Shown piece by piece: positions 1 through 58,557 of a stretch of 58,557 nt of DNA. Numbering within the stretch: position 1 is the first letter of the stretch; each line of letters begins with the position of its first letter. The notes under the pieces were generated by a model that saw only the letters and a program-made list of their open reading frames with translations, made no database searches and was not told the DNA's origin. Source of the DNA: Thermoplasmatota archaeon (GTDB lineage Archaea; Thermoplasmatota; E2; JACPAO01; JAHFTW01); assembly GCA_049617695.1 (NCBI GenBank), contig JBMZJT010000001.1, positions 1 to 58,557 on the forward strand, given 5' to 3'. Made by a program: the position numbers and the translations under genes.

Positions 1-86
1 ATCCACTGTCCTGGGTTGTTCTCACAGTTGCCGCGCGTGCGTAAATGTAGGGCTACCAAGGAAGCAGAGGAAGAAGGGCCTGAAGT

Positions 87-1400
87 TTAGACCAGGCGGT
101 TTTGGCGGCGTGGCCGGAAGTCGACGACGCTGCGAATCAATTCGTCCTCGGCCAGAACCTGGCGGGTAGAATCGATGGGGCAACTCATCTGGATTTCGCG
201 GGTGCGGCCGTAGCGTCCCTTGCTGATGACGCGGGCCGTGAAGATGCCGAGCATGTCCAGTTCGCTGATCAGGTCCGTGATGCGGCGCTGGGTCAGGATG
301 TCGCTGCCCGTCGCCTTGCACAGGTCCTTGTAGATCGCGAAGACCTCGCCCGTCGTCAGGGTGTGGACGCCGACGGCCTTGTTGTCCTCTTCACCGAGGA
401 TGGTGGCCAGCAAGACCAGCTTGCTCTGGGTCGGCAGGGTGCGCACGACTTCGCTGATGCGGTCCAGTTCAATCTTGTTCTGGGCCATGCGGACGTGGCT
501 TTCGCTCACGGTCTTCTGGCGTTCGCGTTCACAGAGTTCGGCGGCCACGCGCAGCAGGTCCAAGGCACGGCGGGCGTCGCCGTGTTCACGGGCTGCTAGG
601 GCGCTGCACAAGGGGATGACGCTGTCGTCCAGGACGCCTTCCTTGAGCGCCATGTGGGCGCGCTGGGTGAGGATGTCCTCGAGTTGTTGGGCGTCGTAGG
701 GGGCGAAGATCATGCTTTCTTCGCCGAGGCTGCTCTTGACCCGGGGGTCCAAGAATTCCGTGAACTTGAGGTCGTTGCTGATGCCGATGACGCTGACCTT
801 GTTGTTGGCCAGGTCGCTGTTGATCCGAGTCAGCGTGTAGAGGACTTCGTCGCCCTTGAGCTTGTCCACTTCGTCGAGCACGATGATGGTGACTTCGCCG
901 GGTTTGCGGTTGTTGTCCACGGTCCAGCGTTCGTCGTCGCCCTTGGTGTTGCCATCGACGTAGCGGCGCAGGGCATCGTACACTTCGTCCGTGGGCCAGC
1001 CGGTGAATGGAATGCGGTGGCTCCACTTGTCGGCGGGGACGAAGGCGTTGGCGATGTTCTGCAGGACGCGGTACTGGGTATCGACGACCTCGCAGTTGAT
1101 GTAGATGAGATTGACACGCTTGCCGAGCTCTTCGCCCTTCGCGCTCAGTTCTTTGCCGACGTACTTGACGCAGGCGGTCTTGCCGGTGCCGGTCTTGCCG
1201 TAGATGAAGACGTTGCTCGGCGTTTCGCCGCGCAGCGCCGGCACCAAGATGCTGCCCAGGCTGCGGATCTCGAGATCGCGGTGGGGCAGGTCATCTGGCG
1301 TGTAGGACGAGCGCATGACTTCCTTGTTCTGGAAGAGCGGCTCGACCTCCAGCAATTGTCCAAACAGATCATTGACCAATGGTGAATCCTCCCATGCCAT
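87..1400 (-). CDS. cdc6: Orc1/Cdc6 replication initiator (AAA+ ATPase plus C-terminal winged helix)
   Basis: Lies in ORF 87..1535. Walker A GKTGTGKT and Walker B IIVLDEVD are present, with an overall archaeal Orc1/Cdc6 layout. The ATG at 1400 (MAWEDSPL) is the more plausible start; the 45 upstream codons are Gly/Thr/Pro-rich and look non-native. Confidence 0.9.
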   Translation of the reverse strand: MAWEDSPLVNDLFGQLLEVEPLFQNKEVMRSSYTPDDLPHRDLEIRSLGSILVPALRGETPSNVFIYGKTGTGKTACVKYVGKELSAKGEELGKRVNLIYINCEVVDTQYRVLQNIANAFVPADKWSHRIPFTGWPTDEVYDALRRYVDGNTKGDDERWTVDNNRKPGEVTIIVLDEVDKLKGDEVLYTLTRINSDLANNKVSVIGISNDLKFTEFLDPRVKSSLGEESMIFAPYDAQQLEDILTQRAHMALKEGVLDDSVIPLCSALAAREHGDARRALDLLRVAAELCERERQKTVSESHVRMAQNKIELDRISEVVRTLPTQSKLVLLATILGEEDNKAVGVHTLTTGEVFAIYKDLCKATGSDILTQRRITDLISELDMLGIFTARVISKGRYGRTREIQMSCPIDSTRQVLAEDELIRSVVDFRPRRQNRLV

Positions 1401-1716
1401 GACCTTGATTTCCTCTGGAGGACACCTGGTTCCGCTCCCATCGGTTCCAGGCGCATCAACGGTCGTAGGCGAAGTAAAACCGTCCAATCCCGCACTGCAC
1501 ATAACCCCTCCCCCTTCCTTCTGCAACCCCTTCATTTCGCATGGAAATCTCTGCCAAGGAGAGCTTGGTCAAACGCTGGTTCGTGTGACGCAAAACGGCG
1601 TCGCGACCCATCCGTGCGATGGCCGCCGACAGCTCGAAAATGCCGTCCCTGGCCGAGCTTCCGCCCCAAATCAACATGCGCTGTGGCCGCGCGTGGCGTG
1701 CACAGGAAGCGTCGCT

Positions 1717-3879
1717 TCAGGCGATGCCGTCGCGGACCTTCACGGCCACGCCGTTCTCGAAGTCGAGCATCTCCTCGGCGTTCATCAGGGCCTGGCCCAC
1801 GGCGACCAGGTCTCCGCTGCCATCGACAATCAGGCACTCGTCGCCGGGGCGCAGCCCCTCATCGCAGGCGACAATGAACTTGGCAAACGCCGACTTGCCC
1901 TCGCGATTGAATGCCACGCTGTCATCGTGGACCGTCACGCGCATCGGAATGCCGGCAGCGTGCAGAATCTTCGCGCCCGCCGGTTTCAGGGTAAACAGGG
2001 CGTCCTGGGCGCGCAGGCTCAAGATGTGCTCCCCGTTGAGGTGCACCGTACGCATCTTGCCGGTCGCCTTGGAGCGTTCGCATTTCAGATTGCCATCCGT
2101 CAAGGCGTGGCCGGCGCCGGCGCCAAACTGCCAATCCGCGGTGCGCAGGACTTGCATGAGATCGCGGTCGAAACCGCCCTTGGGGCCCGGAGGTCCCGGG
2201 ATGCCAGGCATGAAGTCATGGGCTTCCAGGAAGGCGTCCTTGGTGGTGCCCACCCAGCCCATGTGGGCTTGATCGAGATCGCCCAGGGCCGGCAGGACGG
2301 ACTGGGCAAAGGGATACGCCTCGTCCAGTCCCAGGGGCACGGGGCCAAGGCTGCTGATGACGACGTGATCTTGTTCCTCGTCCAAGGGGAGCTTGCGCGC
2401 ACGTTCGTCGCCGCCGTCCTTGCGGGCCAAGGCAGGGCCAAACGGCTTGTTGGCGGGTTCCTTGTGCATGGCGACTTCGCGCTTCTCCTCGCCTTCCTCG
2501 GCATAGGGCGTCGAAACCTGGGCTTCGACGGGCTCGCCAATGGGCGTGAAGCGCTCCTGCATGCGGGTCTTGATGCGGTGGAACACGGGGCGGTTGTGGG
2601 TCAAGCCACCGGTGTAGCGCATGGCCTTGCCTCCGCTCAGGGGCTCGCGTTGTTCGAGCCACGCCTGGTATTCGGGGGCACGCAGGCGGCGGGTCGCCGC
2701 AGCCAGCAACGGGTGGCAGGCGGCGCGTTGTTCGACCAATTCCCACAAGACGCCGTCGCGAATCGCGGTGCGGATGCGGCGTAGGTCGGTGAAGCAGACG
2801 TCCAAGTTGTGCAGCGCTAAGGCCCGCTCTGCCGCGAATCCGGGGCTTTCAGCCTCCTTTTGGCGAATCCGCGCCTGGGCAGATGCATAGGTCCGGTCGG
2901 CATCGTCGGGAACGCCGGCGCGGCGGCGCTTCTGTTTGAGTGCCTTGCTCAATTCCTTCGGCGTCCATCCATCCAGCATCGGCGCGTGGACTGGCCATTC
3001 GTCCAAGTCAGCCACGTGCAGGGTGCCGCCTTCCCACATCATGCGGCCGTCCTTGGCGTACTTGGCGTAGCTGCTGCTGTCAAACAAGTCGCAGCCAAGC
3101 GCCGTCGCCAGGGGGAACACGAGGGGGTGCCCGGCGCCGAACAAGTGTACAGGGCGATCCTTGCGCAGGTGCTGCTGCGCGTTGAGGATGATGTCCACCA
3201 ATTCGGGGTACATCTGCTGCTCCATCACGGGCACGACGCCGCCGATGGTGGTGTAACCCGTGTCCAGTTCCCGGTGGGCGCCGGCGCAGGCTTGGCGCAG
3301 GTCCATGTGGAGGCCACCTTGGACGGTGGCATTGATGTAGGGCGTGTTGGCGCCACGTCCGCGACCGTCTGGCTCGGCGCGCCAGGCGGTGCGTTGCTTG
3401 CTGGCAGCCGCCGTGCGCTCCAGAGTCGTCGCCACGGCTTGCTCGGCTTCCTCCCGGGTCATGTCCGGGGTGACGAACAAGTCGAGGCAGGTCGCCACAT
3501 CGACGCCCATGTCCGCTTGGAACTGCACGATTTCCTCGGGGCCGACTTCGACGTCGCCGTAGACGTACATCTGGAACGTGCCGGAGTCCGTCATCAAGGC
3601 GCCGTCCCAGTCGACCAGGTCATGCACCCCGTTCTCCAGTGCATGTTTGCGCAGGTGGTCGTGTTTGTGGATGACGTAGCTGTTGGTGATGATCATCTCG
3701 GCACCAAACCGCTGGGCCATCTCCTTGGGGGGTACCAAATCGATGTTCGGATTGACCACCGGCATCATCGTCGGCGTCGTCACGGCTCCGTGTGGCGTCG
3801 TGAAGCGGCCGATGCGGCCCGCTGCGGCGCGGCTGATGATGTCGAAGGTCATGGGGTCGCCGACTCGGAGGTCCTTCAT
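1717..3879 (-). CDS. tgtA: archaeosine tRNA-guanine transglycosylase (ArcTGT) with C-terminal PUA-like domain
   Basis: 720-aa ORF. The N-terminus (GRIGRFTTPHGAVTTPTMMPVVNP ... ITNSY ... LMTDSGTFQ) matches the TGT TIM-barrel signature. The C-terminal region looks PUA-like (GLRPGDECLIVDGSGDLVAVGQALM). The start may instead be the internal M10 (MTFDII) at 3852. Confidence 0.88.
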   Translation of the reverse strand: MKDLRVGDPMTFDIISRAAAGRIGRFTTPHGAVTTPTMMPVVNPNIDLVPPKEMAQRFGAEMIITNSYVIHKHDHLRKHALENGVHDLVDWDGALMTDSGTFQMYVYGDVEVGPEEIVQFQADMGVDVATCLDLFVTPDMTREEAEQAVATTLERTAAASKQRTAWRAEPDGRGRGANTPYINATVQGGLHMDLRQACAGAHRELDTGYTTIGGVVPVMEQQMYPELVDIILNAQQHLRKDRPVHLFGAGHPLVFPLATALGCDLFDSSSYAKYAKDGRMMWEGGTLHVADLDEWPVHAPMLDGWTPKELSKALKQKRRRAGVPDDADRTYASAQARIRQKEAESPGFAAERALALHNLDVCFTDLRRIRTAIRDGVLWELVEQRAACHPLLAAATRRLRAPEYQAWLEQREPLSGGKAMRYTGGLTHNRPVFHRIKTRMQERFTPIGEPVEAQVSTPYAEEGEEKREVAMHKEPANKPFGPALARKDGGDERARKLPLDEEQDHVVISSLGPVPLGLDEAYPFAQSVLPALGDLDQAHMGWVGTTKDAFLEAHDFMPGIPGPPGPKGGFDRDLMQVLRTADWQFGAGAGHALTDGNLKCERSKATGKMRTVHLNGEHILSLRAQDALFTLKPAGAKILHAAGIPMRVTVHDDSVAFNREGKSAFAKFIVACDEGLRPGDECLIVDGSGDLVAVGQALMNAEEMLDFENGVAVKVRDGIA

Positions 3880-3940
3880 AACCGGACCCGGCCCTGGAAG
3901 CCAACCTTATCATCCACCTATTGTGAGGCGCCCCTTGGAC

Positions 3941-5029
3941 ATGGCCGACCTGCTGTCCTCCAAGCTGCCCATCGCCCCCCGCCCGACCGTGCAGGTCCAC
4001 GGCTTTGCGGAGGCTGAACTGGAAGCCGAATCGCAGCGCCTCGCCGCCCGCATCAACGACCCCGAACGGTGGGGTTTGGAGATGTGCCGGATGATTGCGC
4101 CGCTGACGCTGCGCATCAACCGGCTCAAGGAGGAACAAGGCGTGTTCCTCATGGCCCACAGCTATCAGACGCCGGACATCGTCTATGGCGTCGCGGATGC
4201 CGTCGGTGATTCCTATGGCCTGGCCAAGAAGGCCGCCCAGAGCGATGCTGACACGATTCTGTTTAGCAGCGTCCGTTTCATGGCCGAGACGGCCAAGATT
4301 GTCAATCCGACCAAGCGCGTTCTGCATCCAAGCCCCGAAGCCGGCTGCAGTCTCGCGGATGGTATCACGGCCGCTGACGTGCGCAACCTCAAGGAGCAAC
4401 ACCCTGGCGTGCCCGTGGTGTGCTACATCAACACCACTGCCGATGTCAAGGCCGAATGCGACGTCAGCGTCACGTCGAGCAACTACCTGGACATCTGCCG
4501 CAACCTGCCAGGCGACGAGATCGTCTTCGTTCCCGACCAATTCATGGGCGCCCACCTGCAGAAGGCCATCCCGGAGAAGACGTTCCACGTCTGGGCCGGC
4601 TCCTGTGAGGTCCACGACCAATTCACGGCCGACGCCGCCAAGGCCTGGCGGGAAGTCGCCAAGGAACAAGGCCGCGAACTCCACATCTTGGCTCACCCGG
4701 AATGCACGGGTGAAGTGCTCCTGGAAGCTGATTTCGTTGGCAGCAGCGAGAAAATGATGGACTACGCCCGGCAACTGGAAGCGCAGGGCAAGGTCGACGT
4801 CATGCCCGTCACGGAATGTGGCACGGCCGATCGCATGCGCGCCGAAATCAAGGGCCTCAACATCATGGGCGCCTGCGTCCTGTGTCCCCACATGAAGAAA
4901 ACCGGGCTAGGCGACATCCTGCAATGCCTGGAAGCGCCACGCGACGATCAGGTCATCCAGATTGATGCATCCGTGCTGGCTGGCGCGCAGGCCAACCTGG
5001 ATGCAATGTTCCGCTTGGCGGAAGCGTAG
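3941..5029 (+). CDS. nadA: quinolinate synthase
   Basis: In-frame ATG at 3941 (MADLLSS) inside ORF 3683..5029. NadA-like blocks are present: FLMAHSYQTPDIVYGVADAVGDSYGLA, VRFMAETAKI, VVCYINTTADVKA, VTSSN. Confidence 0.88.
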   Translation: MADLLSSKLPIAPRPTVQVHGFAEAELEAESQRLAARINDPERWGLEMCRMIAPLTLRINRLKEEQGVFLMAHSYQTPDIVYGVADAVGDSYGLAKKAAQSDADTILFSSVRFMAETAKIVNPTKRVLHPSPEAGCSLADGITAADVRNLKEQHPGVPVVCYINTTADVKAECDVSVTSSNYLDICRNLPGDEIVFVPDQFMGAHLQKAIPEKTFHVWAGSCEVHDQFTADAAKAWREVAKEQGRELHILAHPECTGEVLLEADFVGSSEKMMDYARQLEAQGKVDVMPVTECGTADRMRAEIKGLNIMGACVLCPHMKKTGLGDILQCLEAPRDDQVIQIDASVLAGAQANLDAMFRLAEA

Positions 5030-5573
5030 CCAGCCACCACATCCACGCGGCCAAGGCGACGACTTCGAAGCGTTCGGCGAGGCCGTGCCACGCGCCGATG
5101 CGGTCCGTGATCAGCAGCGCGACGGCACCGGCCACGAAGACGCCCGTGGCGATGTGGAGGCCTCGGTTTTTGGCATGGATGCTGAGCAAGATCGTACCCA
5201 GACCCACGTTGACGAAGGCGGCAAAACCGATCGCATAGTGCAGGCGACCGGTTGGGGTGAGCCACGCGCAGCCTGCATCGCAGGGCACGAGCGCCGCACC
5301 CATCCAGTGGAGCACGTAGAATGCAATCATGCAGGTCAAGCCCACGGCGTGTAAGGCGGAGTCCCCCTTGCGCCAGCGGCCTGCAAAGAACAGGATGCCG
5401 AGTCCGGCCGCAACCGTGCCGCCGGCCACATACCAAGCGCGCAAGGGCGCGTCCGTTTGGCTCAGGGTGCTGATGTAGCCATGGATCATGTCATGGCCGG
5501 GGCTCAGCCAGCCCACGAGAAAGACGGTGATGACGGAGGCGATGCCCGCGGCGGGTCCAGCCCAATTTACCAT
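4953..5573 (-). CDS. DUF998-like polytopic membrane protein
   Basis: 206-aa ORF with about six hydrophobic helices. Its start overlaps the upstream bactofilin-like gene stop by 7 nt. Its 3' end overlaps convergent nadA by 77 nt. Confidence 0.55.
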   Translation of the reverse strand: MVNWAGPAAGIASVITVFLVGWLSPGHDMIHGYISTLSQTDAPLRAWYVAGGTVAAGLGILFFAGRWRKGDSALHAVGLTCMIAFYVLHWMGAALVPCDAGCAWLTPTGRLHYAIGFAAFVNVGLGTILLSIHAKNRGLHIATGVFVAGAVALLITDRIGAWHGLAERFEVVALAAWMWWLATLPPSGTLHPGWPARQPARMHQSG

Positions 5574-6007
5574 GGCCGGGTCTGGATGCGACCGCCAGGG
5601 TCGAGGCGTCCGGTTTGCGGGCTGCCCACGATGACGATGTCGCCGCCGGCCTTGACGTCCTGTACGTGGGCTTGACCCAGTAGCAACACGTCGCCTCCGG
5701 CTTCGACATCGCCGTCAATCCTGGCGCCGTGTTCAATGACGACGCGGCCGACCGCGCGCACGGGGCCACGGACATGGCAGTCTGGGCCCACGATGACCTC
5801 GTGGCCACCTTGGACGTCTTGCCAGACCGTGACGCCGCGCGCAAGGATCACGCCGCCTGCATGCTCGATGAAGCCCTGCACGACGGCGCCGTGGCCGACG
5901 TTCAGGATGGCGGCATCATCGCCGGATTTCAGCGAAGGGACCGACGCCTTGGCGGGGACGAGGTGTCCCTGTTCAGTGCGGTGCAGCCCTTCGGCGATCC
6001 ACGCCAT
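5567..6007 (-). CDS. bactofilin-like (polymer-forming cytoskeletal, beta-helix repeat) protein
   Basis: 146 aa with a repetitive G/V/D-rich beta-helical pattern (GHGAVVQGFIEHAGGVILARGVTVWQDVQGGHEVIVGPDCHVRGPV...GDVEAGGDVLLLGQAHVQDVKAGGDIVIVG). The ATG directly abuts the upstream gene stop (TAAATG). Confidence 0.6.
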   Translation of the reverse strand: MAWIAEGLHRTEQGHLVPAKASVPSLKSGDDAAILNVGHGAVVQGFIEHAGGVILARGVTVWQDVQGGHEVIVGPDCHVRGPVRAVGRVVIEHGARIDGDVEAGGDVLLLGQAHVQDVKAGGDIVIVGSPQTGRLDPGGRIQTRPW

Positions 6008-6898
6008 TTAGCGGCGACGCAGCAGAGCAACGGCGACCAGGACGACGCCCAAGCCGAGGATGGGCAGGCCGGGGGCGTCTTCGCCGTCGCCATCGTCGGT
6101 GGTCGGGGTGGCGGCCATGTTCTTGATGACCCAGGTCACGTTCTGCTCGTTGGTGGGGCCGCAGGCGTCACTGGGGCCGTCCAGGCAGTGGCTGTAGGTG
6201 TAGAACGAGATGACGTCCTCTTCCCAGGCACCGGCCGGAGGCGTCCAAACGACGCTGAGGTTGCGCTGGCGTTCTTCGCCGGCGGGCAGGTTGACGACTT
6301 GGTGGAACAGGTTGCTGATGCTGCCGTTGACACCGATGTCAAGGAACATGACCATGGTGTTGCCGTTGGCCGTGATGTCGAGGCCGATGTCGAATGCGAC
6401 GCTGCCGTTGTCCGCTTCCGTGAATTCGTAGGGGAAGTCGATGCTGGTGGTCATCGTGTGGCCCGGCTTGTAGGCGATTTGGAGGGGCTCGTGGGCGACG
6501 GAGCCGGTCAGGCCGCCGCCGGTGGCCGTCACCGTGAAGGTCTCCGGCACGTAGGCCATGGCATCGCTGGTGGGGTTGATCGTCAGGTCGATTTCCTTGA
6601 CAATGCTCAGGGCGGGGTTGGCACAGTCGGCGCCAGGTGCGAAGTTGACCGTTTCACTGTCCGCGCCGAAGTAGTCGGGCAGATCGGTTTCCAGGGCGAT
6701 GTCGATGCTTGCGCTCTGGCTCGCCAGGAATTCGCTGCAACCCAGGGTGACTTCGAAGGGAATCGTGGTCGCCTGGTCGTGGGGAATGGTTTGAGAAGAA
6801 ATGCCTCCCGTGATGGAGAGGCCGGTGGCTTGCGCGGCACCCATCGGCGCGGCAAGGACAGCCGCCATCAGGAGGAACGGAAGCAGTTTCACGTTCAT
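6008..6898 (-). CDS. secreted surface protein with C-terminal APG-hydrophobic-RRR sorting/anchor signal
   Basis: ATG at 6898 gives the signal peptide MNVKLLPFLLMAAVLAAPMGAAQA. The C-terminus is DDGDGEDAPGLPILGLGVVLVAVALLRRR. The upstream part of ORF 6008..7177 is discarded. Confidence 0.75.
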   Translation of the reverse strand: MNVKLLPFLLMAAVLAAPMGAAQATGLSITGGISSQTIPHDQATTIPFEVTLGCSEFLASQSASIDIALETDLPDYFGADSETVNFAPGADCANPALSIVKEIDLTINPTSDAMAYVPETFTVTATGGGLTGSVAHEPLQIAYKPGHTMTTSIDFPYEFTEADNGSVAFDIGLDITANGNTMVMFLDIGVNGSISNLFHQVVNLPAGEERQRNLSVVWTPPAGAWEEDVISFYTYSHCLDGPSDACGPTNEQNVTWVIKNMAATPTTDDGDGEDAPGLPILGLGVVLVAVALLRRR

Positions 6899-6959
6899 GG
6901 TGGGTGAACGACGAGCCCGGTTTGATTTAGGCTTTCTCCCGACTTGGTTGCGCGCTGCA

Positions 6960-7721
6960 TCAACCCATCTGTATGGGCGCAACCAAGCGGCGCAGCGTGG
7001 CGATGGCGGAGAGGCTAGCCAAGTAGCTCGTGCGTGGATTGGTGGGGCTTGGCAGGTTTTCCACTTCAATCCGGGCCCGGCCAAAGTCGCCTTCAATGAT
7101 GACCTTGTGGCTGTTGCGCGTGGCCAACGGATCGACGGCGACTTGCACCCAGGTGTCATCAAACCCGAGCCCCGCAAGACTCAGGGCTGCGGCGACGTTG
7201 ACGTTCTTGGGGAAGCGCTCGACTGCTTCGCGTGCCGGCCCGTTGAACAGGAGCGTCCACTTGTCGACCGCGTGATCCAGGCCTTGTGGTGGCTTCGTGG
7301 TGACGAGGGTCACGCTCCGCACTTTGGCTTCATTGGCGGCCACGAGGCCATCGATGCCCATGACGGCGCCGCTGGGCAAATGGATCCGTCCGCCGTGGGC
7401 CCTGGCGAGGCCGGTCAGCTCCGCGCGCAGGTCGTCGTCGGCCAATGCGCCGATGGTCAGCATCATGACGTCCTTGCCTGCGGCCAGGGCGTCGCGCAGA
7501 ACGGTTTGAACGACGCCCTTGTTGGCACATTCCACCACGAGATCGCAGGCTTGCACCAGGGCATCCACGTCAGGGGCCACCTGGACCTTGGGCAAGGTGG
7601 ACAGCGCGGCGGTCGCATCGGGGTCCACGTCATGGATGTGAATGCCGTCCACGTCCATGGTCGAGGCGGCCCGGACCACGTCGCTGCCAATGGCGCCACA
7701 GCCGACGACTCCAATGTGCAC
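6960..7721 (-). CDS. nadX: L-aspartate dehydrogenase
   Basis: 253 aa with a Rossmann N-terminus (IGVVGCGAIGS) and the conserved aspartate dehydrogenase C-terminal block (HKVIIEGDFGRARIEVENLPSPTNPRTSYLASLSAIATLRRL). Confidence 0.85.
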   Translation of the reverse strand: MHIGVVGCGAIGSDVVRAASTMDVDGIHIHDVDPDATAALSTLPKVQVAPDVDALVQACDLVVECANKGVVQTVLRDALAAGKDVMMLTIGALADDDLRAELTGLARAHGGRIHLPSGAVMGIDGLVAANEAKVRSVTLVTTKPPQGLDHAVDKWTLLFNGPAREAVERFPKNVNVAAALSLAGLGFDDTWVQVAVDPLATRNSHKVIIEGDFGRARIEVENLPSPTNPRTSYLASLSAIATLRRLVAPIQMG

Positions 7722-7745
7722 GGAGGGTCCACTCGGGTCCGTCTC

Positions 7746-8597
7746 TTAACGGCGGCGGGCAAGCAATGCAATCAGCAGGCCCGGGAGCACCAAGGCGCCG
7801 GCGCTGGGAACATAGACGCCTTCCGTTTCTGCTCCCAATGTGAACGTCTCGGTCGGCCCCTTGCGGCTCGGGTCGTGAACGAACGACTGCGCCACTTGGA
7901 TGGAGAATTCCTCGTTCACCTGATTCTTGCCGTTCTCGAAGGGAGTCACGTACGTGACCGTGAACGTGGCACAGTCTCGCGGGTCGCCAGCGGCATCCAA
8001 AACGAGGGATTCCGGGGCCAGCGGGAAGCCTTTGGTGTCTTGCGTCACGACTTGGAATTCGAACAGGGACGCACCATTGGCGTGGTTGCAAATGGTCACT
8101 GGGTACGGAATTTGTTCCTGGGGTCGGCCTTGGGCTTCTGGTTCCTCCACGCGGAGCTCGAAACCGGGCAGGTACTCCATTTGCAGCACCATCTGGTTTT
8201 CCCAGGCCACGCTACCGTCGCTCCAAGAGAGGCGATATGTGGCCTCCTGCACTTCCAAAGCTCGCAGGATGTCGGTCGCCGTGACTTCCACGCTCACGCG
8301 CTCGTAGGCGGCATCGGCGCCGGCGCATGCCGTTCGGTCAAAATGCACGGCCGACGGTGCCGCGATGGTCACGCCATCGGGTGCAGCGAATTCGAGGTAC
8401 GCCGTGCGTGCGGCGCCCCCCGTCAGATCTCCTTCGAGTGGGTGCGTCAATTCATGGCATTCTGCCACCATGATGCCTTCCATCGTGACCGTGGTGTCGG
8501 GAAGGAGGGGCTCGCGCCACACATCCAAATCCATCGAGAGAGCTTGGGCCGGCGCAGCCACCAAGAGCGGAACGAGCAACCAACGAAGTGCGCGCAT
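7746..8597 (-). CDS. secreted surface protein with C-terminal hydrophobic-RRR anchor
   Basis: ATG at 8597 gives the signal peptide MRALRWLLVPLLVAAPAQA. The C-terminus is GVYVPSAGALVLPGLLIALLARRR. The size and paired-Cys layout resemble 6008..6898. Confidence 0.7.
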   Translation of the reverse strand: MRALRWLLVPLLVAAPAQALSMDLDVWREPLLPDTTVTMEGIMVAECHELTHPLEGDLTGGAARTAYLEFAAPDGVTIAAPSAVHFDRTACAGADAAYERVSVEVTATDILRALEVQEATYRLSWSDGSVAWENQMVLQMEYLPGFELRVEEPEAQGRPQEQIPYPVTICNHANGASLFEFQVVTQDTKGFPLAPESLVLDAAGDPRDCATFTVTYVTPFENGKNQVNEEFSIQVAQSFVHDPSRKGPTETFTLGAETEGVYVPSAGALVLPGLLIALLARRR

Positions 8598-8663
8598 CGG
8601 CAAACGTTTCGTCTCACGTACAAGTCCATTTTGGACAGTGGATGCAAGCGACGGCACGTTTTC

Positions 8664-9506
8664 ATGGCGCCTCGGCTGGGCCCCGCCGTGGACTGGATCG
8701 CCGCCTACTTGGAAGAGGATCGGGCCTTGCATGATGTGACGTCGCAGGCGATTTTCTCGAACCAAGTGCAGGGTGCCGCCATCATGCGTGCGCGCGACGC
8801 CGGTTGCATCGCCGGAATCGAGGCGGCGATCCAAGTTTTCGAGCGCGTGGATTGCCTGGCCGTGCCCCTCGTCCAAGATGGCGTGTGGGTGGACGCCGGC
8901 GCCGAATTGATGCGCATCGAAGGGCCGGTCCGAGGGCTGCTTGTCGGGGAGCGCCTGGCGTTGAACATGGTGGGCCGCATGTCCGGTATCGCCACGCAAG
9001 TCCGTCCGCTGGTTGAGCGCTTGGCCAAGGCATGCAGTGGTGCCGTCATTGCTGGGACGCGCAAGACGACACCGGGGTTCCGTGCATTCGAGAAAGCCGC
9101 GATCGTGATTGCCGGCGGGGCGCCTCATCGGATGACCCTCGAAGATGAGGCCATGATCAAGGACAACCACCGCGAAGCGGCCGGCAGCGTCGCGGCAGCC
9201 GTGCAGGCGGTCAAGGCAGCCCACCCTGAAACCATCCTCACAACGGAGATCGAATCGTTGGAGGATGCCTTGGCTGCGGCAGAGGCTGGCACGGATTGGA
9301 TCATGATCGACAACCAGACCCCTGCGACGGGCCAGGCGTGGGCGAAGGCGGTCTGGGCGGCGCATCCGAACGTGAAAATCGAGGCAAGTGGCGGCATTGG
9401 CCCCGATGACGTGGCGTCCTATGGTTGGGCTGACCGCATCAGTTTGGGCTGGATCACGCATCATGCGGTGAGTCTTGATGTGGGTCTGGACTGGGAGGCT
9501 GCATGA
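8664..9506 (+). CDS. nadC: nicotinate-nucleotide pyrophosphorylase (quinolinate phosphoribosyltransferase)
   Basis: ATG at 8664 inside the 901-aa ORF 6801..9506. NadC blocks are present: ERLALNMVGRMSGIAT, AGTRKTTPGFRAFEKAAIVIAGG, HRMTLEDEAMIKDNH, IEASGGI. Confidence 0.88.
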   Translation: MAPRLGPAVDWIAAYLEEDRALHDVTSQAIFSNQVQGAAIMRARDAGCIAGIEAAIQVFERVDCLAVPLVQDGVWVDAGAELMRIEGPVRGLLVGERLALNMVGRMSGIATQVRPLVERLAKACSGAVIAGTRKTTPGFRAFEKAAIVIAGGAPHRMTLEDEAMIKDNHREAAGSVAAAVQAVKAAHPETILTTEIESLEDALAAAEAGTDWIMIDNQTPATGQAWAKAVWAAHPNVKIEASGGIGPDDVASYGWADRISLGWITHHAVSLDVGLDWEAA

Positions 9507-10213
9507 CGAACATTCCAGACGACCACCCGCGGGCCGAGAGCCTGCGCACCCGGGAGGCCATGAAGGCAGCCGTCGAAGCTGGGCTTGTGCATGCTACGGG
9601 CTTGATTGCCCATGGACGCGGCGAGGCCTTCGACTATCTCTTGGGTGAGCGGACCGTGGATGCGGCCATGCCAGCGATTCGTCACGCCGCGGCGCTCATC
9701 GAGCGTGCCAAGCAACCGGTGCTGAGTCTCAACGGCAACGTCGTGGCGCTGGACGCCCCCGGCTGCGCCGCCATGCAACAGGCGTTTCCGGGGCTGCGCC
9801 TCGAAGTCAACTTGTTTCACCGGACGCCGGAACGCATCGAACGGCTCGTGCAGGCCGTGGAGGCTGCCGGCGCCGTGGATGTGCTCGGACGGGATCCCGA
9901 TGCACGGATTCCGGGACTCCAATCGGACCGCGCGCTGTGCTGTGAGGCAGGCATCGGCGGCGCCGACGTGGTCCTCGTGCCTCTGGAGGACGGGGATCGC
10001 TGCGAGGCGTTGGTCGCGATGGGAAAGACGGTCATCACCATTGACTTGAATCCACTGAGTCGCACGGCACAACGAGCCCATGTGACCATCGTGGACGAGT
10101 TGCGGCGGGCGCTGCGTGCCATCATCGCTGCGAAGGGAGCTCCACTCGCGGCTTTTGACAATGATACAAATTTGTCCACGATGCGTCGGGAAATGGCACA
10201 AACCTTGGCCTGA
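9503..10213 (+). CDS. archaeal 4-phosphopantoate--beta-alanine ligase (phosphopantothenate synthetase)
   Basis: 236 aa with IAHGRGEAFDYLLGE and LSLNGN blocks typical of the archaeal CoA-pathway enzyme family. The start overlaps the nadC stop by 4 nt. Confidence 0.7.
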   Translation: MTNIPDDHPRAESLRTREAMKAAVEAGLVHATGLIAHGRGEAFDYLLGERTVDAAMPAIRHAAALIERAKQPVLSLNGNVVALDAPGCAAMQQAFPGLRLEVNLFHRTPERIERLVQAVEAAGAVDVLGRDPDARIPGLQSDRALCCEAGIGGADVVLVPLEDGDRCEALVAMGKTVITIDLNPLSRTAQRAHVTIVDELRRALRAIIAAKGAPLAAFDNDTNLSTMRREMAQTLA

Positions 10214-10281
10214 ACGCCCCGATATTTCGGATCCAGACCAATCACCTTTTCTTCTCCCCCACCGACTAAATCACCATCACC

Positions 10282-12609
10282 ATGGTGCGAGCACTCCTCA
10301 TCGCCGCCGTGCTTCTGATCGGCACGGCCAGCGCGGCCGACGCAAATCGCCAAGAAGATACATGGCAGGCCGAGGCCGACATTGATGCAACCGCCATGGC
10401 CGCCCTCGAAGATTGGTACTTGTTTGGCACGGCGGACACCACGCCCACCACGGGCCAAGATATTGAGCCCAATCAGCCCGTCTGGTACCTCTGGAATGAA
10501 GCGGTCCGGGTTGGACAACCTCCCGAATGGCGGCAAGATCGCAGCGGCACCTCGGATCCTGAGTGCGTCATTGTCCCGAATCTCGCGGGTGTCCCTCCGG
10601 TGTTCACGGACTGTGTCGGCAACGTGGTGGCCGTTGATCTAGCTTGGCGCAGCGAAGGCCAAGACGGCATCGCGTATGTGTTGGGCGTCAACGACGGTGA
10701 TGGCGAAGGCAGCATGCAGTTGTTCACGAGTCAAGCTGGACTCCAGGATGCCTTCGCGTTTACTGGGGAAACCCTGAACGACGTGGCCATCAGTGGCGAC
10801 GGCGACTACGTGGCCGTTGCAACCACGGTTTCGGGTGACGAACTTGGCGATCCCGATACCGGCAACTTGCGTCTCTTCAACTTCAATGCGGGCACCCTCA
10901 TTTGGGAGCGCCCCCAGGATGATCCCGTGATGACCGTGGACATCGACGTGGCGGACAATGGCGCCACCGGGCGCATTGTCGCATCCTCGGACAGCTTCTT
11001 CCTCGGCTACGACCTGGGCGGTACGGTCTTCCGTCAAGCCCTTGGGGCCAACTTGGAAGCCACGAGCGTCGCGGTCTCCCACACGGCCACCCAGTGGGCT
11101 GTCGCGGGATTCACGCAGGGACATGTCAACTTGTATGGCTTGGAGACGCCACAAGTCTACGACCGACAAGCCAACGACAACCCGGACAACGAAGACATCG
11201 TCCAAGTCGCCATCACGGCCGATGGCCGCTTCTACGCTGCGGCCGACAGCGACGGGGATCTCTTCCTGTACAACAATGAATTCACAGACCTCGGCAGCCC
11301 TGGGCTGCTCGAAAAGATTGACCTCGGCACGACCATTCACGACCTGGCGTTCAGCCACAACGGTCGCTACCTCGTCGCCGCGGCCGACAGCACGGTCCAC
11401 TTCTACCGCGTCAGCACCGGCGGCCTCCAAGAATACTGGAGCGACACGCGCACCGGGGCCGTCGAACACGTCGACATCTCAGGAGATGGCGCCACGGTTC
11501 TGGCGACCGTGGGTGACACGGTCCATCGCTACGAAGAAGAGCGGAAATTGACGTTCACTGGGCCTGTCAGCGCCCTCACCATCGAGCCGGGTGCCAAGGA
11601 ACAGGCCACGGTCCAACTCAAGAATGATGGCAACCGAGATGTGGACATCGCGCTGAGCGCCGTCCTTCCGAAGGACTGGGGCGTTGAATTCGATCCCAAG
11701 AGCGTCACCCTGCCTCCTGGAGGCCAACAGAATGTCAAAGTCTCCTTGGTCGCAGCCGATGGTCACCCTGCCGGTGATGAACAGGTCATCATCAAGGCCG
11801 CCACGGGCTCCGGTAGCCAAGAAGTCACTCTTGACGTCGTGGTCCTCCAAGACCGTGTCTGGAACGTGCAGAGCAACGGCACACTCAACGTGGGCCTCGA
11901 TGCAGGCGGCAGCGCCACCCTGACGGTTCTCGTGACCAATGAGGGCAATGCCGTGGATGAAACGACGATCATTGCGACCACCGACAAAGAAGGCTGGAGC
12001 GTGACGGCACAGCCGGCCAGCGTCCGCCTGGATCCTGGTGAAATGACCAAGGTCCGCATCGTCGTACAAGCGCCCAGCGATGCCAAGGAGCTCGAAACGG
12101 CGATGATTCAGGTGTCGGCACTGGCTGAACCCGACGTCGTCGTGGATTTGACGGCGACGGTCGGCGCCAACTTTGGCATCTCCTTTGCTGGCACGCTGCA
12201 AGGCCCGCTTTACCCGGATGAGCGCAAGTCGTTCGAATTGAGCGTCACGAACACCGGCAACGCGCCGGACAGCATCCAGATTCAGACCGAAGGTCTCCCT
12301 CGGGGTTGGGACCTCATCTACCCCGATGGCAACAATCCATACACGGTCTTCAGCCTCCAACCCGGTGCCACGACGACCATTCCCGTCACGGTTGCCGTGG
12401 ATGACGATGCCGAGCTGGCCAACTATCAATTCCGCATCCGGGCCACGAGTCTTGGTGACAGCACCCAGAGTCAAGTCGTCACGATCACAGTCGCCGTGGA
12501 AGAGCTCCCGGTCGAAGAGCCGAAGGACAAGAAGAGTCCGGGGGCTCCGGTCGTTCTCCTGGTTTTGGCCCTGCTCGCCGTGGCCGGAACCCGCCGCTTC
12601 CGACCGTAA
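10282..12609 (+). CDS. secreted surface protein: beta-propeller-like N-terminal repeats plus NEW3/CARDB-like beta-sandwich domains, C-terminal SPG-hydrophobic-RR signal
   Basis: Signal peptide MVRALLIAAVLLIGTASAADA. Repeated propeller-like strands are seen (VAISGDGDYVAVAT, VAITADGRFYAAADSDGDLFLYN, LAFSHNGRYLVAAADSTVHFYR, VDISGDGATVLATVGD). The C-terminal half carries repeats of the L-P-x-G-W ... P-G ... pattern. The tail is KKSPGAPVVLLVLALLAVAGTRRFRP. Confidence 0.8.
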   Translation: MVRALLIAAVLLIGTASAADANRQEDTWQAEADIDATAMAALEDWYLFGTADTTPTTGQDIEPNQPVWYLWNEAVRVGQPPEWRQDRSGTSDPECVIVPNLAGVPPVFTDCVGNVVAVDLAWRSEGQDGIAYVLGVNDGDGEGSMQLFTSQAGLQDAFAFTGETLNDVAISGDGDYVAVATTVSGDELGDPDTGNLRLFNFNAGTLIWERPQDDPVMTVDIDVADNGATGRIVASSDSFFLGYDLGGTVFRQALGANLEATSVAVSHTATQWAVAGFTQGHVNLYGLETPQVYDRQANDNPDNEDIVQVAITADGRFYAAADSDGDLFLYNNEFTDLGSPGLLEKIDLGTTIHDLAFSHNGRYLVAAADSTVHFYRVSTGGLQEYWSDTRTGAVEHVDISGDGATVLATVGDTVHRYEEERKLTFTGPVSALTIEPGAKEQATVQLKNDGNRDVDIALSAVLPKDWGVEFDPKSVTLPPGGQQNVKVSLVAADGHPAGDEQVIIKAATGSGSQEVTLDVVVLQDRVWNVQSNGTLNVGLDAGGSATLTVLVTNEGNAVDETTIIATTDKEGWSVTAQPASVRLDPGEMTKVRIVVQAPSDAKELETAMIQVSALAEPDVVVDLTATVGANFGISFAGTLQGPLYPDERKSFELSVTNTGNAPDSIQIQTEGLPRGWDLIYPDGNNPYTVFSLQPGATTTIPVTVAVDDDAELANYQFRIRATSLGDSTQSQVVTITVAVEELPVEEPKDKKSPGAPVVLLVLALLAVAGTRRFRP

Positions 12610-12670
12610 CGACTATCAACTGACAAATCCACGAACGGCTAGAAAGGGCAGTTTGCCCTAGGAGTCGTGC

Positions 12671-15600
12671 ATGCGTGGACAAATCATTCCTCTAACGATC
12701 GTGGCAACCTTCGTGCTTGGCACGTTGGCGGCCGCCGCCCCGGCGACCGACAGCCAGATCACTGCCGCCGAGAACGCCCTTGACAACGTCGGTCCCCTCG
12801 GGGAAGACGTGCTTCAGGGCGACTGGGAAGAAAAACAGGAACGCCACCGCTGGTACTACCGCGACGGCGATGTCCTCAACTACGCGCGCGAAGGCCGCAA
12901 CGGCAACTGCTGCGGCTCCTGGTCGTACCTGTACGACCCCATCCAAGACCTGCCCGGCCTGGGCATCACCAGCGGCCCGGTCACCTTTGACTGGGGCACC
13001 ATCACCAACGACTTCGAGCTGGACCGCATCGTCTCGTCCGCGCACATCACGACCGGTGGCAGCACCGATGTCTATGTTGAACTCCTCGACGGCGACACGG
13101 TCATTCCTGGCGCCACCGTTATCCACCAATTCGATGCGCTCGTGTCCAACCAATACGACACGCCCGTCATCAGCCTCCTGACCAACGGCCCCGAATACGT
13201 CTCCCTCGTCGAATTCGACCCGCCAGTCGTCATTGCCGAAGGCACCGACCTCAAGGTCCGCGTGTCTGCCCCGGACCCCGTGCCGACCGACACCCAGCCG
13301 ACCGTCTTCAACTACGGCGCCGGCAGCATCGACAGCTACATTGAGCTCCATGGCAACATGGCGCGCGTCAACGCCTGGACCACGAACAACGACGGCGTCA
13401 CAACCGACTCCTTCCCTCTTGCCCAAGACGCGCCCAGTGAAGATCGCCACATCCGCACCTGGGTGGCGCACGTCAGCGCATTGGGCAGCGACCACACGCC
13501 GGGCCGCACGCCCCTCGACCCCGCCCAGCACGGCGTCCAAGTCCGCATTCTGGACAAGGATGGCAACGACCGCACTGGCATCACCGACATCCGTGTGAAC
13601 ACCCGGATCATCAAGGCCGCCGCCCCCGGCATGAACCTCGTCGAATTCGACATCCAATACCCGGACAACCTGCTCGATGAAGCCGGCAACCCGTACGACG
13701 GTCGCCTCATCATCGAGTTGTACGGTCAAAACCAGCAATGGGTCCACCGCATCCCGGTTGCCATCGCTGGCGCCCAAGTGGAGCTGGACCTGGCTGAATT
13801 TGAAGATGCGACCAAGACCATCCTCACGGGCGAGGACACCACGTTCCTCTTCGAGTTGCGCAATGGCGGCATCGTTCCCGATGACGTCATCATCACCGGC
13901 GATGAACTCAATGGCTGGAGCCTCGACGTGTTGGTGGATTCCATCAACTTGTCTCCTGGCGAAAGCCGCGTGTTCCCCATTACGATTCAGCCTCCGGCTA
14001 GCGGCCTGAGTGGCGACTTCCAAAGCTTTGACATCAAGGCCATCAGCAGCCGGACGGGCCAAACCGACACCGAGACGGTCACCGTCATCCTGACGGACAT
14101 TGAAACGAACGGCGTCGATTTGTTGGCCAGTCAATTGGAGACCGTCCAAATTTCGGCCGGTCAGACCAAGAGCATTGGCTTGACGATCAAGAACCTCGGC
14201 AACAGCGCTGAGGACTTCAGCCTCAGCACCGCTGGCGCGCCCCTTGGCTGGAAGGCCAAGCTGAGTCCGTCCAGTACGGAACTGGGTGCCAAGAGCCAGA
14301 GCGGTACCCTGCTGACTGTCACGGCGCCCGAAGATGCCCAACAGGGTGACAAATTCGCCTTGACCGTCACCGTGCGCAGCATCGTGGACAACACCATCAA
14401 GGACACCATCATCGTGCCCTACGAAGTGTTCTTCCGCGAGGACTTCACCCTTGAAGTGAGCCACGAAGCCATTGCCGGTGAATTCCAGAACTACATCACC
14501 ACCTTGGCAGACATGCAGGCGTTCTCGGACACCAACAGTCTGGTCCCTGCGCCCGGCATTCACACCCTGCGCGACGAAGGAACCGATGGCGACACGGCTG
14601 ATTACGCCAACACGGCCACGGTTCCCTGCTCGCCCCTGACCGTCGCAGGCGTTCGCCCCTGCCTCGATGCCAACCCTGGCTCCAACTGGGATGGCCGTGG
14701 CGACCCGGACATTGACTACGACCAATCCACACTGTTCCGCCTGGTCCTGACCAACCATGGCAACCGCGAGGACACCGTGCGCTTGACGCCCAACTGGGTC
14801 TTCGACGGCGCTTGGGAATCTCGCGACGTGGCCGAGTGCGAAGAGCGCGATGGCGGCAACACCGATGGTGTCCCTGATGGCTGGCGCTTCCGCTACTGGG
14901 AGGCCGGCACGCCCCTGCCGCCTGCCCTCGATGGCCCCTACGGCATGACCGATTCCAACAGCCACGACGAGAACCCCGCCGGCGGTCTTGGCAACCGCCG
15001 CCTGTCTGCAGACATCCGTACGGTGGACTTGGAAGCGGGCGAAGAGAAAATCATCTGGGTGGAGCTTGGCTGGCAAATGGTCAAGCGCATGGACGACTCG
15101 GACAACCAGAACACGGACAGCCTTGCAAATTCCGTGTGCACAGAAGGCACGGTCCAATCCGGTGCCGGCACCCGCATGGGTGGTGGCGCCTCCGACGGCG
15201 GTGACTACACGGACGCCACCAAGAACGCCGTCGTCAAGTTCACCGCCGAAAGCCTGCGCGACTTGACCAAGGTGCAAGACCTCTACGTCCGCGCCCACTA
15301 CGAACCCGATGGGTCCCAGGTGCGCGACGGCAGCCAACGCTACTCTGGCCAACACAACCAAGTCTACTTGGGTCTGGACACGGCGGACTACACCAACCCG
15401 GAACAGATTGGCGACCTCAATGTGCACCTCACCAAGGGCACCGAAGAGGAACGCACGGCGGACTTCCACCTGCGCGTCGTCAATGCCGGCAACGAACAGG
15501 ACACCATCCGCGTCGAGATTCCGATTGACACGGACGCCTACGAGTACTTCATCTCGGAAGCGGCCGCCGAACCCGGCGTCGTGACGGCAAACCGCGTGGA

Positions 15601-18124
15601 CCACAACCCCGGCAACCCTCGGGCCGTCGGCTGCACCGACCCTGCTGGCAAGTCCTTCATGGACTGCACTCTCGGTGCCTTCGACGAGATTGACTTCAAC
15701 GTCAACGTCCGTGCCAAGCTCGACAAGGTCCCCATTGGACAAATCCACACCTTGCAAGTGCGGGCAACCAGCCTGGACAGCCTCCAGGTGGCCGGCGGCG
15801 CCGTGACCAGCCTCGTGACGCTCCAAGCCTTGGCAACCGGAACCCATGCCTTTGCCATCACGGAGCCTGTCGTCGCCGATGGTATCCACGATGTCGATGT
15901 CGTTGCAGGGGAAACCTTCCGCGTTCCCTTCGTCATCCAAAACCAGGGCACCAGTTTCGACAACTACCAAGTCGATCTGCTCGAACAACCTCCGGCAGAC
16001 AGTGGCTGGGAAGGCATCATCGGCTTCAACAGCCCACAATTCGTGGCCGCTGGCAAGGACCATGTTGGCTTCCTGACGGTCGCTGCGCCGGAAGATGCCC
16101 AAGTCGGTGATTCGGAGACCTTCCGTGTTCGCGTCGCCAGCCTGGATGGCGTCGATGTGCCCCAACGCACCCTGCGCATCCAAGCCAATGTCGTGGCCGC
16201 ACCGGCCGGCATCGAACTGGTCGCCGATCCGATTGAAATCATTGGATTCCCGGGCAGCACCGTCGATGTCACGTACAAGGCGACGCGCACCAGTGGTCTT
16301 GCCACAAACGTCGACTTTGCCTTGGACGAAGACGCGCTTCCCAACGGATGGAGTGTCGTCGGTGACGCAACGCCAGCCGCCGTCGATTACGACGTCAACG
16401 GCCAAGCGACGTACACGTTCCAAATCCAAGTGCCGAGTGAAGCAATCGGCAGCAGCCGCTTGCCGGTCACGGCCACGGCGACGGACAGCAACGACAACGA
16501 AGCACGTGCGCAAGCGGTCATCAACCTCGACAGCTCTGTCTTCGGGGTCCGCTTGAGCAGTCCTGAAGACTTCGAAGCCGAAGAATTGACCACGAACGTT
16601 GTGGCTGGATCCAAGGTCGAAGTGCCTGTCCGCGTCCAGAACCTGGGCGGCGGCGTCGATCGCATCGCCTTGACAACGGAGCCGCTGCCGGAAGGCTGGC
16701 AGGTCATCTTTAGTGAAGGCAACCCCGACGCGGCAAGCTTCCAGCCATTCGAAGCACGCAACGTCATCGTGACTGTCGTGGCACCGGAAGGCGTTCCCGC
16801 TGGCCAAGGCATCGACGTGGTGCTCGTCGGCACCAGTACGGGTGATGTGACGCGCACGGACAACTTCGTGATCAAGGTCCGCACCGGCCAATCGATTCTC
16901 GAAGTCGGTGTCCCGACGGCGCCCACGCGCTACGTCGCGCCGCTCGAAGAGGTTGTGTACAACTTCGCCGTGCGCAACAACGGCACCGTGCGTGACGAGA
17001 TCACCTTCGGTGCGGGTCTCTCGGCAGCGTACGAAGACTTGCTCCAGGTGTCCTTCAACCCGGCGAGTGCAAACCTGGGCCCTGGTGAAAGCGCCAGTGT
17101 CACGGCGCGGCTGACGGTTCCTGAAGGCTTCCTGTCGGGTGCGGTCATTCCCATCAAGCTGCAAGCCACCAGTGATGGACCGTTCCTCAATGCCTTTGGC
17201 GAATCCTCCGTCGAAGTGCGGCTGCTCGAACACCGCACCCTGGACATTGATAACGATGGCAACCCGGAGTACGCCGTTGACCGCAACCGTGACGGCAGTG
17301 ACGGATTCGAAGACTACACGGATCCCGTCGCCGGAGGCAAAGCCAGTGCATCGATTGACATGAGCCAGTTCTTGACGCCGGAAGCGATCGATGACTGGAC
17401 CGTTCTCGTCACGGACAATGGCACGACGGTGAGCGTCTTCGCCTACAGCTTCGACCTGACTGGCGACGGCCGCATCGACCACTTCATCGACGATGACCAA
17501 GACAACCTGCCCGACACGTTCTGGGATCCCCACACCAACGGCCGCGACGACTTGGAAATTACGTACGATGTCACCAACGATGGCGTGCGTGAATACTTCG
17601 TCGACGTCAACAGCGACGGTCTGCTCGACGTCTGGTACGACATCACCACTGGCCAAGTCGGCCAACTTCTGAAGGTCGACGTCGATGGCGATGGTGCCCC
17701 CGACTTCGTGGTGGACCTCGATGGCGATGGCATGCAAGATGATGGCGAACCCGTGCTCTTTGGTAGCGACGGTCGCATCACGAAGATCACGCAGAGCCTC
17801 GACGTCAACGGCGACGGCCGCCCGGATTTGGTCGTCGATGAAGACGGCGACGGCATTCCGGACTACTTCGTCCCCGCCGGCAAGACTCGTGGTGTCGCGA
17901 TTGTCCTGGAAGACGTCAACGGCGACGGCGTGGAAGACTGGACCTACGACGCCAACAACGACGGCCGCCGCGACAGCTACTACGACCCGGTGACCGGCCA
18001 AACGGGCAGCATCGACACGGGCAGTGAATTCATCGACGGCCTGAGCCGCTACTGGTACGTCCCGACGCTTTTCGCGCTCGTCACCGTCCTGTTCGTCGTC
18101 CTTGTCGTGGTGACCCGGAGGTAA
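12671..18124 (+). CDS. giant (1817 aa) cell-surface protein with multiple NEW3/CARDB-like domains, a C-terminal Ca-binding DxDxDG repeat region and a C-terminal membrane anchor
   Basis: AGGAG-type SD lies 8 nt upstream of the ATG. Signal peptide MRGQIIPLTIVATFVLGTLAAAAPA. A recurrent domain signature is present (TVTAPEDAQQGD, TVAAPEDAQVGD, VVAPEGVPAGQG, LTVPEGFLSG). Twelve DxDxDG loops are present. The tail is YWYVPTLFALVTVLFVVLVVVTRR. Confidence 0.85.
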   Translation: MRGQIIPLTIVATFVLGTLAAAAPATDSQITAAENALDNVGPLGEDVLQGDWEEKQERHRWYYRDGDVLNYAREGRNGNCCGSWSYLYDPIQDLPGLGITSGPVTFDWGTITNDFELDRIVSSAHITTGGSTDVYVELLDGDTVIPGATVIHQFDALVSNQYDTPVISLLTNGPEYVSLVEFDPPVVIAEGTDLKVRVSAPDPVPTDTQPTVFNYGAGSIDSYIELHGNMARVNAWTTNNDGVTTDSFPLAQDAPSEDRHIRTWVAHVSALGSDHTPGRTPLDPAQHGVQVRILDKDGNDRTGITDIRVNTRIIKAAAPGMNLVEFDIQYPDNLLDEAGNPYDGRLIIELYGQNQQWVHRIPVAIAGAQVELDLAEFEDATKTILTGEDTTFLFELRNGGIVPDDVIITGDELNGWSLDVLVDSINLSPGESRVFPITIQPPASGLSGDFQSFDIKAISSRTGQTDTETVTVILTDIETNGVDLLASQLETVQISAGQTKSIGLTIKNLGNSAEDFSLSTAGAPLGWKAKLSPSSTELGAKSQSGTLLTVTAPEDAQQGDKFALTVTVRSIVDNTIKDTIIVPYEVFFREDFTLEVSHEAIAGEFQNYITTLADMQAFSDTNSLVPAPGIHTLRDEGTDGDTADYANTATVPCSPLTVAGVRPCLDANPGSNWDGRGDPDIDYDQSTLFRLVLTNHGNREDTVRLTPNWVFDGAWESRDVAECEERDGGNTDGVPDGWRFRYWEAGTPLPPALDGPYGMTDSNSHDENPAGGLGNRRLSADIRTVDLEAGEEKIIWVELGWQMVKRMDDSDNQNTDSLANSVCTEGTVQSGAGTRMGGGASDGGDYTDATKNAVVKFTAESLRDLTKVQDLYVRAHYEPDGSQVRDGSQRYSGQHNQVYLGLDTADYTNPEQIGDLNVHLTKGTEEERTADFHLRVVNAGNEQDTIRVEIPIDTDAYEYFISEAAAEPGVVTANRVDHNPGNPRAVGCTDPAGKSFMDCTLGAFDEIDFNVNVRAKLDKVPIGQIHTLQVRATSLDSLQVAGGAVTSLVTLQALATGTHAFAITEPVVADGIHDVDVVAGETFRVPFVIQNQGTSFDNYQVDLLEQPPADSGWEGIIGFNSPQFVAAGKDHVGFLTVAAPEDAQVGDSETFRVRVASLDGVDVPQRTLRIQANVVAAPAGIELVADPIEIIGFPGSTVDVTYKATRTSGLATNVDFALDEDALPNGWSVVGDATPAAVDYDVNGQATYTFQIQVPSEAIGSSRLPVTATATDSNDNEARAQAVINLDSSVFGVRLSSPEDFEAEELTTNVVAGSKVEVPVRVQNLGGGVDRIALTTEPLPEGWQVIFSEGNPDAASFQPFEARNVIVTVVAPEGVPAGQGIDVVLVGTSTGDVTRTDNFVIKVRTGQSILEVGVPTAPTRYVAPLEEVVYNFAVRNNGTVRDEITFGAGLSAAYEDLLQVSFNPASANLGPGESASVTARLTVPEGFLSGAVIPIKLQATSDGPFLNAFGESSVEVRLLEHRTLDIDNDGNPEYAVDRNRDGSDGFEDYTDPVAGGKASASIDMSQFLTPEAIDDWTVLVTDNGTTVSVFAYSFDLTGDGRIDHFIDDDQDNLPDTFWDPHTNGRDDLEITYDVTNDGVREYFVDVNSDGLLDVWYDITTGQVGQLLKVDVDGDGAPDFVVDLDGDGMQDDGEPVLFGSDGRITKITQSLDVNGDGRPDLVVDEDGDGIPDYFVPAGKTRGVAIVLEDVNGDGVEDWTYDANNDGRRDSYYDPVTGQTGSIDTGSEFIDGLSRYWYVPTLFALVTVLFVVLVVVTRR
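17243..17990 (+). repeat. array of 12 FG-GAP/VCBS-like DxDxDG calcium-binding loops in six pairs (protein-level repeat within the giant gene)
   Basis: The loops, read from the translation, are DIDNDGNPE, DRNRDGSDG, DLTGDGRID, DDDQDNLPD, DVTNDGVRE, DVNSDGLLD, DVDGDGAPD, DLDGDGMQD, DVNGDGRPD, DEDGDGIPD, DVNGDGVED and DANNDGRRD. Confidence 0.7.
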
Positions 18125-18128
18125 ATCG

Positions 18129-19784
18129 ATGCGCATCCAGCTTGTTGCCCTGATGACGGCGCTGGCGCTGCTTCCCGCTGCGCAGGCGCAAGAAGCCCAG
18201 GATCCAATCGTCCATGACGTCCGCCTGATGCTCGGCGATGCCGAAATTTCGAGTATCGACATCATCGACGATCACGCCAAGGCGTTCACCTACGAAGTCG
18301 ATGTCGAAGACCCAGACTTTGGTGGAGAAATCCTGCTCGTTGAATTGGTCGTGCACCTGCCCAACGGGGCGCTCACCTTGCGCCCGACCCTGGCAGAACG
18401 CGATGGGGACATCGAAACTTGGAGTGGCAGCCACCCCGTCGACGACGTGCGCCTCGTGGTCGGCACCCACCCCGCCGAGCTACGCGTCTTCGATCGCAAC
18501 GGAGGCCAGACCTTCTGCGCCATCGAAGGCAACCAAGGCTCCTGCTTCAATGGGCCCGACGTGGACAGCCTCGGCGTCACGTGGACGTCTCAGAGCAGCT
18601 ACCAGCTGGGCCTGGACTTGCTGGACGCCGATGCCGATGAAACCCAAGTTCTTGGACCCGGAGGCAAAATCCGTCTCGACGTCGGTGTCAGCAGTGCCAC
18701 GCAAGATGCCCCCTGGGCATTGCAACATGTCCGCTTCGTCAACGAATACGGCGAATTCACCACGGCTGCCAAGAGTCTCCGCGTCCCCTACGTCATCGGC
18801 CCGCAGGATTTGCAGCAAGGCATGCAGGCCCTGACGATCACGGCAACTGACCGCGCAGGCCGAGCTGTCAGCCTCGAAGTCGATGCCGATGTGGATACGA
18901 AGGCACCGCTGGTCGATGTCGCGCTGCCGGCCTTGACCTACCAAGGTGTCCCCTTCGACGTGCGCGTCCAAGTTGATGACGCCAACGACTACACGGCAAC
19001 CGCCATCCTCGATGATGTGCGGATCAACCAGACCGGTGGCCCGGGCGTAGGATTGGTGCCGTTCACATTCGAACGCGATTTGCTGGGCAACGGCAGTCTG
19101 CTCGTTCGTGTTGTTGACGTTTATGGCAACCAGTTCCTGCGCCAAGTCAACGTGACAACGGTGGAAGCTCGCACCGATTCGACGGTTCGCGTGGAAGTCA
19201 CGCCGAGCCATCCGCTGCCGCAAGAGAACGTCACCGTGCGCTTCACCGCCCAGCAACAAAGCGGTGTTGCGACGTTGCCATTCAACCTCACCTTGACCGT
19301 CGATGGCCTGGGCGTCGTTTGCTGCGATGAAGGCGTCGATGTACCGCTCAACGTGCCATACGAGTATGCGTTCAGCCGCTTCTACCTGCCCGGGCAATAC
19401 GCATTCAATGCAACGATTGCCCCGGTCCCTGGCGTCAACGAAACGGACGACAGCGACCAAACCGATGTCGGCTTCTTCGAGGTGTTCATGGGAAAGGTGG
19501 TCTACAATGATGAGACCTACTTCATGCGCCTTGGCGACGGCGGCATCGAACCCAGCCATGCCGTCAGCCCAGGTGGTAGCCTGTATGACGTCACGGCGCG
19601 GGAGCAGAATGGTGGCACGGTGTTTGCTTTCACGGCCAAAGGCGTCGACCTGTACTGGGATCCGCTCATGCGCGTCACGGACCTGACGCCGGAAGAGACG
19701 GAGCCTGGCGAAGAGAGTCCCGGGGTGCCGGTCGCCCTCGTGCTGCTCCTGGTTGGCATGCTTGCCTGGGCGCGTCGCAGGTAA
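18129..19784 (+). CDS. secreted surface protein with C-terminal SPG-hydrophobic-RRR signal
   Basis: Starts 4 nt after the giant gene stop. Signal peptide MRIQLVALMTALALLPAAQA. The tail is TPEETEPGEESPGVPVALVLLLVGMLAWARRR. Confidence 0.8.
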   Translation: MRIQLVALMTALALLPAAQAQEAQDPIVHDVRLMLGDAEISSIDIIDDHAKAFTYEVDVEDPDFGGEILLVELVVHLPNGALTLRPTLAERDGDIETWSGSHPVDDVRLVVGTHPAELRVFDRNGGQTFCAIEGNQGSCFNGPDVDSLGVTWTSQSSYQLGLDLLDADADETQVLGPGGKIRLDVGVSSATQDAPWALQHVRFVNEYGEFTTAAKSLRVPYVIGPQDLQQGMQALTITATDRAGRAVSLEVDADVDTKAPLVDVALPALTYQGVPFDVRVQVDDANDYTATAILDDVRINQTGGPGVGLVPFTFERDLLGNGSLLVRVVDVYGNQFLRQVNVTTVEARTDSTVRVEVTPSHPLPQENVTVRFTAQQQSGVATLPFNLTLTVDGLGVVCCDEGVDVPLNVPYEYAFSRFYLPGQYAFNATIAPVPGVNETDDSDQTDVGFFEVFMGKVVYNDETYFMRLGDGGIEPSHAVSPGGSLYDVTAREQNGGTVFAFTAKGVDLYWDPLMRVTDLTPEETEPGEESPGVPVALVLLLVGMLAWARRR

Positions 19785-19817
19785 CCCCTTCAAGTCCTCC
19801 TTCTCCTTCCTTCCCCT

Positions 19818-21071
19818 GTGCCCTTTGACTGCCGTTTCCTTGGCGCTGCCGAGGACATTGGCCGCCTCGGTTTCGTGACCGAGATGGACGACCTGCGTTT
19901 CCTCTTCGACTATGGGATTGCGCCGGACAAGCCGCCGCTGTACCCCATTGAATCACCGAACATTGACCAAGTGTTCCTGACCCACGCTCACTTGGATCAC
20001 AGTGGCATGGTTCCTTGGCTGACGCGCTACGAAGCCACGGTCATGACGACCGGACCAACGGCCGAAGTGTCGACTTTGATGCATCGTGACAGCCTCAAGA
20101 TTGCGCGGATGGAAGGGTTCCCGGAGCCGTTCCAAGACGACGACATCGAGGCCACCCAGGACATGTATGACATCGTAGACCACCGCCACCCTCGCTGGGT
20201 CGGCGGCGTGGAATCCAGCTTCCACAGCGCGGGACACATTCCTGGCGCGTCGCAGGTCAAGTTGAATGCAGATCAAGGCACGATGGTGTTCACGGGCGAT
20301 TTGTACACTCGGCCACAGCGACTCGTTGGCGCCGGCAAGCCCCTGGATTGTGATGTGTTGCTGATGGAGACGACCTACGCTGGCCGCGAACACCCGGACC
20401 GCCGTGAAACCGAGCGGGAATACCTCGATTACGTGGATGATGTGACGCGCGCTGGCGGCACATTGCTGACGGCCGTGTTCGCCGTGGGTCGTGCCCAGGA
20501 AGTGGCCATGGTCTTGGCAGATCAAGGCTACAATGTCTGGCTTGACGGGATGGGTCGCCAAGTCAGTCGCATCTTCAGTCAATACCCCGAGTACCTGGCC
20601 GACCCCGCCAAGTATGAACGCGCCATGGGGCAAATCAAGTTCATCCGCAACCACCGGGGTCGCGGCGTCGCCCTGCGAGAAGCGGATGTCATCTTGACAA
20701 CCAGTGGCATGATGGATGGCGGCCCCATTCTGTACTACTTGGATCGTTTGCGCAACGATGCCAAGAGCGGCGTCGCCCTGACCGGCTACCAGGTCCGGGG
20801 CACGAACGGCCGCCGGTTGCTCGACGAAGGCGTGATTGACTTCGACACGCGCGACCCCGGAAAAAAGGTCCACAAGGTCCACACCCAAGTGCGGCACTTC
20901 GACTTCAGCGCGCACGCAGGCCATCAAGATCTCGTCAAGTTCGCAAAGGACACGGGTGCGGACGACATCGTGTTGTTCCACGGTGACAACCGGGAAGAAC
21001 TGGTGCCGGATCTCAGTGATTTCGCGACGGTTCACACGCCCAATCGCGGTGAAAACTTCCGCATCGGCTAG
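19818..21071 (+). CDS. metallo-beta-lactamase / beta-CASP ribonuclease (aCPSF2-like size class)
   Basis: 417 aa with a GTG start. It has the HxHxDH motif (THAHLDHSG), beta-CASP-like middle blocks (VLLMETTYAGREH, FAVGRAQE) and a C-terminal SAHAG motif. Confidence 0.8.
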   Translation: MPFDCRFLGAAEDIGRLGFVTEMDDLRFLFDYGIAPDKPPLYPIESPNIDQVFLTHAHLDHSGMVPWLTRYEATVMTTGPTAEVSTLMHRDSLKIARMEGFPEPFQDDDIEATQDMYDIVDHRHPRWVGGVESSFHSAGHIPGASQVKLNADQGTMVFTGDLYTRPQRLVGAGKPLDCDVLLMETTYAGREHPDRRETEREYLDYVDDVTRAGGTLLTAVFAVGRAQEVAMVLADQGYNVWLDGMGRQVSRIFSQYPEYLADPAKYERAMGQIKFIRNHRGRGVALREADVILTTSGMMDGGPILYYLDRLRNDAKSGVALTGYQVRGTNGRRLLDEGVIDFDTRDPGKKVHKVHTQVRHFDFSAHAGHQDLVKFAKDTGADDIVLFHGDNREELVPDLSDFATVHTPNRGENFRIG

Positions 21072-21114
21072 ACCCGCCAAGCCCTGGGCTCAGAGAAACC
21101 AGGGTGCCCCGATA

Positions 21115-21187
21115 AGCCGCTGACGTGATTTGAACACGTGACCTGCTGATTACGAATCAGCTGCTCTACCAACTAAGCCACAGCGGC
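21115..21187 (-). tRNA. tRNA-Thr (anticodon CGU)
   Basis: The reverse complement folds as a cloverleaf. Acceptor GCCGCUG/CAGCGGC, D arm GCUU/GAGC, anticodon stem GCUGA/UCAGC with loop UUCGUAA, T arm ACGUG-UUCAAAU-CACGU. No CCA is encoded. Confidence 0.9.
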
Positions 21188-21288
21188 GGATGGGCGCACG
21201 CGTTGACTCAAAGCGAGCCATCGGCGTGAGCAGACCACAAGGCGGAACGTGCCTTGCAGAGGGGCAATCGCCGCCGACACGGGACCCC

Positions 21289-21297
21289 CATTTAAAC
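21289..21297 (+). promoter_or_regulatory. TATA-like box (CATTTAAAC) about 27 nt upstream of the GTG at 21320; suggests a leaderless transcript
   Basis: This is the only A/T-rich octamer in the 132-nt spacer, and its spacing to the start codon fits an archaeal TATA-to-TSS distance. The call is based on position only. Confidence 0.3.
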
Positions 21298-21319
21298 GCC
21301 GCGACCGGGTCGCGCCATC

Positions 21320-21997
21320 GTGACTCGTGGCCTCATCCTCGCAGCCGGCATCGGCAGCCGTCTTGGACGAGATATGCCCAAGGCGCTGATTCCGTGGGGC
21401 GACGGCTGCATCGTGGATCAGCAACTCGAGAATTTGGCCGCCGCCGGCATTGATGACGTCACGATCGTGCTCGGATTTCAGGCGGATCGCGTCAAGAGTC
21501 ATGTCGCGGCTCGCTGGCCCCGCGTCACGTTCGTGGACAATCCCGATTACCTGGACACGAACACCGCGAAGTCCATGCTGATTGGCCTCAAGGGTGTGAG
21601 CGACGACGTCATTGCCCTCAATGGCGACGTGGTCTTCGACGCCCAAGTCCTCGATTTGCTCGCGCAAGCTCCTGGCACAGCCGTCGCCGTGGATCCGCGC
21701 GTCTGCGGCGATGAGGAAGTCAAGTACCGCGTGCGTGATGGGCGTCTCGTCGCGTTGTCCAAACAAGTCCACGGTGAAGGCGAAGCGGTTGGAATCAATC
21801 GATTCGCGGCGCAAGATTTGGACGCCCTACGAGTCGCGCTTGCCTATGTTGAAGACGGTGCCTACTTCGAGCGGGCCGTCGAGCACTTGCTCCCCTATGC
21901 GCATGTGCCAGTAGCCGTCGTGCCCATTGGCGACCTGCGGGCCGTGGAAATCGATTTCCCGGAAGATCTGGACCAAGCGCATCGGATGTTTCCATGA
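21320..21997 (+). CDS. nucleotidyltransferase (sugar-phosphate / phosphobase NTP-transferase family)
   Basis: 225 aa with the N-terminal signature LILAAGIGSRLG...PKAL, followed by DNPDY..TN..S. Confidence 0.75.
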   Translation: MTRGLILAAGIGSRLGRDMPKALIPWGDGCIVDQQLENLAAAGIDDVTIVLGFQADRVKSHVAARWPRVTFVDNPDYLDTNTAKSMLIGLKGVSDDVIALNGDVVFDAQVLDLLAQAPGTAVAVDPRVCGDEEVKYRVRDGRLVALSKQVHGEGEAVGINRFAAQDLDALRVALAYVEDGAYFERAVEHLLPYAHVPVAVVPIGDLRAVEIDFPEDLDQAHRMFP

Positions 21998-22770
21998 AGG
22001 TCTCGGTCATCGTCACGACCTATAACGAAGCCAAGCACATTCGTCACTTGCTTGACAGCCTACGCCATCAAGACGGACTTCACGAAGTGATCCTCGTGGA
22101 TGCCGGCAGCAGCGACGACACGGTTGCCATCGCCAAGCGCATTGCAGACGTGCCCCTGCGGGTTATCGTTGAGCCATGTAGCCGCGGTGCCGGACGAAAC
22201 ATTGGCGCTCGGGAGGCCACGGGCGACTTGCTTGCCTTCATCGATGGAGACTGCATCGCCAACAGCCGCTGGTTGGAGGCAATGTTGGCGGCGTGGGATG
22301 GCGAATCGGTGCTGGCCGGCCGCACGGAAATGCTGGGCTATTGGGCCTTCACCAAACTGCACCGCGTGGAGTTGCCCCACCAGAATCAGGACACGACGTG
22401 GCCAAGTTGCAACCTCGCGTATCCTCGTGGCCTGTTCGAGGCCATCGGTGGCTTCGATGAGCGGTTCGTCACGGCCGAAGACATTGACCTGAACTTCCGC
22501 GCCGTGGATGCCGGCGCGCGCATCCAGCATGTGCGGGCGGCCATCGTGTATGCGCGGGCTCGCGACAGCATTACGGGATTCCTGCGCCAAGCCTATTGGA
22601 ATGGATTTGGCCGCAAGCAACTCACCCAGAAACATGGGCGATTGTGGCACGAGTACAAGATCACCGACATGATTCGATTGCAAGGGGGATCCTTCTGGGG
22701 CTTGCTTCGCATGGGGTTCGGGTTCTTTGGCTACATGGCGGCCAAGGCAGGTCGCAGGCCGCCGCACTGA
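21994..22770 (+). CDS. family 2 glycosyltransferase
   Basis: KVSVIVTTYNEAKHI ... ILVDAGSSDDT ... FIDGDC (DxD). The start overlaps the upstream stop by 4 nt. Confidence 0.8.
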   Translation: MKVSVIVTTYNEAKHIRHLLDSLRHQDGLHEVILVDAGSSDDTVAIAKRIADVPLRVIVEPCSRGAGRNIGAREATGDLLAFIDGDCIANSRWLEAMLAAWDGESVLAGRTEMLGYWAFTKLHRVELPHQNQDTTWPSCNLAYPRGLFEAIGGFDERFVTAEDIDLNFRAVDAGARIQHVRAAIVYARARDSITGFLRQAYWNGFGRKQLTQKHGRLWHEYKITDMIRLQGGSFWGLLRMGFGFFGYMAAKAGRRPPH

Positions 22771-22795
22771 AGAAGGTGGGCTGCGTCAACCGCCT

Positions 22796-23491
22796 GTGCG
22801 CGTCACGATCTGCATTCCCACGCTCAACGAAGAGCAGGGCATCGGCCCAACCTTGGACAGTGTGGATCGAGCCGCGTTCCAGTCGTTGGGCCACGAGGTG
22901 GACTTCTTGGTCGTCGATGGTGCGAGCCAAGATCGGACGCAGGTCGAGGCGGAAGCGCGGGGCGCCAAGGTCCTGATCGAGCCGCGCAAGGGCTACGGCC
23001 GGGCGTACAAATCCGGATTCGCAGCCGCCGAGGGGGACATCCTTGTCACCGGCGACGCCGACGGAACCTACCCGTTTGACAAGGCCCACGAATACGTCCA
23101 GTATCTCTTGGAGAATGATCTCGACTTCGTCACCTGCGATCGCTATGGTCAATTGATGCCCGGCTCCATGAGCGGCAAGCATCGCCTGGGCAACTGGGTC
23201 TTGAGCCAAACGACGCGGACGCTGTTTCGAGTTCGGCTGCGCGACAGCCAAAGCGGCATGTGGATCATCCGCAAGGGCGCCCTGGCCAAGTTGCCCATTG
23301 AGCGGTTGCCTGACGGGATGGCGTTCAGTCAGGAAATCAAAATCCATGCCCTGAGGCAGCGGGAACTGCGCGCCGCGGAGATTCCGTCCGAGCTTCATCC
23401 TCGCATCGGCGATGCCGTCATTGAATCCTGGCGCGACGGCTTGGGGAACCTCAAGGCGCTTTTCGGACTGCGCCTGCGCGGCTCAAGGTAG
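22796..23491 (+). CDS. family 2 glycosyltransferase, dolichyl-phosphate hexose synthase-like
   Basis: A GTG at 22796 gives VRVTICIPTLNEEQGIGPTL ... VVDGASQDRT ... TGDADGTY ... SQSGMWIIR. The longer ORF from 22727 would overlap the previous gene by 44 nt. Confidence 0.75.
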   Translation: MRVTICIPTLNEEQGIGPTLDSVDRAAFQSLGHEVDFLVVDGASQDRTQVEAEARGAKVLIEPRKGYGRAYKSGFAAAEGDILVTGDADGTYPFDKAHEYVQYLLENDLDFVTCDRYGQLMPGSMSGKHRLGNWVLSQTTRTLFRVRLRDSQSGMWIIRKGALAKLPIERLPDGMAFSQEIKIHALRQRELRAAEIPSELHPRIGDAVIESWRDGLGNLKALFGLRLRGSR

Positions 23492-24049
23492 ATTGGGCAT
23501 CCGGGCCGGCTGCAACGCGTCCAGGTCACAATCCAATGCAGATGCCAGCTCCGCATGGAGCGCCTCGATGCGTTTCCAGGCTTCGGGGAGGGCCTTGGCT
23601 TCGTACTTGCGCTGCACTTGTTCTAGATCAAGGCGCTTGGCACCACTGTACAAGTTGTCTGCGTGCGCGACGATGCGTTCCTCCCAGCTGCGCGGCATGT
23701 AGTCCCGCGCAGGCAAGCCCGCGGCGGCGGCCTCAGGGGGTTCGAGTCCGGCGCCGGTGTGGCATTCGACGACGCGTGCCAGCACCTCGCTTGCCCCGTC
23801 GGTGCGCAGCATGTCTGCCCCCAGGTATGCGTGCCGGAGATCTTGGGTGATGCTTCGGCCGATGTCGTGAAGCAAGGCGCCGCGCGACACGAGTCCTTCG
23901 TGGACTGGAATGCCTTGGCGCGTTGCTTGTTGCGTCATCGCAATGGCGAGGCCTTCGACGGCTCGTACATGATCGAGCACCCAGTCGGGGGGCGCCGCTT
24001 GGCGCAGGCGTTGCCAGGCTTCAATCCTGGAAGGCAGGTGCAAGTTCAT
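23483..24049 (-). CDS. HD-domain metal-dependent phosphohydrolase
   Basis: The ATG at 24049 (MNLHLPS) gives 188 aa. It has the LLHDIGR motif and a downstream HTGAG / HADN block. Confidence 0.7.
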   Translation of the reverse strand: MNLHLPSRIEAWQRLRQAAPPDWVLDHVRAVEGLAIAMTQQATRQGIPVHEGLVSRGALLHDIGRSITQDLRHAYLGADMLRTDGASEVLARVVECHTGAGLEPPEAAAAGLPARDYMPRSWEERIVAHADNLYSGAKRLDLEQVQRKYEAKALPEAWKRIEALHAELASALDCDLDALQPARMPNLP

Positions 24050-24551
24050 CGACGCGCTCCTGCATCTTGGCAATGATGTCGCCATTGTCCACGGGAGCCA
24101 TGGGTTCCTGGCAGACGGGGCACTGGAATCCAATGTCCATCGCGTCTTCGAAGATGATGCGCCGGTGGAGTTGGGGGCAGGCGTAGAATTCGTGGTCCTG
24201 CTCGAATTGGATTTGCTTGCGCAGGCTGGCAAGTTCGTCGGCCCAGCGGCGGCGCAGAATCAACCCGATTTCGGGCAAATCCAGATTCCAGATGAACGTC
24301 TCCCAGCCGCTGGAGTCGGTTTCCTTCTCGTATTCGGCCGCGTGGGCTTCCATGAGGCGGTAGAGGACTTTGCGCACATCGCTGGGCTTGCGGTCCTCGA
24401 AGTGTTCCACGATGTCGACGCCACTGATGGGATTGTTTTCTTCCATGTAGCGCGCCATCTCCAGGGCTTCCTCGCCGACCTCTTCAAAGAGATAGGCTTG
24501 GACTTCCGGATCGCTCAACTTGGGCTTCCAGTCAGGGCCGCGGACGCTCAC
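24021..24551 (-). CDS. tfe: transcription factor E (TFIIE-alpha homologue)
   Basis: A GTG at 24551 gives 176 aa. It has an N-terminal winged helix (EEALEMARYMEENNPISGVDIVEHFEDRKPSDVRKVLYRLMEAH) and a C-terminal zinc-ribbon remnant (YACPQ...FQCPVCQEPM). Confidence 0.7.
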   Translation of the reverse strand: MSVRGPDWKPKLSDPEVQAYLFEEVGEEALEMARYMEENNPISGVDIVEHFEDRKPSDVRKVLYRLMEAHAAEYEKETDSSGWETFIWNLDLPEIGLILRRRWADELASLRKQIQFEQDHEFYACPQLHRRIIFEDAMDIGFQCPVCQEPMAPVDNGDIIAKMQERVDELAPAFQD

Positions 24552-24585
24552 TGCTGGATGATGGAGCTCGCGAGGATAACCGTTG

Positions 24586-25113
24586 TCAATCCTGCGGTTC
24601 CAGCTTCTTGCCGTGGGCTTGCGGGATGACCTTGACTTGGGCGCCATCGAAATCGTCGTGCTCCCAGGCGCCGCGACGCAGGCGATCCAACAGGAGTGCC
24701 AATGCCGCAACCTCGGAGTGGGGTTGGTTGCCGACGGCGACGTTTTCGTCGGCGAGCTTGTAGAGGTCACCGGGGACCTTTTCGGCGCCGACCACGACGA
24801 GGACATCGCTGCCGCGCTCATGGATGGCTGGCACCGCTTCGTGAAGGGGTCGGCCGTACATGGTCAGGTGGACGACTTGACCGCCGTCGGCTTTCCATTG
24901 CTTGACGACGCCCTTCCAGCCGGTATTGTCGTCGACCTCGAAGCCGCCGCCAAACCGCGTGCTGAGGTCACGAACCGATTCGACGACATGGCCGTCTTCT
25001 TCGGCGATGTGGGCTGCGCGGGCACCCATGGCGCGGGCCGTAAGGCAGACATGGGTCGTGATGCGCTTGTCACGCTGTGGACGGTGGCCGAGGCGTAAGA
25101 CTTCGATGTTCAT
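24586..25113 (-). CDS. trm56: tRNA (cytidine56-2'-O)-methyltransferase aTrm56 (SPOUT)
   Basis: 175 aa. LRLGHRPQRDKRITTHVCLTARAMGA and VVVGAEKVP blocks are typical of aTrm56. Confidence 0.8.
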   Translation of the reverse strand: MNIEVLRLGHRPQRDKRITTHVCLTARAMGARAAHIAEEDGHVVESVRDLSTRFGGGFEVDDNTGWKGVVKQWKADGGQVVHLTMYGRPLHEAVPAIHERGSDVLVVVGAEKVPGDLYKLADENVAVGNQPHSEVAALALLLDRLRRGAWEHDDFDGAQVKVIPQAHGKKLEPQD

Positions 25114-25778
25114 GCAGCACGCAACATGACGGACAGGTCAATGGCTTCGTCGTCGCGCACCGGCAAGGCATCGCGCAGGCAAACTGGCGCGATGACTTCG
25201 AGGACCGTGGTGTAGTGGCTTCGGTGGGGCAGGATGGCGGCGCAGGCGATGTCGCCGATGGTTGCTGGATGGCAGGTGACGCCACCGAACGTGCGGCCCT
25301 CCGCACGGAAGCCTTCGATCTGGAAGACGGGGTTCTTGCGCAGGAATCGGATCTTGTTGGCTTCGGCGCCGCCGAGTTCCAGGTTCAACGTGCCTGGGTA
25401 CGGCGTCCAGCCGAGATGTTCCTCAAATTGTTGCTCGTAGCCGGGACGGCTCAGGTAGTAGCGGCCTTCACCGAGGCCACTTTGCACCCGGCCGCGGATC
25501 TGGATGCGGTCCTGTCCCTCGAAGAGGCGCTGGTAGAGCATGTGTTCGGCGCGCAGGACGTCGCGACCGTTTTGCGTGAGTCGGATGCGTTGTTTGCGGA
25601 CGCCCATTTCGCGGTGAATCAAGTCGCCATCGGCGAGTTCGATGAGGCGCCGACTCGCTGTTTGCTGGCTGACGTCAATCAGCGCGGCGAAGTCGCCACT
25701 GGCAAGTTCCACATGGTCGTCCATGCCGCCGAGCAAGGCGAGTTGTTTGAGGGCCTCCACGTCTGCGGGTCGCACCAC
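25110..25778 (-). CDS. ribK: HTH-fused CTP-dependent riboflavin kinase (RbkR/RibK type)
   Basis: GTG start. It has an N-terminal wHTH (FAALIDVSQQTASRRLIELADGDLI) and a C-terminal kinase domain with PYPGTLNLEL and GRTFGGVTCHPA blocks. Confidence 0.8.
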   Translation of the reverse strand: MVRPADVEALKQLALLGGMDDHVELASGDFAALIDVSQQTASRRLIELADGDLIHREMGVRKQRIRLTQNGRDVLRAEHMLYQRLFEGQDRIQIRGRVQSGLGEGRYYLSRPGYEQQFEEHLGWTPYPGTLNLELGGAEANKIRFLRKNPVFQIEGFRAEGRTFGGVTCHPATIGDIACAAILPHRSHYTTVLEVIAPVCLRDALPVRDDEAIDLSVMLRAA

Positions 25779-27684
25779 AGCCGCGCCACCAAAGCCCCTT
25801 ACTTACGCGTTTCCGGGTCGGTGAGCGTCGCGTGTAGGTCCTCGAACAACGCCTTGTCGCAGCGAGCCGTTGGACGATCAATTCGGGGGTGCTGCGGGCC
25901 ACGTGCCCCATCTTGGGGCAGCGGTCCACGAGAAGTTGGTCGTTCTCATCGAGGCCAATTGCATCAATGCCGTCGACGCGAACTGGAGCGCGCACGTGAC
26001 TGAGGATCGCTTCACTCATGTGCGTCACCAGGACGCAGAGGCTGTCGCTGGCCGCCATGCGGTCGAGGAAGAATGCCAGGATGCGGCCTGCGGCTTCCAG
26101 TTCCGTGACGGACTCCACTTCATCTGCCAGAACCAACCGCTTGGCATCGCCGCCTGCAATCGGCAGGAAGCTGCGCAGGAACGTCTCGAATGCGCCAGCG
26201 TCCAACCCCCGCCGCGCTGTGACGTAGTGCAATTCGTCCACCCATGGCACCGTGACGCCTTGGCCGACAACGGGTAGGCCCATGCGGGTCATCAACGACA
26301 ACTGGGCCAGGTGTTCAAGGAGTGTCGATTTGCCACCACTGTTGGCGCCGGTCAGGACGACGAGGCGCTCGTCGCCGCCGAGGCGGTAGGGAATGCGCTG
26401 TGCCGATTCTTGGTCGGCTAGAGCCAGGTGAATGCTGGCTTCAAAGGCAAAGCCGTCCCCGAGTTTGGGCGCGTGCAGATCGTGGTGGAGTGCAAAGCAA
26501 CCCAAGGCAAAGTCGGCATCGTATTCGAGCCACGTCGCGACTTCCGCGTGCAGGGCTTCTTGGTGGCGGGCAATGACTTGTGCTGCTTTCTGGGCATCCC
26601 TGTGTTGCTGCGCGCGGCCCAGGCTGCGGTGTTCATCCACCACGCGATCCACTTCGTCCTCGTCGATGCTGACGGGGAATGTGGCTTCCAATGCACGGAG
26701 GCTGCAGCCGGTGGCTGCCTGCAATTCTTTGTGAACGGCGGCAAGGACGTCGTCCAGCACGGCGCGGACGGCCGGTGGGGGCGTGTTGGCGCTCAGGGCT
26801 CGCATCAATTCCACTGCGGGCAGCGCAAGGTTGCCCAAGGCTTCCTCGATGCGCTGGTCGGCATCCACGCGGGCAGCTTCGACGGCGTCGCGTAGTTTTC
26901 GTTCGTCAAACGGCCGGACGCCTGGGACTTCCAGCGCTTCGAGCACGTCCGGCGACACCGTTTCGCGGCCAAAACGCTCGGCGAGTTCTTGGCACGCTTC
27001 GATGACGGGGCGGTTGGCGTGTCCCCAGGAAAGAAGGGCTTGGGGGGCGGCTTGCCATAGCTCGGGTAATTCCGGGATTTCCAGGTCCGCTGGCAAATCC
27101 AAGTCGCCCGCGGCGAGGATCAATTCGGCATCCGCCGAGGCGCCGTCTCGGGCGGTTCCGAGGTAGCACCATCGGCCGGCGCCGATGCCGTGCAAGTGTT
27201 CGTAGGCATCGTCCGTTGCCGCGACGAGGAGTGTGGTCGTGTCGCAGACTGGATTTGGGGCCTTCAGCGCACGAAGTTGTCGCAGGGCACGGCGGACGGC
27301 CTCGCGGTCGATGGCGGCGACGGCTTCCTTCTGGGCCATGACGTGCGCGATGCGCTCCAGGGCGGCATCTTCATTGGCCAGCGGGGCCAGCAAGCGCAGC
27401 CGGTTGCGGCCTGCATCCGTCGTGGCAAAGCGCATGAGGCGGCGCATGACTTCATCGTGCAGCTTGCGCGTGGCGGGCGTGGCCAGGAAATCGTGGGCAC
27501 CGTCGTGGCCGTTGATGTGGCGCACGAGATCGATGGCACGTTTCGGGCTCAAGCCTTCGACCTGCTGGATGGCTTCGAGATCGAGGCGTTTGGCGGCTTG
27601 GATGAAGGCATCGTCGCCGTCGAAGCGGCGGCGAATGGCCACGGCGAGTTGAGGTCCGATGCCGGGGAGTTCTTCGAGGTTCAC
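25675..27684 (-). CDS. MutS-family ATPase with N-terminal helix-hairpin-helix region (archaeal MutS-like; not canonical MutS1)
   Basis: GTG start. HhH motif ELPGIGPQLAVAI; Walker A TGANSGGKST; Walker B/D-loop LVLADEVESVTE. The last ~65 codons are Arg-rich and overlap ribK by 104 nt. An alternative frame ends cleanly at 25799 (see findings). Confidence 0.8.
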   Translation of the reverse strand: MNLEELPGIGPQLAVAIRRRFDGDDAFIQAAKRLDLEAIQQVEGLSPKRAIDLVRHINGHDGAHDFLATPATRKLHDEVMRRLMRFATTDAGRNRLRLLAPLANEDAALERIAHVMAQKEAVAAIDREAVRRALRQLRALKAPNPVCDTTTLLVAATDDAYEHLHGIGAGRWCYLGTARDGASADAELILAAGDLDLPADLEIPELPELWQAAPQALLSWGHANRPVIEACQELAERFGRETVSPDVLEALEVPGVRPFDERKLRDAVEAARVDADQRIEEALGNLALPAVELMRALSANTPPPAVRAVLDDVLAAVHKELQAATGCSLRALEATFPVSIDEDEVDRVVDEHRSLGRAQQHRDAQKAAQVIARHQEALHAEVATWLEYDADFALGCFALHHDLHAPKLGDGFAFEASIHLALADQESAQRIPYRLGGDERLVVLTGANSGGKSTLLEHLAQLSLMTRMGLPVVGQGVTVPWVDELHYVTARRGLDAGAFETFLRSFLPIAGGDAKRLVLADEVESVTELEAAGRILAFFLDRMAASDSLCVLVTHMSEAILSHVRAPVRVDGIDAIGLDENDQLLVDRCPKMGHVARSTPELIVQRLAATRRCSRTYTRRSPTRKRVSKGLWWRGCGATRRRGGPQTTRLARRHGRPCGTCQWRLRRAD

Positions 27685-28208
27685 AGGTCGGTACCTCCGT
27701 CAGCCGGGCGAATCTTGTTTTCGTCGCGCAGCTCGTAATCTTGGTCCATCCGGTAGACTTGGAAGTACATGTCATCGAGCAGTTCGCCGGTGCGCTTGTC
27801 TTTGCGGCCGCGCTTGGAGCCGACCCAGCGCCAGATTTCGACTTCGTCGAACAATTCGTCCCACGGGACTTCCGCCAAGTCCGCCTTTTTCTGGCCGATG
27901 CCGCTGTGGGCCGTGACCTGAATCCATCGCGTCCGTTGGCCGCGTTTCTTGGCCACGAGGTCGATGCAGCCAAAGACGTCGTTGCTCTGGCTGAAATACA
28001 TCTTGCCGCGCTTGACACCGGTCCGGACGCAGCGGTGGACCTTGTATCCCTGGGCCTCGAGCATTTTGATGGCTGTCAGCTCGATGGCCGTGCCTTTGGC
28101 GCTGGTGTTGACCTTCTTCGGGCGGGCGGGCTCGGTCGCGGGAATGGCCACGCCGGGAAGTCGTGGTCGCAGCTTACAGCGGAGAGGGTCGGGCAGGTGA
28201 AAGTACAC
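27681..28208 (-). CDS. putative PD-(D/E)xK-fold nuclease (Hjc/Hje-like core), 175 aa
   Basis: The core KGTAIELTAIKMLEAQGYKVHR ... VFGCIDLVAKKRG ... WIQVTAH resembles the E...D...(E/Q)xK arrangement of archaeal Holliday-junction-resolvase-like nucleases, although the third motif deviates. Its stop overlaps the MutS-like GTG (GTGA). Confidence 0.45.
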   Translation of the reverse strand: MYFHLPDPLRCKLRPRLPGVAIPATEPARPKKVNTSAKGTAIELTAIKMLEAQGYKVHRCVRTGVKRGKMYFSQSNDVFGCIDLVAKKRGQRTRWIQVTAHSGIGQKKADLAEVPWDELFDEVEIWRWVGSKRGRKDKRTGELLDDMYFQVYRMDQDYELRDENKIRPADGGTDL

Positions 28209-28403
28209 TTTTGGGCAAGGGTGCAGGGCCCCGGTCCAAACCGTTCTATATCCCCGAAGTCAATACAGAAGTCTGCGTGGCACACCCGATTCTCGCGGGC
28301 CTTGCGCCGACCGCCGGCAACCTCCGGCACCCCCGACGGGGCGATTGGACAGCGGACAAGGGCCACGCCATTTCCCTTTGACCAGAAACCCTGAGGCCAG
28401 ACC

Positions 28404-29186
28404 ATGAAAGTACGAGACGTGATGACCGCGGAACTGATCACCGTGGACAAGGACCGGAACCTGAAGGACGTGCTGCACCTAATGGAGCAGAACCACGTCA
28501 CGAAATTGCCCGTCGTGGACAGCGACGGCTTCCTGCAAGGCATCGTGACGGACGGACGCATCGCCGACAAGCTCGGCCGTGCCCACAACAAGGACATTCA
28601 GACCGGCACGTTGCGTGCCTCCGGTGTCATGGAGAAGGATTTCCTGCTCGCCCATCCCGATGAGCCCCTGGAAACGCTTCTGGCGGACGTCGGCAAACCC
28701 GGCCTCACCATGATTCCCGTGGTGCAAGGCAAGAAGCTTGTCGGCGTCATCACGAAGTCCGACCTGCTGCCCTTCGTGGAATCGCAAGCCAAAGTAGCCG
28801 ATGTCATGAAACGGGAAGTCCACGCCGTCAGCGCCAGTGAACGCATCGTCCATGCCCGGCGGTTGATTCTTGACAACGACGTGGCGCGGCTGCCGGTGCT
28901 CAATGGCGGCCACGTGGAAGGCATCATCGCGGAACATGAAATCGCCAATGCCTTCGCTGGCTTCAAGCAAGCCGACGGCCACGTGCAGAAAGTCATGATT
29001 CGTGACATGAATGTCGGCGACCACATGCGGCGCGACGTCGTGACCGCCAGCGCCGACATGTCCTGCCAGGAAGCTGCCATGAAGATGCGCGAGCATCACG
29101 TCGGCGCGCTTCCCGTCGTGGACGGTGATGGCACGATCCAGGGCATCATCACGCGCACGGACCTGATTCGCACCTACGCGTCCTAG
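28404..29186 (+). CDS. CBS-domain protein (four tandem CBS motifs)
   Basis: There are four repeats of the pattern V.DVM....(V/A) ... LPV(V/L)(D/N).G...GI(V/I)T..D(L/I). Confidence 0.85.
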   Translation: MKVRDVMTAELITVDKDRNLKDVLHLMEQNHVTKLPVVDSDGFLQGIVTDGRIADKLGRAHNKDIQTGTLRASGVMEKDFLLAHPDEPLETLLADVGKPGLTMIPVVQGKKLVGVITKSDLLPFVESQAKVADVMKREVHAVSASERIVHARRLILDNDVARLPVLNGGHVEGIIAEHEIANAFAGFKQADGHVQKVMIRDMNVGDHMRRDVVTASADMSCQEAAMKMREHHVGALPVVDGDGTIQGIITRTDLIRTYAS

Positions 29187-29231
29187 CGGCGACCCCGTGC
29201 CTTTTTCCTTCCTTCTCCTGCTCACCGCCTG

Positions 29232-30599
29232 ATGCGACGCAGTGGTGCGGTGGCCCTTGCTTTGATGATGGCCATGATTGCGACTCCGGCCGAGGCCCAA
29301 GTCAGCAGTTGTGGCGACGGCTTCGAGTTGTTCATGCGCAACCCGGACATGGTGCCCCAATCCGACGGGAAATTCCATGTCAGTGGCGACTTCTTCGTCC
29401 AATTCCAAGTGATTGGCGACAACGCCGACCAAATCGAGACCTTCGCCTTCAGCGTCGGCTTGCCCCCGGAAAACCCGGAATCCATCTGCGATTTGCCCGT
29501 GTGGCCCGCCGGCTTGATGCTGGAAGCGTACAAGGTGGATCAAGACAAGTCGGATGGCTTCTTCATCCTCATGCGCACCAGTGGGCAGACCACGCCGCAG
29601 AACACGGACTTGACCGTCGCCGTGCACGGCTACGATGCCAGCGGCCAGGAAGTTGCTCGCTTCTGGGGGACGGCGGTCGTGGAATCCTGCCCAGGCCAGA
29701 CCCAAGGTGGATGCAGCACCATCAAAGATGAACAAATTCCGTGGCCCGTTTTGCTTCCCGGCGACGGCGAAGTGGCCCTCGTCGATGGTTTCACCGTGGA
29801 ATTTGCCGAGCCCCTCGAATCGTACACTGTGTTCCTCAACGGCGAGGACATCACGGATCAAATGCAGGACTGGGAAGGCCGCCAATGGGATGCGGATACC
29901 TACTACGACTACGGTCCCGCCGGCGTCTTTGCCACGGCCACGCCCATGTGCACGCTCCCGCCGCCGGTCCAAACGTGTGTCACCAAGCCCGGTCCGGCCC
30001 TGCAATGGACGCAGCGCCCCATCAACGACGACGACGTCATCCGCGTCGAAGCGATCGATCTGGCTGGCAACGTCGCCAAGAAGGAAATCCACGTCGGCAG
30101 CAGTGTCGCAGGCGGCACCATCGCCGATGGCTTGCCCCTCTTGACCATGACCTTCGACGAGACCTCCAAAATGGTCGAACCCGGCAAGACCGCCATCTAC
30201 CAGGCTCGCATGGAGAACACCGGCGGCGGCACGGGCCATCCCCTCGTCTCGGCCATCATGCCCGATGCCAACTGGACGTTCGACTGGTTCCCCGGGCACA
30301 AACCAGTCGATGCGGCCAGCGCCGAGACCCAAGAACTCAACGTGCACGTCCCCGCCACGGTGACGCCCGGCATCTACGAAGTCATCGCCGTCATGGAATA
30401 CCAACGCGGCCAAGGAGACGAACGCATCGAATTCCCCTTGGAAGTGCTCGTCGGAGGCGCCCCCGGGGCGGCGAATACGACCGCGCAGCCCGATGACAGC
30501 GACGATGGGGAGGAGTCGCCGGCACCGCTTCTCGTGCTCCCAATTCTCGCCGCGGCGGCCCTGCGACGCAAGCAACGCGCGCACAGCAACCCTTTTTGA
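29232..30599 (+). CDS. secreted Cys-containing surface protein, paralogue 1, with C-terminal SPA-hydrophobic-RRK signal
   Basis: Signal peptide MRRSGAVALALMMAMIATPAEA. The tail is DDSDDGEESPAPLLVLPILAAAALRRKQRAHSNPF. It is clearly alignable with 30621..31935. Confidence 0.8.
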   Translation: MRRSGAVALALMMAMIATPAEAQVSSCGDGFELFMRNPDMVPQSDGKFHVSGDFFVQFQVIGDNADQIETFAFSVGLPPENPESICDLPVWPAGLMLEAYKVDQDKSDGFFILMRTSGQTTPQNTDLTVAVHGYDASGQEVARFWGTAVVESCPGQTQGGCSTIKDEQIPWPVLLPGDGEVALVDGFTVEFAEPLESYTVFLNGEDITDQMQDWEGRQWDADTYYDYGPAGVFATATPMCTLPPPVQTCVTKPGPALQWTQRPINDDDVIRVEAIDLAGNVAKKEIHVGSSVAGGTIADGLPLLTMTFDETSKMVEPGKTAIYQARMENTGGGTGHPLVSAIMPDANWTFDWFPGHKPVDAASAETQELNVHVPATVTPGIYEVIAVMEYQRGQGDERIEFPLEVLVGGAPGAANTTAQPDDSDDGEESPAPLLVLPILAAAALRRKQRAHSNPF

Positions 30600-30620
30600 A
30601 CTGAGCCCTGTGGCTCGGGC

Positions 30621-31382
30621 ATGGTGATGATGCGTGTCCTGGGCGTTGCAGCCCTCTTGGCCCTGGCGATGGTGCCGCAAACGTCGGCCCAGATGGCCTT
30701 CGAACAGTGTGGCGACATCCAGTTGATCTTCCGGAATCCCGACCTGCAACGGGAGAACGACGGCAACATCCACGCCCAAGGCAGCTTCTTTGCCCAATTC
30801 CAGGCCATCGGCCCCGACGCCGACAAGATCACGTTCTTCGGCTTCAGCTTCGGCCCCGCGCCAAGCCCCATCCAAGATGACAGTGGCGTCTGCGATACGC
30901 CTCCGGGCACCTGGCTGACGGGTGCTTACATCCTGAACTACCGCGCCGACACGAACCCCGATGACGGCTTCTTCATCAACCTCCAAACGGACTTGGTCCC
31001 CGATGGCGCCTACACGGCCGCCGTCCACGCCTATGATGCCAACAACCAGGAATTGGCTCGCGCCTGGACCAACGCCCTCGTCGACAACTGCGACGGCGAC
31101 CCGCCGGCCCGCTGCGACGGCGACACGGCCCAGCACGCCAACCAGGACCAAACGGCGCCCTGGCCCATCCTCCTGCCCGGCGACGGCGACATCGAAGCCG
31201 CCCCGGACACGCCCGACGGCGCCACGCTGACCATCGAATTCGCCGAAGCCCTGAGCGACTTGCAAGTCACGATCAACGGCAACGACGAAACCCAGAACCT
31301 TACCGAATGGCCGGGTCGCCAATGGGACGACGACTTGATTCCCGGTTACGGCCCCGCCGGCCTCGGCTCCATTCTCGGGTGA
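30621..31382 (+). CDS. surface protein paralogue 2, N-terminal fragment (gene interrupted by a frame change)
   Basis: Signal peptide MVMMRVLGVAALLALAMVPQTSA. It is collinear with paralogue 1 up to ...GYGPAGL, then reaches a TGA at 31380..31382. Confidence 0.65.
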   Translation: MVMMRVLGVAALLALAMVPQTSAQMAFEQCGDIQLIFRNPDLQRENDGNIHAQGSFFAQFQAIGPDADKITFFGFSFGPAPSPIQDDSGVCDTPPGTWLTGAYILNYRADTNPDDGFFINLQTDLVPDGAYTAAVHAYDANNQELARAWTNALVDNCDGDPPARCDGDTAQHANQDQTAPWPILLPGDGDIEAAPDTPDGATLTIEFAEALSDLQVTINGNDETQNLTEWPGRQWDDDLIPGYGPAGLGSILG

Positions 31383-31395
31383 AGATCTGGTTCGC

Positions 31396-31935
31396 GTGGT
31401 CGCCACCGATGTGGCCGGCAACATCGCGATCAAGGAACTGCACATCGGCAGCGGCGCCGCAGGTGCCATTACGGAAGAACTTCCGAACCTGCAAATCAGT
31501 GTCGACGAGCCCACGAAGACCCTCGGCGCTGGCGACACGGCCATTTTCAAGTTCACCTTGAACAACATCGGCGGCACCACGGCCCACCCGTACAACGGTC
31601 AGGACGTCCCTGAAGGCTGGGGTGCCAGTTGGTTCCCGTCCCACGTCCCCACTGGCCCCGGTGACAAGAATACCCAGGAGCTCAACGTCGAAATTCCGGC
31701 CGAAGCGGCTCCTGGCACCTACAAGGTCAACGCCACGATCTTCTACGAACGCGGCGGCCAAGAAGAGACGCGGACCTTCCCCCTGACGATCAACGTCGGC
31801 AGCGGCGGCGCGCTCCAAGCCGAAGCCCCGGGTGAAGAGGAAGACGAACCCACCGCGGAAGAGAGTCCGGGTGTCGGCGTCGTGGCATTGTTGGCCGTTT
31901 TGGCGGTCGCGATGCTGCGCCGCAAGTCGGCTTGA
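31396..31935 (+). CDS. surface protein paralogue 2, C-terminal fragment with SPG-hydrophobic-RRK signal
   Basis: This frame is open from 31339. EDLVRVVATDVAGNIAIKELHIGS aligns with DDVIRVEAIDLAGNVAKKEIHVGS of paralogue 1. The tail is EESPGVGVVALLAVLAVAMLRRKSA. Confidence 0.65.
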   Translation: MVATDVAGNIAIKELHIGSGAAGAITEELPNLQISVDEPTKTLGAGDTAIFKFTLNNIGGTTAHPYNGQDVPEGWGASWFPSHVPTGPGDKNTQELNVEIPAEAAPGTYKVNATIFYERGGQEETRTFPLTINVGSGGALQAEAPGEEEDEPTAEESPGVGVVALLAVLAVAMLRRKSA

Positions 31936-31996
31936 TGCTCAATACCTAAATACGGCCCAGGAGTCGCGCGACGCAGGGGCCTCAAAAGGGCTCTAT

Positions 31997-33760
31997 GTGG
32001 GGGAATCCACCATTCCGAGCTTCACGTTCCGCGTCGCCGGCGAATCCGGTGAAGGCGTCATTTCCGCAGGCGAGATTGCGACTCTGGCAATCAGTGACAT
32101 TGGCTTCAACGTCTTCACGTTCGAGTCCTACCCGGCCGAGATCAAAGGCGGCCACTGCATGTACCAAGTCCGTGCGAGCACGGATGAAGTGCTGAGTGCC
32201 GGTAGCAGCGTCGATTTGCTGTGTGCTTTCAACCAGGAAGCCATTGACAAGCACCTCGACTCCCTTGGCCCTGGTGGCGTACTCGTGTACGACCCCAGCC
32301 AGGTCAAGGAGCTCCCGGACAAGCCGGAAGTGACGGTTTACCCGATTGAATTCGACACCCTGGTCAAGGAGAAGGTCGGCTCCCCGAAGAGCAAGAACGT
32401 CTTCGCCGTCGCCATCACGCTCGCGCTCTTTGATGTCCCTGCGGACAACATCAAGAAGACCGTGCGCAAGAAGTTCAAGGGCAAGAACCCGGCCATCCTC
32501 GAAAAGAACGACGAGGCCGTGGACGCCGCCTTCGAGCACGTCAAGACCCTCACCCGCAGCCACGAAGGCAGCCTCGCCATCATCGGCGAAGACGACGAAC
32601 GCCTCCTGATCGACGGCAACCAAGCCATCGCCCTGGGCGCCATGGTCGCCGGTTGCGACTTCTTCGCGGGTTACCCGATCACGCCGGCCAGCACGGTCCT
32701 CGAGACCCTGGCCAGTGAATTGCCCAAGCTCGGTGGCAAGGTCGTCCAAGCGGAAGACGAAATCGCCGCCATCAGCATGATCGTCGGTGCCTCCTACGCC
32801 GGTGCCAAGTCCATGACCGCCACGAGCGGCCCGGGCCTGAGCCTGATGCAGGAAATGTTTGGCCACGCCAGCACCCTGGAATTGCCCATCGTCATCGTCG
32901 ACGCCATGCGCGGCGGCCCCAGCACGGGCCTGCCCACCAAGGCGGAGCAATCCGACCTGAACCAAATGGTGTACGGCAGCCACGGTGAAGCCAGCCGCAT
33001 CGTCCTTGCCCCCAGTGGCGTGCGCGACTGCTTCTACCAGACCATCTGGGCCTTCAACCTCGCCGAGAAGTACCAGGTCCCCGTCGTCTTGGCCACGGAT
33101 CACGCCCTGGCCAACCGTCGCGAGAACCTGCCTCCGCTCACCCTTGAGGAAACGCCGATCATCCGCCGCAAGCTGGCGGAGGGTCCTCAAGAGGACTACA
33201 AGCGCTACAAGTTCACCGAAGATGGCGTCAGCCCGCAAGCCATTCCCGGCGTCCCCGGCGGTATGCACGTCGCCGAAGGTCTCGAACACAACGAGAAGGG
33301 CGACCCCACCTACACTGGCGAGAACCACACCGCCATGATGGACAAACGCATGGGCAAGATCGCCGATGCCTGGCAATACCCTCGCGCCGTCGAACACTTT
33401 GGCGACGAGAACCCCGATGTCCTCGTGGTCACCTGGGGTAGCAGCAAGGGCCCCGTCAAGGAAGCCACGCAGCGCCTTCTGGAAGATGGCAAGAAGGTCG
33501 CCTACGTCTGCCCCAAGATCCTGAACCCCCTGCCCAAGGAAGGATTCCTCGATCTGGTGGACAACGCCAAGGAAGTCCTCGTCGTCGAAATGAACTACAC
33601 TGGTCAGCTGGAGGGCCTGCTGCGCAAGCACCACACCCGCCACTACCACCGCCTCAACAAGATCATGGGCACGCCCATCACCTGGCTTGAAGTCCGGGAA
33701 GCCGCCGAAGCGGTCCTTGCCGGCGAAAACCTGGAACGCCCTGAGGAGGTTGCAGCATGA
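31997..33760 (+). CDS. korA: 2-oxoacid:ferredoxin oxidoreductase, alpha (fused gamma-alpha) subunit
   Basis: A GTG at 31997 avoids overlap with the preceding gene. GNQAIALGAMVAGCDFFAGYPITPAS and the following pyruvate/2-oxoglutarate oxidoreductase blocks are present. Confidence 0.88.
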   Translation: MGESTIPSFTFRVAGESGEGVISAGEIATLAISDIGFNVFTFESYPAEIKGGHCMYQVRASTDEVLSAGSSVDLLCAFNQEAIDKHLDSLGPGGVLVYDPSQVKELPDKPEVTVYPIEFDTLVKEKVGSPKSKNVFAVAITLALFDVPADNIKKTVRKKFKGKNPAILEKNDEAVDAAFEHVKTLTRSHEGSLAIIGEDDERLLIDGNQAIALGAMVAGCDFFAGYPITPASTVLETLASELPKLGGKVVQAEDEIAAISMIVGASYAGAKSMTATSGPGLSLMQEMFGHASTLELPIVIVDAMRGGPSTGLPTKAEQSDLNQMVYGSHGEASRIVLAPSGVRDCFYQTIWAFNLAEKYQVPVVLATDHALANRRENLPPLTLEETPIIRRKLAEGPQEDYKRYKFTEDGVSPQAIPGVPGGMHVAEGLEHNEKGDPTYTGENHTAMMDKRMGKIADAWQYPRAVEHFGDENPDVLVVTWGSSKGPVKEATQRLLEDGKKVAYVCPKILNPLPKEGFLDLVDNAKEVLVVEMNYTGQLEGLLRKHHTRHYHRLNKIMGTPITWLEVREAAEAVLAGENLERPEEVAA

Positions 33761-34635
33761 GCGAACAAACCACCTACACTGCCAAGGACTACAAGGGTCG
33801 CCTGCCCCCGGTTTGGTGCCCTGGCTGCGGCGACTTCGGTGTCCTGGCCGCCATGCAGCGCGCCCTCGCCGAGAAGCAGATTGCCCCAGAGAACACCGTG
33901 TTCATCAGTGGCATCGGCTGCTCCAGTCGCTTCCCCCACTTCATGAACGCCTACGGCTTCCACTCCTGCCACGGCCGCGCCCTGCCGGTCGCCACGGGAA
34001 CCAGCCTCGTCGTTCCTGAAGGCATCAAGGTCCTGGCCGTCGGCGGCGACGGTGACGGCATGGCCATCGGTGGCGGCCACTTCCTGCACGCGGCGCGCCG
34101 CAACATCGACGTGACCTACGTCATGATGGACAACGAGATCTACGGCCTGACCAAGGGTCAAATCAGCCCCACCACGGAGCAGGGTCTGGCCAGCAAGTCC
34201 ACGCCGTACATGAGCAAGGAAGCCAGCAGCGACATGCCGCTCAATCCGCTCGCCCTGGCCATCACGGCCGGCGCCACCTTCGTGGCCCGCGGCTACAGTG
34301 GCAAGATGAAGGAACTCGTCGAGATCATCGGCAAGGCCATCGACCACCCCGGCTACTCGTTCGTGCAGGTCATCAGTCCCTGCGTGACCTTCCACGACAT
34401 TTACGAGAAGGCCCGCGCCGAGCAGAAGGCCCTGAACCCGGAGCACGACACCAGCGACCAAATGGCCGCCCTCGTCGCCTCCATGGGGGAGCCGTTCATC
34501 ACCGGCGTCTTCTACGAGTCCGAGCGCCAGACGCTGCGCGAAGCCGTGGATGGCCAAGTGGCTGCAGCGCAGTCCGGCCGCGAGAAGGGTCTGGGCGCTG
34601 TGGCCCTGGACATCCTCGCCAAAGCTGGCCAGTAA
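33757..34635 (+). CDS. korB: 2-oxoacid:ferredoxin oxidoreductase, beta (TPP-binding) subunit
   Basis: WCPGCGDFGVL, GIGCSSR and GGDGDGMAIGGGH motifs are present. There is a 4-nt overlap with the alpha subunit. Confidence 0.9.
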   Translation: MSEQTTYTAKDYKGRLPPVWCPGCGDFGVLAAMQRALAEKQIAPENTVFISGIGCSSRFPHFMNAYGFHSCHGRALPVATGTSLVVPEGIKVLAVGGDGDGMAIGGGHFLHAARRNIDVTYVMMDNEIYGLTKGQISPTTEQGLASKSTPYMSKEASSDMPLNPLALAITAGATFVARGYSGKMKELVEIIGKAIDHPGYSFVQVISPCVTFHDIYEKARAEQKALNPEHDTSDQMAALVASMGEPFITGVFYESERQTLREAVDGQVAAAQSGREKGLGAVALDILAKAGQ

Positions 34636-34641
34636 GCGCTT

Positions 34642-35445
34642 CTAGCTTTGAGACAGGAGCGACGCTTCGGTTTCGACACCGGCACGGTAACCAGCGGCTA
34701 GCTCGCGCTCCGGTTCGTTGCGCGGACCGTCGATGCCGTCCGGCAAGACCCAGATTTCCAGGGGTGTCCGTTCGCGGGGGCCGGCATAGTAGCTGGCCAC
34801 GAGCCGGTGCAGGTTTCCGACGTCTTTGGCACACGCATGGCAGACCGCCATGCTTTCGCCGCCGGCAAAGCCCACTTCGACGAGGCCTCGCTCAGGGTGC
34901 GCACAGGTGCGGCAGCGGTGCTGCTGCCATTCGATGCCGAGCTTGTCTGCGATGAAGGTCCACCAGGAATCAGGCACATGGGGTTGGTCGCCGCTGCACG
35001 TGACGCCGGTGTCGGCGAAGAAGTGGAGGCTGGATTCCTTGGCCATTTTGCGGTAGGCCATCAGGAGGACTTGCGGGTCGTCGTGATTCTGGACGCCGAG
35101 CATGCAGGCCCGGTGGACTTGTCCGCGCATCAAGTAGAAGCGGCGGCGGCCGCCGACTTTGTGATCCACGAGGCGGGGCACGGATTCCAGTTGGGCCAGT
35201 TGCATGCTTTGCCACACGGCGCCGACAATGCCTCGGTCCCGTTTCGTCGTGAAGCCGGCTTTACCTTGGGCCAATTTTTCGAGGCCCGCTTGCACCTTGG
35301 CCAGGGGCTTGGGGGTGCCGTGCGGCATGGCGGGCAGGGCACGCAACGGGTCGTCGGCGAGGCTGCGGATGCGACCAAGAAACAGGTCTTGGGCGGTGCC
35401 TGCGGCGGTTCGGATGCTGGTGCGCTTCTTCTTTCGCTTGGCCAT
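34642..35445 (-). CDS. hypothetical 267-aa protein, basic N-terminus and CxxC...CxxC pair; last gene of the archaeosortase operon
   Basis: The ATG at 35445 shares one base with the upstream TGA (TGATG). N-terminus MAKRKKKRTSIR; CRTCAHPERG...VCHACAKD. I recognise no family. Confidence 0.6.
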   Translation of the reverse strand: MAKRKKKRTSIRTAAGTAQDLFLGRIRSLADDPLRALPAMPHGTPKPLAKVQAGLEKLAQGKAGFTTKRDRGIVGAVWQSMQLAQLESVPRLVDHKVGGRRRFYLMRGQVHRACMLGVQNHDDPQVLLMAYRKMAKESSLHFFADTGVTCSGDQPHVPDSWWTFIADKLGIEWQQHRCRTCAHPERGLVEVGFAGGESMAVCHACAKDVGNLHRLVASYYAGPRERTPLEIWVLPDGIDGPRNEPERELAAGYRAGVETEASLLSQS

Positions 35446-36176
35446 CAGGAAGTCTCCAAGTGGGTGGGCCCGATGCGGGCCAGGACATAGAACGGTCCGG
35501 CAAGGACATAGAAGGCCATGAAGCCAAGCATGCCCCACACGGGGATGTCGCCCGAATCGACGATGTGGCCAATGACCGTTGCGAGAATCAGGAGGACGGC
35601 CACGATGCCGAGCCAGCCACGCAGCTTGGGGTAGCGGATGCGGCTGATCATCAGGAGTCCGCTCACGGCCCCCACGGCAAGAAGCCACGTCACGTCCAAC
35701 CGGAGCAGGACTGCGCTGACGATGAGCAGGGCACCGCCAGGACTCGACAGGCCACTGAAGTAGCGGCTGTCCTTGGTTTCGCGCAGGGCTTCAAAGCGAG
35801 CCAACCGAAGCGTGACGGCGACGAGGAAAAACGCCCCGACGGCGACGGTGGCAGGTTGGAATTCAACGGATGCCAGCAACACCGCAGGGGCCACGGCGAA
35901 GGTCACGACGTCGCTCAATGCATCCAGGAAGCCACCCAGGGGGCCTCCGCCGCCACCAAGGCGGGCCACGGCGCCATCGGCCCCGTCCAGCAGGATGCCA
36001 ACGAGGATCAGGATGCCTGCCAGGGTGGGGTCTTCACGGGCCACAAGAATGGCAATGAGGCCCACAACGGCGTTGGACATGGTGACGACGTCGGCGGGTC
36101 GGATGTCGCGGGTGATGCGTTCCAGGCCGTCCCATTCGTCGCGCAATGCGGCGTTCAGGTATGCTTTCAATCCCAA
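35445..36176 (-). CDS. pssA: CDP-alcohol phosphatidyltransferase, archaetidylserine synthase-like
   Basis: TTG start. The signature DGAVAR-LGGGGGPL-G-GFL-D-ALS-D (D-G-x2-A-R-x8-G-x3-D-x3-D) is present, and the protein is polytopic. Confidence 0.8.
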   Translation of the reverse strand: MGLKAYLNAALRDEWDGLERITRDIRPADVVTMSNAVVGLIAILVAREDPTLAGILILVGILLDGADGAVARLGGGGGPLGGFLDALSDVVTFAVAPAVLLASVEFQPATVAVGAFFLVAVTLRLARFEALRETKDSRYFSGLSSPGGALLIVSAVLLRLDVTWLLAVGAVSGLLMISRIRYPKLRGWLGIVAVLLILATVIGHIVDSGDIPVWGMLGFMAFYVLAGPFYVLARIGPTHLETS

Positions 36177-36802
36177 GCCGCGACCTCGCTTCGGCCTGCT
36201 TGGACGCGGTCGCCCACTTGGACGGTCCAGGTCAAGGTGCCCTCGGGAACCAGCAAGTCGCAGCGGCTGCCAAGGCGGATGAGGCCGAGCTTCTCGCCCT
36301 TGGCCACCGTGTCGCCCTTGGTGGCGTAGGGTACGATGCGGCGGGCCACGGCGCCGGCGATTTGGATGACCTTGATCTCGCCAAGCTCGGTCTTCATGTG
36401 GGTGATGACGCGCTCGTTGCGGTCACTGTCCTTGTTGAATGCCGGCACATGTTTGCCGGGAATGTGGGTCACGCTCACGACGTTGCCCGGCACGGGAAAT
36501 CGGTTGACGTGCACGTCGAGGGGGCTCATGAAAATGGAAAGCCGATCGACGCGCCCCAGATCCGGATCATCGATCTGATCCACGCGGACGACCTTGCCGT
36601 CGGCGGGGCTGCAGACGCCGGAGGCAATCGCGCGTTCGGGATCTCGGAAGAAGTACCAGAAACTCATCGCCAGGAAGAAGGGCACCATGCTGGCGGCGAC
36701 CATCCAGGGTTGGCCGAGGGTTGGGCCGAAGCTGGCCATGAGAATCGCGATGCTCACGGGGATGACGATCCAATTGGCGCCGCCGTGGGCGATCTTGAGC
36801 AC
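36167..36802 (-). CDS. psd: phosphatidylserine (archaetidylserine) decarboxylase-like proenzyme
   Basis: GTG start, 211 aa. It has an N-terminal membrane segment, an FMSPLDVHVNR block and a C-terminal LGS self-cleavage-type motif (GLIRLGSRCDLLVP). Confidence 0.75.
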   Translation of the reverse strand: MLKIAHGGANWIVIPVSIAILMASFGPTLGQPWMVAASMVPFFLAMSFWYFFRDPERAIASGVCSPADGKVVRVDQIDDPDLGRVDRLSIFMSPLDVHVNRFPVPGNVVSVTHIPGKHVPAFNKDSDRNERVITHMKTELGEIKVIQIAGAVARRIVPYATKGDTVAKGEKLGLIRLGSRCDLLVPEGTLTWTVQVGDRVQAGRSEVAAWD

Positions 36803-36838
36803 AGGGGTTCGACACCGGGCTGCCTGAAAGGGTTGGCG

Positions 36839-38140
36839 CTATTCCAGCAACTCGTCTAGGGTGTCGACGGTCTCGCCGGCATCTGGTTGGGTGGCCGCGG
36901 TTGGCTCGGGGCGGCGCCGGCCGATTTTGAGGGTCCGTTCAATGGGGCCGTCGCGATCGGGCAAATCCAAGACGTCCACGAGGCTCTTGAAGAACTCCGG
37001 GAACCATTTGAACACGGCGAAGGCGATGCCCACCATGGCAAGCAGGCTGCCGCCTTTGCCAATGGCATTGTGCATCGTCCAGAAGCTGCTGTGGCCTTGG
37101 CCGTAGAACCAAATGATGCCGGTGTTGCGCACCAGATTCAGCACGTAGACGACGGCGCCGACGATGACGCTGAACTGGATTTTGCGCTTCAAGGGCGCAT
37201 TGGTGCCAAAGAAGAGGCCGACGAAGAGCATGATGCTCTGGATGGCAGTGCAGGCCAGAATGATGCTCACGGGCACGACGCCGTCAGCGCTGTTGTTGTA
37301 GAACAGAAGATCCTGCCACAGGCTACCATCGCTTTGCGGGTAGCTGCGCACGGAGGAAAAGCCGGGCCCGTTGCCCGGCGGCAGGGTGCGGCAGTATTCG
37401 CCGACCAAGTCGCCGCGGTTCGGGCTGCAGTATTTGTCGGGATAGAAGAACCAGACCGGGCCGGCCGGGTCGACCTCATCGACGATGAATTGGAGGTTGG
37501 CTTTGTCGCCTTGACCGAACAGGTCGAGCATCCATTTCGTGTGGTCGCTGACGACGTGAATCAGCCAGACACGCAGGAATTGAATCTTGGCGATGACGAA
37601 GTAGCTGCCCGCAGCAATGAATGCCGTGACGTTCAGGAAGTGGACGGCTTCGTTGCGCACGCCGCGCGCCAGGCTGAGCCATTGATGGTAGGCGAGGTAG
37701 ACGAAGAAGTAGACGCCGATGATGGCGAAGGCGAAGTTGACGTAATCCTGGTCTTCCTTGATGAAGAGGTCCTTCGCCGTCAAGGCCCAGTAGAAGGCAA
37801 AAAGAATCCAGCCGACCATCGTGATGCGCTGGGTCCAGGGTTGTCGGATGAAGCCGAATCCCAGGAGTGCCAAACCAGTGAACAGCGGCACGAGGGTCCA
37901 TTGTTCCCAGCCGGGGCTCAGGGTGACCTTGTTGCTGATGTAGCCATGTTGGGCCTGCAACAGGAGGCCGGCGATGACCATGGCCGTCGCGATGGAGCCA
38001 AAGAACAGCGTGATGTGGAGCGGCTTGTAGCGGGATTCCGCCTCCGTAGAGGCTTCTTCCGCGTAGGGGTGTGGGCGGGGCTTGCGCTCCCGGTCCTTGG
38101 GGCCTAGGATGCGCTGCATGATCGAGGCCTCGCCTGCCAC
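36839..38140 (-). CDS. archaeosortase (exosortase/archaeosortase family transpeptidase)
   Basis: 433-aa polytopic protein. It has ordered Cys, Arg and His contexts (IILACTAIQSIMLF, VLNLVRNTGIIWFY, FWTMHNAIGKGG) and a large extracytoplasmic loop before the Cys helix. The start may be the internal M8 at 38119. Confidence 0.75.
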   Translation of the reverse strand: MAGEASIMQRILGPKDRERKPRPHPYAEEASTEAESRYKPLHITLFFGSIATAMVIAGLLLQAQHGYISNKVTLSPGWEQWTLVPLFTGLALLGFGFIRQPWTQRITMVGWILFAFYWALTAKDLFIKEDQDYVNFAFAIIGVYFFVYLAYHQWLSLARGVRNEAVHFLNVTAFIAAGSYFVIAKIQFLRVWLIHVVSDHTKWMLDLFGQGDKANLQFIVDEVDPAGPVWFFYPDKYCSPNRGDLVGEYCRTLPPGNGPGFSSVRSYPQSDGSLWQDLLFYNNSADGVVPVSIILACTAIQSIMLFVGLFFGTNAPLKRKIQFSVIVGAVVYVLNLVRNTGIIWFYGQGHSSFWTMHNAIGKGGSLLAMVGIAFAVFKWFPEFFKSLVDVLDLPDRDGPIERTLKIGRRRPEPTAATQPDAGETVDTLDELLE

Positions 38141-38232
38141 GACCCCCCTTCAGGTCGGGCCTTGGATAGCGGTTGTGGTGCGGGTCCGTCGCCAACCGGG
38201 CGGTTCAAGGCCCACTCGACGCTCGTCGCTTC

Positions 38233-38982
38233 GTGGCGGATGTCCCTGGACGCATTGTCTCACTTGTGCCGAGTCACACGGAGAGCCTGCATGACTTGGG
38301 CATCAAGGAGCGCGTCGTCGGACGGACCCGTTTCTGCATTCATCCCAAGCCATGGGTTGACTACGTGACGCCCGTCGGCGGCACCAAGGATGCCAAACTC
38401 GACAAGATCCTCGCTTTGGAACCGGATTTGGTCGTGGCGGACAAGGACGAGAATCCCAAGGCCCTCATCGACAGCATCCAGGAGGCTGGCGTCGAGGTGC
38501 TCTGGTCCGAAATCGACACGGTGCCTGACGCCGCGGATTTCCTGGAAGTCCTCGGGGAGCGTTGCGGGGTGCCGACGGCGGGTCACGTGGTCGCGCAGCA
38601 GATCCGGCACGGGCTCGAAGCGGTGGCCGGCGCCGAGCCGGTCCCGGTTTGGTGCCCGATCTGGTATGATCCCTGGATGACCTTCGATCGCACAGCGTAT
38701 CCCCATGCGATGTTGGCGGCCGTGGGCTTGGAGAATGTCTTCGCCGATCACCCGGGGCCCAAGTATTTCGAAACGAGCGCCGACGAAGTGGCTGCGACCC
38801 GGGCCGCGTGGACGTTGCTGCCATCGGAGCCCTATCCGTTCCACGACCGGCACGACAAGGTCGAGGCCGGGGGCTTGCCGCCGTCGCGCCTCATCGATGG
38901 CGAGGCCCTGACTTGGTTTGGCACGCGCACTGTCTCCGGATTGCAGGTGCTTGCCGAAACGGCGGACGCATTGCGTGCTTGA
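38233..38982 (+). CDS. periplasmic-binding-protein fold (BtuF/cobalamin-binding-like) protein without signal peptide
   Basis: RIVSLVPSHTESLHDLG ... VGGTKDAKLDKILALEPDLVVADKDEN is the typical class III binding-protein N-lobe. A GTG at 38233 is preferred over the TTG at 38173, which would leave only 32 nt to the divergent archaeosortase start. Confidence 0.55.
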   Translation: MADVPGRIVSLVPSHTESLHDLGIKERVVGRTRFCIHPKPWVDYVTPVGGTKDAKLDKILALEPDLVVADKDENPKALIDSIQEAGVEVLWSEIDTVPDAADFLEVLGERCGVPTAGHVVAQQIRHGLEAVAGAEPVPVWCPIWYDPWMTFDRTAYPHAMLAAVGLENVFADHPGPKYFETSADEVAATRAAWTLLPSEPYPFHDRHDKVEAGGLPPSRLIDGEALTWFGTRTVSGLQVLAETADALRA

Positions 38983-39134
38983 ACCGGTTCGGCGACGACG
39001 AGGCCGGCGCCCAGAAACAAGACCAAGACGACCAGGAGCCAGCGCATGTGGCGCCATAGATGCCCGGTTGACTTGAGGGCTGGGCGATCGTCGGGAACCG
39101 ACCGAATGATGTACAATCCCGAACTCCGAAGCTC

Positions 39135-39806
39135 ATGGAGGCCGGCATCGACGAAGCAGGGCGAGGCCCTGTCATGGGTCCGCTCGTGGTTGCCGGCGTG
39201 GCCACCCAAGACCCGGAGAGGCTCTGGCACCTGGGCTGCAAGGACAGCAAGAAGCTGAGTCCCGCCAAACGTGTTCGATTGGCGCGTCTCCTGGAAGATG
39301 ACTCTGGGGTGCAGATTGAGGTCCGCGTGATTCCGGCAGAGGTGCTGGATGCGGACATGGCGGATGCGACGCTCAATGAAGTGGTCCTGCGTCGCTTCCA
39401 GGACATCGGCGCGGCACTCGGCGCGCCACGCACGGTTGTGGACGCTGCCGATGTCGACGCGGCCCGCTTTGGCCGCCGCATGGCGGAGCGGGTCTCCGGC
39501 GACATCGTGGCCCAGCATCGAGCGGACGCGGACCATGCCACCGTCGCCGCCGCCAGCATCATCGCCAAAGTCACGCGCGACGCCGCGATGGATGAATTGG
39601 CCCGGCGATTGGAACGCCGGATTGACCGAGAACTTGGCAGTGGCTACCCGAGTGACGCGAAAACCGTGGCCTTCCTGGAGGCGTGGCTGGAGCGATTCGG
39701 GGATTTGCCGGAAGGCACCCGGCGCGCATGGAAAACGAGTCGGCGCCTGCTGGAAGCCCAAGCTGTGCGTCCGACCCGTCTCGATGATTTTGGGCCCAAT
39801 GCTTAG
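39135..39806 (+). CDS. rnhB: ribonuclease HII
   Basis: GIDEAGRGPVMGPLVVAG, KDSKKL and AASIIAKVTRD motifs are present. Confidence 0.9.
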   Translation: MEAGIDEAGRGPVMGPLVVAGVATQDPERLWHLGCKDSKKLSPAKRVRLARLLEDDSGVQIEVRVIPAEVLDADMADATLNEVVLRRFQDIGAALGAPRTVVDAADVDAARFGRRMAERVSGDIVAQHRADADHATVAAASIIAKVTRDAAMDELARRLERRIDRELGSGYPSDAKTVAFLEAWLERFGDLPEGTRRAWKTSRRLLEAQAVRPTRLDDFGPNA

Positions 39807-39830
39807 AACCGGGAGCCGGCTGGCCGCCGC

Positions 39831-41627
39831 ATGCGCGCCATCCTCATGGCCCTCCTGATGAGTACGGTCGTCCTGGCCGGCTGTGCCACCAACGACGAAC
39901 CGGCCCCTGAGCCGACCCCGGAACCCCGCGTGGATCCGGGCCCTGGTTTTGAGGTCACGGAGGTCGATTTCTTCGGCAACCCTGTGCCTCGTTTGCTCTG
40001 CTTCGACCTGGCAACGTTTGACACCAAGGCGACGCCCGAACAGGAAGCCGCTGGCACGCGTTGCAACTTCGAAATGACGCCAGATGATGGTCGCGAAGGC
40101 AACGAAGTGACCATCGCGGTCAACCCGACCGATCCGGGCAACATTGTCGGCGGCGCCAAGGACTACTACCCGCCGGACGCCGGCGAATGCGTCTGGAATG
40201 GCGTCTACGTCACCCACGACGGCGGCCGCACCATCTATCAGGACCGCAGCTTCGATGGCAGCCCCTGGCACCTCTACAATGGCGACCTTGGCGGCTTCAC
40301 CCCCAACTACGCCAGCACGTTCTGGTGCACCACCGACCCGGTTGCCTACTTCAATACGGCTGGCACGCTCTACTATCTCCTGATGGCCTACCAGACGGAC
40401 CCGGTCACGGGCAGCAAGGCCTGCGAGGATGTGTGCCCCAACGGCGCCCTCAATGACTGGGCGTTCAACCGCGCCACGCAAATCGTTGCGGTCAGCGACG
40501 ACGGTGGCGACACCTTCCACACGTTCACGCCCGTCCTCGAAGGCACCTTCCCGGCCAACTTCGCAGACAAGGGCTGGATCGCGGCCAGTGCAGACGGCAC
40601 CATCCACGTCATGTGGTGGAGTGCCTTCCTTCCGGGCAACATGTACTTCCGCAGCACCGACGGCGGCCAGACCTACAGCGATCCTGAGATCCTGTCCGTC
40701 TTCCTGGGCCCCGGCGCCGGCAGCGTCGACACGCCCGACCCCGCGCCGTCGGTCGGCACGGGCCCCGCGGGCCAAGGCAGCTTCGTGGATGTTGGCACGG
40801 GCGCCGAAGTGTACGCCATCTGGAACAGTGGTGGCGTCCAATTGCGCCGCAGCTTCGATCACGGCTCGACGTGGGATGAGCAGCGCACCATCCAGGAAAT
40901 CAACGGCCGCTCCATGCCCACCATTGATGGCCGCGACCGCCGCGGCGGCCACCCGCAGCTGGCCACCGATCGCAACCCCGACTCGCCCTTCGCCGACGCG
41001 CTCTACATTGCCTGGCAAGACGGATGCCAAGCCAGCGTCTGGAGCGCTGGCTGCGCAGGTTCTGACCTCGACGAGAGCCTCACCGGCACGGGCATCTGGG
41101 TTGCCAGCAGTTTCGACAAGGGCGAAACTTGGAACGCCCCGGTCCGCGTCAGCGACGCCCCCGAGGGTGCCGATGAATGGCGCATCTTCCCCACGGTGAG
41201 CGTCAGTCCCGGCGGCGTCGTGGACGTCAGCTGGATGGATAGCCGCGATACGCGTTGGCTGCCCTGTGCCGGCGCCGACGCGCCCCACGGCGAACCTGAC
41301 TGCGGCGAGGAGTACCAGGCGCTGAACCAACGCTACAGCTACTCCCTGGACGGTGGCAAGACGTGGAGCGCCGACTTCTCTGTGCGTGACGCCAGCGACG
41401 ACGGCTGGGATCCGGCCAACTGTCACCACCAGAATGGCGACATCTTCATCGGCGACTACAACGACATCGACAGCAGCTGGCAAGCAGCCCACCCGGTCTG
41501 GCCGGACACCCGCGAGGGCCACTGCGACGTCTACACGGCGACGATCCAGCGACCCATGTTCGCCGAGGGTTGGGATGCCGACAAGCGCGCCGACGCCGAG
41601 GCGTTCATCCTCGCCAACCCGCTCTAG
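39831..41627 (+). CDS. lipobox lipoprotein with six BNR/Asp-box repeats (sialidase-like beta-propeller)
   Basis: Lipobox VVLAGC. The Asp-boxes are THDGGRT, SDDGGDTF, STDGGQTY, SFDHGSTW, SFDKGETW and SLDGGKTW. Confidence 0.75.
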   Translation: MRAILMALLMSTVVLAGCATNDEPAPEPTPEPRVDPGPGFEVTEVDFFGNPVPRLLCFDLATFDTKATPEQEAAGTRCNFEMTPDDGREGNEVTIAVNPTDPGNIVGGAKDYYPPDAGECVWNGVYVTHDGGRTIYQDRSFDGSPWHLYNGDLGGFTPNYASTFWCTTDPVAYFNTAGTLYYLLMAYQTDPVTGSKACEDVCPNGALNDWAFNRATQIVAVSDDGGDTFHTFTPVLEGTFPANFADKGWIAASADGTIHVMWWSAFLPGNMYFRSTDGGQTYSDPEILSVFLGPGAGSVDTPDPAPSVGTGPAGQGSFVDVGTGAEVYAIWNSGGVQLRRSFDHGSTWDEQRTIQEINGRSMPTIDGRDRRGGHPQLATDRNPDSPFADALYIAWQDGCQASVWSAGCAGSDLDESLTGTGIWVASSFDKGETWNAPVRVSDAPEGADEWRIFPTVSVSPGGVVDVSWMDSRDTRWLPCAGADAPHGEPDCGEEYQALNQRYSYSLDGGKTWSADFSVRDASDDGWDPANCHHQNGDIFIGDYNDIDSSWQAAHPVWPDTREGHCDVYTATIQRPMFAEGWDADKRADAEAFILANPL

Positions 41628-42175
41628 GCGTCCACGACGGCGCGCAAGGCTTCCCGGAGGCGATCCGTTGATGGTCCTGCGGCGAGGATGAAGTCGCCCG
41701 GCGTCTGGGCACGGCGCAGATCGTTGACCATGGCATGGCAGAACACCTGGGCCAACTCCTCGCCCATGGCGGCGGCCAACTGATCGACGCTGTCCAGAAG
41801 CACATGGCTCGGTGCTTGTCGGCATACCAATCGGCTGCGCATGGCGATGGCTTCCAGGTGCGCGGGTCCGCCGACGTACAGGACATTGCCCATGAATCGG
41901 CGGCCTTCGAGGGCGCGGGTTGTGGCGTCGATGAAGAACAAGCGGGTCGGGTCGATGTCGGCGTCCTGCAACCTGCGCCGCCAATCCTCAACGGGTCGCC
42001 GCAAGGTCACAAGCACGGGGCGACGTCCGGCGTCGAGGGCCTCGTGGATGCGTTTCAGGATGCGAGCTTCTCCGTCCTGGGTGGCATCCAGGGCGCGTAG
42101 TTCAGACAAGATCGAGGGCGTCCAGCATGTGGCCCCGCCGGATGGGTTTCGTGATGAAGCCGTCCGCTTTGCCAA
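41624..42175 (-). CDS. hypothetical protein, possibly a degenerate RecA/KaiC-like domain lacking a P-loop
   Basis: It lies directly downstream of the response regulator. VLVTLRRPVEDWRRRLQDADIDPTRLFFIDA resembles KaiC-like core strands, but no Walker A is visible. The real start may be the TTG at 42109, because the annotated start overlaps the regulator by 74 nt. Confidence 0.4.
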   Translation of the reverse strand: MAKRTASSRNPSGGATCWTPSILSELRALDATQDGEARILKRIHEALDAGRRPVLVTLRRPVEDWRRRLQDADIDPTRLFFIDATTRALEGRRFMGNVLYVGGPAHLEAIAMRSRLVCRQAPSHVLLDSVDQLAAAMGEELAQVFCHAMVNDLRRAQTPGDFILAAGPSTDRLREALRAVVDA

Positions 42176-42476
42176 GCACCGCGTGTTCCACGTCCCGTTC
42201 GGCGTCGGAGGTGGTCAGCATGACAACACGGATCTTAGCGAGGCGTGGATCGGCGCGCAGCTGCGCCAATACTTCATGCCCATTCTTGCGCGGCATGTTG
42301 ATGTCCAAAAAGATGAGGTCGGGCAGCGGCGCCGCCTTGGATAGCCGGTCGTTCAATTGGTCCAGGGCGCTGTCTCCGTCGGGCGCGTGGGCAAATTGCA
42401 AGTCGAATTCCTTGGCGACGCGCTGGGTGAGCCAGACGTCGTCGGGGTCGTCTTCAATCAGTAAGATGTCGTGCAT
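42102..42476 (-). CDS. single-domain response regulator (CheY-like receiver)
   Basis: The ATG at 42476 gives MHDILLIEDDPDD...DLIFLDINMP...MLTTS...KP, with a complete receiver signature. Confidence 0.9.
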   Translation of the reverse strand: MHDILLIEDDPDDVWLTQRVAKEFDLQFAHAPDGDSALDQLNDRLSKAAPLPDLIFLDINMPRKNGHEVLAQLRADPRLAKIRVVMLTTSDAERDVEHAVLGKADGFITKPIRRGHMLDALDLV

Positions 42477-42477
42477 G

Positions 42478-44145
42478 TCAGGTCTCCAAAGTGAATCTGA
42501 ATGTGGCACCGCCGCCCGGCGTCTCTTCGATCCAGATGCGGCCGCCGTGGCGCTCAATGACTTTCTTGACCGCGGCCAAGCCGATGCCCGTGCCTTGGAC
42601 TTCATGGCCGTGGAGGCGCTGGAACATCTGGAATGCCTTGTCGCGATGCGTCGGGTCGATGCCGTCGCCGTGGTCGCGCACGAAGTAGCTGCCGTCGTGG
42701 CCGACGTGGATGGGGCTGCGTCCGTACTTGACGGCGTTTTCGATGAGGTTGTGCCAAATCTGGCGCATCTGAATGGGGCTTGCGATGACGGGGGGCAGTG
42801 CATCCACGCGGATCTCGTGGTCGCTGTGCAGTTCCGCGACGATGTCCGACGCAAGGCCGTGCATGTCCACTTCGCGAGCCAGGTCGGGCCGGTCAATACG
42901 TGAGAAGTCCAACAGTTCCCGAATGAGGTCTTGGCTGCGGCGTGCATTGGCGAGGCTGCGTTCAATCAGCATGCGGGCCTCCCCGTCGAGGCCCTCGGCG
43001 CATTCCTCGGCCAAGATTTCGTTGAAGCTGACGACTTTGCGAATCGGTTCCTGCAAATCGTGGCTCGCCACGAAGGCAAATTCCTCCAATTCGCGGTTCG
43101 TCCGCTGCAATTCTTCCTGTTGGCGAGTCCGCGCCGCCAATTGTTCATGGATTTCGACCTGGGCCCGATGCAAGGCGCCGGTGAGGGCGTCCATTTCGGC
43201 GACGCCGGATGCCATGGGCGGTTCGACGGGTCCCATCGGATCAACCCGGGCGACGCGTTGTGCCAGCGCCTTGACGGGTTTGGCAACGTATCGATGAATG
43301 GCGATGTTGGCTACGATGGCGGTGCCCAGGACAAGGCCCACGGCGCCCAGGATGTTGATGCGCATCACCGTCGCGGCGGCGGCCCGGCCTTCCGTTGGAT
43401 CGATGCCGGTCACGATGTGGACGGGGGCTTCTGTGGCATCATCGAGCACGCTGCTGCTCCACATCCACGTGCCACGTGGCAGCAACCCGGACGCTTCGAA
43501 GAAGCCGCGTCCTTCGAGGACGCCGGTGACCGCTGTCGGCTCGGGATAAATCCATGCGCCCACGAGATCTTGCCACGGGGTGCTGGCGCCCAGTACCAAG
43601 CCGGTCTCATCGATGAGAAACACGGCACCGTCGAGCAGGCCGTCCGCCACGAGCACTTGCGTGAACCGTTCCGGCGCGGTCACGGCATAGGCCATGTGTT
43701 CACCGACGGCGTGGAGGAACACGAGATCCTGGCCAGCCGTGCCGAAATCTGCAATCCCGAAGCCCTGGGTGCTGCGGATGCGCGGCCATGCGGCCCCCAA
43801 ATGGACATCGCCTGGCGGCGTGCCCCACGTGCAGGCGGCGGTGCCGTCATCGCCCAGGATGCCGGCGCCCGTGAAGTCTGGAAATTCGCTGGCCAAGGTC
43901 GCCAAGTCTTTGGGGCACGACGCCCACGGGAGCAGACTTGCAGCGAGACTGAGATGCCTGGCCTGGTCCACGAACGCAGCTTCCCGGTCCGCAGCCGCTT
44001 GAGCAACGAGTCGCTGCCTTGATTCCAATTCGGACAACTCGTTGTCCCATTGGGCGATGCCCAAGGCAAGGAGCACCACGAGTGCGGGCAGCAGCGCCAG
44101 CACCACGGGCACGAGGATGCGGCGCTGGATGCTCGGGGCCTCCAT
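42478..44145 (-). CDS. sensor histidine kinase with extracytoplasmic sensor domain between two TM helices
   Basis: The ATG at 44145 gives MEAPSIQRRILVPVVLALLPALVVLLALG (TM1). There is a second TM (INILGAVGLVLGTAIVANIAI). H-box FAFVASHDLQEP, N-box NLIENAVKYG, G-boxes DHGDGID and GTGIGLAAV. The stop lies 1 nt before the regulator ATG. Confidence 0.9.
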   Translation of the reverse strand: MEAPSIQRRILVPVVLALLPALVVLLALGIAQWDNELSELESRQRLVAQAAADREAAFVDQARHLSLAASLLPWASCPKDLATLASEFPDFTGAGILGDDGTAACTWGTPPGDVHLGAAWPRIRSTQGFGIADFGTAGQDLVFLHAVGEHMAYAVTAPERFTQVLVADGLLDGAVFLIDETGLVLGASTPWQDLVGAWIYPEPTAVTGVLEGRGFFEASGLLPRGTWMWSSSVLDDATEAPVHIVTGIDPTEGRAAAATVMRINILGAVGLVLGTAIVANIAIHRYVAKPVKALAQRVARVDPMGPVEPPMASGVAEMDALTGALHRAQVEIHEQLAARTRQQEELQRTNRELEEFAFVASHDLQEPIRKVVSFNEILAEECAEGLDGEARMLIERSLANARRSQDLIRELLDFSRIDRPDLAREVDMHGLASDIVAELHSDHEIRVDALPPVIASPIQMRQIWHNLIENAVKYGRSPIHVGHDGSYFVRDHGDGIDPTHRDKAFQMFQRLHGHEVQGTGIGLAAVKKVIERHGGRIWIEETPGGGATFRFTLET

Positions 44146-44276
44146 GGTGCCGGGGGTTTCGCATGCCAGCAAAGGCTTCGCAATAGAGAAGCAATGGAAT
44201 CCTGTCTGCGCTGCACGGTTTCGCGGGGGCGACGCGCCTTCGACGACGTCTTTCAAGGGAACGTCGCTGCCCGTCT

Positions 44277-45161
44277 GTGGCACGCATCGCGGTGACCGGC
44301 GGCACCGGCATGATTGGCAGGGTCCTGTGCAGGCACCTCGGCGATCAAGGGCATGACGTGGTGGCTCTGAGCCGCCGCGGGCAAGAAGTTCCTGGCATCA
44401 CGGTCCAATCGGCCAACATCCTCGATCCGAGCCTCGATTTCTCGGGCTTCGATCAAGTCGTCCACGCGGCGGCGTTCGTTGGCTTCGGTTTGTCCAAACA
44501 GAAAGCGGCGCTCATGCACCGCACGAATGTGGATGGCACACGCAATGTTCTCGATGCGGCCGTCGCCGCCGGCATCGAGCGTGTCTTGCACGTCAGCAGC
44601 GTCGCTGCCATCGGACGCACTGGAGGCATTCCGCGTGATGCGGCTTGGATCGACCGGCGTCCGCAGGAATTCCACAGCGCCTACGAGCGCAGCAAGTACG
44701 AAGCCCACATCCAGGCCCACCGTCGTGATGACGTCGACGTGGTCTCGGTGCTGCCGAGCATCGTCCTCGGGCATGGTGAATCCAGTTCCGGACTCCTCGT
44801 CAAAGCGTACCTGGAACGGCGGCTACCCGCGGTGCCACGCCATCCAGGTCGCTTGGCCTTCGTGCACGTAGAAGACGTGGCCGCCGGCGCCGTGGCGGCT
44901 TTGGAACGTGGATCTGGTGCCTACGTCCTGAGCGAGGACTCAATGGATTTGCCCACGCTGTTTTCCCGCTTGGAAACCGCGACTGGCGTTCCGGCGCCAC
45001 GGGAGATTCCCTTCTGGTTGCTACGGCTCGCGGCGCCGTTCGTGCCAGCGCTGAACCGGGACTTCATGCGCAACCTCGCACTGGATACGGCCTACGACAG
45101 CAGCCGGGCCCGCGATGAATTGGGATGGCGGCCCAACATGGATCGCCACCTGGCCGCCTAG
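44277..45161 (+). CDS. NAD(P)-dependent epimerase/dehydratase (extended SDR)
   Basis: GTG start. IAVTGGTGMIGRVL Rossmann motif and YERSKYEA (YxxxK). Confidence 0.8.
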   Translation: MARIAVTGGTGMIGRVLCRHLGDQGHDVVALSRRGQEVPGITVQSANILDPSLDFSGFDQVVHAAAFVGFGLSKQKAALMHRTNVDGTRNVLDAAVAAGIERVLHVSSVAAIGRTGGIPRDAAWIDRRPQEFHSAYERSKYEAHIQAHRRDDVDVVSVLPSIVLGHGESSSGLLVKAYLERRLPAVPRHPGRLAFVHVEDVAAGAVAALERGSGAYVLSEDSMDLPTLFSRLETATGVPAPREIPFWLLRLAAPFVPALNRDFMRNLALDTAYDSSRARDELGWRPNMDRHLAA

Positions 45162-45619
45162 TTGGGGTGCTGGGCGTCCCAGATGCGCAAGTGCGCAATT
45201 ACGGGCATGATCAAGTCGCCAAAACGCAGGCCCTTGGGCGTCAAACTGTATTCCACGCGGACGGGCACCTCCGGGTACACTTCGCGGTGCACCAGGCCTT
45301 GGCTTTCCAAGTCCTTGAGTCGTTGGCTCAGGGTCCGGCTGCCGACGCCGGCCAAATCCTTGACCTTGGCACCGATGCCACGTTGGCCGACGCTGGTCAA
45401 TTCCTCCTTGAGCTGATTGAAGCGCATCGTCCGGCGCATGCGCAGCAGGAACAAGATTTCGAAGCTCCACTTCTGGAAAATCGCGCCCAGGCTCTCCACG
45501 CTTTGGTGGATTTCGGATTCCAAGTCGCCGGTTTTGAAGAGCCAGGAGACCACTTCCTCCATGGCATGGCGATGGCCTTCGGCTTGTTCGTCCAGGAAGG
45601 CATCCAGGCGCTGGAGCAT
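45158..45619 (-). CDS. HxlR-family winged-helix transcriptional regulator
   Basis: WSFEILFLLRMRRTMRFNQLKEEL...GSRTLSQRLKDLESQGLVHREVYPEVPVRVEYSLTPKG is present. It is divergent from the desaturase gene. Confidence 0.75.
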   Translation of the reverse strand: MLQRLDAFLDEQAEGHRHAMEEVVSWLFKTGDLESEIHQSVESLGAIFQKWSFEILFLLRMRRTMRFNQLKEELTSVGQRGIGAKVKDLAGVGSRTLSQRLKDLESQGLVHREVYPEVPVRVEYSLTPKGLRFGDLIMPVIAHLRIWDAQHPN

Positions 45620-45742
45620 CGCCTCATTCCCCTTACGTGGCTGCGTGGCTTTCGTTTCGGACACCGGGTTCCCCTCCGGCCACCTGGCAACCAGGGGCCC
45701 ACTGGCCGCCTTATCTTCGACGCTCGTTTCAATGCTCCTACC

Positions 45743-46702
45743 ATGAGCGAGCAAACGAACGCCCACGACCGTGTCTACCCCTTCAAGGGCAAGCACCTGG
45801 GCAACAAGATCGCCGTGACTCTCGTTTCCGTGATTCCCCTGGCCTTGACGGTCTTCGCGATCATCCGCCTCTGGGGTCTCCACGTCACCTGGCTGGACAT
45901 GGCCCTGCTGTTCGGCTTCCACATCCTCGGCGGCATCGGCATCACGCTGGGCTACCACCGCATGACGACCCACGGCGCCTTCAAGGCACGCCGACCCATT
46001 CAGGCGCTCTTCGTTTGGATGGGCGTCAATGCCGTCCAAGGCGGCCCCGCCAGCTGGGCGGCCACCCACCGACGCCACCACAGCCTGAGCGACCAACCCG
46101 GCGACCCGCACAGTCCCCTGGAAGGCCTCTGGCACGCCCATTGGGGTTGGATGGTCAAGGGCAACCTGGTCCACAGTGGCCCCGGCTACGACCGCCTCAT
46201 GCGCGACCCTGTGATTCGCTTCTTTGAGAAGACCCAGCTCTTCTGGTACGTGATGACCTTCGTGATGCCCGGCATCGTCGCGGGCTTCGTCGCCCCCGCC
46301 GTCGGCCTCGGCGCGGGTGTCTTTGCCTGGGGGGCCTTCTGGCAAGGTGTGCTGTGGGGTGGCGCCGTGCGCGTCTTCCTGATGCACCACATTACATGGA
46401 GCATCAACAGCATCTGCCACGCCTGGGGCACCCGCCCCTACACGAGTCCCGACGTTGCGCGCAACAACGCCATCTTCGGGGTCCTGGGCTACGGCGAAGG
46501 CTGGCACAACAACCACCACGCCTTCCCTGACAGTGCTCACATCGGCATGCGCTGGTACCAAATCGACCTGGGCCGCTACGTCCTGGCCGTGCTGCGTCCA
46601 TTCAAGCTGGTCTACGATCTGAAGTTGCCCAGCAAGGCCGAGCGTCAAGCGCGCAGCGCCAAGCAAGCCAAGCAGGCAAAGGCTCAGCGCATCGCGACGT
46701 AA
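45743..46702 (+). CDS. membrane fatty-acid (acyl-CoA/acyl-lipid delta-9 type) desaturase
   Basis: The ATG at 45743 gives 319 aa. There are three histidine boxes (HRMTTH, HRRHH, HNNHH) with intervening hydrophobic helices. Confidence 0.85.
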   Translation: MSEQTNAHDRVYPFKGKHLGNKIAVTLVSVIPLALTVFAIIRLWGLHVTWLDMALLFGFHILGGIGITLGYHRMTTHGAFKARRPIQALFVWMGVNAVQGGPASWAATHRRHHSLSDQPGDPHSPLEGLWHAHWGWMVKGNLVHSGPGYDRLMRDPVIRFFEKTQLFWYVMTFVMPGIVAGFVAPAVGLGAGVFAWGAFWQGVLWGGAVRVFLMHHITWSINSICHAWGTRPYTSPDVARNNAIFGVLGYGEGWHNNHHAFPDSAHIGMRWYQIDLGRYVLAVLRPFKLVYDLKLPSKAERQARSAKQAKQAKAQRIAT

Positions 46703-47277
46703 CCGCCCACTTCGATGCCGCGCAAGGTTTCTTCGTGGAAACTGAAGCGAGCATCAAGCGGGTAGTCCCAACGGCCGACGCGTTCCACTTCCAGGCCCTG
46801 CTCCTTGTAGAATGCGGAGAGGAAGCGCTCGTTGACGGGTTGCTGCAAGAACCAAATCGACCCCCGGCGCGCCGCCGTGGCCTCGATGGCGCGCTGATGG
46901 AACACTCGATCGGCGTACTTGCGCTGGCTGCCAAAGGGCGGATTCATGACGACGGTGTCGACGGCGGGCGCATCATAGTCGGCCAAATCGGCCACGTGGA
47001 AGTCGCCGTCGACGTGCTCCGCGGATATGGCAATCGCGTCCGCGTCCACGTCGACGCCCGTCACGCGGCCACCAAGCGCATGCACGCCCCGACTCAGGGT
47101 CCCCGTGCCGCAGCCCAAGTCCAAGACGTCCTTGGAAGCGATGCAGCCGTCTTGATGGGCTTCCCAGAGGAACGCCGCCGCAACCCGGCTTGGGGTGCGG
47201 TACTGCTCCCGACTCGCGTCCGGGGTCGGAAAATCTGGAACCGCATCCAGGAGTCGCTCCAAGTCCCGCAGGCGCAC
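46684..47277 (-). CDS. SAM-dependent N6-adenine methyltransferase, METTL5-like
   Basis: VLDLGCGTG SAM motif and NPPFG catalytic motif; 197 aa. Confidence 0.7.
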   Translation of the reverse strand: MRLRDLERLLDAVPDFPTPDASREQYRTPSRVAAAFLWEAHQDGCIASKDVLDLGCGTGTLSRGVHALGGRVTGVDVDADAIAISAEHVDGDFHVADLADYDAPAVDTVVMNPPFGSQRKYADRVFHQRAIEATAARRGSIWFLQQPVNERFLSAFYKEQGLEVERVGRWDYPLDARFSFHEETLRGIEVGGYVAMR

Positions 47278-47321
47278 GGCAGGGCCACAAAGCGATGCCT
47301 TAAGACGCCTGAGGCCAAATT

Positions 47322-47942
47322 TTGCTTGTGGGGCAATTGTACGTCATCCGACATGGTCAAACCACGTGCAACCAGGAGGCCATCATCCAAGGCCCGCGCG
47401 TGGACGCCGCATTGTCCGAGACGGGCCGACAACAAGGGGTCCGGCTCGGCGAGGCCTTCGCCCACACGCCCCTCGACGCCGTCATCACGAGTCCACTGCA
47501 ACGGGCACGAGACACGGCGCAGGCACTCTTGGAGGGCCACGCCGGCGGCTTGAGTTCCCAAGTCGCGCCTGAGCTGTATGAACTCGATTTTGGCGACTTC
47601 TGTGGCCGCCGCATGCCGGATGTGGCAGACGCCTTCGCCCAAGTGGTCGATGCTTGGGATCTCGGCTTCGTCGATCAAGCCTTTCCTGGAGGCGAATCGC
47701 CGGCCTTGGCCCAGCATCGCATCCGCCCCGTCGCCCAACAACTGCGAGCCCATGTGGCCGACCATGACGTCGCCGTCGTCGCCCACGGGCGCATCAACAA
47801 AATCTTGCTCGCCACGTTGTTGGGGCGTCCTCTCGTCGAAATGGGCCAATACCCCCAAGACAACGCCTCGATCACGCAGATTGCCTGGACGGAAGCGGGC
47901 CCGGTTGTGCGCCGCATCAACGACACGATGCATTTGACCTGA
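47322..47942 (+). CDS. histidine phosphatase family protein (phosphoglycerate mutase-like)
   Basis: LYVIRHGQTTCN (RHG motif), a downstream SPLQRARDTA block and VVAHG. Confidence 0.8.
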   Translation: MLVGQLYVIRHGQTTCNQEAIIQGPRVDAALSETGRQQGVRLGEAFAHTPLDAVITSPLQRARDTAQALLEGHAGGLSSQVAPELYELDFGDFCGRRMPDVADAFAQVVDAWDLGFVDQAFPGGESPALAQHRIRPVAQQLRAHVADHDVAVVAHGRINKILLATLLGRPLVEMGQYPQDNASITQIAWTEAGPVVRRINDTMHLT

Positions 47943-47983
47943 TTTGGGAAAACCTGCTTTAGAAACGCCGCCACTTCTCTCCT

Positions 47984-48976
47984 ATGCGCGTCGTCCTCCT
48001 GTTGCTCGTGGCGGGGCTTGCCGGATGCACCCAATTCACGGATCCGACTCCGCCGGGCTTTCCCAGTGAAGGCCCATGGCTGCAAAGCGAGCCGTTGACG
48101 CGCAGTGGATTGGAAGGCCAAGTGGTCCTCGTTGATTTCTGGACCTACAGTTGCATCAACTGCATCCGGACACTGCCCCACTTGACGGCCTGGTACGATA
48201 CCTATGCGCCGTTTGGGTTCGTCATCGTCGGCGTCCACACGCCGGAGTTCGATTTCGAGAAGGACACCGCCAACGTGGAAGCCGCCCTGGAGAAGTACGG
48301 CATCAACTATCCCGTGGTCCAAGACGACGATCGCACCATTTGGCGCGCATGGGAGCAGCGCTTCTGGCCAGCCAAGTATCTCATCGCGCCCGACGGCGAC
48401 GAAGTGTACCGGCACTTTGGCGAAGGCGCGTATTTTGAGACCGAAACCAAGATTCGTGAGCTCTTGGAAGCCCAAGGCCACGTGCTGCCCGAGCGCGTCT
48501 CGCCCCCTGATGGCAGTGCGCCTCGCGTGTCCTTGACGCGGGAGCTCTACGCCGGCACATGGCGCCAGCATGATGCCATCGGGAACGCGGAAGGCTACCG
48601 GCCCGGCCAAACCGTGACCTATACGTTGCCCGAGAATCCCGGCGCCGACCGCATCTACTTGGAAGGCGATTGGTTCAACGGCGAAGAAGCGCTCACGGCC
48701 CAAGGCCCTGGAAAGGTGTCGCTCTGGTTCCGGGCAGGCGCCGCCAATTTCGTCGCAGAGGGGCCTGGATGCGTGACGGTTCTTCTGGGTGGCGAACCGG
48801 TTTCGGCGTGGGGTCCCGACGTGGACGACGACGGGCAGATTTGCCTCGACGGCGCCGACAGCTACGACTTCTTTGCCGGTGAGTACGGCAGCCACCGCGT
48901 GCTGTTCGAGGTGCCTGATGGTTTTTCTCTGTACACGTTCGCGTTCAGCCGCGGCCCAGCTACAGCGCCTCAATAG
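47984..48976 (+). CDS. lipobox thioredoxin-fold (redoxin/DipZ C-terminal-like) lipoprotein
   Basis: Lipobox GLAGC. VLVDFWTYSCINCIRTLPH (CxxC), followed by a beta-sandwich-like C-terminal domain. Confidence 0.75.
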   Translation: MRVVLLLLVAGLAGCTQFTDPTPPGFPSEGPWLQSEPLTRSGLEGQVVLVDFWTYSCINCIRTLPHLTAWYDTYAPFGFVIVGVHTPEFDFEKDTANVEAALEKYGINYPVVQDDDRTIWRAWEQRFWPAKYLIAPDGDEVYRHFGEGAYFETETKIRELLEAQGHVLPERVSPPDGSAPRVSLTRELYAGTWRQHDAIGNAEGYRPGQTVTYTLPENPGADRIYLEGDWFNGEEALTAQGPGKVSLWFRAGAANFVAEGPGCVTVLLGGEPVSAWGPDVDDDGQICLDGADSYDFFAGEYGSHRVLFEVPDGFSLYTFAFSRGPATAPQ

Positions 48977-49083
48977 AACATGGAATGAAGCCTTAGGCTC
49001 ATGTCATCCCAATACGGCTTGGAACCACGCAACAAACTGGAGGCCAACATCGCCATCGATGCCAGACAGGTCCAGTGGGTTCC

Positions 49084-49263
49084 ATGACGCCCATGAAGAA
49101 CCAAATGATCGACCACCTACGAGCCGCCGGACGCCCACTGAGCCACGCAGCCCTCGCCCGGCTCTACGCCGACCCCCAACAACGGAACGAAGACCGTGAC
49201 CAACTCCGCAGGCAACGCCTCGTGCGCCTCGACGGCCGCGGCATCCATTGGACCCGCACCTGA
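49084..49263 (+). CDS. small hypothetical protein (possible winged-helix)
   Basis: 59-aa ORF (MTPMKNQMIDHLRAAGRPLSHAALARL...). The only support is codon bias and its position before the DUF488 gene. Confidence 0.3.
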   Translation: MTPMKNQMIDHLRAAGRPLSHAALARLYADPQQRNEDRDQLRRQRLVRLDGRGIHWTRT

Positions 49264-49298
49264 ACCATGATGAAGCCCCGCCCCTGTCCCTGGACATC

Positions 49299-49622
49299 AT
49301 GCAAGTGCGCCGCGTCTACGAAGCACCCCGCCCCGACGACGGCCGCCGCATCCTCGTCGATCGGCTCTGGCCGCGGGGCCTGACCCGGGAAGCCGCCGCC
49401 ATTGATCACTGGGCCAAAGACCTCGCCCCGAGCCATGGCCTGCGCAAGGCGTATCATGCGGGCGAGCTCGATCACGCTCACTTCTGCGCCCAATACCAAG
49501 CCGAACTGGCCGACGCGGACCTCGGCCCACTCGCCGGCGACGTCACCCTCGTCACCGCCGCCAAGAATGTTGAGCTGAGCCATGTCCCGGTGCTCGTCCA
49601 TCTCATGAGAAACCGTGGTTGA
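49299..49622 (+). CDS. DUF488-family protein
   Basis: MQVRRVYEAPRPDDGRRILVDRLWPRGLTREAAAIDHWAKDLAPSHGLRKAYH matches the DUF488 N-terminal pattern. The ATG at 49299 is preferred to the ORF start at 49248. Confidence 0.65.
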   Translation: MQVRRVYEAPRPDDGRRILVDRLWPRGLTREAAAIDHWAKDLAPSHGLRKAYHAGELDHAHFCAQYQAELADADLGPLAGDVTLVTAAKNVELSHVPVLVHLMRNRG

Positions 49623-49785
49623 CGGCCATGGCGTTCAACGCCGAGCAGCGATTGGCCGGTATCATGAGCCGCCTCAGCGACTTTGCCACGGCCTGGAATG
49701 AAGACCAACGCATCCAGCCCCTGTGGTGGCGGATGCTCGTCAAAGCCATGCGGCGTCCCCTATGGGCCCGGCGCATCTTGACCGC

Positions 49786-50184
49786 TTAAACGCCCCACAA
49801 GTCGGCGACTTCGTCGAGCCACATGGCTTCTGAATTGGCCACGACGCCATCGCTTCGAGCCACGCCAACGAGGAATTCCAGAATCGCCGCCAAAATCGGC
49901 GAGCCCTTGCCGTACGCCGCGAGCAATCGATCCATGGTGTCCGCGATTTCAGGCCGCACTTCGTCGGTCTCATGAAACGCATCGCACGCATCCAACACCA
50001 TCTGATCGACGCGTCCCGAATCAAGGCCCGCCGCGAGCCCCATGCGTTGGGCCGCCATGGCCAATTCCCGTTGCTCCTCCGGGCTGACGAAACGATCGGC
50101 TTGAGCCAAGTGGAGGGCTAGGAACACGAACCGGTGGGTGGTCGTCCAACGCATCGACGCCGGCTCATGCCGGCGGGCTGGCAT
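49786..50184 (-). CDS. hypothetical protein, TerB-like helical domain (tentative)
   Basis: 132 aa. The pattern LALHLAQADRFVSPEEQREL...LVGVARSDGVVANSEAMWLDEVADLWGV resembles TerB/DjlA-N type repeats. The call is weak. Confidence 0.35.
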   Translation of the reverse strand: MPARRHEPASMRWTTTHRFVFLALHLAQADRFVSPEEQRELAMAAQRMGLAAGLDSGRVDQMVLDACDAFHETDEVRPEIADTMDRLLAAYGKGSPILAAILEFLVGVARSDGVVANSEAMWLDEVADLWGV

Positions 50185-50316
50185 AAACGAAGCGTTGGCA
50201 AGGCGCGGCCTGGTTCGCCTTCACGTCCCTAACGGGCATTGGCGGCGCATTTGTCGCCCCGACGGCCTGCTAGGCCGCTGGGTCCACTCGGCAGTGCCTC
50301 GCTCGCCCCCACTTCC

Positions 50317-51348
50317 CTAACGGGAATTGGCGGCGTACGTATCGAACAGGTACTTGTCCATGGAGCGAAGACCCAACACCATGTCGAGCTCCTGCGGCGT
50401 CAGGAACGGCTTGTTGTAGCGTCCCTGGTCATCGATGGGCACGCGGGGGCATGCCACGCCGACGAAGGCATCCAAGTGGCGGAAGTAGAGCAAGTCGCCG
50501 GGACTGATTTGCTTGTTCTGAATCAAGTAGCCCCGCTTGCCGTGGTCGCGCAGCTTCTTGAGGATCCGCTTGGCCGATTCCATGCGCATTTGGCCGCCCT
50601 TGGTCGAAATGACGATGCCAAAAGTCTCCGCTTCCTGGGCATTGGCAATGGCGGCGTAGCGCTGCTTGAGGATCTTGTGCTTCGGCTCGTCGAAGGTGTG
50701 GATTTCGCCGTCGTAGGGATTGGCGCCGACGATGCGCTTCTCCGTTTCCAGCGCCAATGCGAGGGGGTGGAAGTCGCCGCTGCCGACGAACAAGAACTCG
50801 TCCACGTCCATCAGTTTGGTCGCGGCCATGACATTGCAGCCAAGGAGTTGTCCCTGCAGCTTGGTGCGCTTGTCACCGAAGCCCAACACGGGCTCGAAGC
50901 CTTCCTCGCGCAGGATGTCGCAGGCCTCCTCCATCTTGTGGGTGTGCTGCGCCGTGGTGCACACACCGATGCGCTTGCCGGTCAAGTGTTCCTTGGCGGC
51001 CTTGCGAACAACGGGTTCGATGGTGTGCGTGGACCATGCTTGGATGTAGTAGACGTGGACGCCGCCCAGTTCCGGGACGCTGGGCATGTCACTGTGGCCA
51101 AAGTGCAAAAGCACCTTGACGTCGAGCTTGGCCATTTCGTCGTCGCACAGGTCGCAGGCGCCGTAGCACGGATCGGCCGAGATGACGACGGGGACCCCGA
51201 GTTCGGCTTCCACGATGTCGGCAATCTCCGTGCCGTGGTCGCGCAGGCCATCCGGGAACTGCACGCCGATGCTCTCCAACTCCGGGTGGTCTTTGCGCAC
51301 TTGGGGCAGGACCTCCTCGAACGGAATGAGGTAGTTGTAGAGCTCCAT
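50317..51348 (-). CDS. dph2: 2-(3-amino-3-carboxypropyl)histidine synthase (diphthamide synthesis Dph2)
   Basis: 343 aa. IGVQFPDGL, ADPCYGACDL, LLHFGHS and ISPGDLLYF blocks are typical of archaeal Dph2. Confidence 0.8.
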   Translation of the reverse strand: MELYNYLIPFEEVLPQVRKDHPELESIGVQFPDGLRDHGTEIADIVEAELGVPVVISADPCYGACDLCDDEMAKLDVKVLLHFGHSDMPSVPELGGVHVYYIQAWSTHTIEPVVRKAAKEHLTGKRIGVCTTAQHTHKMEEACDILREEGFEPVLGFGDKRTKLQGQLLGCNVMAATKLMDVDEFLFVGSGDFHPLALALETEKRIVGANPYDGEIHTFDEPKHKILKQRYAAIANAQEAETFGIVISTKGGQMRMESAKRILKKLRDHGKRGYLIQNKQISPGDLLYFRHLDAFVGVACPRVPIDDQGRYNKPFLTPQELDMVLGLRSMDKYLFDTYAANSR

Positions 51349-51392
51349 GGGCTTGCGGGGCCAGCGCGTGGTTATCAGGGTTGCGGACGCGG

Positions 51393-52685
51393 CTACTCGT
51401 AACTCAGCGCTTCCACCGGCTGAATCTTCGTCGCTCGCCTGGCTGGCAGGAATCCCGCCAGCACACCGGTTAGCACACCGACGCCGACGCTGATGCCCAC
51501 CCAGTCCCAGGGCATGACGAAGCTGACGTCTTCGCCGGAGAACAGGCCATTGATGAGTGCGGCGCCGCCGCCGATGCCGAGCAGGATGCCGATGAGGCTG
51601 CCGACGAGGCCAATGATGGCTGCTTCCAGGAGGAACATCCAGAGGATGTCGCGGTCGAGGCCGCCGATGGCCTTCATGACGCCGATTTCCTTGGTGCGTT
51701 CCGTGACGGTGATGAGCATGATGGTGCCAATCATGACGCCGCCCACCAGGAGGCTCACGCCTGCAATGCCGGCGATGAAGATCGTGATCTGGTCGAATGC
51801 GCTGCCGATTTGGTCTTGGATGTCGCTGGCGGTGGCGACGAAGACGGTCAGGCCTTCCACGTCTTGCAGCAGGGCGTATGCGTCACTGTCGTCGAGCATG
51901 TAGTCTTCGACATCGGCCTTGACGTCCCGAGCCACGGCGGCGGTTTCGGCGACGACCGTGAAGCCCAGGTACACGCGCACATTTTCGCCGGTGGTGGGGC
52001 TGGCGCGGCTGTCCGTGTAGAATGGGTCCAAGGCAACGAAGACCTGGCCGTTGAGGCTGCCAAAGAGGCTCTCTTCCTTGGCCAAGATGCCCGCGACGGC
52101 GACGTCTTGGGTGCTGGCGTCGGGCCGCGTGATGGTGACCGTGTCGCCAATCGCAATGGTGGGATCGGTGCTGCCTGTGACGCCGCTGAGTTGCTGCGCA
52201 ATGGCGTAGCCGAGCACCATTTCCAATTCGCCATCCGTGAACGGGCCGCCGACGAGGTAGTTGTCGCCTTCGGGATTGACGCGCACTTCGTCGGCGTCCT
52301 GCGTTGTCGCTGTCAGCGTACGGAATTGCAGGTCGTCTTCGCCGTAGCGCAGATTCGTAACCGCGGATTCGCCACTGGCAATGACGCGATCGACGCCATC
52401 GATGTCCAGCAAGGCCTGTCGGTCCACTTCCGTGAACACCAGGCCAAATTGCCCTGCATCGGGAGGACCATTTTGGACGCCGTCGGCGCCGGCGGTCACG
52501 AAGATGCTGCGGTTGTCCACTTCATCGAATTGGCTCGTGACGCTCTCTTCAAAGGCGGCACCAAGGCTGACGACGGCGATGACGGAGCCAATGCCAATGA
52601 CGACGCCCAGGATCGTGAGGACGCTGCGCATTTTGCGGTTCCACAGGCTTCGCAGGGCCATGCGAAGGGCTTCGAATCCGAGCAT
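51393..52685 (-). CDS. ABC transporter permease, MacB/FtsX type
   Basis: N-terminus LRSLWNRKMRSVLTILGVVIGIGSVIAVVS, a large extracytoplasmic domain, and a C-terminal FtsX helix bundle ending PARRATKIQPVEALSYE. Confidence 0.85.
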   Translation of the reverse strand: MLGFEALRMALRSLWNRKMRSVLTILGVVIGIGSVIAVVSLGAAFEESVTSQFDEVDNRSIFVTAGADGVQNGPPDAGQFGLVFTEVDRQALLDIDGVDRVIASGESAVTNLRYGEDDLQFRTLTATTQDADEVRVNPEGDNYLVGGPFTDGELEMVLGYAIAQQLSGVTGSTDPTIAIGDTVTITRPDASTQDVAVAGILAKEESLFGSLNGQVFVALDPFYTDSRASPTTGENVRVYLGFTVVAETAAVARDVKADVEDYMLDDSDAYALLQDVEGLTVFVATASDIQDQIGSAFDQITIFIAGIAGVSLLVGGVMIGTIMLITVTERTKEIGVMKAIGGLDRDILWMFLLEAAIIGLVGSLIGILLGIGGGAALINGLFSGEDVSFVMPWDWVGISVGVGVLTGVLAGFLPARRATKIQPVEALSYE

Positions 52686-53365
52686 CAGGCACCTCCGGAG
52701 CGCACGATGCGGCCATCCTTGACGACGATGATGCGCTCGCCGTAGGCGGCCATGTCGCGGTCGTGGGTCACTTGGACGATGGTTTTGCCTTGATTGTGAA
52801 GGTCCGCGAACAATTCCATGATTTCCTGGGTCGTGCGGCTGTCCAGGTTGCCGGTGGGTTCATCGGCCAAGAGAATGGGTGGCTGCAAGGCCAAGGCGCG
52901 GGCGATGGCGACGCGTTGCTTCTGGCCGCCGCTGAGTTCGCTCGGCTTGTTGCCCATGCGGTCGCCCAGGCCCACGCTACGCAGGGCTTGCTGGGCCATT
53001 TCCTTGCGCCGGCCGTACGGTGTGCCGCCCAGCGCAAGCGGCAGCATGACATTCTGGAGGGCGGAGGTGCGGGGAATCAAGTGGAATGCTTGGAAGATGA
53101 AGCCCATGTGCTTGCGCCGGGCCAAGGTGCGTTGCTTGTCCGTCAGGCGGCTGGCGACTTGGCCCATGACGCGGATGCCGCCACTTGTGGGTGCATCGAG
53201 CAAGCCAAGCAAGTGCATCAACGTCGATTTGCCGCTGCCGCTGGGGCCCATGATGCTGACGAATTGGCCTTGCGGAATGTCGAGGTTGACGCCGCGCAGG
53301 GCGTGGACTTCGTTGCCCGGCTTGCCGTAGGTCTTGCTCAACCGCCGTGCTTGGATGGCGTGCAC
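52685..53365 (-). CDS. ABC transporter ATP-binding protein (MacB/LolD type)
   Basis: Walker A GPSGSGKST, signature LSGGQKQRVAIAR, Walker B ILLADEPT. The stop overlaps the permease start by 1 nt. Confidence 0.9.
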   Translation of the reverse strand: MHAIQARRLSKTYGKPGNEVHALRGVNLDIPQGQFVSIMGPSGSGKSTLMHLLGLLDAPTSGGIRVMGQVASRLTDKQRTLARRKHMGFIFQAFHLIPRTSALQNVMLPLALGGTPYGRRKEMAQQALRSVGLGDRMGNKPSELSGGQKQRVAIARALALQPPILLADEPTGNLDSRTTQEIMELFADLHNQGKTIVQVTHDRDMAAYGERIIVVKDGRIVRSGGA

Positions 53366-53396
53366 GGCCAGTCAATCCATCCTTTGGGCTAAAACG

Positions 53397-53945
53397 TCAA
53401 GGGTCCACGTGGACGCGCTGGTCGACGTGGATGCGATGCATGGCTTGGATCGGCAATCCCGTGTCATCGCGAATGGCTTGGGCGCCTGTGCCTTTTTCCA
53501 CGATGGCCAAGCAACCGATCACGGTGGCGCCGCGTTCGTCCAGGGCCGCCATGAGGCCACGTAGGGTGCCGCCGGTGCTGATCAGATCATCAACGATGAG
53601 CACCTTGTCATCTGGACGAATGTCGTTGAGGTAGATGCAGCTCTCGCCGTAACCGGTTTCACAGTACGCAATCGTCTCGCCCGGTAGGCCGTATTGCCGT
53701 TTGCGCGCAATCACCATGGGCTTTCCAGACAGCAAGCTGAGGGCGGTCGCCACGGGAATCGCCATGGCCTCGGGCGCCAACAACAAGGTCGCCTGGTCGA
53801 CGCCGGGCTGTTGCATGGCCCAGGCTGCCCATTCACGCAGTTCTTCCACGTCCATGCGGGGCACGCCATCTGTCAAGGGATGGATGATGTATGGATATCC
53901 GGACTTGTCGAGAATGGGTGCGGCGGCGAGGCTATCCTTGATCAT
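53397..53945 (-). CDS. purine phosphoribosyltransferase (archaeal Hpt-like)
   Basis: The ATG at 53945 (MIKDSL) gives 182 aa. PRPP-binding motif VLIVDDLISTGGT. Confidence 0.75.
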   Translation of the reverse strand: MIKDSLAAAPILDKSGYPYIIHPLTDGVPRMDVEELREWAAWAMQQPGVDQATLLLAPEAMAIPVATALSLLSGKPMVIARKRQYGLPGETIAYCETGYGESCIYLNDIRPDDKVLIVDDLISTGGTLRGLMAALDERGATVIGCLAIVEKGTGAQAIRDDTGLPIQAMHRIHVDQRVHVDP

Positions 53946-55155
53946 AGGACTCCAGGAATCGGTCGATGATGTCGTCGGTAACGTGCGGGCCGACAACGAT
54001 GCGTAGGGCCTCAAATCGGGGCACGATGTTGAGTCGGAAGCCCGCGGACATGAGCCTGGCATGGCGGCTCTTGACGTCGCCGTGATGGAACGTGACGACG
54101 TTCAACTCAGGCTCGGCAACGAGGCTCGCGCCGCGTGCCTTGAGGCCTTGTGCCAGCCGCTTGGCAGATGCGATGCATCGGTGGGCATTGGATTCGTAGC
54201 CGTCCAGGCCAGTGGCGCGGTGCGCGGCCCACGTGGCGGCGACGGCGGCGCCGGGCCGGGTGCCCATGAGCGTGCTTTGGCTGTCGGTGCTAACGTAGCT
54301 CGTCTCGACCGCCGTGGCCTGCCAAATGCTCGCGTCGGCGACGACCAACGCACCGGCCGGAACGGGAGCCATGCCCATTTTGTGGGGGTCCAGCGCGACA
54401 CTTGTCACGCCAGGCACGCGCAAATCCCAGGGTATCTCCAGGAATGGGAGAACGTAGCCGCCAAAGGCGCCGTCCACGTGGCAGTGGGCGCCGACGCGTT
54501 GGGCTGCGGCTGCAATGGCCGGGATGTCATCGACCAAGCCGAGTTCCGTGCTGCCGGCGATGGCCACGACCAGAGCCGTGTCATCGCTGATGGCTGCCGC
54601 CATGGCGTCGGGGTCGCTGCGCAAGTCGTCGCCGGCGGGCACGCGGATCAACTCCATGCCCAGCATGCGGGTGGCCTTCTCGAAACTGAAGTGCGCGGCG
54701 CCACTGATGACGACTTGGTTGCGGCCCGTAGTTTCCCTGGCCAGGTAGCAGGCTTGCAGGTTGGCTTCCGTGCCACCTGTGAGGAACCGCGCATGCTCGG
54801 CGCCGGGCGCGCTGACAAGTTGTGCCAGGTCCGCTAGGACGTCGCGTTCGAGTTGGGCCGTGCCTGGGAAATGATCTGGATCGCCGAGGTTCGTCGGCAG
54901 GAACCATCCGTAGACCTCTTGGGCCAACGCATGGGGCTCCGTGCACATCGAGCCCAGAATTTCGCCTTGGGCAAAGGAGAGGTCCTTGCTGCGGGCGTCG
55001 TGCAAGGCGGTGCGCACCGCCTCGGGCGGCCACGGCTGGCGGTCCACGAAGTCTCCATGGCGCCTCGGATAAAAGGGCAGGCCTGTAGATTCACCAATCT
55101 CTGAACCAAGGCCTTCTCCCCAAAGCGGTCTCTTGCCCGCCATGGCCGGAAGCAT
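53932..55155 (-). CDS. mfnA: PLP-dependent L-tyrosine/L-aspartate decarboxylase
   Basis: GSMCTEPH, TGGTEANL, HVDGAFGG and the PLP-lysine context DPHKMG are present. The start is at 55155 or 55143. The longer ORF to 55407 is rejected. Confidence 0.8.
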   Translation of the reverse strand: MLPAMAGKRPLWGEGLGSEIGESTGLPFYPRRHGDFVDRQPWPPEAVRTALHDARSKDLSFAQGEILGSMCTEPHALAQEVYGWFLPTNLGDPDHFPGTAQLERDVLADLAQLVSAPGAEHARFLTGGTEANLQACYLARETTGRNQVVISGAAHFSFEKATRMLGMELIRVPAGDDLRSDPDAMAAAISDDTALVVAIAGSTELGLVDDIPAIAAAAQRVGAHCHVDGAFGGYVLPFLEIPWDLRVPGVTSVALDPHKMGMAPVPAGALVVADASIWQATAVETSYVSTDSQSTLMGTRPGAAVAATWAAHRATGLDGYESNAHRCIASAKRLAQGLKARGASLVAEPELNVVTFHHGDVKSRHARLMSAGFRLNIVPRFEALRIVVGPHVTDDIIDRFLESYDQG

Positions 55156-55417
55156 CCTCGCACAGCTCACGATGGCAGGCGTGATTGAACGATCGGGACG
55201 CGGTCGCGCCGTCTTGCGCGTGACACCACGATTCCTGGCCCACGTCGAACGCACCGCAGGCCTGCGCCACATCACAGGCGATGAAGCGGTTCGTGCTGCA
55301 TTGGCGTCCTGGGCCGATCCGACGCCGCGCGGCGCCACTGCCACGGTTGCAGCCATCCTGGAAGGGCAACAATCCGTCGTGACGTTCGGCACGGCGACGC
55401 GCTGCATTGCTGCCTAA
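55142..55417 (+). CDS. small hypothetical protein (91 aa)
   Basis: The ORF is divergent from mfnA (MAGSILAQLTMAGVIERSGRGRAVLRVTPRFL...). Codon bias is compatible with coding, but I recognise no family. Confidence 0.3.
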   Translation: MAGSILAQLTMAGVIERSGRGRAVLRVTPRFLAHVERTAGLRHITGDEAVRAALASWADPTPRGATATVAAILEGQQSVVTFGTATRCIAA

Positions 55418-55436
55418 ACGTGCCCGAATGGCTCTG

Positions 55437-55530
55437 CCGCTCAACCCCGCACAAATCCTTGGTGAACCGATGCTCCGCTGAACGAAACAAAGGCAATACG
55501 CCTGCGAAGGCGCCGTTGGCAGGATGTGAA
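55437..55530 (-). repeat. distal 94-nt copy of the tRNA-Asn T-loop-to-3'-end plus 74-nt downstream flank
   Basis: 91 of 94 positions are identical to 55571..55664 at an offset of 134 nt. The mismatches are at 55464, 55480 and 55526. Confidence 0.9.
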
Positions 55531-55553
55531 TGCAAACGCCCACGTTTGCATTC
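55528..55553. repeat. perfect 11-bp-stem hairpin GAATGCAAACG-CCCA-CGTTTGCATTC (conserved module, copy 1)
   Basis: Read directly from the sequence. The same module occurs at 57332..57357 when both are read in the orientation of their tRNA. Confidence 0.9.
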
Positions 55554-55570
55554 GGAGCGAGGTATTCGCT

Positions 55571-55664
55571 CCGCTCAACCCCGCACAAATCCTTGGTCAA
55601 CCGATGCTCCGCTAAACGAAACAAAGGCAATACGCCTGCGAAGGCGCCGTTGGCAGGATTTGAA
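55571..55664 (-). repeat. proximal 94-nt copy (includes the genuine 3' 20 nt of tRNA-Asn)
   Basis: See 55437..55530. Positions 55645..55664 belong to the intact tRNA. Confidence 0.9.
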
Positions 55665-55716
55665 CCTGCGACCCTCGGATTAACAGTCCGATGCTCCACC
55701 ACTAAGCTACAACGGC
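55645..55716 (-). tRNA. tRNA-Asn (anticodon GUU)
   Basis: Reverse-complement cloverleaf. Acceptor GCCGUUG/CAACGGC, D arm GCUU/GAGC, anticodon stem UCGGA/UCCGA with loop CUGUUAA, T arm GCAGG-UUCAAAU-CCUGC, discriminator G. Confidence 0.9.
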
Positions 55717-55816
55717 AGAGCAGGCGTATCACGTGCCTCAGGGGCACAATCGCCGCCGACTTGGGTCTCCATCATAACCGTTTCTAACCAGCCGGCGCCG
55801 AATCAAGGCCAAACGG

Positions 55817-55824
55817 TTTCAAAT
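55817..55824 (+). promoter_or_regulatory. TATA-like box (TTTCAAAT) about 26 nt upstream of the ATG at 55846; suggests a leaderless transporter mRNA
   Basis: The call is based on position and A/T richness only. Confidence 0.3.
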
Positions 55825-55845
55825 CCCGCCTCCCGTCGTCAGCCG

Positions 55846-57171
55846 ATGGCAGGTCGGGGAGCGTTCAACAGTCGCATCGGTTTCATCATGGCAGCCGTAG
55901 GCAGCGCCGTGGGGCTGGGCAACCTCTGGCGGTTCCCGCAATTGGTCAGTGAAAGTGGCGGCGCGGCGTTTGTGCTGCTCTATCTCATCCTACTGTTTGT
56001 CATCGGCTTGCCGGCTTTGCTTGCCGAATTGAGCATCGGTCGCAAGCGCGGCGTCAATGCCATCCAAGCCTTCAGCGTTGTCAAGGGACGCAACTGGGGT
56101 TGGATTGGCATCATCTACATCTTCACCGCCGTCCTGCTGCTCTCCTATTACTCCGTGGTCGCTGGGCATGCCTTGCGCTACCTCGCGGAAAGCTTCACAG
56201 CGCCCTATTTCGATGCGCCCGGCGACTACTACGCAGGCATCGCAAGCGGCGGGCCGGCCATCATCTACCACGCCTTGTTCATGCTGATCACCATCGGCAT
56301 CCTCGTTCGCGGCGTCGGCCCCGGCATCGAAAAGGCGAACCTCGTCATGATGCCGTTCCTGTTCCTGTCGGTCGTCGCCATTGCGATTTACGGCCTGACC
56401 CTGGACAGCCCCGGCTTCGAGGGCTTCAAATTCTACACCGAGCCCGATCTCAGCGCCCTGACCGCCGGTGGATTCAGTGGCACGGCTGCGCTCCTGGGCG
56501 ACGCCGCGGGCCAGACGTTTTTCAGCATCGGCCTCGGGTTGGGTACCATGCTGACGTACGCCAGCTACATCGACCGCAAGAGCGACCTGCAAAGCACCGG
56601 CATGACCATCGGCTTTGCCGACACCGGTGTCGCCGTCATCGCCGGCCTCATGGTCTTCCCGCTGCTCTTTGGACTCGGCCTGGGCGGTCTTGCCGAGGAA
56701 GGCAACGGTCTCTTCGTCGCACTCCCCGCCGCATTTGCTGAAATCGGCGGCACCCTCGGCGGCGTCTTTGCGGGCGGCTTCTTCCTCCTGCTCGTTTTTG
56801 CTGCTCTGAGCAGCGCCTTGAGCCTCCTGGAAGTGCCCGTGAGCTACATCATCGACCGGACCAACTGGGGCCGCCCCCGTGCCGTCTTGCTGATGGGCCT
56901 CAGTGTCTACGTTTTGGGCCTCCCGGCAGCCCTGTGGGGCGATTACATGGACTTCGCGGATTCCTTGGTCGGCCCGTTGCTCCTGCTCGGTGGCTTCCTG
57001 CTCGCCATTTACGTGGGCTGGCTCGATCGCAGCATCCTCGATGAAATGCGCATCGGCGCCAAGCGCGACTGGGGCAAGATGTGGGCGAGCATCATCCGCT
57101 ACCCGCTGCCTGTGGTGCTGGGAAGCCTGTTCATTTTCTCCGTGATTGGGTTCTTCCGCAACTTATTCTGA
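55846..57171 (+). CDS. sodium-dependent transporter, neurotransmitter:sodium symporter (SNF/NSS) family
   Basis: RIGFIMAAVGSAVGLGNLWRFPQLVSESGGAAFVLLYLILLFVIGLPALLAELSIGR is the NSS TM1-TM2 signature. The protein has about 11-12 TM helices. Confidence 0.9.
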   Translation: MAGRGAFNSRIGFIMAAVGSAVGLGNLWRFPQLVSESGGAAFVLLYLILLFVIGLPALLAELSIGRKRGVNAIQAFSVVKGRNWGWIGIIYIFTAVLLLSYYSVVAGHALRYLAESFTAPYFDAPGDYYAGIASGGPAIIYHALFMLITIGILVRGVGPGIEKANLVMMPFLFLSVVAIAIYGLTLDSPGFEGFKFYTEPDLSALTAGGFSGTAALLGDAAGQTFFSIGLGLGTMLTYASYIDRKSDLQSTGMTIGFADTGVAVIAGLMVFPLLFGLGLGGLAEEGNGLFVALPAAFAEIGGTLGGVFAGGFFLLLVFAALSSALSLLEVPVSYIIDRTNWGRPRAVLLMGLSVYVLGLPAALWGDYMDFADSLVGPLLLLGGFLLAIYVGWLDRSILDEMRIGAKRDWGKMWASIIRYPLPVVLGSLFIFSVIGFFRNLF

Positions 57172-57195
57172 GCCGGGGCAAGCCCCGATTCATAC

Positions 57196-57278
57196 GCGGG
57201 GGTGGCGGAGTTGGCCAAACGCGCCCGACTTAAGATCGGGTCCTACGTGGTTCGCAGGTTCGAGTCCTGCCCCCCGCA
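57196..57278 (+). tRNA. tRNA-Leu (anticodon UAA), class II with long variable arm
   Basis: Acceptor GCGGGGG/CCCCCGC, anticodon stem CCCGA/UCGGG with loop CUUAAGA, a variable arm, T arm GCAGG-UUCGAGU-CCUGC, discriminator A. Confidence 0.9.
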
Positions 57279-57309
57279 TTCTGTTGTTTTTGGGGGTTGT
57301 GCGTGGTCG
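57262..57309 (+). repeat. proximal 48-nt copy: last 17 nt of tRNA-Leu plus 31-nt downstream flank
   Basis: 42 of 48 positions are identical to 57359..57406 at an offset of 97 nt. All six differences are C/T transitions. Confidence 0.85.
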
Positions 57310-57331
57310 AGCGTGGCGAGTGCCGCGCTCC

Positions 57332-57357
57332 GAATGCAAACGTGGGCGTTTGCGTTC
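57332..57357. repeat. hairpin GAATGCAAACG-TGGG-CGTTTGCGTTC (conserved module, copy 2)
   Basis: Read directly from the sequence. It has one G-U wobble relative to the perfect copy at 55528..55553. Confidence 0.9.
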
Positions 57358-57358
57358 T

Positions 57359-57406
57359 GAGTCCTGCCCCCCGCATTTTGCTGCTTTCGGGGGTTGTGTG
57401 CGGTCG
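57359..57406 (+). repeat. distal 48-nt copy of the tRNA-Leu 3' end plus flank
   Basis: See 57262..57309. It ends 2 nt before the stop codon of the convergent ABC-2 permease gene. Confidence 0.85.
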
Positions 57407-57408
57407 TA

Positions 57409-58443
57409 CTAGAGGCGATCCATCTTGAGGCTGCGCGTCGTCCAAGCAATGGCCAGTGTCAGGGCGCCCGCGGCTGCGGCGGCGAGGCCTATGACGACCC
57501 GCCAAGTTGTGCCATCAGCGACGCCTTGGGCGAGCCGCGCGATGAGATTCAATGGATCTTGGGGCAGCGCGGCACTGGCCAGTGCAAGGCTCAGCAGCAA
57601 GACGGCATAGGCGGCCTGGGTCAGCGATTCGTCGCGAACCACGCTGGCGACCCAGGTGCCGAGGCTTGTCAGCAGGATGCCGAGGATGGTGGCCAATGCA
57701 AGCACTGGACTCGGGTGCGGCGTGGCAAACCCATTGATCCAGAAGAGGCCCAGCCACAAGATGACCTGGATGGGCACGAGAAGTACAGGAATGGCCAGTT
57801 TGCCGATGACAATCCGCCAGGCGCCAAGGGGTGCGGCGCGCAGGAGAAGCAGGCTGCGGCTCTTGGATTCCTGGCTCAATGCATCTCCGGCGATGGCGCC
57901 GCTTAGGAAAACCGGCGTGATGACCAGAAGCGGCAGGAGTGTTGCATGCACGAATGTGTACGGCCGATCGGGTCGAATGTCTCGATCCAAGTGTTGCAAC
58001 TCATGATCGAGCCGGTCTTGCCGCTCCGTTTGGAGGCGTTGCTCGTAGTCCAGGAGCAAGTCACGAAACTGGGTGACGAGCAAGGTCGCCTGGATTTCGC
58101 CGTCGGCGACGACGAGCGTGATGTCTCTGGCGTCTTCGCCCCGTTCCTCGACGATGGCGTCGATGCTGCCAGCTTGGAATGCTTGCAAGGCGGCCGATCC
58201 ATTGAGCCGGACCACATCGAGGTTCGGGGCACGTTCGAGGTGCAAGTCGAATCCGCCGGGGCCGACGTAGGCGATGTCGGCGTCGGGTTGGCCGCCCACG
58301 CTGCCCGGGTCATGCAGGGCGGTGAGGCCCGTGAGCAAGAGCGCACTAAAGCCCGCAAGGACGGCTTGCACCAGGAACGCCGTGATGAGGCTCTTTTCCC
58401 GCAGGACGTCCCGCAATTCCTTGCGCAGGAGCGCGCCAATCAT
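57409..58443 (-). CDS. ABC-2 type transporter permease (NatB-like)
   Basis: 344 aa. N-terminus LLRKELRDVLREKSLITAFLV, a long extracytoplasmic loop, then five hydrophobic helices. The ATG overlaps the upstream gene stop (ATGA). Confidence 0.6.
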   Translation of the reverse strand: MIGALLRKELRDVLREKSLITAFLVQAVLAGFSALLLTGLTALHDPGSVGGQPDADIAYVGPGGFDLHLERAPNLDVVRLNGSAALQAFQAGSIDAIVEERGEDARDITLVVADGEIQATLLVTQFRDLLLDYEQRLQTERQDRLDHELQHLDRDIRPDRPYTFVHATLLPLLVITPVFLSGAIAGDALSQESKSRSLLLLRAAPLGAWRIVIGKLAIPVLLVPIQVILWLGLFWINGFATPHPSPVLALATILGILLTSLGTWVASVVRDESLTQAAYAVLLLSLALASAALPQDPLNLIARLAQGVADGTTWRVVIGLAAAAAGALTLAIAWTTRSLKMDRL

Positions 58444-58557
58444 AGCACCCCTCCGAGCAGCACTTGATCATAGATGCCATGCACGGCCAGCGCGGCGAGC
58501 AACCCAAGCACGGGTCGCCCACGGGTCATGCCGATGGCGAGCATACCGGCCGTGATG
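58440..58557 (-). CDS. 3' end of a membrane protein gene running off the window (possibly a second ABC-2 permease)
   Basis: Hand translation of the frame ending in the TGA at 58440..58442 gives ...ITAGMLAIGMTRGRPVLGLLAALAVHGIYDQVLLGGVL*. It is hydrophobic and partial. Confidence 0.3.
   Translation of the reverse strand, partial: ITAGMLAIGMTRGRPVLGLLAALAVHGIYDQVLLGGVL

Follow-up and report, generated by a model that had tools for sequence, protein, structure and literature searches.

The duplicated 3' end of tRNA-Leu(UAA)

The tRNA-Leu(UAA) gene of the thermoplasmatotal archaeon studied here is followed by a partial second copy of its own 3' end, which raises the question of what has entered the DNA behind the gene, and by which route. 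Partial tRNA copies are usually taken as the footprints of kilobase-sized viruses and plasmids. Here, the DNA between the copies is a 60-base hairpin repeat that is found behind a quarter of the tRNA genes of the assembly, and about half of the tRNA genes carry a scar. The genome (designated G000) comprises 1.67 Mb in 72 contigs, is 85% complete, and has an archaeal 16S rRNA; the window, that is, the whole stretch of 58,557 nucleotides that was analyzed, is a part of its contig C1. A gene for an SNF-family transporter lies upstream of tRNA-Leu(UAA), and the locus itself consists of the following features.

57196..57278, + strand: intact tRNA-Leu(UAA) gene, CCA not encoded (ARAGORN; Rfam tRNA model, 60 bits)
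57257..57309, + strand: proximal copy of the repeat, with T-loop GTTC, T-stem 3' strand, acceptor 3' strand and discriminator (to 57278), trailer with a T5 run (57279-57295) and module left box (57296-57309)
57296..57358, + strand: module M (nhmmer match at 57295-57357, E 3.6e-18; folds; pair counts on 14 copies), with left box GGTTGTGCGTGGTCG
About 57309-57330: hairpin A of M, GAGCGTGGC-GAGT-GCCGCGCTC, followed by a conserved linker and GAAT
57332-57357: hairpin B of M, GAATGCAAACG-TGGG-CGTTTGCGTTC, with one extra T at 57358
57359..57406, + strand: distal copy of the repeat, a dead relic, with pseudo tRNA 3' end (57359-57375), trailer copy (57376-57392) and diverged copy of the module left box (57393-57406)
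57409..58443, - strand: convergent gene for an ABC-2 family permease, the stop codon of which (57409-57411) is 2 nt from the distal copy

As the preliminary description had reported, 57262-57309 and 57359-57406 are identical at 42 of 48 positions, and all six differences (at 57281, 57284, 57287, 57291, 57302 and 57304) are C/T; the best 48-nt window in 100 shuffles of the 600-nt region had 31 matches. When one 1-nt gap is allowed, the repeat extends 4 nt to the left and reaches the T-loop GTTC, where GTTC-GAGTCC of the tRNA corresponds to GTTCTGAGTCC of the distal copy; the start in the T-loop with an extra T, described earlier, was thus confirmed. The restriction to transitions, to which the description had drawn attention, is real and carries little weight: the 31-nt flank is composed of 18 pyrimidines and 13 G with no A, so that the pattern is just mildly unusual (P of about 0.04 that all six differences fall on pyrimidines). 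The spacer at 57310..57357 is, as had been proposed, a hairpin module, but its real limits are wider, from about 57296 to 57358, and consequently the last 14 nt or so of each repeat copy resemble the left part of the module itself. The 5' half of a tRNA is absent before the distal copy, which neither ARAGORN nor Rfam calls. The distal copy is a dead relic, and a conserved RNA role for it is rejected.

It had also been suggested that the T-rich tail of the distal copy serves as terminator of the ABC-2 permease gene. The usual archaeal termination signal is oligo-T on the coding strand. The tail lies on the + strand and the gene on the - strand, the minus strand downstream of the stop codon is A-rich with no T run, and a simple scan of both strands returned 0 terminator-like sites; the suggestion was therefore abandoned.

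Both junction sides of the insert are independently supported. Logan contigs of run SRR27204715 match 55630-57322, and Logan contigs of SRR27204715 and SRR32540796 match 57338-58557, including the distal copy, all at 100%. All of these matches break inside the repeated core of the module, and the 15 nt at 57323-57337 are covered by the genome assembly only. An assembly artefact was considered and rejected, as the copies differ at six sites and the assemblies of two independent runs agree. No polymorphism between empty and filled sites was seen among the two to three runs that hold the same population (exact-protein look-ups); every such run carries the insert, so that movement of the module is deduced and was not observed. 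Empty-site alleles were also sought through close relatives of the SNF transporter in metagenomes, and only homologues of at most 39% identity were found.

The sister locus at tRNA-Asn (55437..55716, - strand) has the same order of tRNA, trailer, hairpin module, partial tRNA 3' end and trailer copy, and the common architecture claimed for the two loci was borne out, including the shared module and the start of the partial copy at the T-loop. Its parts are as follows.

55643-55716, - strand: tRNA-Asn
55571-55664, - strand: proximal copy
55528-55592, - strand: module
55437-55530, - strand: distal copy, 91/94 identical to the proximal copy

A hairpin module repeated in the genome

When a profile of the spacer was searched with nhmmer, 15 copies of about 60 nt each were found in the 1.67-Mb genome. 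This genome-wide nature of the module, hereafter called M, is a point absent from the preliminary description. In M, a left box, (GTTGT/CAT)GCGKGG, is followed by hairpin A, the conserved segment GCCRCGC-YCC-GAAT, and hairpin B. Hairpin A is variable, and the changes in its inner stem are compensatory (CTCGGC/GCCGAG, TTCGAC/GTCGAA, CGCGC/GCGCG and others). Hairpin B, a 7-bp stem with a TGGG loop, is nearly invariant: its 7-bp core is paired in all 14 aligned copies, with double changes at three pairs (GC to CG, CG to GC and AU to CG), and the flanking GAAT/GTTC pairs hold in 9 to 11 of the 14, copies within one genome not being independent data points. In 13 of 15 copies, G.U pairs make the fold of the tRNA-sense strand better than that of the opposite strand, which points to a single-stranded form of the former, either RNA or DNA.

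A scan against Rfam 15 matched only two tRNAs and nothing on the module up to E = 1, and M as a member of a known RNA family was rejected accordingly. It is not a C/D-box sRNA either, as C and D boxes occur, by accident, in the Pro copy only. Pairing of the trailer with the distal tRNA end in a closing helix, which would give a tRNA-like three-way junction, is predicted at Leu, Asn and Glu, and weakly at Ser and Val-CAC; it is not predicted at six other loci and was discarded as a general feature.

Positions of M and the duplicated sequences

Ten of the 15 copies lie 15 to 55 nt behind tRNA genes, all in the orientation of the tRNA: Leu-UAA, Asn, Pro-UGG, Ser-GGA, Val-CAC, Val-GAC, Arg-GCG, Gly-GCC, Glu-CUC and Met. 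The number expected by chance is about 0.02 (40 tRNAs x 120 nt in 3.3 Mb, both strands). A further two copies, located where contig C40 ends, lie on either side of a tRNA-like 3' end, the gene of which would be beyond the contig. After each tRNA-linked M comes the 3' end of that very tRNA, starting at position 54 to 59 of the T-loop or in the 3' strand of the T-stem, and then a copy of its own trailer. The remaining three copies, at protein genes, are also located between local duplications, of about 19 to 47 nt. The duplications are listed below.

tRNA-Arg: 42 nt
tRNA-Pro: 51 nt
tRNA-Ser: 51 nt, 51/51 identical
tRNA-Leu: 52 nt
tRNA-Glu: 61 nt
tRNA-Met: at least 68 nt, reaching the contig end
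tRNA-Val-GAC: 77 nt
tRNA-Asn: 94 nt, 91/94 identical
tRNA-Gly and tRNA-Val-CAC: badly diverged
Contig C23, not at a tRNA: 47 nt, including the last 11 codons and the stop codon of an ORF
Contig C41, not at a tRNA: 44 nt, between the stop codon of a gene and codon 6 of the gene that follows; the target starts with the T-loop-like GGTTGCAATCC
Contig C21, not at a tRNA: about 19 diverged nt of a gene end

At tRNA-Ser, the duplication takes in the last 13 nt of a convergent Rce1-like gene, and both genes are whole, each on a different copy. M units in tandem were found at Met and on C40. The lower identity at Leu than at Asn (87% versus 97%) had been read as the sign of an older event. This is plausible, but age cannot be read from identity alone, since loci with badly diverged duplications (Gly and Val-CAC) have retained hairpin B without change and the copies at tRNA-Ser(GGA) are 100% identical within each of two genera.

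The right end of M is GCGTTC, or CGTTTCG in a variant, and meets the T-loop with 0 to 2 odd bases: the junction is GTTC-T-GAATC at Val-CAC, C40 and Leu, GTTC-AC-ATC at Asn and Pro, and GTTC-CG-AATC at Ser. Thus, M and the T-loop have GTTC or TTC in common at the joint. The left junction is not sharp, with 1 to 13 variable bases between the end of the duplication and GCGKGG. At six loci (Leu at 57393-57406, Pro, Glu, Asn, Val-GAC and Met), the distal copy continues into 11 to 33 nt that resemble the left part of M.

Six further tRNA genes have partial 3' copies around other hairpin modules, namely Leu-GAG (C4), Asp (C11), Tyr (C12), Arg-CCG (C15), Gly-UCC (C33) and Ser-UGA (C18), and partial copies were thus found at about 18 of the 40 tRNA genes of G000. 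Some of these six loci have an inverted plus a direct copy of the tRNA end, and the module at tRNA-Asp has GCCGCGC-GAAT-hairpin in common with M. On contig C28 (14941-15198), the final 100 nt of a protein-coding gene, down to the TGA, occur twice around a different 58-nt module with two hairpins. Nine of the 10 differences between these copies are synonymous, and the silent copy must accordingly have been under coding constraint for most of the divergence.

Orthologous loci in relatives

In G001, which belongs to the same genus, the order tRNA-Asn, SNF transporter, tRNA-Leu is kept, and neither tRNA is followed by a module or a second copy; the tRNA-Leu(UAA) sites of G003, G004 and G007 are empty as well. 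The absence of both module and second copy from these four orthologous loci agrees with the earlier view that the Leu repeat is a duplication and not a conserved structured RNA. Other genera have unrelated inserts: these were found behind tRNA-Leu(UAA) in G013, G017 and G012 and behind tRNA-Leu(UAG) in G024, and in all of them hairpins are surrounded by the tRNA end in one inverted and one direct copy. At tRNA-Ser(GGA), about 13 of the 27 loci in the family have a partial copy, around diverse modules. G003, of another genus, has there a single M-type module, the border of which is the same; one compensatory pair distinguishes its hairpin B, and the two copies of the duplication are identical. 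At the far end of that duplication, 8 nt (TGCGGGGC) belong to the native coding sequence of the convergent gene and double as the 5' arm of hairpin A. The sequence of hairpin B is otherwise almost confined to G000, and a search of metagenome contigs and viral contigs found no module.

In G013 and G004, two members of one genus, the sequences downstream of the divergent tRNA-Asn and tRNA-Leu genes are swapped, as if a segment had been inverted between the 3' ends of the two tRNAs. One exact match to the 22-nt hairpin B is present in DKNS01000127.1 (1323-1344), a partly masked contig of a Flavobacteriales MAG, apparently in coding-like sequence; this match may be due to chance or to a mis-binned contig.

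Candidate enzymes

In the 85%-complete G000, no Y1 transposase (PF01797), TnpB (PF07282), reverse transcriptase (RVT_1) or Cas1 was found, and no larger element with the ends of M. An enzyme could have been missed because the genome is 85% complete and repeats assemble badly. A single-copy ORF of 437 aa (C5:35939-37252) has a weak match to DDE_Tnp_1 (24 bits), with no inverted repeats, no NCBIfam match and no link to M. The one tyrosine integrase of G000 lies within a classical integrated element of about 9 kb (C34:3743-12818) in tRNA-Pro(CGG), next to the distal repeat. This element has a G+C content of 54-60%, against 63%, and a direct repeat of 24-26 nt from the T-arm, and the flanks beyond the tRNA are not duplicated.

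Two other routes were examined and dismissed. Integration of the casposon or CRISPR type was rejected, as no Cas1 was found in the 85%-complete genome and the length of the duplications varies. The junction pattern would fit a target-primed, SINE-like retroposition, but RVT_1 is absent from G000 and a reverse transcriptase is present in only 1 of 32 genomes of the family.

Origin of the tRNA-Leu scar

We conclude, with a probability of roughly 0.9, that the Leu locus is the scar left by the insertion of a repeated module and the accompanying duplication. M would have been copied in at a distance of 15 to 55 nt behind the tRNA gene, with its right end attached to the T-loop behind G53-C56 or slightly farther on. 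The stretch between T-loop and trailer end would be synthesized twice in this process, so that M comes to lie between the tRNA with its trailer and a partial 3' end with a second trailer. The tRNA remains whole through the proximal copy, and the distal copy, having no function, drifts.

As to what drives the process, we tentatively prefer homology-guided template switching to a dedicated enzyme, at somewhat less than even odds. During replication or the repair of a break, a DNA end at the T-loop would anneal to the right end of an M already present in the genome (GTTC-N-GAATC), which resembles a T-loop, copy M, and return to its own trailer through a short match with the left box of M (GCGKGG). 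Later gene conversion, unequal exchange and decay between copies would then yield tandem arrays, identical copies and diverged copies. The same product could come from an enzyme that opens the two strands 40 to 95 nt apart. Template switching is favored because the duplicated trailers are specific to each locus, the left border is fuzzy, short sequences are shared at both joints, and no enzyme is linked to M, all of which count against a classical transposon or integrase; the tandem units, as well as the inverted copies in relatives, also fit. The 8 nt in G003 that equal the 5' arm of hairpin A would count in favor of homology at the far end. Template switching alone, however, leaves unexplained why the same module has been captured repeatedly and in one orientation, and why its hairpins are conserved by compensatory changes with hairpin B unchanged at old loci. 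In addition, the module-like stretches of 11 to 33 nt at the ends of distal copies are too long for chance microhomology, so that an extra assumption is needed, namely that they are older module relics or an overshoot of gene conversion. Repeated capture of a single module in a fixed orientation, together with hairpins that are maintained and a hairpin B that stays the same even at old loci, suggests that the module itself is under selection or that an unseen enzyme is at work. It is possible, though doubtful, that M and its relatives represent a new class of tiny, enzyme-free archaeal mobile cassettes that home to the T-loop, which is universally conserved, and to gene ends and rebuild the gene end by duplication. 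Such cassettes might be spread by host replication and repair or by a trans-acting enzyme that reads single-stranded hairpins.

An unlikely, though by no means negligible, explanation is that M is a miniature non-autonomous transposon, for which a transposase acting in trans nicks the T-loop and, 40 to 95 nt downstream, the other strand, so that fill-in leaves long and variable duplications. M is multi-copy, small and devoid of an ORF, its structure is conserved, and its preference for target and orientation is strong; the perfect 51-nt duplication at tRNA-Ser has clean borders, and one DDE_Tnp_1-like ORF is present in the genome. There is also a precedent in IS1634 and IS1549, the target direct repeats of which range from 8 to 514 bp and vary in length between copies by a mechanism that is not known (PMC2266710). 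On the other hand, M has no terminal inverted repeats and an ill-defined left end, part of the element lies inside distal copies, no larger element carrying its ends was found in the assembly, and the DDE ORF is single-copy, weakly scored, without inverted repeats and unlinked to M. Conserved hairpins with G.U pairs would moreover be unexpected if M were bound as double-stranded DNA. We regard it as improbable that the two copies are the attL and attR sites of a tyrosine integrase. M together with the proximal tRNA end and trailer would then represent either a very small integrative cassette or what is left of a larger element, having replaced the 3' end and pushed the old one downstream. Duplication from the T-loop to the 3' end of a tRNA is the classical signature of integrases (PMC9897764), and the 9-kb element in tRNA-Pro(CGG) has its repeat from the same T-arm position. 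The nine of 10 synonymous differences on C28, as if the ends came from diverged alleles, and the swapped flanks of tRNA-Asn and tRNA-Leu between G004 and G013 would also suit it. Against it, one module is found behind at least 10 different tRNAs as well as at protein genes and is always accompanied by the end of the local gene, the trailer of 15 to 55 nt is also duplicated, unlike at the genuine element on C34, there is no cargo, and the sole integrase found lies within its own element. Furthermore, 97-134 bp is a very short length for a unit that would have to recombine as a circle.

It is very improbable that the unit is not mobile and has been kept as a functional RNA or DNA signal, for example as a trailer structure or as a processing or termination signal for the tRNA or the convergent gene. 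The compensatory conservation of the hairpins, the better folding of the tRNA-sense strand, and the invariance of hairpin B at old loci speak for such a role, and M is probably co-transcribed with the tRNA, as several loci have no T5 run between the two. However, the nearest genome lacks the unit at the orthologous Leu and Asn loci, the sequence of M is almost confined to the species of G000 and has no Rfam match, neither strand has a terminator-like site, the T-rich tail being on the wrong strand for the ABC-2 gene, and distal tRNA ends decay (Gly and Val-CAC).

Comparison with known systems

The M loci share with attL/attR tRNA duplications the repeat from the T-arm to the 3' end (the last 17-21 nt at Leu), the intact gene, and the partial copy downstream. 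They differ in that the copies of attL/attR elements are 9-23 kb apart, whereas those at M loci are separated by about 48 to 63 nt with no ORF, integrase or cargo; the non-tRNA trailer is also duplicated, and one module is found at many different tRNAs. Like M, IS1634 and IS1549 make target duplications of tens of bases and of variable length, but these are bacterial insertion sequences of 1.5-2 kb with inverted repeats and a DDE transposase, both of which M lacks, and M targets tRNA T-loops. No element of the IS1634 type was identified in the 85%-complete G000. MITEs and REP/REPIN sequences resemble M in being small, non-coding, multi-copy, hairpin-forming and located at gene ends. However, MITEs have inverted ends and short duplications of fixed length, in contrast to the lack of inverted ends in the 14 aligned copies of M and its duplications of 19 to 94 nt, and REPs make no duplication and depend on a Y1 enzyme (RAYT), which was not found in G000.

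Templated insertions with a local duplication that result from template switching in replication (FoSTeS/MMBIR), and quasipalindrome-templated changes, have in common with the M loci the microhomology at junctions, the duplicated target, the variable borders, the inverted segments (seen at related loci) and the lack of an element-encoded enzyme. Such events are usually unique, whereas the capture of M is recurrent; to our knowledge, recurrent capture of one conserved module at one target class has not been described. The "transposed" bulge-helix-bulge (BHB) introns in tRNAs of Thermoproteales are, like M, small structured units at several tRNAs, T-loop positions included. These introns are inside the tRNA, whereas M is outside an uninterrupted tRNA. 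M was also rejected as a BHB intron on structural grounds, as hairpin B is a continuous helix of 7 to 11 bp that does not contain the two 3-nt bulges.

Implications

The pattern of M points to an undescribed route by which tiny DNA modules can be inserted into genes that stay intact. Provided that they move, the modules rank with the smallest mobile units known and show how an essential gene can be entered without harm. If they are by-products of repair, tRNA genes would be break-and-copy hot spots of archaea and a source of new trailer structures. Should a class of mobile cassettes exist as outlined above, the tRNA trailers and gene ends of whole archaeal lineages would be stacks of successive insertions. 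Such relics confuse the annotation of tRNAs and break metagenome assemblies, and the contigs examined here indeed stop inside the module.

Other observations on tRNA trailers

The tRNA-Thr(CGU) gene in the window (21115-21187) has neither a module nor a second copy of its end. A sense motif, TYAGCGGAG, is present in the trailers of at least 10 tRNA genes (e.g., at 55594-55606 and 55460-55472 of the window). In antisense it reads L/I/S-R-stop, and only at tRNA-Ser(GGA) does it coincide with the real end of a gene, namely the convergent Rce1-like one.
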